The notes below the pieces were generated by a model that searched no databases, was not told the DNA's origin, and saw only the letters and a program-made list of their open reading frames with translations. DNA of 64,000 nt from Flavobacteriaceae bacterium (GTDB taxonomy: Bacteria; Bacteroidota; Bacteroidia; Flavobacteriales; Flavobacteriaceae), in the NCBI GenBank assembly GCA_003963025.1, contig RXJZ01000039.1, positions 3,249 through 67,248 of the forward strand. The letters run 5' to 3'. Made by a program: the position numbers and the translations under genes. Below, in pieces: positions 1-64,000 of this stretch (its first letter is position 1; each line of letters starts with the position of its first letter).

Positions 1-1192
1 GTTTTTGAAAAACATCATTCCAATTCAAACCTAATTTATCTAATTTTTCTTCCTGCTTTTTGGTAGCTAGTAGAACAGAATTTCTAAGTAATAAAATTGG
101 AAACGTAACATCATTTGCTTCAAAATTAGATTTCAATTCTAACCAATACGCCAATTCGCCACCACCGCCAATGTAACAAAGGTTAGGTAAAATCACTTCT
201 TGATACAACGGACGTAAAATTACATTTGGACTAAAATTCTTAGGATTATTTTCTAATTCTGTTAGTATTTCGCTTTCTGAAAAAGATAAAGAAGTGTTGT
301 TGATTGCGTAATTTCCATTTTCATAAACAATACGTTCTCTCAAATCATCTTGAATATAAAACAAGTTAATTTCTCTTGGATTTACTTGTACATTATATCG
401 TTCTAATAAAGGAAGCGTCTCATTTACCTTTTTAAAAGAAGTTTGATGTAATAATTCTTCTTTAGCATACGGAATGAATAGTTTTTTTAGCTCTAAATCA
501 TCGCCATCAACAATTATCAAACCTTCATTTTTGAACAATTCATTCGCTAAATAACGCGTTGCATCCGCTAAATTAGTATGCTCTAAGTAGGATTTTTTAA
601 ATAATTCGCGAAGGTAGTTCGCATTGTTTCCTAAGCCTAATTCATTCGAAAATTGCTCAAAAACAAGTTCCAAACCTTCAGTGTTTAAACGCCCAACAGG
701 CCCCTTACTTTCTTTGTTCCACTGAATTTTCTTGCCTTTGAAATTGAAAAAATTAATTTCATCAAAATCATGATCTTCAGTCGCCATCCAATACACTGGG
801 ACAAAATTATGTTCAGGATAAACCGCTTTTAATTCTTTAGTTAAATTAATTACCGAAACAATTTTATACAAAAAATACAAAGGGCCAGTATACAAATTCA
901 ATTGATGACCAGTGGTAATGGTAAAGGTTTTTGTATCTTTTAAAAGTTTAATGTTATTTGAAGTAGTTTCAGAAACCTCAAAATTTTGATATTGATTTGC
1001 TAATGCTTTAGCTAAAATTTCACGGTTTTCAATTGGAAAATTTTTACTTTTCTCTTCCATTTGAAGATTGAAATTTTCTACTGTTGGAAATTGATTGTAT
1101 AACGATTTTAATTCAGCCTTTTGGTCTAAATAATCTACTATTAGTTTTGAAAAATATCCCGAATTTTGATACGTTATACAGTCGCTTGGCAT
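1..1192 (-). CDS. bshC: Bacillithiol biosynthesis cysteine-adding enzyme BshC (runs off the window start)
   Basis: Not in the ORF track. Manual minus-strand translation from ATG 1192 gives MPSDCITYQNSGYFSKLIVDYL..., with BshC motifs TGHQLNL, VPVYWMATEDHD and SPNVILRPLYQE...YIGGGGELAYW. Confidence 0.9.
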   Translation of the reverse strand, partial: MPSDCITYQNSGYFSKLIVDYLDQKAELKSLYNQFPTVENFNLQMEEKSKNFPIENREILAKALANQYQNFEVSETTSNNIKLLKDTKTFTITTGHQLNLYTGPLYFLYKIVSVINLTKELKAVYPEHNFVPVYWMATEDHDFDEINFFNFKGKKIQWNKESKGPVGRLNTEGLELVFEQFSNELGLGNNANYLRELFKKSYLEHTNLADATRYLANELFKNEGLIIVDGDDLELKKLFIPYAKEELLHQTSFKKVNETLPLLERYNVQVNPREINLFYIQDDLRERIVYENGNYAINNTSLSFSESEILTELENNPKNFSPNVILRPLYQEVILPNLCYIGGGGELAYWLELKSNFEANDVTFPILLLRNSVLLATKKQEEKLDKLGLNWNDVFQK

Positions 1193-1275
1193 TTTTGCAA
1201 ATTTTCTGCTAAAATAGTAAATTTATACATTTCCTAATCGTATTTAACAAGGAGTTAGGATTTCATAAAAAGCCT

Positions 1276-1283
1276 TACTTTTG
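1276..1283 (+). promoter_or_regulatory. Bacteroidota sigma70 -7 element (TACTTTTG)
   Basis: Matches TAnnTTTG. It overlaps the ORF-track start, so the true start is probably TTG at 1302. Confidence 0.55.
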
Positions 1284-1301
1284 CAGAAAACAAATTCATC
1301 C

Positions 1302-3491
1302 TTGAAAGACATTCTTTTAATCACACCGCCTTTTACCCAACTGAATACACCGTATCCAGCAACTGCCTATTTGAAAGGTTTTTTGAACACTAAAAACATT
1401 TCGGCTTACCAAATGGATTTAGGTATTGAAGTGATTTTAGAACTATTTTCCAAACAAGGTTTAGAACGTTTGTTTCAAGTTTCGATTTTCAGGTTGGAGG
1501 AATTTGGAGCAAATTCACAGCGAATTTTTACGTTAAAAGATGATTACATTAAAACAATCGATTCCGTAATCGCTTTTCTTCAAGGAAAAAATCCATCTTT
1601 AGCGCGACAAATTTGCTCTGGAAATTTTCTTCCTGAAGCCTCTCGTTTTGATCAATTAGACGATATGGAATTTGCATTTGGTTCGATGGGAATGCAAGAC
1701 AAAGCGAAACATTTAGCTACTTTATATCTTGAAGATTTATCGGATTTTATTGTAGAATGTGTCGATGAAAATTTCGGATTTAGTCGTTATGCAGAACGTT
1801 TGGGTAGAAGCGCCAATTCTTTTGATGAATTGTATAATCATTTACAAAATGAACTGACTTTTATCGACGAAATTACCATCAAAATTCTGAAAGAACGAAT
1901 TGAAGAAGTACAACCTAAATTGATTTGTTTTTCCGTTCCTTTTCCAGGGAATTTATACAGCGCTTTCCGTTGTGCGCAATTCATAAAAGCGAATTTTCCG
2001 AATTTAAAAACGGCAATGGGTGGCGGTTTCCCAAACACAGAACTACGCGAATTAAAAGACCAACGCGTTTTTGAATTCTTCGATTTTATTACATTAGATG
2101 ATGGCGAATTACCTATTGAATTAGTTTACGATTTTGTCACATCGAGCGAACTAGAGATGCCTTTAAAAAGAACATTTCTTCTAGAAAACAATCAAGTCAC
2201 ATATAAAAATAACTCCACTCGCCATGATTACAAACAAAGTGAAGTAGGAACTCCTGATTATTCTGATTTATTATTAGATAAATATATTTCTGTAATCGAA
2301 GTAGCCAATCCTATGCACAGTTTGTGGAGTGATGGTCGCTGGAATAAACTTACTATGGCTCACGGTTGCTATTGGGGAAAATGTACGTTTTGCGATATTT
2401 CGTTAGATTACATCAAGTTATACGAACCCATCGCTGCCAAAATTTTGGTCGACCGAATGGAAGAATTAATCGCTCAAACAGGGGAAAACGGATTCCATTT
2501 TGTAGATGAAGCAGCACCGCCAGCCTTAATGCGTGAAGTCGCTTTGGAAATTATCAAACGTAAATTACTAGTCACTTGGTGGACCAACATTCGTTTTGAA
2601 AAAAGTTTTACGGCTGATTTGTGTTTGTTGCTAAAAGAATCGGGGTGTATTGCGGTTTCTGGTGGATTAGAAGTGGCTTCAGACCGACTTTTAGAACTAA
2701 TCAAAAAAGGAGTAACCGTCGAACAAGTTGCACAAGTAACCAGAAATTTCACAGAATCGGGAATAATGGTGCATGCTTATTTGATGTACGGCTATCCAAC
2801 ACAAACCATTCAAGAAACGGTGGATAGTTTGGAAATGGTGCGCCAATTGTTTGAATTGGGTATTTTGCAAAGTGGTTTTTGGCATCAATTTGCCATGACA
2901 GCGCATTCACCTGTGGGAATGTTTCCGGAAGAATTCGGTGTAATTCCGGAGCAAAATGAAATTATGTTTGCTAATAATGATATCAATTTCAAAGACAAAA
3001 CTGGAATCAATCATGATAAGTTTAGTTACGGATTGAAAAAATCGTTATTCAATTACATGCACGGAATTTGTTTCGATTACGACTTACAAGATTGGTTCGA
3101 TTTTAAGATTCCAAAAACCAAAATTCCATCGGATTACATCTATAATTGTCTTCAAAATGAACAAAATTTTACCACTAAACCCAATGCTAAAATCGTTTGG
3201 CTAGGAGGCACACCTCTAACAGAAATCTATACGAAATCGAAAAAAGGGAATAGTTGGGAAATGATGAAATTAACGTTTCATAACAAAACCCAATCTTATG
3301 ATATTTCTTTAAATGCCGAAGAAGGAAAATGGTTGGTGAAAACTTTAGATAAAATTTCAGTTTTTGCAGAAAACAAAATAACTTTTTCGCAATTAAAAAC
3401 CGACTTTGAACAAAAATGGGAGGATTTTGAATTGTTTTGGTATTCAAAACCCATGATGACTTTAAAACAATTTGGTTTAGTATCCTTGTAA
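1302..3491 (+). CDS. B12-binding-domain radical SAM protein
   Basis: CYWGKCTFC (CxxxCxxC), an N-terminal cobalamin-binding-like region and FVDEA. Confidence 0.85.
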   Translation: MKDILLITPPFTQLNTPYPATAYLKGFLNTKNISAYQMDLGIEVILELFSKQGLERLFQVSIFRLEEFGANSQRIFTLKDDYIKTIDSVIAFLQGKNPSLARQICSGNFLPEASRFDQLDDMEFAFGSMGMQDKAKHLATLYLEDLSDFIVECVDENFGFSRYAERLGRSANSFDELYNHLQNELTFIDEITIKILKERIEEVQPKLICFSVPFPGNLYSAFRCAQFIKANFPNLKTAMGGGFPNTELRELKDQRVFEFFDFITLDDGELPIELVYDFVTSSELEMPLKRTFLLENNQVTYKNNSTRHDYKQSEVGTPDYSDLLLDKYISVIEVANPMHSLWSDGRWNKLTMAHGCYWGKCTFCDISLDYIKLYEPIAAKILVDRMEELIAQTGENGFHFVDEAAPPALMREVALEIIKRKLLVTWWTNIRFEKSFTADLCLLLKESGCIAVSGGLEVASDRLLELIKKGVTVEQVAQVTRNFTESGIMVHAYLMYGYPTQTIQETVDSLEMVRQLFELGILQSGFWHQFAMTAHSPVGMFPEEFGVIPEQNEIMFANNDINFKDKTGINHDKFSYGLKKSLFNYMHGICFDYDLQDWFDFKIPKTKIPSDYIYNCLQNEQNFTTKPNAKIVWLGGTPLTEIYTKSKKGNSWEMMKLTFHNKTQSYDISLNAEEGKWLVKTLDKISVFAENKITFSQLKTDFEQKWEDFELFWYSKPMMTLKQFGLVSL

Positions 3492-3581
3492 AACCTATAG
3501 CATTTTTACAAATTTTATGAGATTTGGCATTTACGAAAACGTTTTCTTTTCGTAAGTTTACATCCACTAAAAAAATCTCAT

Positions 3582-4067
3582 ATGAGCGCAAATTATAAAC
3601 TTTTAGTAAACAATTCCGCTTCGTTTGAAGTTACTGAAAACGATCTTCAAAAATTAGACGCCGTAAAGGTAGAAGCAACAAAGTTTCACGTACTAAAAGA
3701 CAATAAACCTTACAAAGCTGAAATTGTTTCGGCTGATTTTATTTCCAAAAAATATACCGTAAAAGTTAATAACAACATTTATGAAGTGGCGATTTCTGGT
3801 GCTATTGATGAGTTAATCAAAAGTATGGGAATTGAGCGAGGAAGAACTAAAGTTGTTAATGCTATCAAAGCGCCAATGCCAGGTTTGATTTTAGAAATCA
3901 ACGTTTCGGTTGGACAAGAGGTAAAAGAAAACGATCCTTTATTGATTTTAGAAGCCATGAAAATGGAAAACTGTTTCCTTTCACCAAGAGATGGAGTTAT
4001 CAAATCAATTGCCGTTGAAAAAGGGAATGCAGTAGATAAAGGACAATTGTTAATTGAATTCGAATAA
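3582..4067 (+). CDS. Biotin carboxyl carrier subunit of an acyl-CoA carboxylase
   Basis: APMPG and EAMKMEN biotinylation motif. Confidence 0.92.
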   Translation: MSANYKLLVNNSASFEVTENDLQKLDAVKVEATKFHVLKDNKPYKAEIVSADFISKKYTVKVNNNIYEVAISGAIDELIKSMGIERGRTKVVNAIKAPMPGLILEINVSVGQEVKENDPLLILEAMKMENCFLSPRDGVIKSIAVEKGNAVDKGQLLIEFE

Positions 4068-4068
4068 G

Positions 4069-5517
4069 ATGAAAGAAATTAAAAAAATATTAGTTGCCAA
4101 TCGAGGTGAAATTGCTATTAGAGTAATGAAAACCGCGAAAAAAATGGGAATCAAAACGGTGGCGGTTTATTCGTCAGCCGATAGAAATGCATTACATGTT
4201 AAATATGCGGATGAAGCGGTTTTAATTGGTGAAGCAGCTTCTAGTCAATCGTATTTACGTGGTGATAAAATTATTGAAGTTTGTAAAGAACTTGGAGTTG
4301 ATGCGGTACATCCAGGTTACGGATTTTTAAGTGAAAACTCATCTTTCGCAGAAGCTTGTGAAAAAAATAATATCATTTTCATCGGACCAAAATCGAAAGC
4401 GATTGAAATGATGGGAAGTAAATTAGCAGCAAAAGATGCTGTTAAAGCATACGGAATTCCAATGGTTCCAGGAACTGAAGATGCTATTACCGATATTGAA
4501 GCAGCTAAGAAAATTGCAACAGAAATTGGTTTTCCAATTCTAATCAAAGCTTCAGCTGGTGGTGGAGGAAAGGGAATGCGAGTGGTGGAAAAAGCAGAAG
4601 ATTTTGTTTCTCAAATGGATAGAGCGATTTCGGAAGCAACGAATGCGTTTGGAGACGGTTCGGTTTTCATTGAAAAATATGTTTCGAAACCGCGTCACAT
4701 CGAAATTCAAGTCATGGCGGATAGTCATGGAAATATTGTATATGTTTTCGAAAGAGAATGTAGCATCCAACGTCGTCACCAAAAAGTAGTTGAAGAAGCA
4801 CCTTCAGCAATTTTGACTCCAGAAAAACGTAAAGAAATGGGCGAAGCTGCAGTAAAAGTAGCTAAAGCTTGTGATTATTTAGGAGCAGGAACCGTTGAGT
4901 TTTTGATGGACGCTGACCATAATTTCTATTTCTTAGAAATGAATACTCGTTTGCAAGTTGAACATCCAGTTTCTGAATTAATTTCGGGATTGGACTTAGT
5001 AGAATTGCAAATTCGTGTAGCTCGTGGTGAAGCTTTACCAATGAAGCAAGAAGACTTACAAATCAAAGGTCACGCTATGGAACTTCGAGTGTATGCCGAA
5101 GATCCAATGAATGATTTCTTGCCAAACGTAGGTTTTTTAAGTACTTACAAATTACCAGAAGGTGAAGGAATTCGAGTAGATAACGGAATCGAAGAAGGAA
5201 TGGATGTACCAATTTACTACGATCCAATGCTTTCAAAATTGATTACCTACGGAAATACGCGTGAAGAATCTATCGAATTAATGATTAAAGCAATTGATAA
5301 TTATTTAGTTGAAGGAGTTCACACTACGTTACCTTTCGGGAAATTTGTTATGGAGCATGAAGCCTTCCGTTCAGGTGATTTTGATACAGGATTTGTGAAA
5401 GCATATTACGATGCTGAAAAATTAAAATCAAAATTAGATACGGAAGCCGAAATCGCAGCCATGATTGCATTTCAACAATACGTAGAAGATCAAAAAGTAC
5501 TAAGATTGCCAAATTAA
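4069..5517 (+). CDS. accC: Biotin carboxylase subunit
   Basis: ILVANRGEIA, HPGYGFLSEN, GGGGKGMR, ECSIQRRHQK and EMNTRLQVEH. Start moved to ATG 4069. Confidence 0.93.
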   Translation: MKEIKKILVANRGEIAIRVMKTAKKMGIKTVAVYSSADRNALHVKYADEAVLIGEAASSQSYLRGDKIIEVCKELGVDAVHPGYGFLSENSSFAEACEKNNIIFIGPKSKAIEMMGSKLAAKDAVKAYGIPMVPGTEDAITDIEAAKKIATEIGFPILIKASAGGGGKGMRVVEKAEDFVSQMDRAISEATNAFGDGSVFIEKYVSKPRHIEIQVMADSHGNIVYVFERECSIQRRHQKVVEEAPSAILTPEKRKEMGEAAVKVAKACDYLGAGTVEFLMDADHNFYFLEMNTRLQVEHPVSELISGLDLVELQIRVARGEALPMKQEDLQIKGHAMELRVYAEDPMNDFLPNVGFLSTYKLPEGEGIRVDNGIEEGMDVPIYYDPMLSKLITYGNTREESIELMIKAIDNYLVEGVHTTLPFGKFVMEHEAFRSGDFDTGFVKAYYDAEKLKSKLDTEAEIAAMIAFQQYVEDQKVLRLPN

Positions 5518-5551
5518 TTGGCACATCGACAAATTGTCTAATTGACTCATT
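5515..5551. repeat. Degenerate octamer tandem repeat (GGCACATC GACAAATT GTCTAATT GACTCATT)
   Basis: 8-bp period. The 12-mer TAATTGGCACAT is identical to 30039-30050. Confidence 0.7.
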
Positions 5552-5559
5552 GAAAGAAA

Positions 5560-7101
5560 ATGGAAGATAAAATCAAAATATTAAACGATAAAATCGCTTT
5601 AGCCAAATTAGGTGGAGGCGAAAAAAGAATAGCAGCACTTCACGCTAAAAAAAGATTAACAGCAAGAGAACGTGTCGAATATTTATTAGACGAAGGTTCG
5701 TTTGAAGAAATCGGAATGTTAGTTACACACCGTACTACCGATTTCGGAATGGAAAAAGAAATCATTTATGGTGATGGAGTTGTAACAGGTTACGGAACCA
5801 TCAACGGAAGATTGGTATATGTTTTTGCTCAAGATTTCACGGTTTTTGGAGGTTCGTTATCAGAAACGCATGCCGAAAAAATCTGTAAAGTAATGGATAT
5901 GGCAGTGAAGAATGGTGCTCCAATGATTGGATTAAACGATTCAGGTGGTGCTCGTATTCAGGAAGGTGTGCGTTCATTAGGAGGTTATGCTGATATTTTC
6001 TACAGAAATGTTCAAGCTTCTGGAGTAATCCCTCAAATCTCAGCTATTATGGGACCTTGTGCTGGTGGAGCAGTTTATTCTCCAGCCATGACCGATTTTA
6101 CCATGATGGTGGAAAACAACAGTTATATGTTTGTAACTGGTCCAAACGTTGTGAAAACCGTTACTAATGAAGAAGTAACTTCTGAAGAATTAGGTGGAGC
6201 TGCAACGCACGCATCAAAATCAGGAGTTTGTCATATTACGTCTCCTAATGGAGTAGAATGTTTGGAAGATATTAAACGATTATTGAGTTACATCCCACAA
6301 AATAATAGAGAAACAACGCCAAAATTGCCTTATGAATTTCAAGATGAGGTTCGCGAAAAATTAGATACACTTGTGCCTGATAGCGCGAATAAACCTTACG
6401 ACATGCACGAAGTAATCAGCGGAATTATTGATGAAGATTCGTTCTTTGAAATTCATAAAGATTTTGCCGAAAATATTATTGTAGGTTTCGCTCGTTTAGG
6501 CGGAAGAAGTATCGGAATTGTTGCGAATCAACCAATGGTTTTAGCCGGTTGTTTAGATGTAAATAGTTCGATTAAAGCAGCAAGATTTGTTCGTTTTTGT
6601 GATTGTTTCAATATTCCTTTATTAGTATTAGAAGACGTACCAGGATTCTTACCTGGAACAGACCAAGAATGGAACGGAATCATTACGCATGGAGCAAAAT
6701 TATTATATGCCTTTAGTGAAGCGACAGTTCCAAGAGTTACTGTAATTACTCGTAAAGCGTATGGTGGAGCTTATGATGTAATGAATTCAAAACATATTGG
6801 TGCTGATATGAATTTTGCTTGGCCAAGTGCTGAAATTGCCGTAATGGGAGCAAAAGGAGCTTCGGAAATTATCTTCAAAAAAGAAATTAGTGAAGCAGCT
6901 GATCCAATGGCTAAATTAGCAGAAAAAGAAGCAGAATATGCCGAGTTATTTGCGAATCCTTACACAGCAGCACAACGTGGATTTATTGATGAGGTTATTT
7001 TACCTAGAGATACACGAAGAAAATTAATAAAAGCGTTTAGTATGTTAGAAAACAAAGTGGTCGATACACCAAAACGCAAACATGGAAATATTCCGTTGTA
7101 A
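5560..7101 (+). CDS. pccB: Propionyl/acyl-CoA carboxylase carboxyltransferase beta subunit
   Basis: [27 protein letters not shown] and the C-terminal KHGNIPL. Confidence 0.88.
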
Positions 7102-7115
7102 TTTAAAATAATGTT

Positions 7116-7145
7116 AAAACTCCCTTTTTGAAGGGAGTTTTTTTT
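7116..7145 (+). terminator. Rho-independent terminator
   Basis: AAAACTCCCTT-ttg-AAGGGAGTTTT followed by a T-run. Confidence 0.8.
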
Positions 7146-7192
7146 ATCTTGCAACCGTCAAATTAGCTATAATCCATCTAAATTAATTCTAA

Positions 7193-8347
7193 ATGAAATT
7201 ATTCCAAATTATAACTTTTTTTCTATTCTTCTGTAGTAGTGTTGTTTTTTCTCAAAAGACAATTAAACATACAGTGGTTTCGGGTGAATCCATTTATTCT
7301 ATTGCTAAAAAGTATGATGTTAGTGAATCCGACATTTATGAATTAAATCCAAAATCGAAAGGCGCTTTACTACAGTTAAAAACTGTTTTGTTGATTCCCA
7401 ATAAAAAATCAAAATCTAAGAGCAATAAAGAAGTTTCTTCATCAAAAAACGCTACCGAAACACACATAGTGGAATCGGGTGAATCGCTTTACAAGATTGC
7501 TAAAAAATACGATATTAGTTTAGAAAAATTAAAAGAATTAAATCCCGATATCAAGCCAGAATCAATTCAAATTGGAGATAAAATAGTTGTTTCTGCAAAA
7601 AAAGTAAAAGAGGTTCCTAAAGAAAAAGAAGCTCCTAAAGAAAATAAACCTAAAGAAATAAAAACAGTAGTTACTGAAATATCCAATCCAACTAATATGG
7701 ATGCTAATTTATGTACAGATGAATTAGGAAATAAAGTGCACACAGTAACCAAGGGCGAAACTTTATATAGACTTTCAAAAAAGTACAAAGTTAGTGTTAA
7801 AGATTTGGAAGAAATGAACCCTGAAATTATTGCTAATTTACCTATCGGATATGAAGTTGTAATTAAAAAAGGAGATGTAGAGTTAGCAAAGCATCAAAAT
7901 GAGATTGTAAGTGGTCCAAAAGATATTGAAGAGCTTTCTCCAGAAAATATGTCTAAAGCTGAATTTTTAATTGCTGTAGCTTCACAACATATTGGAACTA
8001 GATATAGAGGTGGTGGAACTACTAGTGCTGGTTTTGACTGCTCTGGATTAATGTTTTCTACTTTTAAACATATTGATATGACTTTGCCTCGTTCTTCAAG
8101 TTCAATGGCGGTAGGAGCGGGTTATAAAATTGACAGAAGTCAAGCACAAAAAGGCGATTTAATTTTTTTTACAACCAATGGTAGAGGGAGTATCAATCAC
8201 GTGGGAATGATTACCGAAATAATTGGTGATGAAATTAAGTTTATTCATTCCTCTGTTCAAGCTGGGGTTATTATTTCATCTACGGAAGAACCTTACTACA
8301 AAAAACGTTTCATTCAAATTAATCGTGTTTTAGAAAATAATCGATAG
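7193..8347 (+). CDS. LysM-repeat NlpC/P60 (C40) peptidoglycan endopeptidase
   Basis: Signal peptide, three LysM repeats (e.g. HTVVSGESIYSIAKKY), GFDCSG and the catalytic His in NHVG. Confidence 0.9.
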   Translation: MKLFQIITFFLFFCSSVVFSQKTIKHTVVSGESIYSIAKKYDVSESDIYELNPKSKGALLQLKTVLLIPNKKSKSKSNKEVSSSKNATETHIVESGESLYKIAKKYDISLEKLKELNPDIKPESIQIGDKIVVSAKKVKEVPKEKEAPKENKPKEIKTVVTEISNPTNMDANLCTDELGNKVHTVTKGETLYRLSKKYKVSVKDLEEMNPEIIANLPIGYEVVIKKGDVELAKHQNEIVSGPKDIEELSPENMSKAEFLIAVASQHIGTRYRGGGTTSAGFDCSGLMFSTFKHIDMTLPRSSSSMAVGAGYKIDRSQAQKGDLIFFTTNGRGSINHVGMITEIIGDEIKFIHSSVQAGVIISSTEEPYYKKRFIQINRVLENNR

Positions 8348-8355
8348 TTTTCTAC

Positions 8356-8369
8356 ATGATATTTATCAT
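8356..8369. promoter_or_regulatory. FNR/CRP-like palindrome ATGAT-N4-ATCAT
   Basis: Identical copy at 10182-10195. Both copies lie 22 nt upstream of a -7-like element. Confidence 0.6.
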
Positions 8370-8419
8370 TTTACTTCTAACTACTAGCATGTAAATTCGT
8401 AACTTCTAAAAGTTATGTC

Positions 8420-9838
8420 ATGAAAGTAGAACAAATTTATACAGGTTGCATTGCGCATGCTGCTTATTACGTTGAAAATAATGGTGAAGCCGCTATTTTT
8501 GATCCATTACGAGAAGTTCAACCTTATATTGATCGTGCTAAAAAAGATAATGCTAAAATCAAATATGTTTTTGAAACGCATTTTCATGCTGATTTTGTCA
8601 GCGGTCATCTAGATTTAAAAGCAAAAACGGGAGCTCAAATTGTTTTTGGCCCTACAGCAAAACCTAATTATGATGCTTTGATTGCCTCTGATGGTCAAAT
8701 TTTTACCATTGGAAATTATAAAATAAAAGCCATTCATACGCCAGGTCATACCATGGAAAGTACAACGTACTTGTTGATTGATGAAAACGATAAGGAACAT
8801 GGAATTATTTCAGGTGATACTTTATTTATTGGTGATGTAGGGCGACCAGATTTGGCCCAACACGTGATTGCTGATTTAACTCAAGATAAATTAGCTCGCT
8901 TATTATATCATTCGCTTCGCGAGAAAATCACGCCGCTATCTGATGATTTAATTGTATATCCAAATCATGGAGCAGGTAGTGCTTGCGGAAAAAATATGAG
9001 TAAGGAAACTACAGATACTTTAGGAAATCAAAAACGAACCAATTATGCGCTTCGTCCTGATATGACAGAAGACGAATTTGTAAATGAATTACTTGCGGGA
9101 TTAACAACGCCGCCGGGTTATTTTCCAAAAAATGTATTATTAAATTTAAAAGGATATGAATCCTTAGATAAAGTGATTGAGAAAGGTAAAAAGCCATTGA
9201 ATCCAAATGACTTTGAAACTTTAGCAAATGTTTCTGGTGCTTTAATTTTAGACACGCGAAATGCCAATGATTTTGCAAAAGGCTTTATTCCAAATAGCAT
9301 TAATATTGGAATCGATGGTAGTTTTGCTATGTGGGTTGGAGAAATGATTTCCGATATCAATCAAGCTATTCTTTTAGTTACTGAACCTGGTAGGGAAGAA
9401 GAATGTATGATTCGACTTTCTAGAGTTGGATATGATAATACTATCGGTTATTTAGAAGGTGGATTTGCATCATGGAAACAATCAGGAAAAGAAATAGATA
9501 CTTTGAAACGAATTACAGGTAAACAGTTAGAAGAAATGCTTCAAACAGCGGATTTGCCATTATTTGATGTTCGTAAGAAAAGTGAATTTGATTCGGAGCA
9601 TTTATTAAATTCAGAAAATATTCCATTAAACCAATTGAATACTAAATTAGAAAGTTTTCCAAATGACAAATCTTTCGTGATTTATTGCGCTGGAGGTTAT
9701 CGCAGTATGATAGCTGCTTCCATTTTAAAACAACGAGGCTTTGATAATTTTATAGATGTTTCAGGTGGTTTATATGAAATTGCTAAGACAACTCAATTAC
9801 CTAAAACGGTTTATGTTTGTCCTTCAACATTGTTATAA
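8420..9838 (+). CDS. MBL-fold persulfide dioxygenase-rhodanese fusion (CstB-like)
   Basis: THFHADF, HTPGHT, GDTLFIGDVGRPDL and two rhodanese domains (CAGGYRS). Confidence 0.85.
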   Translation: MKVEQIYTGCIAHAAYYVENNGEAAIFDPLREVQPYIDRAKKDNAKIKYVFETHFHADFVSGHLDLKAKTGAQIVFGPTAKPNYDALIASDGQIFTIGNYKIKAIHTPGHTMESTTYLLIDENDKEHGIISGDTLFIGDVGRPDLAQHVIADLTQDKLARLLYHSLREKITPLSDDLIVYPNHGAGSACGKNMSKETTDTLGNQKRTNYALRPDMTEDEFVNELLAGLTTPPGYFPKNVLLNLKGYESLDKVIEKGKKPLNPNDFETLANVSGALILDTRNANDFAKGFIPNSINIGIDGSFAMWVGEMISDINQAILLVTEPGREEECMIRLSRVGYDNTIGYLEGGFASWKQSGKEIDTLKRITGKQLEEMLQTADLPLFDVRKKSEFDSEHLLNSENIPLNQLNTKLESFPNDKSFVIYCAGGYRSMIAASILKQRGFDNFIDVSGGLYEIAKTTQLPKTVYVCPSTLL

Positions 9839-9868
9839 CAAAAAACCGCTTTTAAGCGGTTTTTTGTT
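9837..9868. terminator. Bidirectional terminator
   Basis: AAAAAACCGCTT-tt-AAGCGGTTTTTT between convergent genes. Confidence 0.8.
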
Positions 9869-9888
9869 GGTGTTGATTTAAAAAAGGT

Positions 9889-10125
9889 TTAGCTATCTTT
9901 TAAAAAGTTAAAAATTTCATCTTTTAGAAATACACGATCTTTTCTTAGATGCGATAATTCATCATCCATTGCTAGTTCTTCGTCTTTTTCAATTTTATAT
10001 ATTTTTTCATCTAATTCCGTATACGAATGAAGTAAAACTTGAAATTCATCATTGTGATGATACAAGTCTTTAATCTTGTCAGCGTATTCTGGAAAATCTT
10101 GGTAAATTGGATGTTTAGTTATCAT
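9889..10125 (-). CDS. DUF465/YdcH family protein
   Basis: 78 aa, with HPIYQDFPEY...LRKDRVFLKDEI pattern. Confidence 0.7.
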   Translation of the reverse strand: MITKHPIYQDFPEYADKIKDLYHHNDEFQVLLHSYTELDEKIYKIEKDEELAMDDELSHLRKDRVFLKDEIFNFLKDS

Positions 10126-10181
10126 AATGCTGGTTTTTAAGTTTCTATACTCAAAGTTACCTATAAAAAAACAGCCTTGAT

Positions 10182-10195
10182 ATGATATTTATCAT
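10182..10195. promoter_or_regulatory. FNR/CRP-like palindrome ATGAT-N4-ATCAT
   Basis: Identical to 8356-8369. A minus-strand TAACTTTG at 10159-10152 lies 22 nt away. Confidence 0.6.
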
Positions 10196-10252
10196 TTTAA
10201 ATAAAAAATCCTTACAAGGTTAATGTAAGGATTGTAAAATAATGTTATTTAA

Positions 10253-11554
10253 TTATATGGGTTCTGCATACAAATCAAATTCTGTAGCGTCTGTTACTTT
10301 TAAGTTTACAAAATCACCTGTTTTTAAATAGTATTTTGAAGCATCTACTAAAACTTCGTTATCTACATCTGGACTATCAAATTCGGTTCTTCCAATGAAA
10401 TATTGTCCTTCTTTTCTGTCGATAACACATTTGAAAGTTTGTCCAATTTTCTCTTGATTTAAATCCCAAGAAATTTGCGATTGTAAATCCATAATTTCAG
10501 CAGCACGCGCTTGTTTTACTTCGTGAGGAACATCATCTTCTAATGCAAAAGCACCAGTATTTTCTTCATGAGAATAAGTAAAACACCCTAAACGCTCAAA
10601 TTTCATTTCTTGAACCCAATCACGTAGAATTTCGAAATCTTCTTGTGTTTCACCAGGATAACCTACAATTAAAGTAGTTCTTATTGCCATTCCAGGAACA
10701 CGTTCTCTAAATTCTTGTAATAATTTAGTCGTTTTCTCTTTTGTTGTTCCGCGTTTCATCGATTTTAAAATATCATCTGAAATGTGTTGTAATGGAATAT
10801 CAATATAATTACAAATTTTTGGTTCGCGTTTCATTACATCTAAAACGTCCATAGGAAAACCACTTGGAAATGCATAATGCAAACGAATCCACTCAATTCC
10901 TTCTACTTTAACTAAGTTTTCTAATAATTCAGCAAGATTACGTTTTTTGTATAAATCTAATCCGTAATAAGTTAAATCTTGAGCAATTAAAATTAATTCT
11001 TTTACTCCTTTTTTAGCCAAACCTTCCGCCTCTTTAACTAATTTTTCAATAGGTTGCGAAACGTGTTTTCCACGCATTAAAGGTATCGCACAAAAACTAC
11101 AAGGTCTGTCACAACCTTCCGCAATTTTTAAATAGGCGTAATTTTTTGGAGTTGTAGTTAAACGTTCTCCTAATAATTCGTGTTTGTAATCAGCTCCTAA
11201 AGCTTTCAATAAAAGAGGTAATTCTGTAGTTCCAAAATATTGGTCAACATCTGGAATTTCTTTCTCTAAATCAGGACGGTATCTTTCAGACAAACATCCG
11301 GTAACGAATACTTTATCAACTAGACCTTGATCTTTTTTGTCCACATATTCCAAAATCGTATTCACCGATTCTTCTTTTGCATTATCAATAAAACCACAAG
11401 TGTTAATTACTACGATGTTGCCTTCTTCTTCGTGCGCTACATCTTTTCCATTCGCTTTTAGTTGTCCCATTAATACTTCACTGTCGTAAGTGTTTTTAGA
11501 ACATCCAAGTGTAATTACATTGATTTTATTTTTCTTTAACGATTTGGTTCTCAT
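10253..11554 (-). CDS. rimO: Ribosomal protein S12 methylthiotransferase RimO
   Basis: TLGCSKN, NTCGFI, EGCDRPCSFCAIP and a C-terminal TRAM domain. Start set at MRTKSLK. Confidence 0.93.
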   Translation of the reverse strand: MRTKSLKKNKINVITLGCSKNTYDSEVLMGQLKANGKDVAHEEEGNIVVINTCGFIDNAKEESVNTILEYVDKKDQGLVDKVFVTGCLSERYRPDLEKEIPDVDQYFGTTELPLLLKALGADYKHELLGERLTTTPKNYAYLKIAEGCDRPCSFCAIPLMRGKHVSQPIEKLVKEAEGLAKKGVKELILIAQDLTYYGLDLYKKRNLAELLENLVKVEGIEWIRLHYAFPSGFPMDVLDVMKREPKICNYIDIPLQHISDDILKSMKRGTTKEKTTKLLQEFRERVPGMAIRTTLIVGYPGETQEDFEILRDWVQEMKFERLGCFTYSHEENTGAFALEDDVPHEVKQARAAEIMDLQSQISWDLNQEKIGQTFKCVIDRKEGQYFIGRTEFDSPDVDNEVLVDASKYYLKTGDFVNLKVTDATEFDLYAEPI

Positions 11555-11645
11555 GCTTTTAATTTTGATCCCGAACATTCGGTGGGCAAAATTACATAAA
11601 ATAATTAGTAGAAGCACCAGCGATTAGGAATTTTTTAAAGGTTTG

Positions 11646-11688
11646 TCCCGCTGTCCGCTATACAAGGTGTCGCTCCCATCGGGGCTAG
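11646..11688 (+). repeat. Structured intergenic repeat, Flavo-1 RNA motif-like (copy 1)
   Basis: 39/43 identical to 57974-58016, and related to 26646-26707 (-). Confidence 0.6.
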
Positions 11689-11706
11689 CGATTGTGGCTT
11701 GGGTAT

Positions 11707-11738
11707 AAAAAAACCACTTCGATTGAAGAAGTGGTTTG
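11707..11738 (-). terminator. Rho-independent terminator
   Basis: AAACCACTTC...GAAGTGGTTT hairpin with an A-run on + (U-run on -). Confidence 0.7.
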
Positions 11739-11758
11739 ATATCTTGTTTTAATTTTTT

Positions 11759-13306
11759 TTAGAAATTAATAGAATAAGTAACCGTAATATTGTGGTTTGT
11801 AGTTCTTATTCTTGCGGTATCATTCATTCCTGAAGAAATTAAAGACTGGTTGTAATTTCTGTGGTCGTTAGCATAAGCTACATCTAATCTGCTTTCGCCA
11901 AAGTTATAGCCAATTCCTGAAGAATAACCAGTTAAATCTCCCATTGCAAAATCTACTTTGTATGGACTTTCTTCAAAACGATATCCTCCGCGAAGACTCC
12001 ATTGTTTGATTTTGTATTCTCCACCAATTCTTAGTTCATAAGCGTTTTTAAATTGGCTACTCATTTGAGAGTTTAAATCGCTAAAGAAACCATCGTTAGT
12101 TGGTTTAAATTTAATATTGCTGTAATCTTTTGTTGCATAATCAACACTTATTAATCCTTTTTTTCCAAAGATATAAGCGCCACTAAAAGTCCATTTACTT
12201 GGTGTTTGAATTTTGTAGGTTTCGTAAATATTTACAATGTTAGGGTTAACAACATCTTGATAATCTGTTGTTCCGTCAGTAGTTCTCACAATTAAACGTT
12301 GCGATAATTCGTCATTTAAATTATACCATGTTGGAGATTCATAAGCAACACCGGCTCTAAAATTATCGGTGAATTTATAGATTGCCCCTACATTCATAGA
12401 AAATCCTGTTCCGTAAGTGTATAATTCATTATCAAATTGAATATCAGTAACGGTTAAGCCGGAAGAGTATAAGGGGTTGTTGTTGCCTTCATAAACAGAA
12501 GTTGATTTAGTATAATCTGTAAAATGTGCATTTAAATTCAAGCCTAAAAATAATTTATTTTTATAAGCTGTAGCAACGTTTGCTGTTAGTTTTCCATTAA
12601 ATCCAGAGGTTGAAATATAATTTTCGTGGTAATAATCTCCTCCTGTTGGTATATTGGTGTAATAATCAACATTATTTAGGTCAGAGTCGTCAAAAGCTTC
12701 AAATAAGAAAGCCTGGTAGCCCAACATCGCTTGCTGTGCTGGGAATCCCAAGCCTGAAGTTTCTCCTAAGTAAGAATAAAGTTGGGATACAGTTTCTCCA
12801 GGTTGTAATTGCATATACTCTAATGGCAATCCTTGTGCTTTGTCTATAAAATAACCTCCGATAGAATTATAAGGATTCACACCAGCAGAAAAGATATTGT
12901 TGTCAAAATTATTGGTGCTATCATAGTTAAGTGCAACAGCAATTTTTGACCAATCGGAATTTCCAGAACCATCATTAAAAATTAAAACACCTCCTAATTG
13001 ATTTAAATCTAATGTACTTAGATTTTCTTTTGTTCTTGTTCCAAAATAATTAGAACGATTTCCAGTATTAAAATTACTTATCGTGATACTTGCGAAGTTG
13101 TTATTGAAAAATAATGATCCTGCAGGATTTACATTAATTGAAGATAAATCTCCACCAACGGCACCAAAAGCGCCACTCATAGCTCTAAATCTAGCAGTTC
13201 CAGTCAAATTATTTATGGCATATCTTAAAGCATCATTAGTAGTAGTTTCTTGTGCTGTGGCTATTAGAGAACTACCAAAAATTATGGATAATAACAATTT
13301 TTTCAT
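11759..13306 (-). CDS. OmpP1/FadL-family outer-membrane beta-barrel
   Basis: Signal peptide, GTARFRAMSGAFGAVGGDLS..NPAG and a C-terminal Phe. Confidence 0.8.
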   Translation of the reverse strand: MKKLLLSIIFGSSLIATAQETTTNDALRYAINNLTGTARFRAMSGAFGAVGGDLSSINVNPAGSLFFNNNFASITISNFNTGNRSNYFGTRTKENLSTLDLNQLGGVLIFNDGSGNSDWSKIAVALNYDSTNNFDNNIFSAGVNPYNSIGGYFIDKAQGLPLEYMQLQPGETVSQLYSYLGETSGLGFPAQQAMLGYQAFLFEAFDDSDLNNVDYYTNIPTGGDYYHENYISTSGFNGKLTANVATAYKNKLFLGLNLNAHFTDYTKSTSVYEGNNNPLYSSGLTVTDIQFDNELYTYGTGFSMNVGAIYKFTDNFRAGVAYESPTWYNLNDELSQRLIVRTTDGTTDYQDVVNPNIVNIYETYKIQTPSKWTFSGAYIFGKKGLISVDYATKDYSNIKFKPTNDGFFSDLNSQMSSQFKNAYELRIGGEYKIKQWSLRGGYRFEESPYKVDFAMGDLTGYSSGIGYNFGESRLDVAYANDHRNYNQSLISSGMNDTARIRTTNHNITVTYSINF

Positions 13307-13336
13307 TTCAATTTTTTTAATCTTTTAGTGAATTAG

Positions 13337-14278
13337 TTAACCTCTTCCGCCTCTTCCACTGCCACCGCCAGAACGACCTCCGCCTCCGAAACTTCCTCCA
13401 CCAAAACTTCCTCCTGATGAACTTCTTGGTGATGAATAGTTTGTTCTTGGAGAAGAACTGCTTGGTGTTGAGGTTCGAGGTGATTGTGTATTTGTTCTAG
13501 GTGTATATGTGCCTTCTCTAGGTGTTGTATTTTGCGATCTTGGAGTTGCATTGTGCGATCTTGGAGTTGCATTCTGTGTTCTTGGTGAGTTGCTATTAAA
13601 GTTAGGACGTGTGGTGTTTGATCGATTTGAAGTTCTACCACCATTATTATAGTATCCATTTCCTCCTCTTCGACCATGATTGTAGGAAACATTGTTGCTG
13701 TAATATCCATTGTATCCCCATCCTAGACCATAGTAACCTCCCCAATTAATTCCATAATAGCCTCCCCAGCCTAGACCATAGTAGCTATTCCATCCCCAAC
13801 CTGTTCCGTACCAATTATTCCATCCCCAATAAGGTGAATACCAACTATTCCATCCAAAATTCCATGGGCTTCCCCAATAAGGCGAATACCAATTGTTCCA
13901 TCCCCATCCGTTATTATAGTAGTTTATCGTAACATCAGATGAATTGTTACCCCAGCCAGCATAATTATTGTTTGAGTCATTTTTATAAACAGTAACAACA
14001 GTGTCTTGTTCTTGGGTGTTATAGTTGTCTACATCTGTAAAATAGGTGTAATCATCTTGCATGTTTCTAAATTGCAGAGCGTATTTGTTTGATTGATCAG
14101 TATTTTGCTCAGAATCTTTATTTTCCGTTTGAGTGTTTGATTTTTCAGAACCATACACACCATCATTATCGTAGTAAGACGAATTTTGGTAGGAACCACA
14201 AGAACTTGTGATTACTGCCAATAATCCAAACAAAGAAAATATGGCATTTTTTTGGGTATGTAAGTAATAAGTTTTCAT
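13337..14278 (-). CDS. Low-complexity lipoprotein (W/G/N/Y-rich core, TPR(S/T) repeats, RGG tail)
   Basis: Lipobox ITSS-C. Start set at MKTYY (14278). Ends 30 bp before the FadL-like gene. Confidence 0.75.
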   Translation of the reverse strand: MKTYYLHTQKNAIFSLFGLLAVITSSCGSYQNSSYYDNDGVYGSEKSNTQTENKDSEQNTDQSNKYALQFRNMQDDYTYFTDVDNYNTQEQDTVVTVYKNDSNNNYAGWGNNSSDVTINYYNNGWGWNNWYSPYWGSPWNFGWNSWYSPYWGWNNWYGTGWGWNSYYGLGWGGYYGINWGGYYGLGWGYNGYYSNNVSYNHGRRGGNGYYNNGGRTSNRSNTTRPNFNSNSPRTQNATPRSHNATPRSQNTTPREGTYTPRTNTQSPRTSTPSSSSPRTNYSSPRSSSGGSFGGGSFGGGGRSGGGSGRGGRG

Positions 14279-14379
14279 AACTCTTATTTTTTTATTGTTG
14301 GACACTTCAAATTTAACTATTTTTGCCAAACAAATTAGTTAAAAATTATACAAACAATTTTTGTGCCAAAATATTCATA

Positions 14380-15858
14380 ATGAGCAAGAACTTAACAACA
14401 AGAGCGGAAGATTATTCCAAATGGTATAACGAACTAGTCGTAAAGGCTGATTTAGCAGAAAATTCAGGAGTAAGAGGATGTATGGTGATTAAGCCATATG
14501 GCTATGCAATTTGGGAAAAAATGCAAGCTGAACTAGATAGAATGTTTAAAGAAACTGGGCATAGTAATGCTTATTTCCCCTTGTTTGTTCCAAAAAGTAT
14601 GTTTGAGGCAGAAGAGAAAAATGCGGAAGGTTTTGCTAAAGAATGCGCTATCGTAACACATTACAGATTAAAAACGGATGAAGAAAATAAAGGGAAATTA
14701 ATTGTTGATCCTAATGCTAAATTAGAGGAAGAGTTAATTGTACGTCCAACTTCTGAAGCTATTATTTGGTCTACTTATAAAGGTTGGGTGCAGTCTTACC
14801 GCGATTTACCTTTGCTAATCAATCAATGGGCTAATGTGGTTCGTTGGGAAATGAGAACGCGTTTGTTTTTAAGAACAGCTGAGTTTTTATGGCAAGAAGG
14901 GCATACAGCTCACGCAACACGTCAAGAAGCGATTGAGGAATCTGAGAAAATGATGAATGTGTATGCGGATTTTGTTCAAAATTTCATGGCAATTCCTGTT
15001 ATTAAAGGTTTAAAAACCGAAACAGAAAGATTCGCAGGAGCAGATGAAACCTATTGTATCGAAGCTTTAATGCAAGATGGAAAAGCATTGCAAGCAGGGA
15101 CTTCACATTTCTTAGGTCAAAATTTTGCCAAAGCTTTTGATGTGAAATTTGCGAATAAAGAAGGAAAGCAAGAGCACGTTTGGGGAACTTCTTGGGGAGT
15201 TTCAACGCGTTTGATGGGTGCTTTAGTAATGACGCATTCTGATGATAAAGGACTGGTATTGCCTCCAAACTTAGCGCCAATTCAAGTGGTGATTGTTCCA
15301 ATTTATAAGACTGATGAGCAGTTTGATGCTATTTCTGAACAAGTAAATGTTTTAGTTGCAGAATTGAGAAAATTAGGCATTTCGGTTAAATATGATAATA
15401 GAGATACTCAAAAACCAGGTTTCAAATTTGCGGAATGGGAATTAAAAGGCGTTCCAGTTCGTATTGCAGTTGGACCAAATGATTTAGAAAACGGAACTTA
15501 CGAAATTGCTCGTAGAGATAATTTGTCTAAAGAAGTTGTTTCTAAAGATGGAGTAGTAAATTACATTCAAAATTTATTGACAACAATACAAAATGACTTG
15601 TTCGCTAGAGCGTTAGATTACAGAAACACTCATATTACAGAAGTGAATTCTTTTGAAGAGTTTAAAGAAGTTTTAGAAACAAAAGGTGGTTTCTTAGCGG
15701 CGCATTGGGATGGAACAGCAGAAACTGAAGAAAAAATCAAAGAATTAACAAAAGCAACCATTCGTTGTATCGCCTTAGATAGAGTAGAAGAAGCTGGGAC
15801 TTGTGTTTTAACAGGAAAACCTTCATCAGGAAGAGTCTTATTTGCAAAGGCTTACTAA
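14380..15858 (+). CDS. proS: Proline--tRNA ligase (archaeal/eukaryote-like type)
   Basis: [31 protein letters not shown] and C-terminal FAKAY. Start at MSKNL. Confidence 0.95.
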
Positions 15859-15897
15859 AAAAAGAGTAAAAAAAGCGAAAAAAAAATATTGATGCTA

Positions 15898-15927
15898 TTG
15901 CAGGAATAAAAAATGTGTTTATCTTTG
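15898..15927 (+). promoter_or_regulatory. Bacteroidota promoter (-33 TTG, -7 TATCTTTG) for the tRNA genes
   Basis: TTG at 15898-15900, 19-nt spacer, TATCTTTG at 15920-15927. Confidence 0.7.
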
Positions 15928-15974
15928 CACTCGCATTACGGAAATGAGGTCTTTTAGACTTTAAAGTACGAGAT

Positions 15975-16046
15975 GGCCCGTTCGTCTATCGGTTAGGACG
16001 CCAGGTTTTCATCCTGGTAAGAGGGGTTCGATTCCCCTACGGGCTA
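15975..16046 (+). tRNA. tRNA-Glu(UUC)
   Basis: GGCCCGT acceptor stem, CCAGG-TTTTCAT-CCTGG anticodon arm, GGTTCGATTCC T-arm. CCA is not encoded. Confidence 0.95.
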
Positions 16047-16071
16047 CATATTGAAAATAGAATTGGTTAAT

Positions 16072-16143
16072 GGCCCGTTCGTCTATCGGTTAGGACGCCA
16101 GGTTTTCATCCTGGTAAGAGGGGTTCGATTCCCCTACGGGCTA
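16072..16143 (+). tRNA. tRNA-Glu(UUC), identical second copy
   Basis: Identical 72-nt sequence. Confidence 0.95.
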
Positions 16144-16299
16144 CAAAATTAGTTGTGAAATAGTTTTATAAAATAAAGGGTAGTGTCTCATTCTTTATTT
16201 TATTAGTTAAAACCAAAGTGTTTGCCTAGGTAAATGTGGGAGGTTTTTCTTTTTTAACTAATAGTTTATAACAATTATTACAATTAAAAAAAGTACAAA

Positions 16300-16551
16300 A
16301 TGGCAAATCATAAATCTGCTTTAAAAAGAATTAGAAGTAACGAGAAAAGAAGAGTGTTAAATAGATATCAACACAAAACTACTCGTAACGCTATCAAAGC
16401 TATTCGTTTAGCTACTGATAAAGCTGAAGCTTCTGCTAAATTATCTTCTGTAATTTCTATGATTGATAAATTAGCTAAGAAAAACATTATCCATGATAAT
16501 AAAGCTTCTAACTTAAAATCTAAATTAACTAAACACGTAGCTTCTTTATAG
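16300..16551 (+). CDS. rpsT: 30S ribosomal protein S20
   Basis: MANHKSALKRIR...IHDNKASNLKSKL. Confidence 0.96.
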   Translation: MANHKSALKRIRSNEKRRVLNRYQHKTTRNAIKAIRLATDKAEASAKLSSVISMIDKLAKKNIIHDNKASNLKSKLTKHVASL

Positions 16552-16575
16552 TCTACTGTTAGTGAAATATACTAA

Positions 16576-16600
16576 AGCTCTCGTTTCGAGAGCTTTTTTT
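16576..16600 (+). terminator. Rho-independent terminator
   Basis: AAAGCTCTCG-ttt-CGAGAGCTTT followed by a T-run. Confidence 0.85.
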
Positions 16601-16695
16601 ATACGTTACTATTATGTTATTTCTACTAAAGTATTGATTACTATAGTGTTTTTATGAAAATAAACATTACCTTTGCACCTTCAAAAATTTTATAA

Positions 16696-18495
16696 ATGAC
16701 TTCTATTAGAAACATCGCAATTATTGCCCACGTTGACCACGGTAAAACTACTTTGGTTGATAAAATTATGTACCACTGTCAGTTGTTTCGTGAAAACGAA
16801 AACACAGGAGATTTAATCTTAGATAATAATGACTTAGAGCGTGAAAGAGGTATTACTATTACTTCTAAAAACGTTTCTGTAACTTACAAAGGAACAAAAA
16901 TCAACATTATCGATACTCCAGGTCACGCCGATTTTGGTGGTGAAGTAGAGCGTGTACTTAATATGGCAGATGGTGTTTGTCTTTTAGTAGATGCTTTTGA
17001 AGGACCAATGCCACAAACGCGTTTCGTATTACAAAAAGCGATTGACTTAGGATTGAAACCTTGTGTGGTTATTAACAAAGTAGATAAAGAAAACTGTACT
17101 CCAGAAGAAGTACATGAAAAAGTTTTCGACTTAATGTTTGAATTAGGTGCTACTGAAGAGCAGTTAGATTTCCCAACAGTTTACGGTTCGGCTAAAAACA
17201 ACTGGATGTCTGATGACTTTAGAAATCAAACGGAAAATATTGAGCCTTTGTTAGATATGGTTTTGGAACATGTTCCAGCTCCTAAAGTTTCTGAGGGAAC
17301 GCCTCAAATGTTAATCACATCTTTAGATTTCTCTTCGTTCACAGGTCGTATCGCGATTGGTCGTTTACAAAGAGGTGTTTTACGTGAAGGAATGAATGTT
17401 TCTTTAGTAAAAAGAGATGGAAAAATAAGCAAATCAAAAATCAAAGAATTACATACTTTTGAAGGTTTAGGTCGTAAAAAAGTAGAAGAAGTTGTTGCAG
17501 GTGATATCTGTGCATTAGTTGGTTTAGAAGGTTTTGAAATTGGTGATACAGTTGCTGATTTTGAAAATCCAGAAGCATTAGAAACTATTGCTATTGATGA
17601 GCCAACAATGAGTATGTTATTTACAATTAACGATTCGCCTTTCTTTGGTAAAGAAGGTAAATTTGTAACTTCTCGTCACATTAAAGATCGTTTGAATAAA
17701 GAATTAGAGAAAAACTTAGCATTAAGAGTTAACGAAACGGATTCTGCTGATAAATTCTTAGTGTTTGGTCGTGGTGTACTTCACTTATCGGTTTTAATTG
17801 AAACTATGAGAAGAGAAGGATATGAGTTACAAATTGGGCAACCACAAGTTATCATTAAAGAAATCGATGGTGTTAAATGTGAGCCAATTGAAGAATTAAC
17901 AGTTGATTTGCCAGAAAATCTTTCAGGTAGAGCGGTTGAATTTGTAACGATTCGTAAAGGTGAAATGTTATCTATGGAGCCTAAAGGTGAGCGTATGATT
18001 ATTAAATTCAACATTCCATCTCGTGGAATTATTGGATTGAGAAATCAATTATTGACTGCTACTGCTGGTGAAGCTATTATGTCGCACCGTTTTATTGATT
18101 ACCAACCCTTCAAAGGTGAAATTCCTGGACGTTTAGGTGGTTCATTAATTTCTATGGAAAACGGAAAAGCAATTCCTTATTCTATTGATAAATTACAAGA
18201 CAGAGGTAAATTCTTCGTTGATCCGAATGAAGATATCTATGAAGGTCAGGTAATTGGTGAAAATTCACGTGGAGATGATATGGTGGTGAATGTAACTAAA
18301 ACTAAAAAATTAACAAATGTACGTTCTTCTGGAAATGATGATAAAGCAAGAATTATTCCTGCAATCAAATTCTCATTAGAAGAAGCATTAGAGTACATTC
18401 AAAAAGATGAGTATGTTGAGGTAACACCAAAATCGTTACGTTTACGTAAAATCTATTTGAATGAAAACGATAGAAAACGTTTCAAAATAGCATAA
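16696..18495 (+). CDS. typA: Translational GTPase TypA/BipA
   Basis: AHVDHGKTT, DTPGHADF, NKVD, GRGVLHLSVLIETMRREG. Upstream -7 element TACCTTTG at 16668. Confidence 0.96.
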   Translation: MTSIRNIAIIAHVDHGKTTLVDKIMYHCQLFRENENTGDLILDNNDLERERGITITSKNVSVTYKGTKINIIDTPGHADFGGEVERVLNMADGVCLLVDAFEGPMPQTRFVLQKAIDLGLKPCVVINKVDKENCTPEEVHEKVFDLMFELGATEEQLDFPTVYGSAKNNWMSDDFRNQTENIEPLLDMVLEHVPAPKVSEGTPQMLITSLDFSSFTGRIAIGRLQRGVLREGMNVSLVKRDGKISKSKIKELHTFEGLGRKKVEEVVAGDICALVGLEGFEIGDTVADFENPEALETIAIDEPTMSMLFTINDSPFFGKEGKFVTSRHIKDRLNKELEKNLALRVNETDSADKFLVFGRGVLHLSVLIETMRREGYELQIGQPQVIIKEIDGVKCEPIEELTVDLPENLSGRAVEFVTIRKGEMLSMEPKGERMIIKFNIPSRGIIGLRNQLLTATAGEAIMSHRFIDYQPFKGEIPGRLGGSLISMENGKAIPYSIDKLQDRGKFFVDPNEDIYEGQVIGENSRGDDMVVNVTKTKKLTNVRSSGNDDKARIIPAIKFSLEEALEYIQKDEYVEVTPKSLRLRKIYLNENDRKRFKIA

Positions 18496-18500
18496 TTTTT

Positions 18501-18527
18501 AAATCCCGATGAAAGTCGGGATTTTTT
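18501..18527 (+). terminator. Rho-independent terminator
   Basis: AAATCCCGA...TCGGGATTTTTT. Confidence 0.75.
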
Positions 18528-18540
18528 AGCATTATATAGA

Positions 18541-18975
18541 ATGGAAATAAAATTAAAATACGGAATTGACAATTTGCTTTTTGGAATGAAAGAGCAAGAT
18601 GTAATTAAAATTTTGGGTAAACCCGATTCAAGTTACAAAGATGAAGACGAAAATGTTGTTTTTATTTACAATTCAAGAAAACTACGTTTAACTTTCTACA
18701 AAGAAGAAGACTTTAGATTAGGTTATATGACGACTTCTAATTCAATGGTAAAGTTGTTCAACAGTTCTTTAATTGGTAAAAATTGGAGTGAAGTATATCC
18801 AATTTTGGAGAAGAATAAAGTTAAATATTTTGAGTCAGATACTACAGAAGGAATATTAAGTTATTTTAACGAAGAAAACTGGTTGTTTTTTCACCTAGAT
18901 TATAATGAAATAGTTAAGATTGAACTTGGTGCAGTTTTCAAAGAAAAAGAAGATGATTTCGATTGGAAATTTTAA
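18541..18975 (+). CDS. Hypothetical protein
   Basis: 144-aa ORF with normal composition, lying between two terminators. Confidence 0.7.
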   Translation: MEIKLKYGIDNLLFGMKEQDVIKILGKPDSSYKDEDENVVFIYNSRKLRLTFYKEEDFRLGYMTTSNSMVKLFNSSLIGKNWSEVYPILEKNKVKYFESDTTEGILSYFNEENWLFFHLDYNEIVKIELGAVFKEKEDDFDWKF

Positions 18976-18983
18976 TAGTAATG

Positions 18984-19015
18984 AATAAGCCGCTAAATTA
19001 TTTTAGCGGCTTATT
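18984..19015. terminator. Bidirectional terminator-like hairpin
   Basis: AATAAGCCGCTAAA...TTTAGCGGCTTATT between convergent genes. Confidence 0.75.
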
Positions 19016-19017
19016 TA

Positions 19018-20028
19018 TTATTGATTGATTTTAATTAATTCAACTTCAAAAATTAAATCTGTATTTGGTGGTATAACACCACCTGCGCCTCTTTCGCCGT
19101 ATGCTAAATTTGAAGGGATGTAAAATTTATATTTTGAACCTTCTGACATTAATTGAACGCCTTCTGTCCAACCTTTGATTACTTGGTTCAAACCAAAATC
19201 AATTGTTTCACCTCTTTGTACACTACTATCAAAAACTTTTCCGTCTAAGAACATTCCAGTATAGTGTACTTTAACGTTACTGGTTGCAACTGGTTTATTA
19301 CCTGTTCCTTCTTGTAAAACGATATATTTTAAACCGCTAGGAGTTGTGGCAGCATTAGCAAATTCTTTCAAAGCTTTTTCTTTTGCCTCTTTTTGTTTTT
19401 CAGCGGCTAATTTGTCAGCAGCTTCTTTTTTAACGAAGTATTCTGCGAAAGTTTTTTCAGCATTGAATTTTTTAGCTTCTTTGCCCACTCTAATGATTTT
19501 TATAGAAGTAATCACGTCATTTTGGGCAACTTTGTCAACTACTTCTTGGCCACTTATTACATGTCCAAAAACAGTATGTTTGCCATCTAGCCAAGGTGTA
19601 GCTTTGTGGGTAATGAAAAATTGACTTCCATTTGTAGCTGGTCCTGCATTAGCCATTGATAGTATTCCTTTTCCAGAATGTTTTAAATCGGCCACGATTT
19701 CATCTTCAAATTTATATCCTGGTCCAGCAGTACCGGTACCTTCTGGGCAACCACCTTGAATCATGAAGTCGGCTATAACTCTATGAAATTTTAATCCATT
19801 ATAGAATGGTTTTCCTTTAAATTTTGCATCTGCTTTTGGATTTTTGCCTTCTGCAAGCGAAATAAAGTTAGCAACTGTAATAGGTGTTTTTTTGTATTCT
19901 AAAGTTGCAACAATTTTTCCTTTTGATGTATTAAATTCAGCAAAAATTCCTTCTTGTGTATTATTTTGTGCTATACTGAATGTGGTGTAGCTAATTATTA
20001 GTACTAATAAATTAGAAATTTTTTTCAT
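19018..20028 (-). CDS. Cyclophilin-FKBP fusion peptidyl-prolyl isomerase
   Basis: [31 protein letters not shown] plus FKBP VHYTG...VIKGW...IPPN. Confidence 0.92.
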
Positions 20029-20029
20029 T

Positions 20030-21124
20030 TTATTTGTTATTTAATGGTTTAAATTCTAAGAGTTCAATTTCAAATACAATATTTGCGTTAGGTGGAATAA
20101 CATCACCAGCACCTTCTTGAGCATATCCTAATTCTGATGGAATAAATAACATTAATTTGTCTCCAAAATTCATCATGTTAATTCCTTCAATGAAACCAGG
20201 TATAAATTGCAAATTACCTATTGTTGATGGAATTGGAGTATAACCGCCTTGCTGTGCTCTTTGAATATTATATTTGCCAAATAATTTCGCAATATCTTCA
20301 TAGCTTGTGTCAAAAAGCTGACCATTTTCTAAAAATCCAGCATAGTTTATGTTAACTTGTGTTCCGTTTGAAGGTTTATTATTACTACCTTTTTTAATGA
20401 TTTTGTAAATTAAACCTGATTTTGTTTTTGTACCGGATGTTTTTAGTATGGTAATTTCTTTTGCTTTTTCTTCAATGATTTGTTTTGCTTTTTCTTCAGC
20501 TTCAATAATTTCTTTTTCTACTAAAGAATAGTAATTTTTAAATATTTTTACTGCATCAAATTTCTTTGCATTATTTCCAATTCTAATTATTTGGATTTTT
20601 TCAATTACATCGTCAGATTCAATTGCATTTACGATTTCTAAACCTTCAACGACTTCACCAAAAACAGTATGTAAATTATCTAACCAAGGTGTTTCTTTGT
20701 GAGTTATGAAAAATTGGCTACCATTGGTACTTGGGCCAGCATTTGCCATTGATAAAATTCCTGCTTTAGAGTGTTTTAAAGCGGGATGAAATTCGTCTTT
20801 GAATTTATAACCAGGACCACCAGAACCATCTCCGTTTGGATCGCCACCTTGAATCATGAAGTCAGCAATAACTCGATGAAATTTCAATCCGTCGTAAAAA
20901 GGTTTGCCTTTAAATTCTTCGCTAACAAATGGATTTTTACCTTCGGCTAATGTTACGAAATTGGCAACGGTATTGGGAACTTTTTCAAATTCTAATTTTA
21001 CGACTATACTTCCTTTTGAAGTTTCGATATTAGCATATAATCCTTCTTGCAGGTTGTCGTATGATTTAGTGCATGAAGCAAATAGTGTAACAAAACTTAG
21101 TAGTAAAAGGGCTTTAATTTTCAT
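20030..21124 (-). CDS. Cyclophilin-FKBP fusion PPIase, lipoprotein paralog
   Basis: Lipobox FAS-C and the same two domains. Confidence 0.9.
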
Positions 21125-21130
21125 TTGGGA

Positions 21131-21688
21131 TTATTTTTTAGTTTGTGGATCTAATTTAATATCGTTTAAACTTACTGTACAAATTAAGGGTTCGTTAGAA
21201 CCAATTTTTTTGTCATCTCCATGATAACCGTATGCCATGTGTGATGGAAATAAGAATGTAACAGTTTCTCCTTTTTTCATTAATTTAATTCCATCACGTA
21301 GTCCCATCATAATGTTTTCTTTGTCTACATAATAAACTTGAGGTTTTGTATCGGCAATTGTGTAAATGATTCTGCTTTTTAAATCTTTGATTTCATAATC
21401 AAAAAAAGCAATATCACCTCTTTTTGGAGTAGGCGAAATTTCTTCAATTTTAGTTTCGTATTTGTACCAGTAACCTTTATTTGAAGCAATATATGATTTT
21501 AGTGAATCATTTTTAATTATTTCAGCTATTAAATCTTCTTCGTCTGCAATTAAAATTTTATTACGCTCTATAGATTCTTTTATAAAAGTTCCAGAAGAGT
21601 GCGTTATTGGTTTTCTAGCTTGTTGTTGTTGCGAACAACTAGCTATTAAAATGATTGCACCAAAAAGGAATAAATTTTGAATTTTCAT
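21131..21688 (-). CDS. gldI: Gliding motility-associated FKBP-type lipoprotein GldI
   Basis: Lipobox IAS-C, FPSHMAYGYHGD, and its position between the DHH gene and the PPIases. Confidence 0.85.
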   Translation of the reverse strand: MKIQNLFLFGAIILIASCSQQQQARKPITHSSGTFIKESIERNKILIADEEDLIAEIIKNDSLKSYIASNKGYWYKYETKIEEISPTPKRGDIAFFDYEIKDLKSRIIYTIADTKPQVYYVDKENIMMGLRDGIKLMKKGETVTFLFPSHMAYGYHGDDKKIGSNEPLICTVSLNDIKLDPQTKK

Positions 21689-21693
21689 TTTCG

Positions 21694-22704
21694 TTAATTT
21701 TTTTCTTTTGCTAAAATAGCAATAAATTGTTGTACCGTATCTTCAAGGGACGAAAAAGATTTTCCTCCAGCCGCATTAATATGCCCTCCACCATTAAAGT
21801 GATTTCGTGCAAATTGATTCACATCGAAATCACCTTGAGAACGGAATGAAATTTTAATAATTCCTTCTTCTTTATGTTCAATAAAAATGGCTGTAAAATC
21901 AATTCCTTTTATGCTTAAACCGTAATTTACAATTCCTTCTGTATCTCCTTTTTGATGACCAAATTCATTTAGTTCATCTTGAGTTAAGGTAATGTATGTT
22001 GTTTTGAATTCAGGAAGTATTTTTAAGTTCTGAAGTGCCTTTCCTAATAATAATAAACGATTGTAAGAAGAGTTATCAAAAAGTAGATTGTGAATTTCAC
22101 TATTGTTAATACCTTTATCAATTAAATCTGCGACACATTTGTGTGTTTTACTGGTTGTTTTAGGAAATCTAAAACTTCCAGAATCGGTAACAATTCCAGT
22201 ATATAAACATGTCGCAACTGTTTTGTTTATTAGGTTTTCAAGTCCTAATTGGTGAATAAAATCATACACCATTTCACAAGTTGAGCCATAAGTAGTATCT
22301 GAAAAAGTATAAGTAGCATATCCATCTGGAGCTTGATGATGGTCTATCATCACACTTGGAACTGTTAGCGTTTTTAGTGCATTTTCCATTTGGTCACCTA
22401 CACGATGTAATGCGTTAAAATCTAATGTAAAAAGTAATTCTGTTTTTTCTAAAATAGCTTTGCAAGTATCAAAACTGCGTTCAAAAATTATGACTTTTTC
22501 GCTTTCGGGAAGCCAAGCTAAGAATTCTGGAAATTCATTTGGAGCCATTACAATTACTTCATGTTGTAATTGTTTAAGGGTATGATAAAGTCCTAATGTT
22601 GAACCCATAGCGTCTCCATCTGGATTTCTATGAGGTACAATTGTAATTTTTTTTGGCGAAGCTAAAAGTAATTTAATGGCTTCAATTTCGTGTATTTGCA
22701 TCAT
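21694..22704 (-). CDS. DHH/DHHA1 phosphoesterase (NrnA-like)
   Basis: HRNPDGDA, IDHH, TDSGSF and GGGHINAAG. Confidence 0.9.
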   Translation of the reverse strand: MMQIHEIEAIKLLLASPKKITIVPHRNPDGDAMGSTLGLYHTLKQLQHEVIVMAPNEFPEFLAWLPESEKVIIFERSFDTCKAILEKTELLFTLDFNALHRVGDQMENALKTLTVPSVMIDHHQAPDGYATYTFSDTTYGSTCEMVYDFIHQLGLENLINKTVATCLYTGIVTDSGSFRFPKTTSKTHKCVADLIDKGINNSEIHNLLFDNSSYNRLLLLGKALQNLKILPEFKTTYITLTQDELNEFGHQKGDTEGIVNYGLSIKGIDFTAIFIEHKEEGIIKISFRSQGDFDVNQFARNHFNGGGHINAAGGKSFSSLEDTVQQFIAILAKEKN

Positions 22705-22748
22705 ACTGCGAATATATTATTTTGTAAGCTATTCTGCAATTATTATGC

Positions 22749-24770
22749 CTAACGTTTTAGTGTAAAGTGACCTTTTATAATTTTTCCATTTGTTAATTCC
22801 AATGTGAACCAATAATCGTTTGAGGGTAAATTACTTCCATTAAATGTGCCATCCCAAGCTTCAGTATTAGCATTATACTGTTTTATTAATTTTCCATATC
22901 GATCAAAAATACTAATTGTACTATTTTGTAAATTTCTTTTTCTTAAATTTTTGATATACCAAGTATCATTATAATTATCGCCATTAGGAGTAAAGTATTT
23001 GGGATAATCTAAAATGTAAAATGTTCTTTTAGTAACACCACATTTTTTTTTATCGTTAACATAAACGGTGTATTCGCCCTCTAATAAATTGGTGAATATA
23101 TTAGAATCTTGATAATTAATGTCGTCTAGTGAAAATTCATAATTACCTAAACTAGAGGCTGAAATTTGAATAGTAGCTGAGTTGTTTTCTTGAAAATCGT
23201 TAATGATTATATCTTCAATCGTTGCAATTCCAGAAGCTTCAACTGTAAATGTTTTTGTTTTGGAGCAATTAAATGAGTTTGTTACCGTAACTTCATAACT
23301 TCCGCCAGAATTTACGGTTATTTGTTGGGTAAATTGAGGTGGATCTGTATTCCACTCATAAGAGGTAAAACCGCTTCCCGCATCTAAAGTTAATATAGAA
23401 TTTTCACAAAGGCCAATAGTCTCATCCGCTAGAATAGTATCAAATGTATTTACTACTAAATTCACAGGATAATCCGAATAACAACCTTGAATATTCATGA
23501 TTCTAGCATAAATGGTTTGATTGTTTGGAATTGTATTGGTATAATTTGTTGGTAAAGCTGTTGTGCTTGTAGCTATTTCAAAAAATGAAATGTCATAATC
23601 TGTAGGAAGGTTTGTGAATAATTGATTTTTGATAACATCTAAATCAAAAACTGTTTTTCCATCTTGATTAGTATCAGCATCACATTCTGTAAATAAATCT
23701 TGATTGATTACTAATGATTCTGCGTATTCGATTTTAAGTGTATTGGAAGGAGGAGAACACGTGGTGCCATAAAAAATGTTTACCGTATAATCTCCTGCAG
23801 ATGTAATAGTGTAAGTCGGATTGGTTGCACCAGGTATTGGGTTTGTGTTTCTAAACCATTGGTATTCAGTTGCTCCAGCCTGAGTAGCATCAACAGTTAA
23901 TGTTTCGCTAGGACAAAGTGGATTACCTGTTGCAATTAAGCGATCGTCACCTAAATCGATACCGAAATTAAAACTTCCACCACCAAGAAAAATAGCCGAA
24001 TCAAAACGATAATTTCCTTCGTCGGCAATAACTAATTTAATGTGATAGGTTTCTCCTGGAATAACATCAGACTCTGCTTTTAAAATTTTGGTTTGACCAT
24101 TAAAATTAGTGGGATGGTTCGTGTCATTGAAAGCATCAAAATAGGCTTGATTGGCTGGTGGACAAATCGTTCCAGATCCTCTCACAGTATTCACTTTTAC
24201 AGGAATATTGGTACCTGGAACCACTGCTAAATTTTGATAATTTGTCTCTCCGTTTCTTTTTAATAAAAATGCAAATCCATCAGTATAGTTACATTGATTA
24301 GAGGATGGATTTGTTAGGTATTGTTCGGATGAAAAAATATAATCAAAACTAATTCTGTTTCCTAAAGGAATAAAATCAAATTCTAAAATAGTAGCATTAA
24401 AAGTATTGCTTAATCCTAAAGCATCATTTAAATCAGAGTCACCATTCCAACCTATGCCACCACCGTCATCAGAAAGATAAATATTAGGTCCGGGAGCATT
24501 ATTGATTTTTCCTGTGGAAAGAATAATACCATTTTGAAAAGGAAATGTAGTTCCTGTACCGTCAAAATAACCATAGCTTTTTTCGCCTGAAGCAAAATTT
24601 CCACCTGAAACACTAACATTAAAAACGTTAGCACAAGTGCTGTTTATTAATATATCTTCAACTAAATCTTGTGGGGTATAACTTTCATCAACCGAAATAT
24701 TTTGAGCATTTCCAAATTGGAATGCAAATCCAATAACTAAACTAAAAATTGTAAATTTTAATGTACTCAT
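22749..24770 (-). CDS. T9SS type-B CTD surface protein with choice-of-anchor-L-like N-domain
   Basis: C-terminal YFTPNGDNYND...IFDRYGKLI...WDG...DYWF...GHFTLKR. N-domain FSSEQY...DGFAF...ADEGNYRFDSAIFL. Confidence 0.85.
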   Translation of the reverse strand: MSTLKFTIFSLVIGFAFQFGNAQNISVDESYTPQDLVEDILINSTCANVFNVSVSGGNFASGEKSYGYFDGTGTTFPFQNGIILSTGKINNAPGPNIYLSDDGGGIGWNGDSDLNDALGLSNTFNATILEFDFIPLGNRISFDYIFSSEQYLTNPSSNQCNYTDGFAFLLKRNGETNYQNLAVVPGTNIPVKVNTVRGSGTICPPANQAYFDAFNDTNHPTNFNGQTKILKAESDVIPGETYHIKLVIADEGNYRFDSAIFLGGGSFNFGIDLGDDRLIATGNPLCPSETLTVDATQAGATEYQWFRNTNPIPGATNPTYTITSAGDYTVNIFYGTTCSPPSNTLKIEYAESLVINQDLFTECDADTNQDGKTVFDLDVIKNQLFTNLPTDYDISFFEIATSTTALPTNYTNTIPNNQTIYARIMNIQGCYSDYPVNLVVNTFDTILADETIGLCENSILTLDAGSGFTSYEWNTDPPQFTQQITVNSGGSYEVTVTNSFNCSKTKTFTVEASGIATIEDIIINDFQENNSATIQISASSLGNYEFSLDDINYQDSNIFTNLLEGEYTVYVNDKKKCGVTKRTFYILDYPKYFTPNGDNYNDTWYIKNLRKRNLQNSTISIFDRYGKLIKQYNANTEAWDGTFNGSNLPSNDYWFTLELTNGKIIKGHFTLKR

Positions 24771-24786
24771 AGTAACTGCAAAGATA

Positions 24787-25638
24787 CTACAAATCCCGTT
24801 TTTTAAGTATGTAATAGGATGTTAAAATAAATATAATTGTCCACACTAAAACAATGTTTATTTGCGATAAATGAATGCTATAATCTTTTGCGGTTTGAGC
24901 ACCTCCAACGGCATTTTCAATTGTTTTAATAGCGCTTAATCGAGTAATAGGTTCTTTGATTAAATTACTCATTGATTCTATTGGAAAATATTGAATAATT
25001 GTATCTCCAAAGTTTTTATGTTTATCATCACCACCTAAAATTACAAATTTTAATAACCAATAAAAGATGTTTTCACCTACGAACCAAACGAACAAGAACC
25101 CCAGAGCAAAAGCACTTCGCTTTACTAAAATTCCTAAGAACAAACAGAAAGAGAAAAAGGCAAAAAGTTTGATAAAAAAAGCTAACAAATATTCTAAATC
25201 ACTAAAAACTATAGCTAATTCATTATATGATGAGAAAGAATAGCCTAAAATTAAAGACATTATGAATACAAAAATTGTTGAAGCAGCAGCGAAAGAGCCA
25301 ACAACTAGAAATTTAGAAAGTATAAATTCCTTTTTGCTTAATCCATCAATAAGATTTTGTTTTAGTGTGCCGTAAGTGTATTCATTTGCCATCATAGAAA
25401 CAATAACAATGGCTAAGAATATTTTGAAAAATGCTGCAATATAAGTATTAAAATGCCAAATGTATGGGAAGTTAAAAATCCCTTGGTCAGCAATTCTGAT
25501 TTCGAAAGTTCCAATGCTAAATTTAATAGATGCAATTAAGGCAATGAAACTTAATAAGACAAAATAGGTTAATAGTAAAACGCGACTGGCTTTGTTTTTC
25601 CAAATTTTTTGAAATTCTATAGAAAGTAATCTTTTCAT
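24787..25638 (-). CDS. ABC-2 type transporter permease
   Basis: Multiple TM segments, EYTYGTLKQNL and terminal KRDL. Confidence 0.85.
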   Translation of the reverse strand: MKRLLSIEFQKIWKNKASRVLLLTYFVLLSFIALIASIKFSIGTFEIRIADQGIFNFPYIWHFNTYIAAFFKIFLAIVIVSMMANEYTYGTLKQNLIDGLSKKEFILSKFLVVGSFAAASTIFVFIMSLILGYSFSSYNELAIVFSDLEYLLAFFIKLFAFFSFCLFLGILVKRSAFALGFLFVWFVGENIFYWLLKFVILGGDDKHKNFGDTIIQYFPIESMSNLIKEPITRLSAIKTIENAVGGAQTAKDYSIHLSQINIVLVWTIIFILTSYYILKKRDL

Positions 25639-25645
25639 CGGTGTC

Positions 25646-26542
25646 TTAGTTTTTTGTTAATTCAAGGAATTGTTCTTCAAGGCTATTTTTTCTTTTTACT
25701 AAATGTTCTAAAACAATGTTTTGCTCAAATAAATACGAATTCAAATCTTGTGCAGCAATGTCTTGTTTTAAGTATACCAAAAGTTTTCCGTCTTCTTCAA
25801 TAGTGTTTTCTACAAATGATTGTTCGTCTAAAACGGTTTTCAATTGAAGCATATCGTTTGATTTTAGTTCGAAGAAACTATTGTTTTCAATCATGTTGTG
25901 CACGGTTCCTTGATACAACATTTCGCCTTTTCGTAAAACTACCACATGACTACACACTTTTTCTACTTCGTCTAACAAATGCGAAGCTAACAAAATGGTT
26001 GTTCCTTGTGATGCAATTACTTTAATAATATCTCGAATTTGACGAATTCCTTGCGGATCTAAACCGTTGGTAGGTTCGTCTAAAATTAAGATTTCTGGGT
26101 CGTTTAATAGGGCAGAAGCAATGGCTAAACGTTGTTTCATTCCTAAAGAATAGGTTCTGAATTTGTCGTTTTTACGTTCTAAAAGCCCAACTAATTCTAA
26201 CTTTTCATCCACTTTTAAAAAAGGTGTTCCTTTGATTTTACACACTAATTCCAAATTTTCTTTGGCAGTCATGTACGGATAAAAGTTGGGTCTTTCGATG
26301 ATGGCACCTACTTTTTTCAAGGCGTCATGCGTTGCGACTTTTCCTCCAAACCATTCAAAATCGCCTGAAGTTTTGTTGACAACATTTAATACAATTCCCA
26401 ATGTAGTTGATTTTCCTGAGCCGTTTGGACCCAAAATACCGTATACATTTCCTTTTTTGATTTCGAAAGAAACATTTTTAACGGCGTGTAAGTGTTTATT
26501 GAAAATCTTGTTGAGATTCGAGATTTTTAAAATGGTTTCCAA
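25646..26542 (-). CDS. ABC transporter ATP-binding protein
   Basis: GPNGSGKST, YSLGMKQR and LDEPTNGLD. Confidence 0.92.
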   Translation of the reverse strand: METILKISNLNKIFNKHLHAVKNVSFEIKKGNVYGILGPNGSGKSTTLGIVLNVVNKTSGDFEWFGGKVATHDALKKVGAIIERPNFYPYMTAKENLELVCKIKGTPFLKVDEKLELVGLLERKNDKFRTYSLGMKQRLAIASALLNDPEILILDEPTNGLDPQGIRQIRDIIKVIASQGTTILLASHLLDEVEKVCSHVVVLRKGEMLYQGTVHNMIENNSFFELKSNDMLQLKTVLDEQSFVENTIEEDGKLLVYLKQDIAAQDLNSYLFEQNIVLEHLVKRKNSLEEQFLELTKN

Positions 26543-26645
26543 GTTTGTTCGTTTTTTGATTTATAAGTAAGACGAACGAATTTTAGATTTGTTACGAATG
26601 AAATTTTTTGACACCAAATTTTCAATAGAATTATGGTTTGCTTTA

Positions 26646-26707
26646 GGGATAGCAGCGGCATCCTTTTATGGAGCCAAAAGCGGAATAAAAGATATAGCGT
26701 ATAGCCC
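26646..26707 (-). repeat. Structured intergenic repeat, Flavo-1-like (long-hairpin variant)
   Basis: GGGCTATACGCTATATCTTTTAT...ATAAAAGGATGCCGCTGCTATCCC has the same architecture as the 11646 and 57974 copies. Confidence 0.55.
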
Positions 26708-26727
26708 GACCTTTATGGTAACGCCCA

Positions 26728-26766
26728 AAAAAAAATCCCTAACATTATGGCTTAGTTAGGGATTTT
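26728..26766 (-). terminator. Rho-independent terminator
   Basis: AAAATCCCTAAC...GTTAGGGATTTT with an A-run on +. Confidence 0.7.
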
Positions 26767-26788
26767 AAGGTATTGCTTGGGGCAAAAA

Positions 26789-28099
26789 TTAATATTGAAT
26801 AAAGTTGTTGATTTTAACTTTAGTTGCTTTTAAATCGTGCATTAAATTGTACAATCCAAAGAAAGTTCGGTTGATGTAAATAAAATGCTTCGAACCGCGA
26901 TTTCCGTTCATATTGCGTAATTCGGTACTTTTAGAATAACGTTCGCCTAAATCAGCAATTTGACCGAAAAATTCTTCATCTGAAAAGTCAAATTCTTCTA
27001 CATGAAAAGGTCGCGCGAATAGACTTAATAATTCATGGAACATTTCTGTGAAGAATTCCACTTCTTCTTTTGTGTCTTCTTTTCTTAAGATTTCTAATTC
27101 GTATAATTTTGATTGGAAGAATTCTGGATTGTTTAAGTTTTCTTTTTTAGCCAATTCAAAATATGGGATATAAAAATCATTCGGAACTTCTTTTATACAA
27201 CCAAAATCTAGAGCTACTAACTTTGTATCTTTAGTAATTAAGAAATTCCCAGGATGTGGATCAGCATGCACTTTTCTTAAATTGTGCATTTGGAACATAT
27301 AAAAATCCCAAAGGGTTTGTCCTAAAATATTCGATTTCTCAGCATCGGTATTGTGAGCGGTAAATTCTGATAAATGTTCGCCCGTCATCCAATCCATCGT
27401 AATGATTTTCTCTGACGACCAATCTGGGTAATACTTTGGAAAAACTAAGTTTGGAATGTTTTGACAAGCTTCGGCCATTTCCATACTTTGTTTGACTTCG
27501 TTGATATAATTGGTTTCTTCAATCAATTTGTCTTCAACTTCTTTGAAATATTTATCCGAATCTTTTCCTTTAATGTTGAACATTTTGATAGCAATAGGTT
27601 TTACTAAAGCCAAATCAGAACTAATACTTTCTGCCACTCCTGGATATTGAATTTTCACAGCAAGTTTTTTCCCATCCTTGGTAGCTTGGTGCACTTGACC
27701 AATGCTAGCCGCGTTTATAGAAGTGGCATTGAAGGTATCGTATATTTCGTTTGGTTGTTTGCCAAAATAATTCTTAAAGGTTTTGTTCACCAAAGGAGCA
27801 GACAACGGCGGAACCGAAAACTGTGCCAATGAGAATTTCTCCACGTAAGCTCTTGGTAAAATATTTTTATCCATACTCAACATTTGCGCGACTTTCAAAG
27901 CACTTCCTTTCAGTTGCTTTAAACTGTCGTAAATGTCGGCAGCGTTGTTTTTGTTCAGCGATTCTTTGGCTTCTTCTTCGGTTTTGGTGATTTTATCTCC
28001 GTAATATTTGAGATAATTCACACCCACTTTTGCTCCGGTTTGAATTAACTTAGAAGCACGTTGAATTTTTGAGGTAGGGATACTATCGATTGTTTTCAT
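26789..28099 (-). CDS. ABC1/UbiB/AarF family atypical kinase
   Basis: AASIGQVH, AVKIQYPG, HADPHPGNF and LDFGC. Confidence 0.9.
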   Translation of the reverse strand: MKTIDSIPTSKIQRASKLIQTGAKVGVNYLKYYGDKITKTEEEAKESLNKNNAADIYDSLKQLKGSALKVAQMLSMDKNILPRAYVEKFSLAQFSVPPLSAPLVNKTFKNYFGKQPNEIYDTFNATSINAASIGQVHQATKDGKKLAVKIQYPGVAESISSDLALVKPIAIKMFNIKGKDSDKYFKEVEDKLIEETNYINEVKQSMEMAEACQNIPNLVFPKYYPDWSSEKIITMDWMTGEHLSEFTAHNTDAEKSNILGQTLWDFYMFQMHNLRKVHADPHPGNFLITKDTKLVALDFGCIKEVPNDFYIPYFELAKKENLNNPEFFQSKLYELEILRKEDTKEEVEFFTEMFHELLSLFARPFHVEEFDFSDEEFFGQIADLGERYSKSTELRNMNGNRGSKHFIYINRTFFGLYNLMHDLKATKVKINNFIQY

Positions 28100-28110
28100 A
28101 TGGTTTTTAC

Positions 28111-28770
28111 TTACATTTTAAATGCGCCTTTTTCATGCCACATGAATTTTCCAAAATCGATTAGACTTTTGAATGGAGTAGTATCCATCAAATCAAAACT
28201 CGTATTGACAGATTTTTCAATGAAAATATCGGTTTTTTCAAATGAAATCGATGTGTCTTCAATCCAAAACTTCAAAGTGAATAAGAACTGGAACCAAGCC
28301 ATTTCACTCATTGTTTTTTCTTGGAATTCGATTAATTTTTCTTGTTTTAAATCGATTTTTTCAATGTCTAAATTGTCGTAAAACTGCTTAAAATTTTTTC
28401 TTAATTCGCTCAATTTTGACAAACTTTTTAATTTGTTTTTGTCTTCTTTTAATAACGCAACAACAAAACTTCTGTTTGCCGTTAACATTTCGAAATAAGT
28501 GAAATAGAAACTCAACAATTGCGTGCGAGCATCGTAGGAAGCGAATTCTTCACTATTTCCTAATAATTCTAATGTATTATCGAATAGCGAAGTGAAAAAG
28601 TTTTGCTCAATTTGGTTAAAAGAAGCATAGTGTTTGTAAAATAAACCTTCCTCAAAACCAGCATGTTTGGCAAACAAATAAACCGATTGCGGTTGCTTGT
28701 TGTGTTCTAAGAAATAATCGATATATAAACTTAAAACGCCTTCTTTGTTTATTTCTTTCTTTTTTGCCAT
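28111..28770 (-). CDS. TetR-like transcriptional regulator
   Basis: N-terminal HTH-like segment, FWIEDTS..FEKTD.FIEKS C-domain, and location directly upstream of the ABC1 kinase. Confidence 0.7.
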   Translation of the reverse strand: MAKKKEINKEGVLSLYIDYFLEHNKQPQSVYLFAKHAGFEEGLFYKHYASFNQIEQNFFTSLFDNTLELLGNSEEFASYDARTQLLSFYFTYFEMLTANRSFVVALLKEDKNKLKSLSKLSELRKNFKQFYDNLDIEKIDLKQEKLIEFQEKTMSEMAWFQFLFTLKFWIEDTSISFEKTDIFIEKSVNTSFDLMDTTPFKSLIDFGKFMWHEKGAFKM

Positions 28771-28855
28771 GATTCTAAATATTTTTCTCTAAGGTACAGA
28801 ATATTTAATTTAAAATCAAAAAAGTTAAACAAAATATTTTGTTAAAGTTCTTTCA

Positions 28856-28890
28856 AAAAAAAACTCAATTACGAATTGTAATTGAGTTTT
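28856..28890 (-). terminator. Rho-independent terminator
   Basis: AAAACTCAATTAC...GTAATTGAGTTTT. Confidence 0.7.
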
Positions 28891-28911
28891 GTCTGTTTTG
28901 ATATGAATTCC

Positions 28912-29970
28912 TTACGATTTCTGCTCTTTGTTAAAGTAAACCAAGTAATAATACATTTGTTTTTCTTCGTCCCAACCTTTCTCCACAAACTTCTCAGCAC
29001 TTTCTGGGTTAATGAAATCTAATTTGATTTGGATATTCGTATCCAATTGAATCGTGTTTTTTAATGAACGACGTACATCTGTTACCGCAGCATTTGCAAT
29101 TGGAAAACTTGAAACGTCTTCGATGCTATATTTCGCACCTTTATCTACTTTATAATTTTTGAATTCTGGAATGAATTCTGGATTTTGCATTACTTCGTTT
29201 AAGAAAGCCGTTTCTTCAAACTCATCATTTTTCGCAAAGTGATTGATAGCACGGTTCATGAACAACACTTCTTGTTGCTTGTCTTCGGCGGGTAAAACCA
29301 CTTCTTTAGCAAACTCTTGACAGAATTTTAAGTATTTCTTCGTCATGAAGTTTTCATCTTGAAATGCATCAACCGACAAGAAATGTTCTAACCAATAACG
29401 CGCATCATAACGGTTGCTATCTACGGTTAAAATTTTGTAGCCTTCTTCTTTTTTGTAATTGAAAATGATACAACCTTTGTCTAACTTATTTAAGTTGATT
29501 CCTTGTTGTAAAATCATTTCTAAGTTGCTTCCGTTTTCTTCGAATTGTAGGAAATCGGTTTGAACTTCACTTTTGAAAACCCCGATAGCATCTACTACAT
29601 TATTATCGATAGAAACGTGCGTAAAATAAGCTACATAAACTTCTCCGTTTTTAATGTGCGGATGATTCGATTGCTCGAAAAGGTGTTTCGTGATTTTTTT
29701 TGAAACGTTGTGAATTTCGCTTGGGTTATTAAAAACTTCGGTAGCAAAATTGTACATTTCGTTGTATTCTAAATCTACTTCATGAGCAAATTGAAAGTAG
29801 TTTTCTTCTTTTTCTCTGAAAGGTTTAAAGAAAAATTCCTTCAACAAAGGCATGATTTCATCATTCAATCCGTATGGATTTTCAGATAAGAAAATAGCTT
29901 CGTTTCTACTTTTATTTCCTACTCTATGAATAGATAGGTTTTCGATATGTGCGTTAAATAAGTTGATCAT
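28912..29970 (-). CDS. Nucleoid-associated protein (NdpA/YejK-like)
   Basis: IHRVGNK, HPHIKNGE, KLDKGCIIFN and YWLEHFL. Confidence 0.75.
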   Translation of the reverse strand: MINLFNAHIENLSIHRVGNKSRNEAIFLSENPYGLNDEIMPLLKEFFFKPFREKEENYFQFAHEVDLEYNEMYNFATEVFNNPSEIHNVSKKITKHLFEQSNHPHIKNGEVYVAYFTHVSIDNNVVDAIGVFKSEVQTDFLQFEENGSNLEMILQQGINLNKLDKGCIIFNYKKEEGYKILTVDSNRYDARYWLEHFLSVDAFQDENFMTKKYLKFCQEFAKEVVLPAEDKQQEVLFMNRAINHFAKNDEFEETAFLNEVMQNPEFIPEFKNYKVDKGAKYSIEDVSSFPIANAAVTDVRRSLKNTIQLDTNIQIKLDFINPESAEKFVEKGWDEEKQMYYYLVYFNKEQKS

Positions 29971-29978
29971 TTTTTTTT

Positions 29979-30075
29979 AATGTGTCAATTCGTCAATTGG
30001 TTTATGTGCCAATTAACAATGTTAGTAATTAAGTTTTATAATTGGCACATTGCCACATTAGCACATTGGCTAATT
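29979..30075. repeat. Inverted pair of octamer tandem arrays with a 23-nt spacer
   Basis: AATGTGTC AATTCGTC AATTGGTT TATGTGCC | GGCACATT GCCACATT AGCACATT GGCTAATT, with a perfect 12-bp IR at 30004-30015 / 30039-30050. Confidence 0.8.
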
Positions 30076-30625
30076 AATTCCAATTTTCTTCAAATCCCAT
30101 GTCTTCGAAGCTGTCATCGCCATCAAACATGTCGAAATCATCATCATCGAAATCGTCTTCAAAGTCACTATAAATATCGTCATTAGAAATATCACCTCTT
30201 AATCCGCTTTGACCTGCTTCTGCTGGTAATTCGCCATGAGAAAATAATAAAGCAGGATAGCTTTCACCTGCTTCTTTTTCTTCTTCAATAGCTGCTAATT
30301 CTAAGAAGAATGTCCACATGTTAAAGAAATCATACACATATACCATTTTGGTATTATCTTGGTGCATTAAATCCTCAATTTTGAAGTCTACCATAGTTTT
30401 CATTTCACCTGGAACTTCTCCAGTGTCAAACATTGGGATTTCGTCCTCTTCGTTCCAAGTCCAGTCGTCTTCACATGTAAAGAACGAACCTGTTTCAGTT
30501 CCATCAAAGCCAAAAGCGTTTACGATAGCATTGTGTAAATCTTCTAAGGTGTTGTCGCTTTCAATGGCAATATCTCTAAAAATATCTTCTTCGGCATCGA
30601 GAATTACTCGGAATTTGTAAATCAT
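30074..30625 (-). CDS. pRiA4b ORF-3-like protein with an acidic tail
   Basis: RDIAI....TLEDLHNAI...F and YVYDFFNMWTF. Confidence 0.75.
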   Translation of the reverse strand: MIYKFRVILDAEEDIFRDIAIESDNTLEDLHNAIVNAFGFDGTETGSFFTCEDDWTWNEEDEIPMFDTGEVPGEMKTMVDFKIEDLMHQDNTKMVYVYDFFNMWTFFLELAAIEEEKEAGESYPALLFSHGELPAEAGQSGLRGDISNDDIYSDFEDDFDDDDFDMFDGDDSFEDMGFEENWN

Positions 30626-30706
30626 AATCTTTGAAATTTTAAGAACAGCAAAAGTAATTATTATTTATGAGAAACTTTTTTGCTTTTGCGATTTGTTGAT
30701 AAGATT

Positions 30707-31594
30707 TTATTTTAGGTCGTTGATTTTTTTTCTAGCCATTTCCTTAGCTTGTTCATCACCAACCTTTTCAATTTTTTGATAATATTTTATAGCATTTTTT
30801 TTATCAGAAAGACGTTCGTAAATCAATCCGATATTACTCAGTACAATGGTATCATTTGGATTTATTTTCTCTGCTTTTAAATAAAGTTCTAACGCTTCAT
30901 TATTTTTATTTTCAATTAAAAATGTCACGCCATAATTGGAAATTACATATAAATCATTAGGAAAAGTATCATACATTTTTTTGGCTACTTTTTTTAAATT
31001 TTCATCTGATTCGGCTTGGAAAAGCGTGTTTTGGTACCCTTGAATAGCATCAATAAAGAAATTTTCAGGATCATCTAAAATTTTATCGTTTGACCACAAC
31101 CATTTGTGTTTGATTTTATTAGAGTGATCAATTGCATTCAGTATTTGGTTACTGAATAAATCAAATTTTTCAAATTCACCCAAGGTATGAATCTTACCAA
31201 AACGTAAATCCAATCGATTCGGATATAGTGCAATAGCTTTATCGATAATACTTTGTGAAATGGCGAATAAAGAATCATTTTTAGAAACATAAGAATGCAG
31301 GTATCCTGATTTATTTCCTAAAGAATCAGTCAAAACCAATGCGTCCTGATTTTTTGTAGGCTCTTCTTTTGACAATTGAAGTAATTCTTGTTGTGATTCT
31401 CTGAAATAAAAATTAAAGGCTGCTATGAAATACTCCACATCATTTTTATTGCTTTTTTCCCATTTTTCAAGAATTTCTTTGACTTCTTTCGCATTATAAT
31501 CCTCATTGTTGAATTTAGATTGAAATTGGTTTTTAAAATTTTGTCCAACTAATGTAATTGGTAAGATTAAAAGGAGTAAAATTACTTTGTTCAT
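30707..31594 (-). CDS. Secreted TPR protein
   Basis: Signal peptide, YPNRLDLRFG and C-terminal TPRs. Confidence 0.7.
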   Translation of the reverse strand: MNKVILLLLILPITLVGQNFKNQFQSKFNNEDYNAKEVKEILEKWEKSNKNDVEYFIAAFNFYFRESQQELLQLSKEEPTKNQDALVLTDSLGNKSGYLHSYVSKNDSLFAISQSIIDKAIALYPNRLDLRFGKIHTLGEFEKFDLFSNQILNAIDHSNKIKHKWLWSNDKILDDPENFFIDAIQGYQNTLFQAESDENLKKVAKKMYDTFPNDLYVISNYGVTFLIENKNNEALELYLKAEKINPNDTIVLSNIGLIYERLSDKKNAIKYYQKIEKVGDEQAKEMARKKINDLK

Positions 31595-31604
31595 TTTTTT
31601 TAGT

Positions 31605-32519
31605 TTAAAATATGGATAATGAGGTTTCAGTCGTCAATCGCTCTAAGGTTTCTAAGCCATAAAAAGAATTTCCTTTTTTGTTTAATTTGGGACTCCAAAC
31701 GGCTACCGTGTAATGATTTGGAAAAACCGCCACAACGCCACCGCCAACACCACTTTTTCCGGGAAGCCCAACTTTAAATGTAAATTCTCCCGCTTGGTCA
31801 TAAAAACCACACATTTGCATTAAGGCGTTCATGCGTTTGCATTTGCTGGTAGAAAGGAATTTTTTATCGCTTTTTGGGATTACACCATTGTTCGCAAATA
31901 CTTGAAAACACTTGGCTAAATCAACACAAGTCATTTCAATAGAACATTGATGGTAATAAAAATCTAAAACTGCTTCGGGTTCGTTTTTGATGTTGCCAAA
32001 GGATTTGATAAAGTTTACTAAAGCTGCATTTCGGTAACCAAAAGCTTTTTCGGATTGGGCTACATTTTCGTTGTAATTGATATTTGGATTTTCGGTTAGT
32101 TCTCTTACGAAATCAAGAAGGAATGCTTTTGGATTTTCAAAATGATCTAACATCAAATCGGCAACAACCAAAGCACCAGCATTGATAAATGGATTTCTTG
32201 GAATACCATTTTCATTTTCTAATTGCACCAAAGAATTAAACGAATTTCCTGAAGGTTCATACCCTACGCGTTCCCATAAATCGTTTCCAATTTTAGAAAA
32301 TATAAGCGAAGTAGTTATGACTTTTGAAATACTCTGAATCGAAAATTTCTCCAAAGCATCGCCTTTTGTAAACACGTTTTGATGTTTATCAACTAATGCA
32401 ATTCCGAATTTATTCGCATCAACTTTTGCTAATTCTGGAATGTAATCGGCTACTTTTCCAGTGTTTTCGATTTGGATGACTTCGTTATAAATTCTCTCTA
32501 AAATATATTGGTATCCCAT
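31605..32519 (-). CDS. glsA: Glutaminase
   Basis: VADYIPELA, FSIQSISK, NPFINAGA and GLPGKSGVGG. Confidence 0.93.
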   Translation of the reverse strand: MGYQYILERIYNEVIQIENTGKVADYIPELAKVDANKFGIALVDKHQNVFTKGDALEKFSIQSISKVITTSLIFSKIGNDLWERVGYEPSGNSFNSLVQLENENGIPRNPFINAGALVVADLMLDHFENPKAFLLDFVRELTENPNINYNENVAQSEKAFGYRNAALVNFIKSFGNIKNEPEAVLDFYYHQCSIEMTCVDLAKCFQVFANNGVIPKSDKKFLSTSKCKRMNALMQMCGFYDQAGEFTFKVGLPGKSGVGGGVVAVFPNHYTVAVWSPKLNKKGNSFYGLETLERLTTETSLSIF

Positions 32520-32559
32520 GAATCTAATTTTGGTAAAAGTAATTAAAATCGGGAAAGTT

Positions 32560-32589
32560 ACAATTCATCCTCAAAAAATGACAGTTCGG
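32560..32589 (+). promoter_or_regulatory. Putative LytTR direct-repeat operator
   Basis: ACAATTCAT-N12-ACAGTTCGG fits the LytTR consensus [TA][AC][CA]GTTN[AG][TG]. Confidence 0.55.
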
Positions 32590-32677
32590 TTAGTTTCAAT
32601 TTTATGGGTGCGATTTCTGTTGCAACTTTGCTTCATCAAAATAAAACGAACAGTTTAACTATTAAACAAAATTTATC

Positions 32678-33298
32678 ATGACAAAATTAATCACTATCAT
32701 CGCTATGTTTGTCGCTTCGGTTGTGTCAGCGCAAACACAGTTTGATCAAGGAATGCAAAAAGCCTTACAAACTTGGAAAGACGGAAATTCAAAAGAAGCA
32801 TTAGTTCAATTCGAAAAAATTGCTTCGGTTGAAAAAACAAATTGGTTACCAAATTATTACATTGCTTTCATCAATACAACACAAGCTTTTGGTGAAAAAG
32901 ACAAAACTAAAATGGAATCTTTACTGAAAGCGGCTCAAAAAGCACAAGATGTTTGTAACGAGTTAGCACAAGACAATCCAGAAGTTTTAGTACTACAAGC
33001 AATGATTCACACCGCTTGGATTGTTTATGATCCAATGACTTACGGACAACAATTATCGGGAGATGTGATGTATATTTTAAACAAAGCATATAAAATTGCT
33101 CCTGAAAACCCGAGAGTTGTGTTTCAAAAGGCTTCGTTTGAAAAAGGTATGGCACAGTATTTTGGACAAGATACCCAACCAATGTGTGCCCAAATTGAAA
33201 AAGCAATCGAACTTTTTGCTACTTTTAAACCTGAATCGGCTTTGCATCCAAGTTGGGGGTTAGATAGAGCGCAAGAGGAAGTTAAGGCTTGTAAATAA
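32678..33298 (+). CDS. Secreted helical/TPR-like protein of the LytS/LytTR locus
   Basis: Signal peptide, WLPNYY, PENPR and PSWG. Confidence 0.7.
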   Translation: MTKLITIIAMFVASVVSAQTQFDQGMQKALQTWKDGNSKEALVQFEKIASVEKTNWLPNYYIAFINTTQAFGEKDKTKMESLLKAAQKAQDVCNELAQDNPEVLVLQAMIHTAWIVYDPMTYGQQLSGDVMYILNKAYKIAPENPRVVFQKASFEKGMAQYFGQDTQPMCAQIEKAIELFATFKPESALHPSWGLDRAQEEVKACK

Positions 33299-33308
33299 AA
33301 TTTTTATA

Positions 33309-34646
33309 ATGAAATATTCAAGAGAAATAGTTAAAGCAGTAGTAATTGGAATTGTAATTTTCGCAATACTTCAAGGCGTAAATATTGTAATCACTAGAAG
33401 TTTACCAAGTCTTCTTTCATTAAAATGGAATTTCATTTACACGATGTTGTATAGTGTGGTGCTTTATTTTGCTAATGCTTTAATTTTTATCCAATTAGAT
33501 AAGTATTTTGAAAAGAACAGATTTCATTTAAAACGATTAGTAATCGGATTTTTAGCTTCGTTTTTTGTGTCTGGATTTGCGATATTTCTTTTGAGAATGT
33601 TGGAAGATGTTGGGTTTGAAAACAAAACAATTCAAGAATTTATCCAAAATGAAATGCCTGCTAATTATGTTGTAGCAATGGTGATTACGATTATCGTTTC
33701 ATTGGTAGTTCATTTGATTTATTTCTACAAAGCATATCAAGAAAACAAGTTAAAAGAGCAAAAAATCATTGCAGGTACGGCTTCGGCACAGTTTGAAAGT
33801 TTAAAAAATCAAATCGATCCGCATTTTCTTTTTAATAGTTTGAATGTATTGAGTTCGTTAATCGAGGAAAATCCCGAAAGTGCTCAAAAATTCACGACTT
33901 CGCTTTCAAAGATTTATCGCTATGTTTTAGAACAAAAAGATAAAGAATTAGTTTCGGTAGCAGAAGAATTACAATTTGCCAAAACGTACATGAATTTACT
34001 AAAAATGCGATTTGAAAATAGTATCACATTTGAAATTCTTGAAGGATTTGATAATGAAGAAGCTAAAGTGGTTCCGCTATCATTACAACTATTATTAGAA
34101 AATTGCATCAAGCACAATGTAGTTAGTGAAGCAAAACCGCTACATGTAAAGATTAGTATTGAAAATGGTCAGTTAGTCATCACTAACAATCTTCAAAAGA
34201 AAGAAGTTTTACAAGACCGAAAAGGCGTAGGATTACAAAATATTGTGAATCGCTACGGAATTTTAACCAAAAGAAAAGTATTGGTAGAAGAAAACGAAAA
34301 AGAGTTCAAAGTATTGCTGCCAATTTTAACCAAACAAATAAGTATTATGGAAACAACATACAATTATAATGAACAAACGGCTTATGACAGAGCGTCAAGA
34401 AGAGTCAAAGAAATTAAAGAGTTTTATGGAAGTTTAATTTCTTATTGCATCGTAATTCCGGTTTTAGTGTTTATCAATTTTAGAACTTTTTCTGAATTTC
34501 AATGGTTTTGGTTTCCGATGTTAGGTTGGGGATTAGGATTGTTTTTTCACGGATTAAAAGTCTTTGGTTACGGAAGTTCTTGGGAAGAACGAAAAATTCA
34601 AGAGATTTTGAAAAAAGATCAAGAAAAAAGCAATAAGTGGGAATAA
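33309..34646 (+). CDS. LytS/YehU-type histidine kinase with a C-terminal 2TM domain
   Basis: QIDPHFLFNSLN, LLENCIKHN, GVGLQNI. C-terminal A.RRVKEIKEFY...WGLGL..H...WEERKI. Confidence 0.88.
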   Translation: MKYSREIVKAVVIGIVIFAILQGVNIVITRSLPSLLSLKWNFIYTMLYSVVLYFANALIFIQLDKYFEKNRFHLKRLVIGFLASFFVSGFAIFLLRMLEDVGFENKTIQEFIQNEMPANYVVAMVITIIVSLVVHLIYFYKAYQENKLKEQKIIAGTASAQFESLKNQIDPHFLFNSLNVLSSLIEENPESAQKFTTSLSKIYRYVLEQKDKELVSVAEELQFAKTYMNLLKMRFENSITFEILEGFDNEEAKVVPLSLQLLLENCIKHNVVSEAKPLHVKISIENGQLVITNNLQKKEVLQDRKGVGLQNIVNRYGILTKRKVLVEENEKEFKVLLPILTKQISIMETTYNYNEQTAYDRASRRVKEIKEFYGSLISYCIVIPVLVFINFRTFSEFQWFWFPMLGWGLGLFFHGLKVFGYGSSWEERKIQEILKKDQEKSNKWE

Positions 34647-34670
34647 TTAAGTTTTAAAAAACAAGAAATC

Positions 34671-35039
34671 ATGAGTTTACAAGATAGAATCAATAGTAGA
34701 ATGGATAAAGAAGCGTTTAAAAACTTTATTCCATCCAATGCCGAAGAAGCAAGATATTATCAAGCAGTTAAAAGAGTAAAGAAAATTAAAGGATTTTACA
34801 CGCACGCAGTTGTTTATTTGGTTATCAATATTATGATTGTGATTATCAATATTCAAAACTTGAAAGATGGTGAAAGTTATTTTCAAGCACACAATTTCTT
34901 CACTGCTTTCTTTTGGGGATTAGGATTATTTGCACATGGATTATCAGTATTTTTACCTGATTTTATAATGGGTCAAAACTGGGAAGAACGCAAGATTAAA
35001 GAATTCATGGAGAAAGAGAAAGCGAATAAGTGGGAATAA
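34671..35039 (+). CDS. 2TM domain protein
   Basis: AVKRVKKIKGFY.H...WGLGLFAH...WEERKIKE. Confidence 0.82.
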   Translation: MSLQDRINSRMDKEAFKNFIPSNAEEARYYQAVKRVKKIKGFYTHAVVYLVINIMIVIINIQNLKDGESYFQAHNFFTAFFWGLGLFAHGLSVFLPDFIMGQNWEERKIKEFMEKEKANKWE

Positions 35040-35041
35040 TC

Positions 35042-35080
35042 AAATGCTGAATATTGAACAAGGAATGTTGAATTTTGAAG
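35042..35080. repeat. Degenerate heptamer tandem repeat
   Basis: AAATGCT GAATATT GAACAAG GAATGTT GAATTTT GAAG. Confidence 0.6.
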
Positions 35081-35091
35081 TTTTTTAAACA

Positions 35092-35847
35092 ATGAACATA
35101 TTAATTATCGAAGACGAAAAACCAGCAGCACGATTGTTGCAACGCAAGGTTGAAAAATTAGGATTGCAAGTAAATATGATGTTGCATTCTGTGGAAGAAG
35201 CTATTGCATGGTTTCAAAACCATCCGCATCCTGATTTGATTTTTTTGGACATTCAATTGTCTGATGGTTTATCGTTTGAGATATTTGAGCAAATTGATAT
35301 TAAAAGCGCTATAATTTTTACAACCGCTTATGATGAATACGCTTTGCGAGCTTTCAAATTGAATAGTATTGATTATTTATTGAAACCTATAGATGAAGAA
35401 GAACTTTCAATTGCAATTTCAAAATTCAAAAATCAATTTCAAAAAAACACAATTTCAAGTTTAGATTTTGAAGCGATAAAGCGCATGTTAGTCAATCCAG
35501 TGGAAAAGGAATACAAAAAGCGTTTTTCAGTTAAAATTGGGCAACAATTAAAAGTGATTTCCATTGACGAAGTCGAATGTTTTTACAGCGAAAACAAAGG
35601 AACTTATATTCACACTTTAGACAATCGCGATTATTTAATCGATTCTACTTTAGAAGTTGTAGAAGCCGAAATCAATCCAAAAGACTTCTATCGCGTAAGC
35701 CGAAAATTCATTGTTCCATTGAAAGCGGTAAAGGAAATTCAAGTGTATTCGAATTCAAGATTAAAAATTATTCTTCCCACTTACAAAGACGATGAGGTAA
35801 TTGTAGCTAGAGAACGAGTTAGTGATTTTAAAGAGTGGATTGGGTAA
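35092..35847 (+). CDS. LytTR family response regulator
   Basis: Receiver domain (IEDE, FLDIQL, FTTAYD, LLKP) plus LytTR domain (FYRVSR). Confidence 0.93.
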   Translation: MNILIIEDEKPAARLLQRKVEKLGLQVNMMLHSVEEAIAWFQNHPHPDLIFLDIQLSDGLSFEIFEQIDIKSAIIFTTAYDEYALRAFKLNSIDYLLKPIDEEELSIAISKFKNQFQKNTISSLDFEAIKRMLVNPVEKEYKKRFSVKIGQQLKVISIDEVECFYSENKGTYIHTLDNRDYLIDSTLEVVEAEINPKDFYRVSRKFIVPLKAVKEIQVYSNSRLKIILPTYKDDEVIVARERVSDFKEWIG

Positions 35848-37134
35848 TTAAAAATTAAAATAAAAGCGCCAATACACAAAGAAACCAATTAAAATTAGGT
35901 ACAATAAACTGTTTAAACTCAATGTAATTAGAGCAAGTGTATTCCAAAGTTTTTCTTTGATCAGTTTTAAATTGAATCGAATTAACGGAATTATGACTAT
36001 TAAAAGCACATAAGGTAAATAAGAAGTCAAGTTTACTAAAATATTTGAGTAGCTTTTATAAGGTGAATCAAAATAGAAAATATTCATATTTGTACTTAAA
36101 ACAAACATGTAGTAGAATAAAATGAGTCCAAATGGAATTAAAAGCAATTTGATACTATTGAACTTATTGGTTTTTCTATTTTTTATATAATTTACAAAAA
36201 AGTAAACCGAACTCATAAAAAAGAATAATCCACAAAACACTAAAAATAGACGTAAAATATCATTGTTATGAGGTATTTGGTATGAAGCTAATTTTTCAAA
36301 TTCATCATTTTTTGGGAATAAAGAATCTACTTTTAGGATGTGATTCCCTTTAGCTAATTCCTCTTTAATATTGAATTGAATAGTTTTATCATATTTATGA
36401 TAGAAATATAAATTCACGGTTCCATTAGTGTTATCCCAAATTGAAGTTAATAGTGTTCCATCACCAATTTTTTCTCTGCAAACATGCATGGTATCGGATA
36501 ATTTTCGGCAAAATTCCAAATCAGTTTCTAATTTGTTATTCAAGAATATTACACCATTTTGATAGCGTTCTAATTTAAAAGCTTCTTCTTTTGAAGTTAT
36601 TGACGGACAAAAATTAGATAAAACATAACTTGCCTCATTGCCCGAAATGATTTTGTAAGGTTCCACCACAATGTATTTTCCAGATTTATCAACGTAAATG
36701 AAAACGTCTTCTATAAAATAACTATGATCATATTTTCCAATATATTTTTTTACATCTTCAACAGTTTTGCAAGTATGAAGAATGTCTTTTAGATATTGCG
36801 TTGGATTCGTTATTTTAAGTCGGTTTTTGAAATTAGAATTATAGTTTTCAGGATGATACGATGCTAATCTTGAAAATACTAATCCATGCTCATTCATTCC
36901 GGATTGTGGTGCATAACCATATGTTCCATCAAAACGCGAACCCGTAAAAGCGGCACCAAAAGGAGCTTTTTTATTCCCAATTTCAAACCAAATATGAGGT
37001 GTTGTTCTCCAAGCATCTTCGTTACAACCTACCATTGTTTTACCATTTTTGGTCACTTTGTACATGCTACAAGGCTTACCAAAATTCACTGATAAAATAA
37101 ATAGTAAGGTAAGAAGAATTTTGACGTTTTTCAT
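35848..37134 (-). CDS. Membrane-anchored Ntn-hydrolase (choloylglycine hydrolase/AAT-like)
   Basis: Signal peptide, then CSMYKVT....MVGCNED, GMNEHGL and about 4 C-terminal TM helices. Confidence 0.6.
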   Translation of the reverse strand: MKNVKILLTLLFILSVNFGKPCSMYKVTKNGKTMVGCNEDAWRTTPHIWFEIGNKKAPFGAAFTGSRFDGTYGYAPQSGMNEHGLVFSRLASYHPENYNSNFKNRLKITNPTQYLKDILHTCKTVEDVKKYIGKYDHSYFIEDVFIYVDKSGKYIVVEPYKIISGNEASYVLSNFCPSITSKEEAFKLERYQNGVIFLNNKLETDLEFCRKLSDTMHVCREKIGDGTLLTSIWDNTNGTVNLYFYHKYDKTIQFNIKEELAKGNHILKVDSLFPKNDEFEKLASYQIPHNNDILRLFLVFCGLFFFMSSVYFFVNYIKNRKTNKFNSIKLLLIPFGLILFYYMFVLSTNMNIFYFDSPYKSYSNILVNLTSYLPYVLLIVIIPLIRFNLKLIKEKLWNTLALITLSLNSLLYLILIGFFVYWRFYFNF

Positions 37135-37235
37135 ACAAATGACATTTGGGTCAATTATAAAACGATTGAACAATAAAAATGTTACATCTTGTTGTATGAT
37201 TTAATTAGAAAACAATTTATTTGTTCGTTTATTTT

Positions 37236-37916
37236 CTATTTTAAACCCAAAAGATTGATTTTATTTCCAATAGTAATTTTTTTCATTTCAGTTTCAAGTT
37301 GGTTAAATTCTGATTTTACAACTCTTTTAGAAATGACATTGTTTTCTAGAATTAGAATTTCATCACAAGTATCATTTAACGTTGAAAATATGTGTGAAGA
37401 AATTAGTACAGTTTTTCCAAGTTCTTTTAATTTATGAATAATCTCTGTAATGATGATATTGCTTTGAATATCCACACCATTAAAAGGTTCGTCTAAAATG
37501 AAAAAGTTGTTTTCTTGAAGTAAAATAGCAGTTAGTGCTAATTTCTTTTTCATTCCAGTAGAATATTTTGAAGCGTATTCATTTAATGGTAAATCAAAAA
37601 CATTGCTTTTTTCGAAGTCAATTGTATCAATATTTCTGGCATTACATAAAAGTTGAATGTATTCTTTTCCAGTTATTTTTGAAAAAAAATAAGGTTCGGT
37701 TACCAATAATCCTAAATGATTTTTTAACAATGGTAAGTCTGATTTTATTTCGCCTTCATATGTTTCTAAACCTGCTATACAATTAAATAAAGTGGTTTTC
37801 CCAGCTCCATTTTCTCCAACTAAACCATATACTTTTCCGCTTTCAAAAAATAAGTTTATTGAATTTAGTACTACTTTGTTACCATATTTTTTGGATACAT
37901 TTTCAATTTGAATCAT
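37236..37916 (-). CDS. ABC transporter ATP-binding protein
   Basis: GENGAGKTT, YSTGMKKK and LDEPFNG. Confidence 0.9.
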   Translation of the reverse strand: MIQIENVSKKYGNKVVLNSINLFFESGKVYGLVGENGAGKTTLFNCIAGLETYEGEIKSDLPLLKNHLGLLVTEPYFFSKITGKEYIQLLCNARNIDTIDFEKSNVFDLPLNEYASKYSTGMKKKLALTAILLQENNFFILDEPFNGVDIQSNIIITEIIHKLKELGKTVLISSHIFSTLNDTCDEILILENNVISKRVVKSEFNQLETEMKKITIGNKINLLGLK

Positions 37917-38830
37917 TTTAGTAGAGGTTTGAGTTGTTTTAAAGATTGAAAATAAAAATAAGGAATAACAATAACTAACATCGGTGGAAAATAAATACTA
38001 AACGCGATAAGCACACCTTGAATAATATTCATTTTATCTGGATATGCGGCATATTTCGCTAAGATAATTGTTATTAGGAACACATAACCGACGAAAACAA
38101 AACTTAAAATCGTAATGAAATTATCATAAAAGTAGATTCCTAATACAATTGTAATTGGAAGTGTTAGGTATGAACTATAGATTATAGAAGTTTTAATTTT
38201 TTGAATCAAAAACATTTTTGGGTTCAAATTGTAGTTCCATACAAAAAAAGAGGGTTCGGGTATGGAATAATAGCTAAAAACAAACAGAAAAACGGATATT
38301 ATTGATGCAATTCCAAGATTAAGATTGTTGACTTCAATAGCTTTAAATGTTATGAATAGCGAAATAAGGAAAATATAAAAAGTATTTCTAAACCCAATTG
38401 TGAATTCAAATGGCTGTTTTGAGAAAGGTGTTGGAATAGTTACATTATATCCCGATTTCAGATTAATAAATCCTAAAATAATTCCAATGATTAAAAAAAC
38501 AGGAATGAATTGAAAATCTTTTAGATAGATTAAAAAACCATTAAAAGGCAAAGCAATTAAAATGTTTTCAATGACTCTTATTGATTTGTAATCTGAAGCT
38601 TTAAAGCAATATTTTAAAAATTTATTTCGAGATACATCACTTAGTTTTAAAACTAATGTCAAATACAATAGTAAGTAGGCATATGACGCATAATCTACTT
38701 TTTCAAAAAGGGTTTTAGATCCAAAAATGAAAGCGCAAATTAGAATTAAATAACCTAAAATTACAGACATTCCATATTCAATAAATGAGCGATTTATCAT
38801 TTTATATTGAAGATGGAAATAGTATTTCAT
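37913..38830 (-). CDS. Putative ABC transporter permease
   Basis: Multi-TM protein overlapping the ATPase start by 4 bp. Confidence 0.7.
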   Translation of the reverse strand: MKYYFHLQYKMINRSFIEYGMSVILGYLILICAFIFGSKTLFEKVDYASYAYLLLYLTLVLKLSDVSRNKFLKYCFKASDYKSIRVIENILIALPFNGFLIYLKDFQFIPVFLIIGIILGFINLKSGYNVTIPTPFSKQPFEFTIGFRNTFYIFLISLFITFKAIEVNNLNLGIASIISVFLFVFSYYSIPEPSFFVWNYNLNPKMFLIQKIKTSIIYSSYLTLPITIVLGIYFYDNFITILSFVFVGYVFLITIILAKYAAYPDKMNIIQGVLIAFSIYFPPMLVIVIPYFYFQSLKQLKPLLK

Positions 38831-39849
38831 TATTTACTAAATCTATGCAACGTAAAGGTCATCGCTGTTAATAAAAAGAACGCCATAATTTGATGTGCCA
38901 ATCCTAACCAAAGCGGCACGTGGAACAATAAGGTGAAAACTCCTAATAGGAATTGGATAAATACAAAAACCAACAACGTTTTAACTCCGTTATCTTGTGT
39001 TTTGTCCAATACAAATTTTCTGCTTTTTATGAATAAGAAAATTATCATTCCAACCACAACATAAGCGAATGTTCTATGTATGAATTGCACACCGCTTTTG
39101 CCTTCTGTAAATGCTAAAAGTAAGTTTGATTGTTCTAACTGAATACTATCATGGAAGAATTGTCCGTCGCTCATTAAAGGCCAATGATTGTGAATTAAAC
39201 CAGCATTTAAACCAGCAACAAATCCACCATAAATAATTTGAATGATTAGGATTACTAAAGCAATTCTGGCAATTTTTCGCAATTCTAAAACAGGTAATTT
39301 TCTTTCTGGATAGATTAAATCTAAAGCAACCCAAAGCGTGTAAGCAAACGTAATAAAAGCAAATGTTAAGTGAATGGCTAATCTGAAATGACTCACATCG
39401 GGCATATCTTTTAAACCACTGGCTACCATGAACCAACCTAAAAATCCTTGAAAAGCGCCCATTCCCAATAGAATGAAACATTTTTTAATGGTTTCGTTAT
39501 CTAATTTCTTTTTGATTAAAAAGTATACAAAAGGAATAATGAAAACCACACCAATAATACGGCCAATAAAACGGTGGAACCATTCCCAAAAGAAAATGAA
39601 TTTATAATCGTCTAATTGAAAATCTTTATGTTTATTGATTAATTGATATTCAGGAAATTTCTTGTATTCTTCAAATGCTTCCACCCATTTTTCTTCTGAC
39701 ATAGGAGGGAAGGTATCGTTGATTAAATGCCAATCGGTCATCGATAAACCGGAGTTGGTTAAACGCGTAATTCCACCAACCGTTACCATGATAAATAACA
39801 AAACACATCCCGAAAGTAGCCAATAAATGACTGATTTATTTGTTTTCAT
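38830..39849 (-). CDS. ctaA: Heme A synthase COX15/CtaA
   Basis: GGITRLTNSGLS, WEWFHR, RLAIHL, QFIHR and LAHQ. Confidence 0.9.
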   Translation of the reverse strand: MKTNKSVIYWLLSGCVLLFIMVTVGGITRLTNSGLSMTDWHLINDTFPPMSEEKWVEAFEEYKKFPEYQLINKHKDFQLDDYKFIFFWEWFHRFIGRIIGVVFIIPFVYFLIKKKLDNETIKKCFILLGMGAFQGFLGWFMVASGLKDMPDVSHFRLAIHLTFAFITFAYTLWVALDLIYPERKLPVLELRKIARIALVILIIQIIYGGFVAGLNAGLIHNHWPLMSDGQFFHDSIQLEQSNLLLAFTEGKSGVQFIHRTFAYVVVGMIIFLFIKSRKFVLDKTQDNGVKTLLVFVFIQFLLGVFTLLFHVPLWLGLAHQIMAFFLLTAMTFTLHRFSK

Positions 39850-39923
39850 TTTTCTTGATATTCAAAAAGCACCTCAAATTTACATAATGTGTATTTGAAA
39901 AGTGCTTTAACAGATTATAATTT

Positions 39924-41339
39924 TTATACTTTTTTCAATCCCATTTTTGAAGCTTTGTTCAAGACAAAATCCTTAGCAGCTTCGTATTCGTTTGGAATTT
40001 CGCCTTCTAAAATAGCTTCTTTAACCGCTTCTTTTAGAACTCCAATTTCTCTACAAGGTTTTAAACCAAATAATTCCATAATTTCTTCCCCAGAAATAGG
40101 TGGTTGGAAAACACGAACTCTATCTTTTTCTTCTACTTCTACAATTTTTTCTTTTACGATGTCGAAATTCTTGTGGTATTTCTGAAATTTCTTTGGATTT
40201 TTAGTCGTGATGTCGGCTTTACACAAGGTCATCAAACTATCAATGTCTTCACCTGCATCAAAAACCAAACGACGAACTGCACTATCGGTAACGATGTCCT
40301 CAGCAATTACAATTGGTCGCGAACTCATCGTAACCATTTTTTGCACGAATTTCATCTTATGATTCAACGGCATGTGCAAACGTTCAAATATTTTTTTGAC
40401 CATTTTTCCGCCTAAAAATTCATGTCCGTGAAACGTCCAACCTTGTTTTTTGTTGAATCTTTTGGTTGGTGCTTTTCCAATATCGTGTAACAATGCCGAC
40501 CAACGCAACCAAACATCATCCGTATTCGGACAAATATTATCTACAACTTCTAGCGTGTGATAAAAATTGTTTTTGTGTGTGTGACCCTCAACTTCTTCGA
40601 CATTATTTAAGGCCGTAAGTTCTGGTAAAATAATATCTAATAAACCTGTTTGGTACAAATGTAAAAATCCAATGGAAGGTTTTTCAGAAGCTAAAATTTT
40701 ATGCAATTCATCCACAATTCGTTCACCTGAAATGATGTTGATTCTATCTTTATTTTTGGAAATCGCCTCTAAAGATTCCGATTCGATTTCGAAATTCAAT
40801 TGCGTAGCAAAACGAATCGCACGCATCATTCGCAATGGATCATCGGAATACGTAATATCTGGATTTAAAGGTGTTTTGATGATTTTGTTTTTCAAATCTT
40901 CTACACCATTAAAAGGATCAACTAAATCACCAAAGTTTTCAGAATTCAATGAAAAAGCTAAGGCATTTATCGTGAAATCACGTCTTTCTTGGTCGTCTTT
41001 TAAGGTTCCGTTTTCCACTAATGGATTTCGGCTATCGTGTGTATACGATTCTTTTCGAGCACCCACAAATTCCACATCAATATCATCGTAGCGTAACATG
41101 GCAGTTCCGTAGTTTTTGAAAACTTGTACTTTTGGATGAAACGGAATTAACTCGGAAACCTTCAAAGCCAATTCAATTCCGCTACCAACGGCAACGATAT
41201 CGATGTCTTTTTTGTGGTTTCTGTTGAGTACTATATCGCGAACAAAACCACCAATCACATAGCATTCCAAGTTGAGTTCTTGTGCTGCTTGCGAAATGAT
41301 TTTGAAGATGTTATGTTCTAAATGTTGTTTGTAATTCAT
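39924..41339 (-). CDS. cca: CCA tRNA nucleotidyltransferase with HD domain
   Basis: GGFVRD..DIDI, RRDFTINA, DDPLRMMRA and LLHDIGK. Start set at MNYKQ (41339). Confidence 0.88.
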   Translation of the reverse strand: MNYKQHLEHNIFKIISQAAQELNLECYVIGGFVRDIVLNRNHKKDIDIVAVGSGIELALKVSELIPFHPKVQVFKNYGTAMLRYDDIDVEFVGARKESYTHDSRNPLVENGTLKDDQERRDFTINALAFSLNSENFGDLVDPFNGVEDLKNKIIKTPLNPDITYSDDPLRMMRAIRFATQLNFEIESESLEAISKNKDRINIISGERIVDELHKILASEKPSIGFLHLYQTGLLDIILPELTALNNVEEVEGHTHKNNFYHTLEVVDNICPNTDDVWLRWSALLHDIGKAPTKRFNKKQGWTFHGHEFLGGKMVKKIFERLHMPLNHKMKFVQKMVTMSSRPIVIAEDIVTDSAVRRLVFDAGEDIDSLMTLCKADITTKNPKKFQKYHKNFDIVKEKIVEVEEKDRVRVFQPPISGEEIMELFGLKPCREIGVLKEAVKEAILEGEIPNEYEAAKDFVLNKASKMGLKKV

Positions 41340-41345
41340 GTTATT

Positions 41346-41777
41346 ACCGCAGATTCGCAGATTTTTATTTTTTTGAAAGTGCAACTCTTTTGTGTTCAAG
41401 CGATACAGAATTAAAATTAACTAAAAGTGCTAATTCATTTCCTGAAACTTTCAAATAATTTAAACATTGATTGTAATGTGCATTGTTAAAACAATCGACA
41501 GTTTTTATTTCTAATATTATTTCGTTAAAAACTACAAAATCAGCATAAAACTTGTGTTTCAATACGGTGTTTTTATAGTTTACTACATATTCTTTTTCTC
41601 TTTCGTAGGGAATATTTGCTTGTTGGAGCTCAAATTCAATAGCATCTTTATAAACAATTTCAGAAAATCCTTTTCCTAAATTTTTATGGACTTCAAATAG
41701 AATTCCAATGATTTGGTAGGTTTTGTCTTTGTATAAAAAATCATCCATAATACTATTTTAATCTGCGAATCAGCGGT
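41346..41777. mobile_element. Candidate IR-bounded GxxExxY nuclease element
   Basis: ACCGCAGATTCGCAGATT (41346-41363) and AATCTGCGAATCAGCGGT (41760-41777) are 17/18 inverted repeats enclosing only the GxxExxY gene. Confidence 0.5.
41365..41748 (-). CDS. GxxExxY protein (PD-(D/E)XK nuclease superfamily)
   Basis: LGKGFSEIVY, ADFVV...IILEIK, Q.LNYLK and ALLVNF. Confidence 0.9.
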   Translation of the reverse strand: MDDFLYKDKTYQIIGILFEVHKNLGKGFSEIVYKDAIEFELQQANIPYEREKEYVVNYKNTVLKHKFYADFVVFNEIILEIKTVDCFNNAHYNQCLNYLKVSGNELALLVNFNSVSLEHKRVALSKK

Positions 41778-41781
41778 TTTT

Positions 41782-42348
41782 TTATTTGCGAATCACTTTT
41801 ACTTGGCTGTCTAAACCTAATTTAATTATAGTAGAAGGATTTTTGCAAACTTTATCGTGGTGCAAATTTACTACATAGTCCACACCTTTTATAATTTCGG
41901 GACTAATTTCTTTGAAAGTTTTTGGTGTAGGTTCTCCCGAAATATTTGCTGAGGTAGAAACCAATGGTTTTTTCATGCGTTCCATTAACTTAAAACAAAA
42001 AGGTTCGGTAACTATTCGAACTCCTAACGTATTATCTTCAGCCACAATATTTTTGGCTACATTTCGAGGATTGTCTAAAATTAAAGTGGTTGGTTTTTCA
42101 GATAAATCTAGAATTTGCCAAGCCACATCAGGAATTTCTTTGAAAACGTTATACATCATACGTTCGCCATTCATTAAAACAATCATACTTTTGGTTTCTT
42201 CACGTTGTTTTAAAGCATATATTTTTTTTACAGCTTCTTCATTAGTGGCATCGCAACCAATTCCCCAAACGGTGTCAGTTGGATATAAGATAATACCGCC
42301 ATTTTTTATAACTTCGAATGCGTTGTGAACTTCAGTGTTGATATCCAT
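41782..42348 (-). CDS. tsaC: L-threonylcarbamoyladenylate synthase (TsaC/YrdC/Sua5)
   Basis: YPTDTVWGIGCD, K.R and STSANISG. Confidence 0.88.
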   Translation of the reverse strand: MDINTEVHNAFEVIKNGGIILYPTDTVWGIGCDATNEEAVKKIYALKQREETKSMIVLMNGERMMYNVFKEIPDVAWQILDLSEKPTTLILDNPRNVAKNIVAEDNTLGVRIVTEPFCFKLMERMKKPLVSTSANISGEPTPKTFKEISPEIIKGVDYVVNLHHDKVCKNPSTIIKLGLDSQVKVIRK

Positions 42349-42349
42349 C

Positions 42350-43243
42350 TTAAAGATTTAAATAATTGAATGCTTTTTCTGCAAATTTAATATTAGTTGC
42401 TCTACATTCTTCCAAAAGGCCATCGTATGTTGTTCCTTTATTCAAATGATGTAAAGATTCATCAAAAGTCGAAATGATAGGTTGGTGTTTAAAATCGTAA
42501 AATTTTGAAGAATTTGGTATTGCAATAACTTTCTTTTCCATTAACATAGCCCAATACATGGTGTGATAACTATCAGTAATAATATTATCTGAACTCCCAA
42601 TGAATGCAATTAAGTCTTCTAAATTAGTAGTGTTTGAAGAAGTAGCAAAATTTTGATATTTTTTAGTAATGCTTTCTTTTTTTAATGTGTCTTTGTGAAA
42701 AACAACGCCAACTTCATTTTTAACTTCAAATTTTTGGTCAAAAATAGGGTGCATGCAACTTACACAAGGTACATATTCGCCTGGCATGTTGTAATCTCTA
42801 GTTCCAACTAATCCAAATTTATTGATGTCAATATTGTATTTTGAAACTTTACCATAAGTTTTTGGTGATTTTTCGTTATGACCAACTCCCCAAAGCACTA
42901 TTTTCTTTCCTTTAGTAGTTAACTTTTCAAACATTTTCATTTGCATCACAAAACCATCACGATTTAATAAACCGCCACCACCTACAATTAAAGAACGTTC
43001 AGAAATTTCATTAATAAAATGATTTCTAACTTCTTTATCTTCACTTTTGTAATCAAAAATATCCAGACTCTTTCCTTTTAAAACATCAAAATAATGATGT
43101 GGAGCACAATAAAAATCTCCAATATTTTTTTTATCGATTCTATGAATATTAATCACATCATTGTTGTGTTGTTCCTTTTCTAAAATAGATTGGATAACAC
43201 TTCTTTTGATTAAATTTCGTTTTATGGATTTGAAGATATTCAT
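42350..43243 (-). CDS. Polysaccharide pyruvyl transferase-like protein
   Basis: NIGD, VGGGGL, WGVG, GTRD and TDSYH. Confidence 0.65.
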   Translation of the reverse strand: MNIFKSIKRNLIKRSVIQSILEKEQHNNDVINIHRIDKKNIGDFYCAPHHYFDVLKGKSLDIFDYKSEDKEVRNHFINEISERSLIVGGGGLLNRDGFVMQMKMFEKLTTKGKKIVLWGVGHNEKSPKTYGKVSKYNIDINKFGLVGTRDYNMPGEYVPCVSCMHPIFDQKFEVKNEVGVVFHKDTLKKESITKKYQNFATSSNTTNLEDLIAFIGSSDNIITDSYHTMYWAMLMEKKVIAIPNSSKFYDFKHQPIISTFDESLHHLNKGTTYDGLLEECRATNIKFAEKAFNYLNL

Positions 43244-43326
43244 GAAGGATTTTTTTTTGATACCACAAAACTATAAATTATTTTATATTTGAAGGTAAAT
43301 CGCCAACATTGTTTTATTTTCGCATT

Positions 43327-44091
43327 ATGAAAAGTACTTTTAATCCCGAATTTTTAGATAAAAAAGAAGTCATCCAAAATTGTGTTACTAACTATTACAA
43401 TTTTGGCACTTTTATTTATGAAGGAAATAGAAATAGCATCAAGATTTTTGATTTAGAAGACAGTACAATTTGTATTAAAGCATTCAAAAAACCACATCTT
43501 TTCAATAAAATAATGTATACTTATTTTAGAAAAAGTAAAGCAAAGCGTTCGTTTGAATATGCAAAATTATTGTTGGAAAAGGGAATTGGAACGCCAAAAC
43601 CAATTGCTTATTATGAGAATTTTGATAGTCTAGGATTAAACGACAGCTATTATGTCAGCGAGTTTCTAAAGAGCGATTTTAGATATCGAGAACTATTAAA
43701 AATGGAAGATGAGGTGAAAAAAGAAGCTGTTTTAAGACAATTTGTTGCTTTTACCTATAAGTTACACCAAGCTAATATTGAATTTATTGACCATTCCACA
43801 GGAAATACTTTGATTAAAGATTTAGGAAATGGACAATATGCTTTTTATTTAGTAGATTTAAATAGAACCAATTTCGATAAAAAATTGACTTTTGAAGAGC
43901 GTATGAAAAACTTTTCGAAATTAACATCAAGCGAAGCTATTATTGCTATTATGAGCGATGAATATGCAAAATTATCAGGAGAAAATAAAGAAATGGTTTT
44001 CAATGCCATGTGGAAAGCTACACAGGAATTTCAGCATCAGTTTTACAGAAAAAAAAGATTGAAAAAGAAATTAAAGTTCTGGAAAAAGTAG
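43327..44091 (+). CDS. Lipopolysaccharide kinase (Kdo kinase/WaaP/InaA family)
   Basis: KAKRSFE, GIGTPKPIAY, LHQANIEFIDHSTGNTL and LVDLNR. Confidence 0.8.
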   Translation: MKSTFNPEFLDKKEVIQNCVTNYYNFGTFIYEGNRNSIKIFDLEDSTICIKAFKKPHLFNKIMYTYFRKSKAKRSFEYAKLLLEKGIGTPKPIAYYENFDSLGLNDSYYVSEFLKSDFRYRELLKMEDEVKKEAVLRQFVAFTYKLHQANIEFIDHSTGNTLIKDLGNGQYAFYLVDLNRTNFDKKLTFEERMKNFSKLTSSEAIIAIMSDEYAKLSGENKEMVFNAMWKATQEFQHQFYRKKRLKKKLKFWKK

Positions 44092-44116
44092 TATTTTCAC
44101 TTTTTAATTCATTTAG

Positions 44117-44929
44117 ATGAAATTATCTGTTATCATTACTACTTACAATTCGGAAGAATGGCTTGCAAAAGTTCTCGAAGGTTATTGTAATCAAACCGAG
44201 AAGGATTTTGAAGTAGTAATTGCAGACGATGGTTCCACTGAAAAAACGAAAGAAGTTATTGCTTCTTTTTCATCTAAATTTAAGTATCCCATTATACATG
44301 TTTGGCAACCCGATGAAGGATTTCAAAAATGTAAAATACTGAATAAAGCAGTTTTAAAAACGACTACAGATTATCTGCTTTTTACTGATGGTGATTGTAT
44401 TCCAAGGAAAGATTTTATCGCACAACATTTAAAGTATAAAGAAGAAGGCTATTTTCTTTCGGGTGGCTATTTTAAATTACCGCTGTCTATTTCTAAGTTA
44501 ATTTCGTTTGAAAATATTAGAAAGCAGGATTGTTTTTCAATTCGTTGGTTAACGAAAAACGGATTAAAGTATAGTTTTAAACTCTCAAAGCTGACTAAAA
44601 TCAATCTTTTTGCTCAATTTATGAATTGGATTACGCCTACCAAAAAAACATTTAATGGTCATAATACGTCTTGTTTTAAAAAGGATTTGTTAGCCGTGAA
44701 TGGTTTTAATGAAGACATGAAATATGGTGGATTAGACAGAGAATTAGGTGAACGTTTATTCAATTTAGGAATTTTGTCAAAACAAATTCGATATAGTGCA
44801 ATTTGTATTCATTTAGACCACGAAAGAGGCTATTTTAGTCAGGAAGAATGGAATAAAAATCTTGAAATTAGAAATTACAACAGCAAGCACAATATCATCA
44901 AAATTAAAAACGGAATCGAAAAACTATAG
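44117..44929 (+). CDS. Glycosyltransferase family 2
   Basis: SVIITTYN, ADDGS, FTDGDC and NGFNE...GLD. Confidence 0.9.
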   Translation: MKLSVIITTYNSEEWLAKVLEGYCNQTEKDFEVVIADDGSTEKTKEVIASFSSKFKYPIIHVWQPDEGFQKCKILNKAVLKTTTDYLLFTDGDCIPRKDFIAQHLKYKEEGYFLSGGYFKLPLSISKLISFENIRKQDCFSIRWLTKNGLKYSFKLSKLTKINLFAQFMNWITPTKKTFNGHNTSCFKKDLLAVNGFNEDMKYGGLDRELGERLFNLGILSKQIRYSAICIHLDHERGYFSQEEWNKNLEIRNYNSKHNIIKIKNGIEKL

Positions 44930-45961
44930 TTTAAACATTTTATTGATTTTGTATCTTCTAAATAAAGATAATTTTCGTCTCTCAGGAACACCATTTCTTT
45001 TAATATACTCTTCAACCGCTTTAACCATGCGTTCTGCCGATTTTCCATCGCTATAAGGATGATAATTGTTGTAGATTTCTTTTCTTGTTTTTGAAAAAGG
45101 ATCTTCGGTTAAATTAGAAGCTACTAAATTCTCTAACTGATTATAATCAAAACTGTTTTCCCAAACAATATTTTCTGAAATATTTTTAAACGTAATAACA
45201 GGTTTATCTAATAATAAAAACTCATAAATCACAGAAGAAGTATCGCTAATCATTATATCTGCCATTAAAAGAAACTTAATAATGTTTTTTTCGGTTTCAA
45301 AAATAATATTTGGAGTTTCTTGTGCTAATTTTCGATATACTTCTAACCAGTTTTCAGCCATCAGAGGATGAAATTTCAGTAGAATAAGGTAATCAGGATG
45401 ATTTGTTGCTAATGATTTAATTTGTTCCACCAAATGCGGAGCTGAAGTCAATTTTGGTGAAAAGGTTGGAGCATATAGTAAAACTTTAGAAGCATTATTT
45501 TGCTTTAAAAGTAGCTGTTTTTTAGCTTCATATTTAGTTTTTTCAGTTCCGTAAATGTCAAGTTTTGGCCAACCGGTTTCAATGACTTCAAAATCTTTGT
45601 ATTTGTTTTTGAATTCAATAAATCTTTTGGTGAAAAACGGACCTTGTGTTAAATACAAATCGAAATAATGACGAATTCTAAAATGCCCTTTTTTCTCACC
45701 TGCTAAACCATGAAAAACCTGAACTTTTACTCCGCGTAAATAATGAGGCACTTCATTTCCAGGTACAAAAATAGCATCACTTTGATACGTGATTAATTCA
45801 CCAATTGAAGTGGTATAAGGTTCGTTTTTATAAGGATAATCATGGATTATTTTTGGATTTACATACCAAATATACTCGTGTCCGTTATCAACTAAATACG
45901 TTTTTATGGGTTCTAAAATCCCAAAAGCATAATTATTTTGACAAAACAAGACACACTTCAT
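44924..45961 (-). CDS. CDP-glycerol:glycerophosphotransferase (TagF-like) family protein
   Basis: QVFHG, TGWPKLD, LYAPTF, KFHP and ISDTSSVIYEF. Confidence 0.8.
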   Translation of the reverse strand: MKCVLFCQNNYAFGILEPIKTYLVDNGHEYIWYVNPKIIHDYPYKNEPYTTSIGELITYQSDAIFVPGNEVPHYLRGVKVQVFHGLAGEKKGHFRIRHYFDLYLTQGPFFTKRFIEFKNKYKDFEVIETGWPKLDIYGTEKTKYEAKKQLLLKQNNASKVLLYAPTFSPKLTSAPHLVEQIKSLATNHPDYLILLKFHPLMAENWLEVYRKLAQETPNIIFETEKNIIKFLLMADIMISDTSSVIYEFLLLDKPVITFKNISENIVWENSFDYNQLENLVASNLTEDPFSKTRKEIYNNYHPYSDGKSAERMVKAVEEYIKRNGVPERRKLSLFRRYKINKMFKL

Positions 45962-45963
45962 AA

Positions 45964-46644
45964 TTAGAACAATTTGTTTACGTTTTCTAAATCTTCCACA
46001 AAGTCAATTTCCATACAATTGTATTTAGAAATATCAACAGCTTGAATTTTAATATTGTCTTTTTCTATGGCTAATTCTAATCCTCTTTCAAAATAATCAT
46101 TCACATCGCATTCCTCTAAACGATTAATAAATGCCTGGATGTCATTTGAAGAAATAAAGTTGATTCCAACCGCTTCTCCTAAGCCATTTTTTACGGTTTT
46201 AGAAAGCTCATTAATAAAGCCATCTTTTAAAGTATATTTCACTTCTTCATCTGCAACTTTACTAGTATTTACAGCAACAAATGAAGTGTTTGATTCGATA
46301 TACGGATTTAAAATATCTAATAATTTACCATCAAAAACCACATCACCATTGAACCATAAAACACTATTTGTTCTATATTTTTTTAGCGCTCTAACTAAAC
46401 TTTTTGATGTATTGGTTTGATCAAAAAAAGGATTATAAATATACGTTAATTCTGGAAAACGTTCCATGATTAAGTCTTTTTTAAAACCAATAACAACATT
46501 AATGTCATCAATATCATATTTTGACGAAATGTTGTCAATTTGAGTTTCCATAATGCTCTTTCCATTTTTCAATGGAGTTAATGGTTTTGGAAATGGATTT
46601 CCTAATCTTGAGCCAATTCCAGCCGCGAGAATTACTATTTTCAT
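45964..46644 (-). CDS. LicC-like phosphocholine/sugar-phosphate cytidylyltransferase
   Basis: ILAAGIGSRL...PKPL, NGDV, GEAVGI and EIDF.EDL. Confidence 0.75.
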   Translation of the reverse strand: MKIVILAAGIGSRLGNPFPKPLTPLKNGKSIMETQIDNISSKYDIDDINVVIGFKKDLIMERFPELTYIYNPFFDQTNTSKSLVRALKKYRTNSVLWFNGDVVFDGKLLDILNPYIESNTSFVAVNTSKVADEEVKYTLKDGFINELSKTVKNGLGEAVGINFISSNDIQAFINRLEECDVNDYFERGLELAIEKDNIKIQAVDISKYNCMEIDFVEDLENVNKLF

Positions 46645-46784
46645 ATTTTTTTTGGGTTTAAAAAACGAATTTCAAAGGTAACTTTATTTTTTATTTACAA
46701 AAACTATTTTTTTTTTTGATTTTGATAAACCAAATCTTTGTATAAATTTGCTTTGTTAAAAAAATGTGAAATTTTAATTCATTT

Positions 46785-47414
46785 ATGGAAGCAGTATTTG
46801 TAGAAAAGTTTATTTCAAAATATCCAAATTGGTCTGTAAAATCAGATTCTACAGTAACTTTCGATTTTTTATTAGTTAGTAAAATTGAGGGTAATGATGA
46901 TGAACTAATTGCTATTCTATCCGAATTAAACGAAGCATTTAAAAGCGCGAACTATACTATTGAAATTAGTAATTTCAAAACCTACGAAATCAAAGTTAAA
47001 GAAGTTCAAACTCCAAAAAAATATAGAAGAATGTATACTTCTGGTTGTTTTGATATTTTTCATTATGGTCATTTGAATATTTTGAAAAAAACAAAAGAAC
47101 TATGTGATTATCTTATCGTTGGCGTTTCAACAGATGAATTAATTGAGAAAGAGAAAGGAAGATTACCTGTTATTCCATTTCATGAACGAATCAATGTAGT
47201 TAAAGCCATTAAATATGTTGATGAAGTTATTCCTCAAGTGGATAAAAACAAACAAAAAGTGATTGATGAATACCAAATCGATGCTATTTCAGTAGGTGAT
47301 GATTGGAAAGGAAGATTTCCAGCAACTTCTTGTCCTGTAGAATATTTTGCTTATACCGAAAATGTGAGCAGTACAATTTTAAAACAAACGCTAAGATTAG
47401 ATAATAAATCTTAA
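46785..47414 (+). CDS. TagD-like cytidylyltransferase with an N-terminal extension
   Basis: TSGCFDIFHYGH, VGVSTD, GDDW and SST. Confidence 0.82.
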   Translation: MEAVFVEKFISKYPNWSVKSDSTVTFDFLLVSKIEGNDDELIAILSELNEAFKSANYTIEISNFKTYEIKVKEVQTPKKYRRMYTSGCFDIFHYGHLNILKKTKELCDYLIVGVSTDELIEKEKGRLPVIPFHERINVVKAIKYVDEVIPQVDKNKQKVIDEYQIDAISVGDDWKGRFPATSCPVEYFAYTENVSSTILKQTLRLDNKS

Positions 47415-47992
47415 GCTAAAGCTTTGTCATCTGTAGCTGTATTCCAATCTTTTACCGGTGTTTGCCAATTGCCGTAACGATACGTTAAATATTCGTCTGT
47501 TAATTCTGGGGTGCTGTAATCAAATCCTCTGAAAGAAAGAGTATTAAAGTTTTCGTAAAATTTAGTTGGAACAAACTTTGTTTTATTTGCAATTTCCCAA
47601 TAGTGTTTGTCTTCAATAGGATATTTAATAAAAATATCAGCACAAACCTTACCTTTTAATAAACCAAAAAAGCGTTTTTCGCGAATTTTTATCATGCGTA
47701 AAGTTCCTGCTTTAAAAAAATCATTAGACACTTCAAAATGTCTTGTTTTTACACGATAACCTGCTTTTTTAAGTGCAATAATAAAACTTTCTAATTTATC
47801 ATTTTGAGTCGATTTTACTGAAAAATCAATATCGTTATCCCAAGGCAATAAACGATTTTCTCTTCTTATTCCTAAAAGTGTTCCGCCTTCAATCCAATAT
47901 TCTATGTTGCAAGAATTAAATATCTTCGCGATGTTTTCAAGCATTCGTTCCGCAACAAGCATGTTTTTTCCTTCAAGCGTAATATCGTACAT
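47411..47992 (-). CDS. LicD family phosphotransferase
   Basis: GGTLLGIRR...PWDNDID, DIF and YLTYRYGNW. Confidence 0.85.
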   Translation of the reverse strand: MYDITLEGKNMLVAERMLENIAKIFNSCNIEYWIEGGTLLGIRRENRLLPWDNDIDFSVKSTQNDKLESFIIALKKAGYRVKTRHFEVSNDFFKAGTLRMIKIREKRFFGLLKGKVCADIFIKYPIEDKHYWEIANKTKFVPTKFYENFNTLSFRGFDYSTPELTDEYLTYRYGNWQTPVKDWNTATDDKALA

Positions 47993-48001
47993 AATTAGGT
48001 T

Positions 48002-48379
48002 TTATAAGTTTGAATTTAGAAAGATAGTTAGATTATCTAAATTTTCTAGTTTGTTGTAATGAAAAGTTGTAATTCCTACAGATTTTGCCGAAGCAACGGC
48101 ATCTGCATTATGCTCAAAATAAATAACATCAGCAGCTTTTAAATTGAAATGTTGTAGCATTTTTACAAAGTAATCCGAATCGGTTTTATTAGGATTATGA
48201 GCCAAAGAGAAAACTGGATAAGGCATATTTACAATACCAAATTTAATTAATTCTTCCTCATTAGCATTGGTTAGAATAATTTTGTTATTTGGATAAAAAT
48301 CAAGTAGCTTTTGCAAGTCATTATTAATTCCTTCCTCAGTCACAAAAGTATTCCAAGCGTCAACTAAAATGGTTTTCAT
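48002..48379 (-). CDS. Small HAD-like hydrolase
   Basis: ILVDAWNT, LTN, PNK and A.SVGI (degenerate HAD motifs). Confidence 0.6.
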   Translation of the reverse strand: MKTILVDAWNTFVTEEGINNDLQKLLDFYPNNKIILTNANEEELIKFGIVNMPYPVFSLAHNPNKTDSDYFVKMLQHFNLKAADVIYFEHNADAVASAKSVGITTFHYNKLENLDNLTIFLNSNL

Positions 48380-49443
48380 TAGAGATTGTTTTTTAAGAAT
48401 ATGTCCAATTCCTGCATGAAAAATTCGGGTTGAAAAGCTTTGTAATAAAAAGCATAATTTTCATGAAATTCTTTTCTTTTCTTTTCTTTAAAAAGTTCGG
48501 GTTGATAATCATTTAAATGAACAGCTTTGTTAATGATTCCATCATCAAAAATGCTCCAACTTTCTTTTTTAATCCAAGGAGAAAAAATAGTAAAAGATGG
48601 TTTTTGCAATGCTTTCGCAATATTTACAGCGCCACCATCATTTCCAATAATCAACGAGCAATGGTGCATAATCTTGATAAACGAACGCAAATCGCTACCA
48701 ATTAAATCCAAAATAATATGTTGTTTGGTTTTTTCATTGCATTTGTTGTAGATAGAAAGCGCTTCTTTTTGTTGTTTTGGTGTGTAATTAAAAAGAATTT
48801 TTACGGCATCATGTTCTGCTACAAAATCAATCAATTTTACCATGTAATCTTCAGGATATGTTTTGCTAACTTCACTTCCTAAAATGCTTATCATGATAAC
48901 TTTTTCAGAAGCTAAATCAATTCCGTGTTGTTTGAAAACGGGAATCATTTCAGCTTTTTCACTTTCTAACAAATGCAATTTTGGAAAAGGGTCAATAGTA
49001 TTCTTTTTAATTAATTTTTCAAACAAATTAATTCTTCTTTCAATAGCCAAACCATAATATGATTTAGGTTTGTTATGATGTTTTTCTTTTTGATTGTAGG
49101 CAATTCCTAAGCCTTTATTTAGGTACCCAATTCTTTTTTGTGCACCCGAAAAAAGAGTTATCAAACTACTTTCTAATTTGGCATACGGGTCAATTACGAT
49201 ATCATATTTTTTACGTCTAATTTGAAGCAAAAACTTAAAAAAAGAAATATAATTCGCTCTGAATTTATCTTCAAAGAGAATTACATTATCGATATACGGA
49301 TTTTTTTCTATAACCGGAGTTGTGAAGGAATTTACTAAGTAATCCACTTGGGCATCAGGGTATTCTTTCTTTAGATTTTCGCAAATCATAGAACTAATCA
49401 ACACATCACCAATCATTTTTTGTTGGACTACAAGTATTTTCAT
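48379..49443 (-). CDS. Glycosyltransferase family 9
   Basis: IGDVL and IGNDGGAVNIAKAL. Confidence 0.85.
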   Translation of the reverse strand: MKILVVQQKMIGDVLISSMICENLKKEYPDAQVDYLVNSFTTPVIEKNPYIDNVILFEDKFRANYISFFKFLLQIRRKKYDIVIDPYAKLESSLITLFSGAQKRIGYLNKGLGIAYNQKEKHHNKPKSYYGLAIERRINLFEKLIKKNTIDPFPKLHLLESEKAEMIPVFKQHGIDLASEKVIMISILGSEVSKTYPEDYMVKLIDFVAEHDAVKILFNYTPKQQKEALSIYNKCNEKTKQHIILDLIGSDLRSFIKIMHHCSLIIGNDGGAVNIAKALQKPSFTIFSPWIKKESWSIFDDGIINKAVHLNDYQPELFKEKKRKEFHENYAFYYKAFQPEFFMQELDIFLKNNL

Positions 49444-49458
49444 CTACACTTAAATTAA

Positions 49459-50274
49459 TTAAACCGCTACGTTATATTCTCTCAATGCATCATTTAAAGA
49501 AGTCTTCAAATCGGTTGAAGGTTTTCTTTGACCAATGATAATCGCACAAGGAACTTGATAATCTCCCGCAGGGAATTTCTTCGTATAACTTCCAGGAATT
49601 ACTACTGAACGAGCAGGAACAACTCCTTTATATTCAATTGGTTCATCACCAGTAACATCAATAATTTTCGTAGAACCAGTTAAGCATACGTTCGCACCTA
49701 AAACTGCTTCTTTTCCTACATGAACACCTTCTACCACAATACATCTTGAACCGATGAAAGCACCATCTTCAATAATTACGGGAGCGGCTTGTAAAGGTTC
49801 TAAAACACCACCAATTCCAACACCACCCGAAAGGTGAACATGTTTTCCAATTTGCGCACAACTTCCTACGGTTGCCCAAGTATCTACCATCGTACCTTCA
49901 TCTACATAAGCGCCAATATTGACATAACTTGGCATCAAAATTACTCCACTTGAAATATAAGCACCATATCGCGCCACAGCATTTGGAACTACACGAATTC
50001 CTTTTTCAGCATAATTGCGTTTCAATAACATTTTATCGTGATATTCAAAAATACCCGATTCCCAAGTTTCCATTTTTTGAATAGGAAAGTACATTACCAC
50101 TGCTTTTTTAACCCATTCGTTTACTTGCCAACCGTTTTCAACTGGTTCAGCTACACGAAGTTTTCCGCTATCTAATAATTCGATAACTTCTCTAATGGCT
50201 TTTTGCGTAGTTTCTTCTTGTAATAAAGCACGATTTTCCCACGCTTGTTCTATTGTAGATCGTAAATTGGTCAT
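49459..50274 (-). CDS. dapD: Tetrahydrodipicolinate N-succinyltransferase
   Basis: WQVNEWVKKAV, PSYVNIGAYVD and GGVLEPLQA. Start is 50274 or 50283. Confidence 0.93.
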   Translation of the reverse strand: MTNLRSTIEQAWENRALLQEETTQKAIREVIELLDSGKLRVAEPVENGWQVNEWVKKAVVMYFPIQKMETWESGIFEYHDKMLLKRNYAEKGIRVVPNAVARYGAYISSGVILMPSYVNIGAYVDEGTMVDTWATVGSCAQIGKHVHLSGGVGIGGVLEPLQAAPVIIEDGAFIGSRCIVVEGVHVGKEAVLGANVCLTGSTKIIDVTGDEPIEYKGVVPARSVVIPGSYTKKFPAGDYQVPCAIIIGQRKPSTDLKTSLNDALREYNVAV

Positions 50275-50391
50275 AATTTTCAAAATTTGTGTAGCAAAGA
50301 TAAATCATTTGTTTGAAAGCAAAAATCAATAGTTTAAACTTTAGAGTCTATTTTATGAATCAAAATGCCTTATTTTTGTAAAAAAAATAAA

Positions 50392-50805
50392 ATGCCACGA
50401 ATTTTAGCCATAGATTACGGAATCAAAAGAACAGGAATTGCCATTACTGATGAAATGCAGATGATAGCTTTTGGGCTAACTACAATTCCATCAGACACAG
50501 CAATTACGTTTTTAAAAGACTATTTTTCGAAAGAAAGAGTAGAACGAGTAATCGTTGGTGAACCCAAGCAAATGGACGGAACGCCTTCGCAAAGTGCCGA
50601 AATCATTAATGCTTTTGTGGTGAAATTTCAAACCGCTTTCCCTGAAATGCCGGTGGATAGAGTAGATGAACGATTTACTTCTAAAATGGCATTTCAAACG
50701 ATGATCGATAGCGGTTTGAAAAAGAAACAACGCCAAAATAAAGCTTTGGTTGACGAAATTGCCGCAACAATTATGCTTCAAGATTATTTACATTATAAAA
50801 AATAG
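50392..50805 (+). CDS. ruvX: Holliday junction resolvase-like RuvX/YqgF
   Basis: LAIDYG.KRTGIA, DERFTS and VDEIAATIMLQ. Confidence 0.92.
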   Translation: MPRILAIDYGIKRTGIAITDEMQMIAFGLTTIPSDTAITFLKDYFSKERVERVIVGEPKQMDGTPSQSAEIINAFVVKFQTAFPEMPVDRVDERFTSKMAFQTMIDSGLKKKQRQNKALVDEIAATIMLQDYLHYKK

Positions 50806-50870
50806 TACTTTTGCACGGAATTTGATGTAACAAATCCGATTTTAAGTTTACAAATAATAAAATTTACAAA

Positions 50871-51458
50871 ATGATTTTACCAATATACGGATATGGTGAA
50901 CCAGTTTTACGCAAAGTAGGAGAGGACATTACACCAGAATATCCGAATCTTAAAGAAACAATTGCGAACATGTATGACACCATGTATCATGCACACGGCG
51001 TTGGTTTGGCGGCTCCACAAGTTGGGTTACCCATTCGTTTGTTTATTGTAGATACCGAACCTTTTAGCGATAGCGATGATGTTTCTAAAGAAGAAGCAGC
51101 TTTAATGAAAGATTTCAAAAAGACATTCATCAATGCAAAAATCATTAAAGAAGAAGGTGATATTTGGGGATTCAACGAAGGGTGTTTGAGTATTCCAGAT
51201 GTGCGTGAAGATGTTTTTCGTCATGATACCATTACAATTGAATATTTTGACGAAGATTTCAATAAGAAGACTGAAGTGTATGATGGTTTAATCGCACGTG
51301 TTATCCAACATGAGTACGATCACATCGAAGGAATTTTATTTACCGATCATTTGTCGATGTTGAAAAAGAAGTTAATTGGGAAAAAATTGCAAAACATTAT
51401 GGATGGTAAAGCAAGACCCGATTATAAAATGAAATACGTAAACAAAAAAGGACGTTAA
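50871..51458 (+). CDS. def: Peptide deformylase
   Basis: GVGLAAPQ, EGCLS and QHEYDH. Confidence 0.96.
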   Translation: MILPIYGYGEPVLRKVGEDITPEYPNLKETIANMYDTMYHAHGVGLAAPQVGLPIRLFIVDTEPFSDSDDVSKEEAALMKDFKKTFINAKIIKEEGDIWGFNEGCLSIPDVREDVFRHDTITIEYFDEDFNKKTEVYDGLIARVIQHEYDHIEGILFTDHLSMLKKKLIGKKLQNIMDGKARPDYKMKYVNKKGR

Positions 51459-51461
51459 TTA

Positions 51462-51561
51462 CAGTATTCAGTGTTCTCCCGATAGCTATCGGGATTAGTA
51501 TTCAGTTTAACTTGTTTAGTTTCTTTAAACTTTTTACTTTTTACGTTTCACTTTTTACTTT
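51462..51561. repeat. Heptamer repeats interrupted by a perfect 18-bp palindrome, followed by a second heptamer array
   Basis: CAGTATT CAGTGTT c[TCCCGATAGCTATCGGGA]t TAGTATT CAGTTT, then CTTTTTA CTTTTTA CGTTTCA CTTTTTA. Confidence 0.65.
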
Positions 51562-51598
51562 AAAATAATATATTTGCCAACCTTAATAAGTAAGAAAC

Positions 51599-52033
51599 AT
51601 GAGCATTCAAAAAATATTAGCCATTTCTGGGAAACCAGGTTTATATGAATTAAAAATTCAAACACGTACAGGATTTGTTGCCGAATCTTTATTAGACGGA
51701 AAAAAGATAACTGTTGGAATGAGAGCTAACGTAAGTTTGTTGTCAGAAATTGCAGTATATACGTATTCTGAAGAAGTGCGTTTAGCAGAAGTTTTCAAAG
51801 CAATCGCTACAAAAGAAAACGACGGTATAGCAATGTCTCACAAAGAAGATGATGCAAAATTAAAAGCCTACTTCAGAGAAATTTTACCAGAATTTGACGA
51901 AGACAGAGTATATACTTCTGACATCAAGAAAATCTTAAACTGGTACAATTTGTTACAACCTAAAGGTTTCGTTTCTGTAGAAGCGTTATCTAAAGAAATC
52001 AAACAAGAAGAAGAAACTCCAGCTGCTGAATAA
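51599..52033 (+). CDS. DUF5606 family protein
   Basis: ILAISGKPGLY...DRVYTSDIKKILNWYN. Confidence 0.75.
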   Translation: MSIQKILAISGKPGLYELKIQTRTGFVAESLLDGKKITVGMRANVSLLSEIAVYTYSEEVRLAEVFKAIATKENDGIAMSHKEDDAKLKAYFREILPEFDEDRVYTSDIKKILNWYNLLQPKGFVSVEALSKEIKQEEETPAAE

Positions 52034-52098
52034 GCATTGGAAAAATTATACTTTAAAATCCTGCGTTTTCCACGTGGGATTTTTTATTTTTACAACTA

Positions 52099-52129
52099 CT
52101 TTGTCATGCTGAACTCGTTTCAGCATCTC
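52099..52129. repeat. REP-like hairpin (TGTCA-type)
   Basis: CTTTGTC-ATGCTGAA-ctcgt-TTCAGCAT-CTC. A deleted variant lies at 52961-52984. Confidence 0.6.
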
Positions 52130-52160
52130 TAAACCGATAACAAACAACAGACAACCGAAT

Positions 52161-52934
52161 ATGAACACACGCCAACAACAACTACAAGCATTCAATCGAC
52201 TTTTAGATATTATGGACGATTTACGCGAAAAATGTCCGTGGGATAAAAAGCAAACGCTCGAAAGTCTTCGTCATTTAACGATTGAAGAAACCTACGAATT
52301 AGGTGATGCGATTTTAGATAATGATTTGGAAGAAATCAAGAAAGAGTTGGGTGACGTGTTGTTACATATTGTGTTTTATGCGAAAATTGGTAGCGAAACC
52401 AATGCATTTGATATTGCAGATGTAGCGAATTCGATTTGTGATAAATTAATCGATCGTCATCCTCATATTTATGGAGATGTTGTTGTGGCTGACGAAGAAG
52501 AAGTAAAGCAAAATTGGGAAAAACTAAAACTAAAAGAAGGCAAAAAATCGGTTTTGGAAGGCGTGCCAAAAAGTTTGCCAGCATTAGTAAAAGCAAGTCG
52601 TATTCAAGATAAGGTAAAAGGTGTTGGATTTGATTGGGAAGAACCACATCAAGTGTGGGATAAAGTACAAGAAGAACTAAACGAACTCCAAGTTGAGGTA
52701 CAAGCCGGCAATCAAGACAAAATAGAAGCCGAATTTGGCGATGTTTTGTTCTCCATGATAAATTACGCAAGATTCTTAAAAGTAAACCCAGAAGACGCTT
52801 TAGAACGCACCAACAAAAAATTCATCAAACGTTTCCAATATTTAGAAAGCAAAGCCACCGAATTAGGCAAACCTTTAATGAATATGACTTTGGCGGAAAT
52901 GGATGTTTTTTGGGAAGAAGCGAAGAAGTTGTAG
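52161..52934 (+). CDS. mazG: Nucleoside triphosphate pyrophosphohydrolase MazG
   Basis: CPWDKKQT, EETYE, ELGD, RHPH and a second domain EFGDVLF. Confidence 0.93.
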   Translation: MNTRQQQLQAFNRLLDIMDDLREKCPWDKKQTLESLRHLTIEETYELGDAILDNDLEEIKKELGDVLLHIVFYAKIGSETNAFDIADVANSICDKLIDRHPHIYGDVVVADEEEVKQNWEKLKLKEGKKSVLEGVPKSLPALVKASRIQDKVKGVGFDWEEPHQVWDKVQEELNELQVEVQAGNQDKIEAEFGDVLFSMINYARFLKVNPEDALERTNKKFIKRFQYLESKATELGKPLMNMTLAEMDVFWEEAKKL

Positions 52935-53194
52935 TGCTCAGTGTTCAGTTTTCAGTTTAGCTTTGTCATACTGTTAAGCATCTCTTTTATATCATCTCTA
53001 CGGGATTTTTATCAATACTATTACACTAAGTTACCCATATTTCATGCCTAAAGGCATTTTCAAATAGTTTTATTTACTTTTTTTAGTTCCGTAGGAACGT
53101 AATATGGGTAAAAAAATAACGAAACGATTAGGAAGGCTTGTAGGGACAATATTTTTTAATGTTTTGTGTTCACGAGCGAGACGCTCGCGCTAGC
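52932..53194. repeat. Cluster of REP-like palindromes, including an inverted doublet
   Basis: ATCTCTACGGGAT; TTACCCATATTTC-ATGCCTAAAGGCAT / GTTCCGTAGGAAC-GTAATATGGGTAA; CACGAGCGAGACGCTCGCGCTAGC. Confidence 0.7.
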
Positions 53195-53342
53195 TTGGGG
53201 TCAAATTTACCAAAACTTTTGATTAGTCACGAACCATTCCAATTACAATAGCGACTTTCAGTTTATTCCGAAAGCCACTATAGCTACAAACTGTGGTTGT
53301 AGGCTGTATTTTTATTAATAAATTTTATAATTTTCTAAAATA

Positions 53343-53774
53343 TTAGATTCTACCTTTTTGTGTTGATTTTATAATATTTCTTGATGTACCCTCATACATT
53401 ATTTCCCAGCCATAATATTTATTATCTTTTTTATATACTAAAAAGATATTGTTATTTTCTGAAAAATAATTATGTATTTCGCATGAATTCATTTTTGAAT
53501 ATTCATTTTTATCTAATATGATATATTCTTTATTTTCTAATAGAATCTGACTTTCATTAAAATCTTTAAAATAGGTGTTGATTAAAAAATAATAAGCGTC
53601 AAAACCATTATCATTTTTTATAAATAAATAGGATTGAAGTATAGTCTTTCCATCATTTGATAATTCTATTTTAAAATCATTTGAGTTTTCAATGTAAATA
53701 GCTTTTTCTTGTGAAAAAGTAATTCCAAATACATTTAATAGGAAAAATGTTATATATATATATGTTTTTTTCAT
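53343..53774 (-). CDS. Hypothetical secreted protein (possible partner/immunity protein)
   Basis: Signal peptide, very AT-rich, starts 3 bp after the upstream stop. Confidence 0.65.
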   Translation of the reverse strand: MKKTYIYITFFLLNVFGITFSQEKAIYIENSNDFKIELSNDGKTILQSYLFIKNDNGFDAYYFLINTYFKDFNESQILLENKEYIILDKNEYSKMNSCEIHNYFSENNNIFLVYKKDNKYYGWEIMYEGTSRNIIKSTQKGRI

Positions 53775-53777
53775 TGT

Positions 53778-55616
53778 TTAATTACATGTATTATTAAATT
53801 TGTTATTAGAAGCCGTTTCAATATAATTTTTTTTATTTAAAGATGTAGTGTTGCTTTGTATTAAATTAATATAATTTTGTGTATTTTCTAAACCTCTCCA
53901 AGATAAGAAATAAAATGCTTCATTCAACGTAAATGCTCCATTTGTGTTATTAATGTCATTATTAATATTATTTAAAAAATCGAATGAAGGGTTATTTAAT
54001 AAAGGGTACGCTTCTAATAAATTTTGAGAGATTATATTGTTATAATTTAAGCCTGTCATTAAATTATGATTCCATTCACTTTGATTTGAATAATTTCTAT
54101 ACTCTTGAATTAACAAATTTAAAAATGATAATCCATAATTATCCATTGGTGAAATTTGTTGACCACTCGAATTGAAACTAAAAAGACCATTATAAGTTGT
54201 TGAATTAAATCCCATATTCGAAATAATTCCTAATCTTAAACATCTTTCTAATAATTCTGCATGAATTAATTCATGTATAAGTGTTAAAGCAATTTCAATT
54301 GTTGAAGCGTTATTAACAAAGTTTTGGTCCAAAGTAATTTTATATAAACTATGGGAAGTTATACCTCCTCTAGCTTGTGGACTTGTTACTGCATCATATC
54401 CAGATGGTAAATTTGCAATTGAAAAAATAACGTTTGCTTTATCATTACTATCAAATAAATCAACAATAATTTTTTTGAAATGAGAATTATTACTTAAAGA
54501 TAATAGTTTTTGAAAGACACAATATGTTTTTTGATTATTAGAAAAACTTTCCTCTACAATTATTTCATTGTTTATATTTATTTCACCACCATTCATTAAT
54601 GCAATTATTGCTTCCTTAATAAAATCTACACTTTCAGCAGAATATTCAGTAGCTAAAAGGTCAGTCACTTGACTTTCAAGATATTCAAAAATATTGTTTT
54701 CAGCTTCTTGATTATTGTTTAACCAAGCATTTTGATTCCAACTTAAATTAGTGGTAAAGTTCTTTTGACGTTTTATTAATGCTTGTGCTTCCTGTTCGCT
54801 TTCTAGTGATGTTGTAGGAGTAGTTATAATTTGATTTGATGAAGATCCACTGCTCCCTGATCCAGTAGATCCACCACCACCAGTAGGAGATCCATTTCCA
54901 TTTGTTCCGAAATCTGAATCAAAACCAAAACCTTCTCCACCGCCACTCCCGCCTTCCCAGCAAGTATGTCCAATTATAACCCAGCCGCCACATGTTCCTT
55001 GAGGATTATCAGCTCCATACAAATCACCTTCATCGCAATTTAAAGTTGAATCCCAAAACATTATTGTTTCGCAAATATATCTTCCGTTTGAATTGTTTTG
55101 AAAAACTGGTATTAATTCGTTTGTGTTGAAATTGATTTCATAATATTCAATCTGATTGTTTTGCATTTGTTCTAACGACATGCTATTTAACTCGTTAAAA
55201 GTTTTGTTATAGTCAACTAAAAATGTTTTTACTTCATTGTTTGGATAAACAATAATTACTAAATTTTCTAAATCGGTTGAATTTTCTCTAAAAACAAAAA
55301 AAGTATAAGATTTTGTTCCATCTGTTTTTTCAATATACATACCTTCATCAGAATTTATGTAAAAATTATTTAAAGTGTCTTTGATAATTTTATTTGAAGC
55401 AGAAGCAGTTCTTTTTGTTAACGTTTTTGTTTTATTTATTTTATCAACAACAATAGAGTTGTTAATTTCATTAAAAGATATTTTTTTAATGAGTAAATCA
55501 TTTTGATTTTTGATGTTTTCGGTTTCAACTATAGTTTCTTCTACCTGACAACTTATAGTTGTTAAAAGAAATACAATCAATAAAGAGATTGAGAGAGATT
55601 TGAATTTGTTCTTCAT
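53778..55616 (-). CDS. Lipoprotein with a Gly/Ser linker and a C-terminal HExxH zincin-like domain
   Basis: Lipobox TIS-C, Cys/Gly-rich linker and TLIHELIHAE. Confidence 0.7.
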   Translation of the reverse strand: MKNKFKSLSISLLIVFLLTTISCQVEETIVETENIKNQNDLLIKKISFNEINNSIVVDKINKTKTLTKRTASASNKIIKDTLNNFYINSDEGMYIEKTDGTKSYTFFVFRENSTDLENLVIIVYPNNEVKTFLVDYNKTFNELNSMSLEQMQNNQIEYYEINFNTNELIPVFQNNSNGRYICETIMFWDSTLNCDEGDLYGADNPQGTCGGWVIIGHTCWEGGSGGGEGFGFDSDFGTNGNGSPTGGGGSTGSGSSGSSSNQIITTPTTSLESEQEAQALIKRQKNFTTNLSWNQNAWLNNNQEAENNIFEYLESQVTDLLATEYSAESVDFIKEAIIALMNGGEININNEIIVEESFSNNQKTYCVFQKLLSLSNNSHFKKIIVDLFDSNDKANVIFSIANLPSGYDAVTSPQARGGITSHSLYKITLDQNFVNNASTIEIALTLIHELIHAELLERCLRLGIISNMGFNSTTYNGLFSFNSSGQQISPMDNYGLSFLNLLIQEYRNYSNQSEWNHNLMTGLNYNNIISQNLLEAYPLLNNPSFDFLNNINNDINNTNGAFTLNEAFYFLSWRGLENTQNYINLIQSNTTSLNKKNYIETASNNKFNNTCN

Positions 55617-55922
55617 AATTTACGTTGTTTTTGTTTTACTAATTATTTTACAAGCTTACAAAGTATTATTTTATTTCAGTTACAGATTTTCTGTACATTT
55701 TCAATTTTATTTTCTAGTGTTTACTGGATTTGTAATATTGAAAGTCCATTTTCTGTAATAAAAAATCTAATTCTTTGTTTTTCTACTTACTTAGTGCAAA
55801 GCAAATCTCTTACAACTACTAAGTAGCATATAATTTATGTTATTTTTGAACGCAATTTAAAACAACTTATGAAATCCATTGCTGTAGTTTTTCTGCATAT
55901 TTTTACTAAATTTTAAACAATC

Positions 55923-55954
55923 AAAAAAAAAATCCCGAGCCTAAACTCGGGATT
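55923..55954 (-). terminator. Rho-independent terminator
   Basis: AATCCCGAG-cctaaa-CTCGGGATT with an A-run on +. Confidence 0.8.
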
Positions 55955-55959
55955 CTATC

Positions 55960-57843
55960 TTACATATTTTTAATTTGCTGTAGCTTTTCTTTCCACAATT
56001 TCAAGTCGTCTTTGTGGCGTTCAATATTTTTCTGAACTTCTTTAATAAAAGGATTTTCACCTTTCGAACTACTGCTAATAAACTGAATGTTGTTTTCTAA
56101 CTGGAAAATTTCGCTTTGTACTTCGTCGATTTTCTTTCTGATGAAGAATTGCTCTTGTTCTAAAGCTCTGCGGTCGTCGCCTTCCGATAATTGCTCTAAA
56201 CGGTTGCTAAAACGCATCATTTCCGTGTCTTTTTTAGACATGCTTAGTTTTTCAAACAATGCATCTAAAATCTTATTGAATTTTCCTTCAATGTGTCTTC
56301 TGTTAAAAGGCACTTTTCCAAAAGTTTTCCAAGTCGCAATGTGTGCTTTTATCGCGTCTAAATCCGCTTTATGCTCACCAGTTAAAGTGAATGATTTTAA
56401 CTCTTCTAAGAATGCTTTTTTCTTTTCAAAAGCTTCTACTTCTTCACTGGTTTCTGCATTTCTAGCTTCGTGCATTCTATCAAAATACGCATTACACGCA
56501 TCTTTAAAGTCTTTCCAAACGCTGTCGGAATATTTACGAGGCACATGTCCAATTTTCTTCCAATCTTCCTGAATTTTCTTCATAATTGGAGTAGTCGCAG
56601 CGAAATCGGTGCTTTCTTTTAACGATTTTGCTTTTTCAACTAAGGCTAACTTTTTATTTAAGTTTTCGTGTTGCTCGTGTTTGATGTCTTTATAAAAAAC
56701 GTTTTTGTTAGCATTAAAAGAACGAACCGCATTTTTAAAGTTCGCCCAAGTTTCCTCAGTTACTTCCGCTGGCACTTTTCCTGCTTTAAAGAACGCATCA
56801 CGCAACGCTTCCATTTTCTGAATTTGTGCTTGCCATCCACTATGCGAATCGATTTTCTCGTTTCCTAAAGCGATGATTTGCGAAATGATTTCGTTTTTAA
56901 TCGCTAAGTTTTCAGTTTCTTTTCCTCTTGCTAAAGCGTATAAAGCTTCGCGTTTATCGTGCATTTGTTTGGTAATTTCGCTGAATTCGTTCCAAATCGC
57001 TTCTCTGTGTTCACGATCTACTGGACCAATTTCTTCTTTCCAAACGCGGTGTAACAATTGCAATTCACGGAAGGCTTTCATTACGTCAGCTTCGTTCAAC
57101 AATTCTTTGGCTTTAGCAATGATTAATTGTTTTTGCTCTAAATTGTTTTTCAAATCTAAATCACGCGCTTCTTTGTCTAAGTGCATGATATCGTAAAAAC
57201 GCTCCATGTGAAAATGGTAGTTGTTCCACAAGATGTTGTATTTATCTCTTGGAATCGCACCTGCATTTTTCCAACGCTCACGAATTTCGTTTACTTTTTT
57301 GAACATATCGCTAATGCTCGAATCACCTGAATCGATTAAGTTTTTCAACTCGTCGATTAAGCTTTCACGAACCGCGAAATTCTGTTCTAAATTGTTTTGT
57401 AATTGTTTGAAGTGTTTGGCTTTACTTGCTTTGTACGCATTGTAAATGCCATCAAACTTATTTTTTAAAGGAAAGTGATACTCAAAATCTAAACCTTCTT
57501 CGTTGTTTTGAGCTAAGAATTCCTCTTTTTTCTCGTCTATAAAATGATTGTATTTGTCCGAAAAAGCTTTTCTAATGCCTTCTACATGGTCTTTAATCGC
57601 CATTACTTTTTCGTTCTCAACTAATTTTTCAAGTTCCTCGGTTAAGGCTTCCATCGACATTGCATCGTAATCCAAAACTGGAATTTCGTGCTTTTCTTTT
57701 ATCGAATCATCTTCGCTTTCTTCTGCATTAGAATTGTCTATTTCCTCTAATACCGATTGACTAATAATGGTAACACCATCTAATTGTTCCATTTGGTCTT
57801 GTCCATCTGCGTTGTGCAGGTTATCATGTGTTGCTTCTGACAT
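55960..57843 (-). CDS. DUF349 domain protein
   Basis: Repeated W...G.VP......W..F...C..FF helical units. Confidence 0.85.
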   Translation of the reverse strand: MSEATHDNLHNADGQDQMEQLDGVTIISQSVLEEIDNSNAEESEDDSIKEKHEIPVLDYDAMSMEALTEELEKLVENEKVMAIKDHVEGIRKAFSDKYNHFIDEKKEEFLAQNNEEGLDFEYHFPLKNKFDGIYNAYKASKAKHFKQLQNNLEQNFAVRESLIDELKNLIDSGDSSISDMFKKVNEIRERWKNAGAIPRDKYNILWNNYHFHMERFYDIMHLDKEARDLDLKNNLEQKQLIIAKAKELLNEADVMKAFRELQLLHRVWKEEIGPVDREHREAIWNEFSEITKQMHDKREALYALARGKETENLAIKNEIISQIIALGNEKIDSHSGWQAQIQKMEALRDAFFKAGKVPAEVTEETWANFKNAVRSFNANKNVFYKDIKHEQHENLNKKLALVEKAKSLKESTDFAATTPIMKKIQEDWKKIGHVPRKYSDSVWKDFKDACNAYFDRMHEARNAETSEEVEAFEKKKAFLEELKSFTLTGEHKADLDAIKAHIATWKTFGKVPFNRRHIEGKFNKILDALFEKLSMSKKDTEMMRFSNRLEQLSEGDDRRALEQEQFFIRKKIDEVQSEIFQLENNIQFISSSSKGENPFIKEVQKNIERHKDDLKLWKEKLQQIKNM

Positions 57844-57973
57844 TGTGTAAATGCTTAAGGTTACTAAATAAGGTGTGAAGATACTAAAGCACCTTGAAAA
57901 TTCAAAAAAAATCGACTAATTAATCACTTATTTTCTTTGAAACGAGTGTTTTGGGCTTCCTTGCCATCCATTT

Positions 57974-58016
57974 TCCCGCTATCCACTATACAAGGTGTCG
58001 CTCCTATCGGGGTTAG
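57974..58016 (+). repeat. Structured intergenic repeat, Flavo-1-like (copy 2)
   Basis: 39/43 identical to 11646-11688, with one compensatory pair change. Confidence 0.6.
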
Positions 58017-58216
58017 ATAGCCATCAAAAGGCTTTCTTGGGATTGATTTTTTGTAGAAGTTTTGGTTTTGTGTGTTTCAGAGTAAACGCACAATTAAATG
58101 TTTTCTATGCAAAGTGAACGCCTAAAATCAACGCATAGTTTTCTAATGTGTCTATGTGTTTAAAAGAAAATCAGCTATAATCCGCGCTTGAAAATCCGTG
58201 TCATCCGCGTGCTTAC

Positions 58217-58972
58217 TTACTCATTCCAAATCTTCCAAGCCTTTTCCGCCTGTAAAACCAACATTTCGTAACCGTTTTTCGTCACGGCGCCTTGTGCTTT
58301 AGCCTTTTTTAAAAATGCAGTTTCTTCTGGATTGTAAATTAAGTCGTAAGCAATGTGTTTTTTGGTAAACAAACTGTAATCTAAATTCGGACAATCGTCT
58401 ACATTCGGATGTGTTCCTACTGGAGTAGTGTTGATGATAATAGTGTACTCTTCAAAAATAGAAGCATCTAATTCTTCGTATTTGTATTGAAATTCATCAG
58501 CTGTTCTAGAAACAAAATCATATTCAATTTTCAAGCTTCTTAAAGCGTAAGCAATGGCTTTACTAGCGCCACCCGTTCCTAAAATTAATGCTTTTTTATG
58601 ATGCTCTTTCAATAAGGGTTGTATCGATTTTTTGAATCCGTGATAATCGGTGTTGTAACCTTTTAGTTTTTTCTTTTTGGAAATCGTAATACAGTTTACA
58701 GCACCAATTTTCTTAGCTGTTTTTGATAATTTATCCAAATATGGAATAATCTCTTCTTTGTACGGAATAGTAACATTTAAACCACGTAAACCTTTAATTT
58801 CTGTGATTACTTTTGGAAACTCTTTGATATTTTCAATGTCGTAATTTTTGTATTCGCAATTGTCGAAATGACCAATTTCAAACTTCTCATTGAAATATTT
58901 TTTTGAAAAAGAATAGCTTATGTTTCGACCAATTAAGCCAAATTTCAACTGTTTTTTTGTTTTCTTTTTCAT
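58217..58972 (-). CDS. aroE: Shikimate dehydrogenase
   Basis: SYSFS, GLNVTIPYK, GAVN, NTD, GTGGAS and DLIYNP. Confidence 0.92.
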   Translation of the reverse strand: MKKKTKKQLKFGLIGRNISYSFSKKYFNEKFEIGHFDNCEYKNYDIENIKEFPKVITEIKGLRGLNVTIPYKEEIIPYLDKLSKTAKKIGAVNCITISKKKKLKGYNTDYHGFKKSIQPLLKEHHKKALILGTGGASKAIAYALRSLKIEYDFVSRTADEFQYKYEELDASIFEEYTIIINTTPVGTHPNVDDCPNLDYSLFTKKHIAYDLIYNPEETAFLKKAKAQGAVTKNGYEMLVLQAEKAWKIWNE

Positions 58973-59057
58973 TTGGTATTAAGTTAAAATTACAATCTAT
59001 CAAATATAATCAGAGTCTTGTTTTAAATTGTTACTTGAACGTTATTTTTTTACAAAT

Positions 59058-60026
59058 TTAGTTTTTACCTAATTTACTTGCCATTTTTTCCATTCCAAAA
59101 ATCAATACAAATCCTAAAATAGCTAATACGATTGCCATGGCAATTTGGGGTTCACCATTAAAATTTTGTGGTAAAATACTCTTGTCAATATAAGGTACTA
59201 CTTCGCCATGGCTGTTGATTCTAGTTTCTAATACCTCTTTCCAAGGCCAAACTTTATTTAACGAACCAACCATAAAACCTACTAACAAAGTTAATGTAGT
59301 GTTTTTATGATGTTCAAACATCCAGTGTAATACTTTAGAAAATGATTTTAATCCGATAATGCAGCCAAGCGCAAAAATACCTAATTTTAATAAAGCTTGT
59401 GTTAAGATTTCTGAATTGGCTGAAGTTAATCCTTCTCTGAAAGTATTGATTGTTCCAATTACGGTTTCATACGAACCCATTAAAAGCAAAATGAATGCGC
59501 CAGAAATTCCCGGTAAAATCATGGCAATAATGGCAATAAATCCGGATAAAAATAAATACCAATAACTATCAGGAGAACTCACTGGTCTTGCAATGGTAAT
59601 GTAATAAGAAATGGTAATTCCAATCAATAAAAAGAGAATATCCACTAATTTCCAACTCGTAATTTCTTTCCAAATTAGAGTTATACTAGCAATAATTAAA
59701 CCAAAGAAAAAGGACCAAACTAAAATGGGTTGGGTTTCTAATAAATGGGTTATCACTTTAGAAAAAGTCAAAATGCTGATTCCGATTCCAGATAATAAAG
59801 CCAATAAAAAACTGCCGTTTACTTGTTCCCAAGCTGCTTTTAATCCGTCTTTTTTTAATGTTTTTAATACCGAAAGATTCACATTATTAATGCTATCAAT
59901 CAATTCTTGATAAATACCAGAAATAAAAGCAATAGTTCCACCAGAAACACCAGGAACAACATCGGCAGCACCCATGGCTAGGCCTTTAAGCGTAATAATT
60001 AGATAATCGGGAAATAGTTTTCTCAT
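59058..60026 (-). CDS. DUF368 membrane protein (undecaprenyl-phosphate translocase family)
   Basis: GAADVVPGVSGGTIA and AMILPGISG. Confidence 0.88.
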   Translation of the reverse strand: MRKLFPDYLIITLKGLAMGAADVVPGVSGGTIAFISGIYQELIDSINNVNLSVLKTLKKDGLKAAWEQVNGSFLLALLSGIGISILTFSKVITHLLETQPILVWSFFFGLIIASITLIWKEITSWKLVDILFLLIGITISYYITIARPVSSPDSYWYLFLSGFIAIIAMILPGISGAFILLLMGSYETVIGTINTFREGLTSANSEILTQALLKLGIFALGCIIGLKSFSKVLHWMFEHHKNTTLTLLVGFMVGSLNKVWPWKEVLETRINSHGEVVPYIDKSILPQNFNGEPQIAMAIVLAILGFVLIFGMEKMASKLGKN

Positions 60027-60083
60027 TGCAATAAAAATTCCAAAGCATCGCTACTTTGGAATGGATTAAGGGTTGTTAATTCT

Positions 60084-61478
60084 CTATTTTTTAAATTTAG
60101 AAATCGTTTTTTGAACTTCCGTTCTTTCCCAAACTACTGGGAATAATTCTTGGAACAAAGTTAGATGTTTTGGTTGTAATTTCATTCCATTAATTAAATG
60201 AAGATTTCCTTTTGTAACATCGTCCATAAGAAAATACAATCCAGCCAAACGGTATTCGATTTCATATTCATCTGGTAAAACACTACTTGCCTCTAAAAGA
60301 ATTTCGATAGCGGTTTCAAATTCACCTAAATATTGTAAAACATCCGTCCAAAGTGTGAAAGTATCTAGATTAATGTCACCACATCCAAACGCTTTTCGGT
60401 AGCCGTATTCTGCTTCTTCAAAGAAATGTAAAGCACTATTTACCGCAGCAAAACGTTTCCAGTATAAAGAGTTGTCTCCATCAATTCCAATCGCTTTGTT
60501 AACATAGTACAGCGCTTTTTGGAAGTTTTTTTGACGAATATAAAAATCAGTAATTGCAATCCAACCTTTGTCTAACAATGGATCTTCATGAACTGTTTTT
60601 AAGTAGTAATTTAGAGCAAATTCGGTATTGCCTAAACGTTCGTAACATTTTGCTACACGAAGCAATACAAAAGAAGAAGGATCGTCCAATTCTAATGTAA
60701 TATTGTAACAATCAATTGCTTCTTGATATTTTTTTAGCTTTTCGTACGATTTAGCTTTCTCCATGTATGCCCCTAAGAAAGTTTCGTCAATTAAAGTAGC
60801 ATAATCGAAAGCCCAAACTGCTTTTTCATAGTTTTTCAACGCATAATATTGGCGTCCTAATTGGTGCCAAGCGACTTCGCTATAGGGATTTCTGTCAATG
60901 AATCGGTTTAGATAAACGATAGCTTCTTCATTTTGATCTAAGAAATCAAAACAATACACCACGTTATAAAGTGCAGAGTAATCTTCTGTGTCTTCATCTA
61001 AACATTTGATGAAATTTTCTTTCGCCATTTCTAAATTGTCCATGAAAAGATATTCCATCCCAATCATAGAATACACATCAGCATAATCATCCGTATACTT
61101 CAAAGCAATTTTCAAATATGAAATAGCCTTTTCGTGTTCGTCTCTTTTAGAATGTATGTTGGCTTTTTGAATGTAGATTTCTTCGTTAGTTGGTTCTATG
61201 GCGTACAACTCGTTCAGTAACTTTTCCGCAATATCGAGTTTGTCTTCATAAACCAACATTTCTACTTGAACTAATTTTAATCCAGTAGATTTTGGATGTT
61301 GTTCTAAACCTAATTTAAGCGCTTTTTTGGCCAAATTCAATCGACCTGTATCCATGTAATGAAGAATAATATCTTCAAACTCTTCTGAATCAAAGAAAAA
61401 AACTTTGTTGGTTTTTAACATCGATTCAAATTTAGATAAGGACAAGCTGTTTTCTTCTTCTTCGTGACTCAAATTCAT
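60084..61478 (-). CDS. Tetratricopeptide repeat protein
   Basis: Multiple TPR units and the N-terminal FFDSEEFEDII. Confidence 0.85.
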   Translation of the reverse strand: MNLSHEEEENSLSLSKFESMLKTNKVFFFDSEEFEDIILHYMDTGRLNLAKKALKLGLEQHPKSTGLKLVQVEMLVYEDKLDIAEKLLNELYAIEPTNEEIYIQKANIHSKRDEHEKAISYLKIALKYTDDYADVYSMIGMEYLFMDNLEMAKENFIKCLDEDTEDYSALYNVVYCFDFLDQNEEAIVYLNRFIDRNPYSEVAWHQLGRQYYALKNYEKAVWAFDYATLIDETFLGAYMEKAKSYEKLKKYQEAIDCYNITLELDDPSSFVLLRVAKCYERLGNTEFALNYYLKTVHEDPLLDKGWIAITDFYIRQKNFQKALYYVNKAIGIDGDNSLYWKRFAAVNSALHFFEEAEYGYRKAFGCGDINLDTFTLWTDVLQYLGEFETAIEILLEASSVLPDEYEIEYRLAGLYFLMDDVTKGNLHLINGMKLQPKHLTLFQELFPVVWERTEVQKTISKFKK

Positions 61479-61752
61479 AGCGCTTCGTTTTATGATTTTA
61501 TCCTTATTAAAAGTAAGGAATTATATTGGGGTAGTGGTTTGGGGTTTGAATTGTTTTAAACAATTTAATTAACAATTTACAAGTACAAGAGCAAGGTCAA
61601 AAATCAATTTCCAAATTTAATAAGTGAAACGCTCTGTGTATCTCTTATCTACATAATCAAAATCAAAAAAAACTCTGCGAATCTCTGTGTAAAGCAAATT
61701 CAAGTTTAATCTAAAATGAAAAATAATGATAAAACTTCTAACTCCCATCTTC

Positions 61753-62943
61753 CTACTTCATTTCTTTTTCTATCTCATTTAATACCTCAATAATAATGCC
61801 ACAACCTTTTGTAATTTCTTCATTACTAATGGTTAATGGCGGTGTAATTCGAACAGCGCAACCTTCGAAAAGGAGCCAGAATAAAATAACACCTCTTTTA
61901 TGACAACGAAGAATTACTTCATTTGTTATTTCAGGAGAATCGGTCATCGCAGCTAGCATAAGTCCTCGACCGCGAATTTCCTTGATTAATGGATGCACTA
62001 ATAGCTTCTTGAACAGTTGTTCTTTTTCTAAAGCTTCTTCCATTAAATTGGTTTCCGTTATTTCTTGTAACGTTGCTAAACTCGCTGCTGATATGACAGG
62101 ATGTCCGCCAAAAGTGGTAATATGTCCAAGTTTTGGATCGTGACTTAGTAAATCCATCATTTCTGCTGAAGCGGTGAAAGCTCCAACAGGCATTCCACCA
62201 CCCATTCCTTTTCCCATAACCACCACATCGGGAATAACATCGTAGTTTTGAAATCCGAAAAGTTTTCCTGTACGACCAAATCCGGGTTGGATTTCGTCTA
62301 ATATCATGATAGCGCCCACTTCGTTACAACGTTGTCGAACTTTTTTAAGAAAATCGTTTTGCGGTTCAATAAAACCAGCACCACCTTGAATCGTTTCTAA
62401 TAAAACTCCTGCTGTTTTGGTAGTGATTTTTTCTAAATCCGCTTCATTATTGAACGTGATAAAATCCACATCAGGAATTAACGGACGAAAAATTTGCTTG
62501 CGTTCTTCAAATCCCATCACACTCATACTCCCCATGGTGTTACCATGATATGCATTGTGGCATGAGATTAATTGACTTCTTCCTGTAACTCTTCGAGCTA
62601 ATTTTAAAGCGCCTTCAATAGCTTCTGTTCCTGAGTTAACCAAATAGGTTTTCGTAAGTGGATAGGGCAAATGTTCTGCTAACAACTTACATAATTCTGT
62701 TGCTGGATGTTGGGCATATTCGCCATACACCATCACATGAGAGTAAGTATCTAATTGTTTTTTAATAGCATCATTTACGCGCTGTGGCTGATGCCCTAAA
62801 GTGTTTGCTGAAACTCCGGCAACCATATCTAAATAAGGATTGCCATCAGTGTCGTAAATATAAGAACCCTTAGCATGGGAAATTTCCATTGCTAATGGGT
62901 GAGGTGAGGTTTGTGCTTGGTATTTAAAAAAATCTTCAATCAT
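61753..62943 (-). CDS. Class-III PLP aminotransferase (acetylornithine aminotransferase-like)
   Basis: NSGTEA, YHG.T, DEIQPGFGRTG, GKGMGGG and TTFGG. Confidence 0.88.
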   Translation of the reverse strand: MIEDFFKYQAQTSPHPLAMEISHAKGSYIYDTDGNPYLDMVAGVSANTLGHQPQRVNDAIKKQLDTYSHVMVYGEYAQHPATELCKLLAEHLPYPLTKTYLVNSGTEAIEGALKLARRVTGRSQLISCHNAYHGNTMGSMSVMGFEERKQIFRPLIPDVDFITFNNEADLEKITTKTAGVLLETIQGGAGFIEPQNDFLKKVRQRCNEVGAIMILDEIQPGFGRTGKLFGFQNYDVIPDVVVMGKGMGGGMPVGAFTASAEMMDLLSHDPKLGHITTFGGHPVISAASLATLQEITETNLMEEALEKEQLFKKLLVHPLIKEIRGRGLMLAAMTDSPEITNEVILRCHKRGVILFWLLFEGCAVRITPPLTISNEEITKGCGIIIEVLNEIEKEMK

Positions 62944-62993
62944 ATTTTTAGTGATTAGTAAAAAGTGATTAGTGATAAGTTAAATTTAACTAA

Positions 62994-64000
62994 TTACTTT
63001 TTACTCATTACTTTTTTTACTTCTAGTTTTTTATCTGATTTCTTTTCTTCTTTTTTGTTTTTAGAATCATATTCCAATGTTTCTTTTTGAATTTCCATTG
63101 GCTTTTCCGATTCAATAGCTTTCTTTTTAGCTTCGATTTGAATTTTATCGTCTAAAGCAATTTCTTCTTCAGGGAAAATATCGTCTTTACTTAAAATTCG
63201 CTCATCACCACGCCATAAGAAGCCTCTGAGTTTTCGAGCATTTTCTGGAAATTCACTTTCGGGATATATGTGACTATCGGTTTTGGTAAAGAAAGTAATT
63301 GAATTGATTTTATTTGCTTCTAATTCCAAATTAATTTTACTGCAAACCGTTTTGTTGATTCCGATAAACTCATTGGCATCGTTGTACATGTAATAAATAA
63401 CTTCGGCATTCTTTACAACATCAACTTCTTTTAGCTTATTGTCAAAAAATTTACCATACAAATTTTGTCCTTTAATTTGATTGTATCCATTTTTACTAAG
63501 ACTGTCTTTTTGGATGATGAAAGCGTTATTGAGTACTTTTAACGAATCTAATTGTTCGGTTTTATTGTTGCCAATTAAATGCATAACATCACCTGTCATT
63601 TGGTTGTCGTTGTTCCAAAGTATCGGTTTACCAATTAGTTTTGTTAATTCTGATTTGTTGTTAGACCATAATGAATCACATTTTCCACTCATGTCGGTTT
63701 TGTAGAATCGAACATTGTTAAAAGCTCGAATTACGCGATCTTCTTGCGGACCTGAAACAATGATTTTTTTGCCATGCATATACATCGTATCTTTTTCAAC
63801 CAATGTTTTTACTAAAGCTCTTTTGGTTAAAATCATTGAGTCTTTTTTGGTTGCAGCGTTTCTATATAATTCTGCGTAATGACCTGTTGCGATTACGTTG
63901 TTGATAGTATCAGTAATTTTTACATTGTTGATACCTCTCGAATAATTTTTCTTTCTGTCGTAATACAAATCATCACCTTCTATTATCTTATTGTCGAGGG
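62994..64000 (-). CDS. OstA/LptA-like protein (C-terminal part; start lies beyond the window)
   Basis: Beta-jellyroll-like repeats, SGKCDSL, NQIKG and LRGFLWRGDER. The frame continues to the window end. Confidence 0.75.
   Translation of the reverse strand, partial: LDNKIIEGDDLYYDRKKNYSRGINNVKITDTINNVIATGHYAELYRNAATKKDSMILTKRALVKTLVEKDTMYMHGKKIIVSGPQEDRVIRAFNNVRFYKTDMSGKCDSLWSNNKSELTKLIGKPILWNNDNQMTGDVMHLIGNNKTEQLDSLKVLNNAFIIQKDSLSKNGYNQIKGQNLYGKFFDNKLKEVDVVKNAEVIYYMYNDANEFIGINKTVCSKINLELEANKINSITFFTKTDSHIYPESEFPENARKLRGFLWRGDERILSKDDIFPEEEIALDDKIQIEAKKKAIESEKPMEIQKETLEYDSKNKKEEKKSDKKLEVKKVMSKK

What the first reader, a model, noticed from the sequence alone, without database searches (positions are those of the whole stretch)
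41346..41777. GxxExxY nuclease gene tightly enclosed by inverted repeats: candidate 432-bp nuclease-driven mobile element
Seen in the sequence: ACCGCAGATTCGCAGATT ends 1 bp from the gene's stop, and its 17/18 reverse complement lies 11 bp upstream of the ATG. Each arm is itself a tandem octamer, (CGCAGATT)x2. The unit fills almost the whole gap between two housekeeping tRNA-processing genes: 4 bp from the tsaC stop and 6 bp from the cca ATG. Established: GxxExxY proteins are roughly 130-aa PD-(D/E)XK-fold proteins, widespread and without an assigned function. Inference: the gene plus its periodic IRs is a minimal selfish unit with no DDE, HUH or tyrosine recombinase, slotting into operon junctions without disrupting expression. 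The nuclease may bind or cut the octamer arms, as RAYT does with REPs. No target-site duplication is evident.
Basis: partly seen in the sequence, partly recalled or inferred. Interest (0 to 1): 0.82.

Follow-up and report, generated by a model that had tools for sequence, protein, structure and literature searches.

The report
Small nuclease gene nested in hairpin repeat
A small, well-conserved nuclease gene sits in the loop of a repeated DNA hairpin wedged between two housekeeping genes; it is an old insert that stays at this one site, and it resembles known nuclease-plus-repeat partnerships more than a jumping gene.

Summary
A 127-codon GxxExxY (PF13366) gene is enclosed by 18-nt inverted arms (17/18), each made of two CGCAGATT octamers, and the unit fills the tsaC-cca gap.

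The arms are not private to this gene. They belong to a dispersed hairpin family: 23 arms at 13 intergenic loci here and 0-65 per genome in congeners, with 0 hits for the reversed control. Basal congeners have an 11-17 nt spacer, so the unit is an insertion, but an old one.

- **Site fidelity:** its closest homologues lie at this same junction in 24 of 65 junctions read in the genus and in 5 other genera.
- **Selection:** omega is 0.03-0.13, like the flanks, and the arms are conserved to the letter.
- **History:** the cassette and flank trees conflict (AU p 1e-32 to 1e-62). Flanks show no co-conversion. Scars exist: a truncated gene, solo arms and nested remnants.
- **Against autonomous mobility:** no second-site copy, no target duplication, no excision product, hairpin-rich genomes without the gene, and four-helix-bundle genes in the same layout.

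Best reading is a nuclease-repeat partnership like REP/RAYT or NTS/Ssn, built on a Cas4-like PD-(D/E)XK nuclease. I found it described in no paper. This scan has noted the same design on other DNA many times.

The parts
41346..41777 (-). Whole cassette: arm, GxxExxY gene, arm (432 bp)
   Evidence: The two closest species that lack the gene (L021, L023) match the flanks at 88-100% right up to the arm edges and share nothing inside them.
41760..41777 (-). Upstream arm (tsaC side), ACCGCTGATTCGCAGATT in the sense orientation; CGCTGATT + CGCAGATT
   Evidence: In the sister species G045 this arm is a perfect ACCGCAGATTCGCAGATT.
41365..41748 (-). GxxExxY / PDDEXK_3 gene, 127 aa, with an intact D70-E80-x-K82 nuclease core
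   Evidence: PF13366 E 1e-34. TIGR04256 E 2.4e-38. Invariant residues G25 G27 E30 Y33 K52 D70 E80 K82. AlphaFold2 model pLDDT 94, with Cas4 as the nearest solved fold. Omega 0.03-0.13.
41346..41363 (-). Downstream arm (cca side), plus-strand ACCGCAGATTCGCAGATT = (CGCAGATT)x2 preceded by AC
   Evidence: This arm is identical in L005, L006, L007 and L014, although their GxxExxY proteins are only 77-98% identical to the window's.
41782..42348 (-). tsaC (Sua5/YrdC family), upstream host gene
   Evidence: PF01300 E 6e-47.
39924..41339 (-). cca (CCA-adding tRNA nucleotidyltransferase with HD domain), downstream host gene
   Evidence: PF01743, PF12627 and PF01966.
41779..41795 (-). Last codons of tsaC (…ATT CGC AAA TAA), which resemble the inner half of the arm (15/17)
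   Evidence: Direct repeat D2. The same tsaC end is present in L023, which lacks the gene, so it is native sequence. Whether it acts as a target is unknown.

Best explanation
The 432-bp unit is a gene-in-hairpin cassette. A catalytically intact, Cas4/RecB-like minimal PD-(D/E)XK nuclease gene (GxxExxY) lies in the loop of an inverted repeat. The arms are two tandem CGCAGATT octamers and belong to a dispersed family of intergenic hairpins.

It was inserted into an originally 11-17 nt tsaC-cca spacer, but long ago. This gene-plus-arm lineage is bound to this one junction in the genus and in other genera of the family. It is kept under purifying selection as strong as its housekeeping neighbours, and it is occasionally lost, truncated, nested or replaced.

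I read it as a nuclease-repeat partnership of the REP/RAYT or NTS/Ssn kind, not as a transposon.
- **Shown:** the anatomy, the dispersed family, the insertion, site fidelity, selection on gene and arms, conflicting histories of cassette and flanks, and decay forms.
- **Inferred:** the nuclease recognises the octamer arrays sequence-specifically, probably when they fold in single-stranded DNA, and cuts at or beside them. Host repair of such cuts would then replace one hairpin or cassette with another at sites that already hold a hairpin. The same repair would spread or homogenise the gene-less copies.
For: Anatomy and family:
- Coordinates and arms.
- 23 arms with up to 3 mismatches at 13 loci, all intergenic, six of them starting 5-17 nt after a stop codon.
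- Arm counts per genome run from 0 to 47 (up to 1 mismatch) or 65 (up to 2 mismatches) across 81 congeners. The reversed control is 0 everywhere.

Arms go with the gene:
- All 24 cassettes at this junction have arms matching 14-18 of 18.
- Arm type follows the protein clade: the CGC-arm clade has support 99/97 and the CGCAAATT subclade 96/97.
- Changes are concerted across both octamers and both arms: CGCAAATT x4, CGCTGATT, and CACTAAT in L138 and L140.
- The CACGAAT arm is nearly unchanged in five other genera, where tsaC is only 54-59% identical. That is more conservation than base pairing alone would need.
- Each of the four paralogues in this genome has its own arm family with gene-less copies.
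- Genomes with 5 or more arms more often hold the cognate gene: odds ratio 14.7 (p 3e-4) and 9.1 (p 0.004). These are not corrected for relatedness.

The gene is functional:
- The catalytic residues are invariant.
- Omega is 0.03-0.13, against 0.05-0.13 for tsaC and cca.
- The nearest solved folds are Cas4 SSO0001 and Pcal_0546 and lambda exonuclease, all enzymes that act on single-stranded DNA or DNA ends.

Turnover at a fixed site:
- Basal spacers are 11-17 nt.
- Well-supported sister taxa differ in what occupies the spacer.
- AU tests reject congruence of cassette and flank trees: p 1.8e-62 and 1.9e-32, and within arm types 0.015 and 0.0024.
- Scars are present: a truncated gene between arms (L074), solo arms (L066, L076) and remnants of a CGC arm outside CAC cassettes (L013, L027).
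- Gene-less hairpins stand where relatives have an ordinary terminator stem-loop, with the A- and T-tracts kept.
Against: - No biochemistry exists. Binding or cutting of the arms by this protein is pure inference.
- Covariation of arm and protein is also what simple co-inheritance of linked DNA would give.
- G041 (98% complete) has 65 arms, but no gene lies between such arms, and its best homologue is 50% identical with different arms. G074 has the gene but only its own two arms.
- Three four-helix-bundle (PF05635) genes in this genome sit in the same kind of inverted-array frame without being nucleases. The frame therefore does not need a nuclease in cis.
- Synonymous divergence between cassettes is as saturated as between flanks. 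Across genera, GxxExxY identity tracks flank identity. Most of the history may therefore be vertical descent plus loss.
- The clades tested by AU were named after the trees had been seen.
Confidence: 0.45

Rival explanations
1. Hairpin vehicle with passenger genes, like an intervening sequence. The inverted octamer arrays are the primary element: REP-like or terminator-like hairpins that work at the RNA level in termination, RNase III processing, or insulating the operon. Small genes such as GxxExxY or four-helix-bundle genes are cargo in the loop. Spread and replacement depend on host functions or an unidentified trans factor, not on this nuclease.
For: - Four-helix-bundle genes of the 23S rRNA intervening-sequence protein family sit in the same frame in this genome.
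- Gene-less hairpins far outnumber gene-bearing ones, and they abound in G041 and G026 without a cognate gene.
- Hairpins stand just after stop codons and take the place of ordinary terminators.
- The arms close the whole unit as an RNA stem.
- In G030 the two arms enclose a 2.9-kb insert carrying gmd and fcl instead.
Against: - Arm sequence, not only pairing, is conserved across genera, and it changes in concert in both octamers of both arms. That points to sequence-specific recognition.
- Every GxxExxY lineage has arms of its own, and no arm family was seen carrying two cargo types.
- The nuclease core is under strong purifying selection.
Confidence: 0.25
2. Gene plus arms is an autonomous selfish element that moves because its nuclease cuts at the arms, and the gene-less hairpins are its non-autonomous derivatives, as MITEs are.
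For: - The unit is discrete with exact edges.
- Cassette and flank trees conflict without any co-conversion of the flanks.
- Presence is patchy: 24 of 65 junctions in the genus and 6 of 250 genera.
- A truncated gene lies between intact arms in G003.
- Arm copy number swings widely between species.
Against: - No copy of this lineage is at any other site in 81 congeners or in the five other genera that hold it. A second paralogue lineage is likewise fixed at the miaB-sigma54 regulator junction.
- There is no target-site duplication.
- The metagenome contigs laid show no joint that links tsaC directly to cca.
- Interiors of the gene-less elements show no similarity to the cassette interior (p 0.05-0.7).
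- dS is saturated, so no recent transfer is visible.
- A PD-(D/E)XK nuclease cuts but does not join strands.
Confidence: 0.2
3. An ordinary, vertically inherited small operon gene. Its two flanking hairpin halves are REP-like repeats that happened to settle in the adjacent spacers.
For: Site fidelity, strong purifying selection, and divergence that parallels the flanks.
Against: - The arms frame all 24 cassettes at this junction and all seven other GxxExxY genes examined, always as one inverted pair flush with the ORF.
- Arm type tracks the protein clade.
- Cassette and flank trees conflict strongly.
- Basal lineages lack both gene and arms.
Confidence: 0.07

Closest known systems
REP / REPIN repeats with their RAYT gene (REPtron)
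   Same: A single gene for a DNA-cutting enzyme is framed by inverted copies of a short palindromic repeat. The same repeat is dispersed in intergenic DNA, mostly as gene-less hairpins or doublets. Different paralogues have their own repeat families.
   Different: RAYT is a Y1/HUH transposase that both cuts and rejoins single-stranded DNA. This protein is a 127-aa PD-(D/E)XK nuclease. The arms are tandem octamers, not a REP with a conserved GTAG head. Copy numbers are tens per genome, not hundreds.
Ssn family and NTS/SRM repeats (Chenal et al. 2025, PMC11893778)
   Same: Small stand-alone nuclease genes are often flanked on both sides by the hairpin-forming repeat that the enzyme cuts, and that repeat is also dispersed in the genome. 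Homologues have co-varying repeat variants. This is the best functional analogy.
   Different: Ssn is GIY-YIG (cd10448) and this protein is PD-(D/E)XK. Single-strand-specific cleavage and an effect on transformation are shown for Ssn and untested here. The paper does not report fidelity to one operon junction.
   Same: A small ORF lies in the loop of a long stem formed by inverted repeats, inserted into an essential transcription unit without inactivating it. PF05635 genes in this genome have the same inverted-array frame.
   Different: This unit lies between protein-coding genes, not in rRNA. Its cargo is a nuclease, and no RNA excision has been shown.
Free-standing homing endonuclease genes (intron-less homing, as for phage T4 seg and mob genes); recalled from my own knowledge
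   Same: A nuclease gene is wedged precisely between conserved genes. It is present or absent at the same site in relatives, passes through decay and loss, and its gene tree conflicts with the host tree.
   Different: The flanks show no co-conversion. The framing arms and the dispersed gene-less copies are not features of homing endonuclease genes. The same spacer is also occupied by many unrelated hairpin families.
Insertion sequences and their MITEs
   Same: Terminal inverted repeats and gene-less short forms that share only the ends.
   Different: There is no transposase and no target-site duplication. The gene-bearing form is never seen at a second site. Interiors of the dispersed short forms are unrelated to the cassette.

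Membership tests
GxxExxY / PDDEXK_3 (PF13366, TIGR04256) | Profile match above the curated cut-off over the full length | tested here: met
   PF13366: 119.8 bits against a cut-off of 22, covering positions 2-117 of 117. TIGR04256: 131.1 bits against a cut-off of 35.
GxxExxY / PDDEXK_3 (PF13366, TIGR04256) | GxxExxY motif plus the D...ExK catalytic core of the PD-(D/E)XK fold | tested here: met
   G27-F-S-E30-I-V-Y33, D70, E80 and K82 are invariant in 24 sequences. The model has pLDDT 94 with an alpha-beta restriction-endonuclease-like core, and the nearest folds are Cas4 and lambda exonuclease.
REPtron (RAYT + REP) | The gene encodes a Y1/HUH (IS200/IS605-like) transposase | tested here: not met
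   The only significant Pfam match is PF13366.
REPtron (RAYT + REP) | The gene is flanked by inverted copies of a repeat that is also dispersed in intergenic DNA | tested here: met
Ssn / NTS system | GIY-YIG nuclease of the cd10448 clade | tested here: not met
   The protein has the PD-(D/E)XK fold.
Ssn / NTS system | Site-specific cleavage of single-stranded DNA at the flanking repeat | not testable with these tools
   This needs purified protein and oligonucleotide substrates.
IS / MITE pair | Target-site duplication at the element ends | tested here: not met
   The flanks of the cassette and of 12 gene-less copies show no direct repeat.
IS / MITE pair | Short forms derive from the gene-bearing form by internal deletion | tested here: inconclusive
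   Interiors of the dispersed short forms are not similar to the cassette. At the home site, one truncated gene between intact arms (L074) and solo arms (L066, L076) do show decay in place.
Free-standing homing endonuclease gene | Co-conversion of flanking markers with the inserted gene | tested here: not met
   The last 40 nt of tsaC and the first 40 nt of cca are 88-100% identical to the gene-less sister species, against 65-78% to the cassette's relatives.
23S rRNA intervening sequence | Location inside a 23S rRNA helix, with excision from the RNA | tested here: not met
   The unit lies between tsaC and cca. No Rfam family matches the hairpins. RNA processing could not be tested.

The most novel reading that the evidence does not exclude
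GxxExxY nucleases are the active partner of a so far undescribed class of hairpin-targeting selfish cassettes. The enzyme cuts its own octamer-array hairpins in single-stranded DNA. Repair then copies a cassette or hairpin into sites that already hold a hairpin, including ordinary terminators. This would explain stem-for-stem terminator replacement, nested cassettes, exchange at one fixed operon junction without flank conversion, and genome-specific bursts of gene-less hairpins.
Probability: 0.2. Interest if true: 0.85.

Novelty: new variant of a known kind. Interest (0 to 1): 0.6.

Why it matters
PF13366 is a very common protein family, and I found no paper that assigns it a function. This locus ties the family to a specific DNA partner, the octamer-array hairpin, and so gives a concrete substrate to test.

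If the nuclease does cut its arms, it would be a third enzyme fold that pairs with dispersed hairpin repeats, after HUH (RAYT) and GIY-YIG (Ssn). It could also be a source of small sequence-specific nucleases for single-stranded DNA.

The replacement of ordinary terminator stem-loops by family hairpins suggests how such repeats shape intergenic DNA in streamlined freshwater genomes. That observation stands whatever the mechanism turns out to be.

Tried and rejected
- **Chance:** rejected on placement and recurrence, not on the pair alone, which occurs 0.33 times per simulated window.
- **Excision or an empty site in sequencing runs:** the four runs laid are contigs only. The arm-to-arm joints found are other hairpin loci, for example the C85 copy. 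The joints that skip 434-441 nt have unknown letters between them and belong to relatives with a different occupant. No joint links tsaC directly to cca.
- **Transcription:** an RNA-library contig bridges the cca start, the arm and the 3' end of the GxxExxY gene. DNA carry-over cannot be excluded, so this is not counted as evidence of transcription.
- **Deletion origin of the gene-less copies:** local alignment of four interiors to the cassette interior gave p 0.05-0.7 against shuffles.
- **Homologous replacement through the flanks, or classical homing:** no co-conversion tract was found.
- **Recent transfer:** dS of the gene is not lower than that of the flanks.
- **Hidden paralogy (an ancestral tandem of a CAC cassette then a CGC cassette, with differential loss):** the order of remnant arms in L013, L018 and L027 fits this. 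AU tests within each arm type still reject congruence (p 0.015 and 0.0024), so it explains only part.
- **Known RNA family:** only sub-threshold chance matches.
- **Solved relative by sequence:** none in the PDB.
- **Promoter and terminator scan:** nothing on the coding strand. The tool does not cover Bacteroidota promoters.
- **Parsimony counts on the 64-junction tree:** 20 changes for gene presence and 34 for occupant family. These are inflated by a poorly resolved tree, so I rely on the well-supported sister pairs instead.
- **Are the five cassette-bearing genera the nearest genera?** cca identity is flat at 68-74% across 250 genera, so this could not be resolved.

Full report
**Observation.** All three genes are on the minus strand: tsaC (Sua5/YrdC, 41782-42348), a 127-codon ORF (41365-41748) and cca (39924-41339). 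The inverted pair is at 41346-41363 and 41760-41777 and is 17/18 complementary. The arm next to cca is exactly (CGCAGATT)x2, and the other arm has one change (CGCTGATT). It is the only pair of that quality in the window. Such pairs arise 0.33 times per simulated window, so the case rests on placement and recurrence. As RNA, the arms form the closing stem of the whole unit (z = -4.6).

**The gene.** It matches PF13366 (E 1e-34) and TIGR04256 (E 2.4e-38) over the full length. In 24 homologues G25, G27, E30, Y33, K52, D70, E80 and K82 are invariant, so the GxxExxY motif and the D...ExK core are intact. An AlphaFold2 model (pLDDT 94.4) is closest to Cas4 (4ic1, 4r5q), then to lambda exonuclease and RecE. 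No solved relative is detectable by sequence. Omega is 0.03-0.13, the same range as tsaC and cca. The gene is functional and constrained.

**The arms are a dispersed family.** ACCGCAGATTCGCAGATT with up to 3 mismatches occurs 23 times in this 2.25-Mb, 84%-complete assembly, and the reversed control occurs 0 times.
- Most copies are 43-61 bp hairpins (C85 twice, C104, C131, C255, C262).
- Two are 106-bp forms (C87, C110) and three are solo arms.
- All loci are intergenic, and six copies begin 5-17 nt after a stop codon.
- Across 81 congeneric species the arm count runs from 0 (49 genomes) to 47 with up to 1 mismatch, or 65 with up to 2 mismatches. The control is zero everywhere.
- No Rfam family matches.

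**The junction across the genus.** I read 65 tsaC-cca junctions.
- Basal lineages have an 11-17 nt spacer, so anything larger is an insertion.
- Twenty-four junctions hold a GxxExxY gene, each between inverted arms matching 14-18 of 18.
- Arm types are CGCAGATT, CGCAAATT or CGCTAATT in one protein clade (support 99/97) and CACGAAT or CACTGATT in the rest. The CGCAAATT/CGCTAATT arms form a subclade (96/97).
- Changes are concerted across both octamers and both arms.
- The other junctions hold unrelated hairpin families built from other short tandem units: GATTTGAA, TGTCAAT, CAGTTTT and GTCATTTCGAC types.
- Scars are present: a gene truncated to residues 56-122 between intact arms (L074), solo right arms beside cca (L066, L076), remnants of a CGC arm outside CAC cassettes (L013, L027), nested duplicates (L031), and a 2.9-kb insert with gmd and fcl between the two arms (L077).

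**Histories of cassette and flanks.**
- On the flank proteins this genome groups with L021 and L023 (100% SH-aLRT on the full-length flanks, 99% on the 64-junction tree). Both lack the gene and carry two different hairpins. It then groups with genomes that hold CAC-type cassettes.
- Its GxxExxY protein instead groups with CGC-type cassettes whose flanks lie in other clades.
- AU tests reject holding the flank clade together on the gene data (p 1.8e-62) and holding the CGC clade together on the flank data (p 1.9e-32).
- Within each arm type the rejection is weaker (p 0.015 and 0.0024). All groups were named after the trees had been seen.
- The flanks are native up to the arm edges. The first 40 nt of cca are 100% identical to L021 and L023, against 65-70% to the cassette's relatives. 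Exchange therefore did not go through the flanking genes.
- dS between cassettes (0.9-2.0) is as saturated as between flanks, so no recent transfer is visible.

**Site fidelity.**
- All 24 hits of 58% identity or more that could be placed, among 81 congeners, are at this junction. One further hit (63%, G051:C28) lies on a fragmented contig and could not be placed.
- The next paralogue lineage (C92 type, 53-56% identical) is always at the miaB-sigma54 regulator junction.
- In 250 other genera of the family (one genome each), five have a homologue at 57-60% identity. All five lie directly upstream of cca, and four also have tsaC upstream. All five carry CACGAAT-type arms.
- Between genera, GxxExxY identity tracks flank identity, for example 84/81/85 and 70/61/76 for GxxExxY, tsaC and cca.
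- By cca identity the five genera are not a special nearest group. Either many losses or old same-site transfers are needed.

**Gene-less hairpins.**
- At orthologous sites relatives have an ordinary terminator stem-loop where this genome has a family hairpin, with the A- and T-tracts kept (C85 second copy, C131). One hairpin family can also replace another (C85 first copy). G060 shares the C131 copy.
- Their interiors are unrelated to the cassette interior.
- Genomes with 5 or more arms hold the cognate gene more often: odds ratio 14.7 and 9.1, uncorrected for relatedness.
- G041 has 65 arms but no gene between such arms. Its three GxxExxY genes have other arms.

**Other cassettes in this genome.**
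- Each of the four GxxExxY paralogues has its own inverted arms, with gene-less copies elsewhere.
- Three four-helix-bundle genes (PF05635) also lie between inverted arrays of short tandem units at gene junctions. The frame is therefore not exclusive to nucleases.

**Mechanism.** These points are shown: a discrete, old, site-bound cassette; arms and gene both under constraint; arm sequence conserved beyond what pairing needs, and changing in concert; turnover and decay at the site. I infer that the nuclease recognises the octamer arrays, probably folded in single-stranded DNA given its Cas4-like fold, and cuts there. I also infer that repair accounts for hairpin-for-hairpin replacement. The main rival is that the hairpin is the primary, RNA-level element and the gene is cargo. 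The gene-bearing form is never at a second site, has no target duplication and shows no excision joint. The enzyme class also cannot rejoin DNA.

**Comparison with what is known.** The layout matches REP/RAYT and especially NTS/Ssn (PMC11893778), but with a different fold. It also resembles ORF-bearing 23S intervening sequences. I found no paper describing this for PF13366. Earlier notes of this scan report the same design on other DNA in more than 2,000 genomes. Later checks there found the framing solid and the mobility claim unproven. The trees and scars reported here add to that record without settling it.

**Verdict.** This is a new variant of a known kind, a nuclease gene framed by its dispersed hairpin repeat. 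Interest 0.6.

Noticed in passing
G000:C144:32510-32824 (L133), G000:C64:2709-3017 (L134), G000:C282:3522-3836 (L135): Three four-helix-bundle genes (PF05635, the 23S rRNA intervening-sequence protein family) each lie between inverted arrays of short tandem units (GGTGATGGG-, TTAAGTA- and AAAGTAAA-type) at gene junctions. This is the same frame as the GxxExxY cassettes, with different arms.
   Followed up: partly
L105:4427-4471 against L115/L116; L109:1473-1515 against L127/L129: Gene-less CGCAGATT hairpins stand exactly where related species have an ordinary intrinsic-terminator stem-loop. The flanking A-tract and T-tract are kept, so only the stem-loop is swapped.
   Followed up: partly
L077 (G030:C25:28900-32600): In one congener the two arms at the tsaC-cca junction enclose a 2.9-kb insert. 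It carries gmd and fcl (GDP-mannose dehydratase and GDP-fucose synthase) on the opposite strand, plus a duplicated fragment of the tsaC 3' end. No GxxExxY gene is present.
   Followed up: partly
G041 (whole genome): This genome has 65 CGCAGATT-type arms with up to 2 mismatches, nearly all as short hairpins. No gene lies between such arms, and the closest GxxExxY homologue is only 50% identical with other arms. It is an orphan repeat family.
   Followed up: partly
G053:C4:130499-131370; G026:C1:732691-733123 and C2:41951-42733; G047:C69:67676-68316: The family hairpins also occur as head-to-tail tandem arrays, with periods of about 126, 130, 204 and 383 bp.
   Followed up: no
window 41779-41795: The last codons of tsaC (GTG ATT CGC AAA TAA) match the inner half of the adjacent arm at 15 of 17 positions. 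The same tsaC end is found in a gene-less sister species, so it is native. It may be chance, or it may be a reason why this spacer attracts the element.
   Followed up: partly
L106:1257-1483 (G000:C104): G045 has one 48-bp hairpin here. This genome has two copies of the hairpin, each followed by the same downstream 20-odd bases and separated by 131 bp. This is a local duplication or an insertion.
   Followed up: no
L031 (G047:C49), between tsaC and cca: This junction is nested and duplicated: outer ACCGCTAAT arms, two CACGAAT hairpins, a degenerate GxxExxY fragment, a second copy of the tsaC 3' end, and then an intact cassette.
   Followed up: no
I did not examine them.
   Followed up: no
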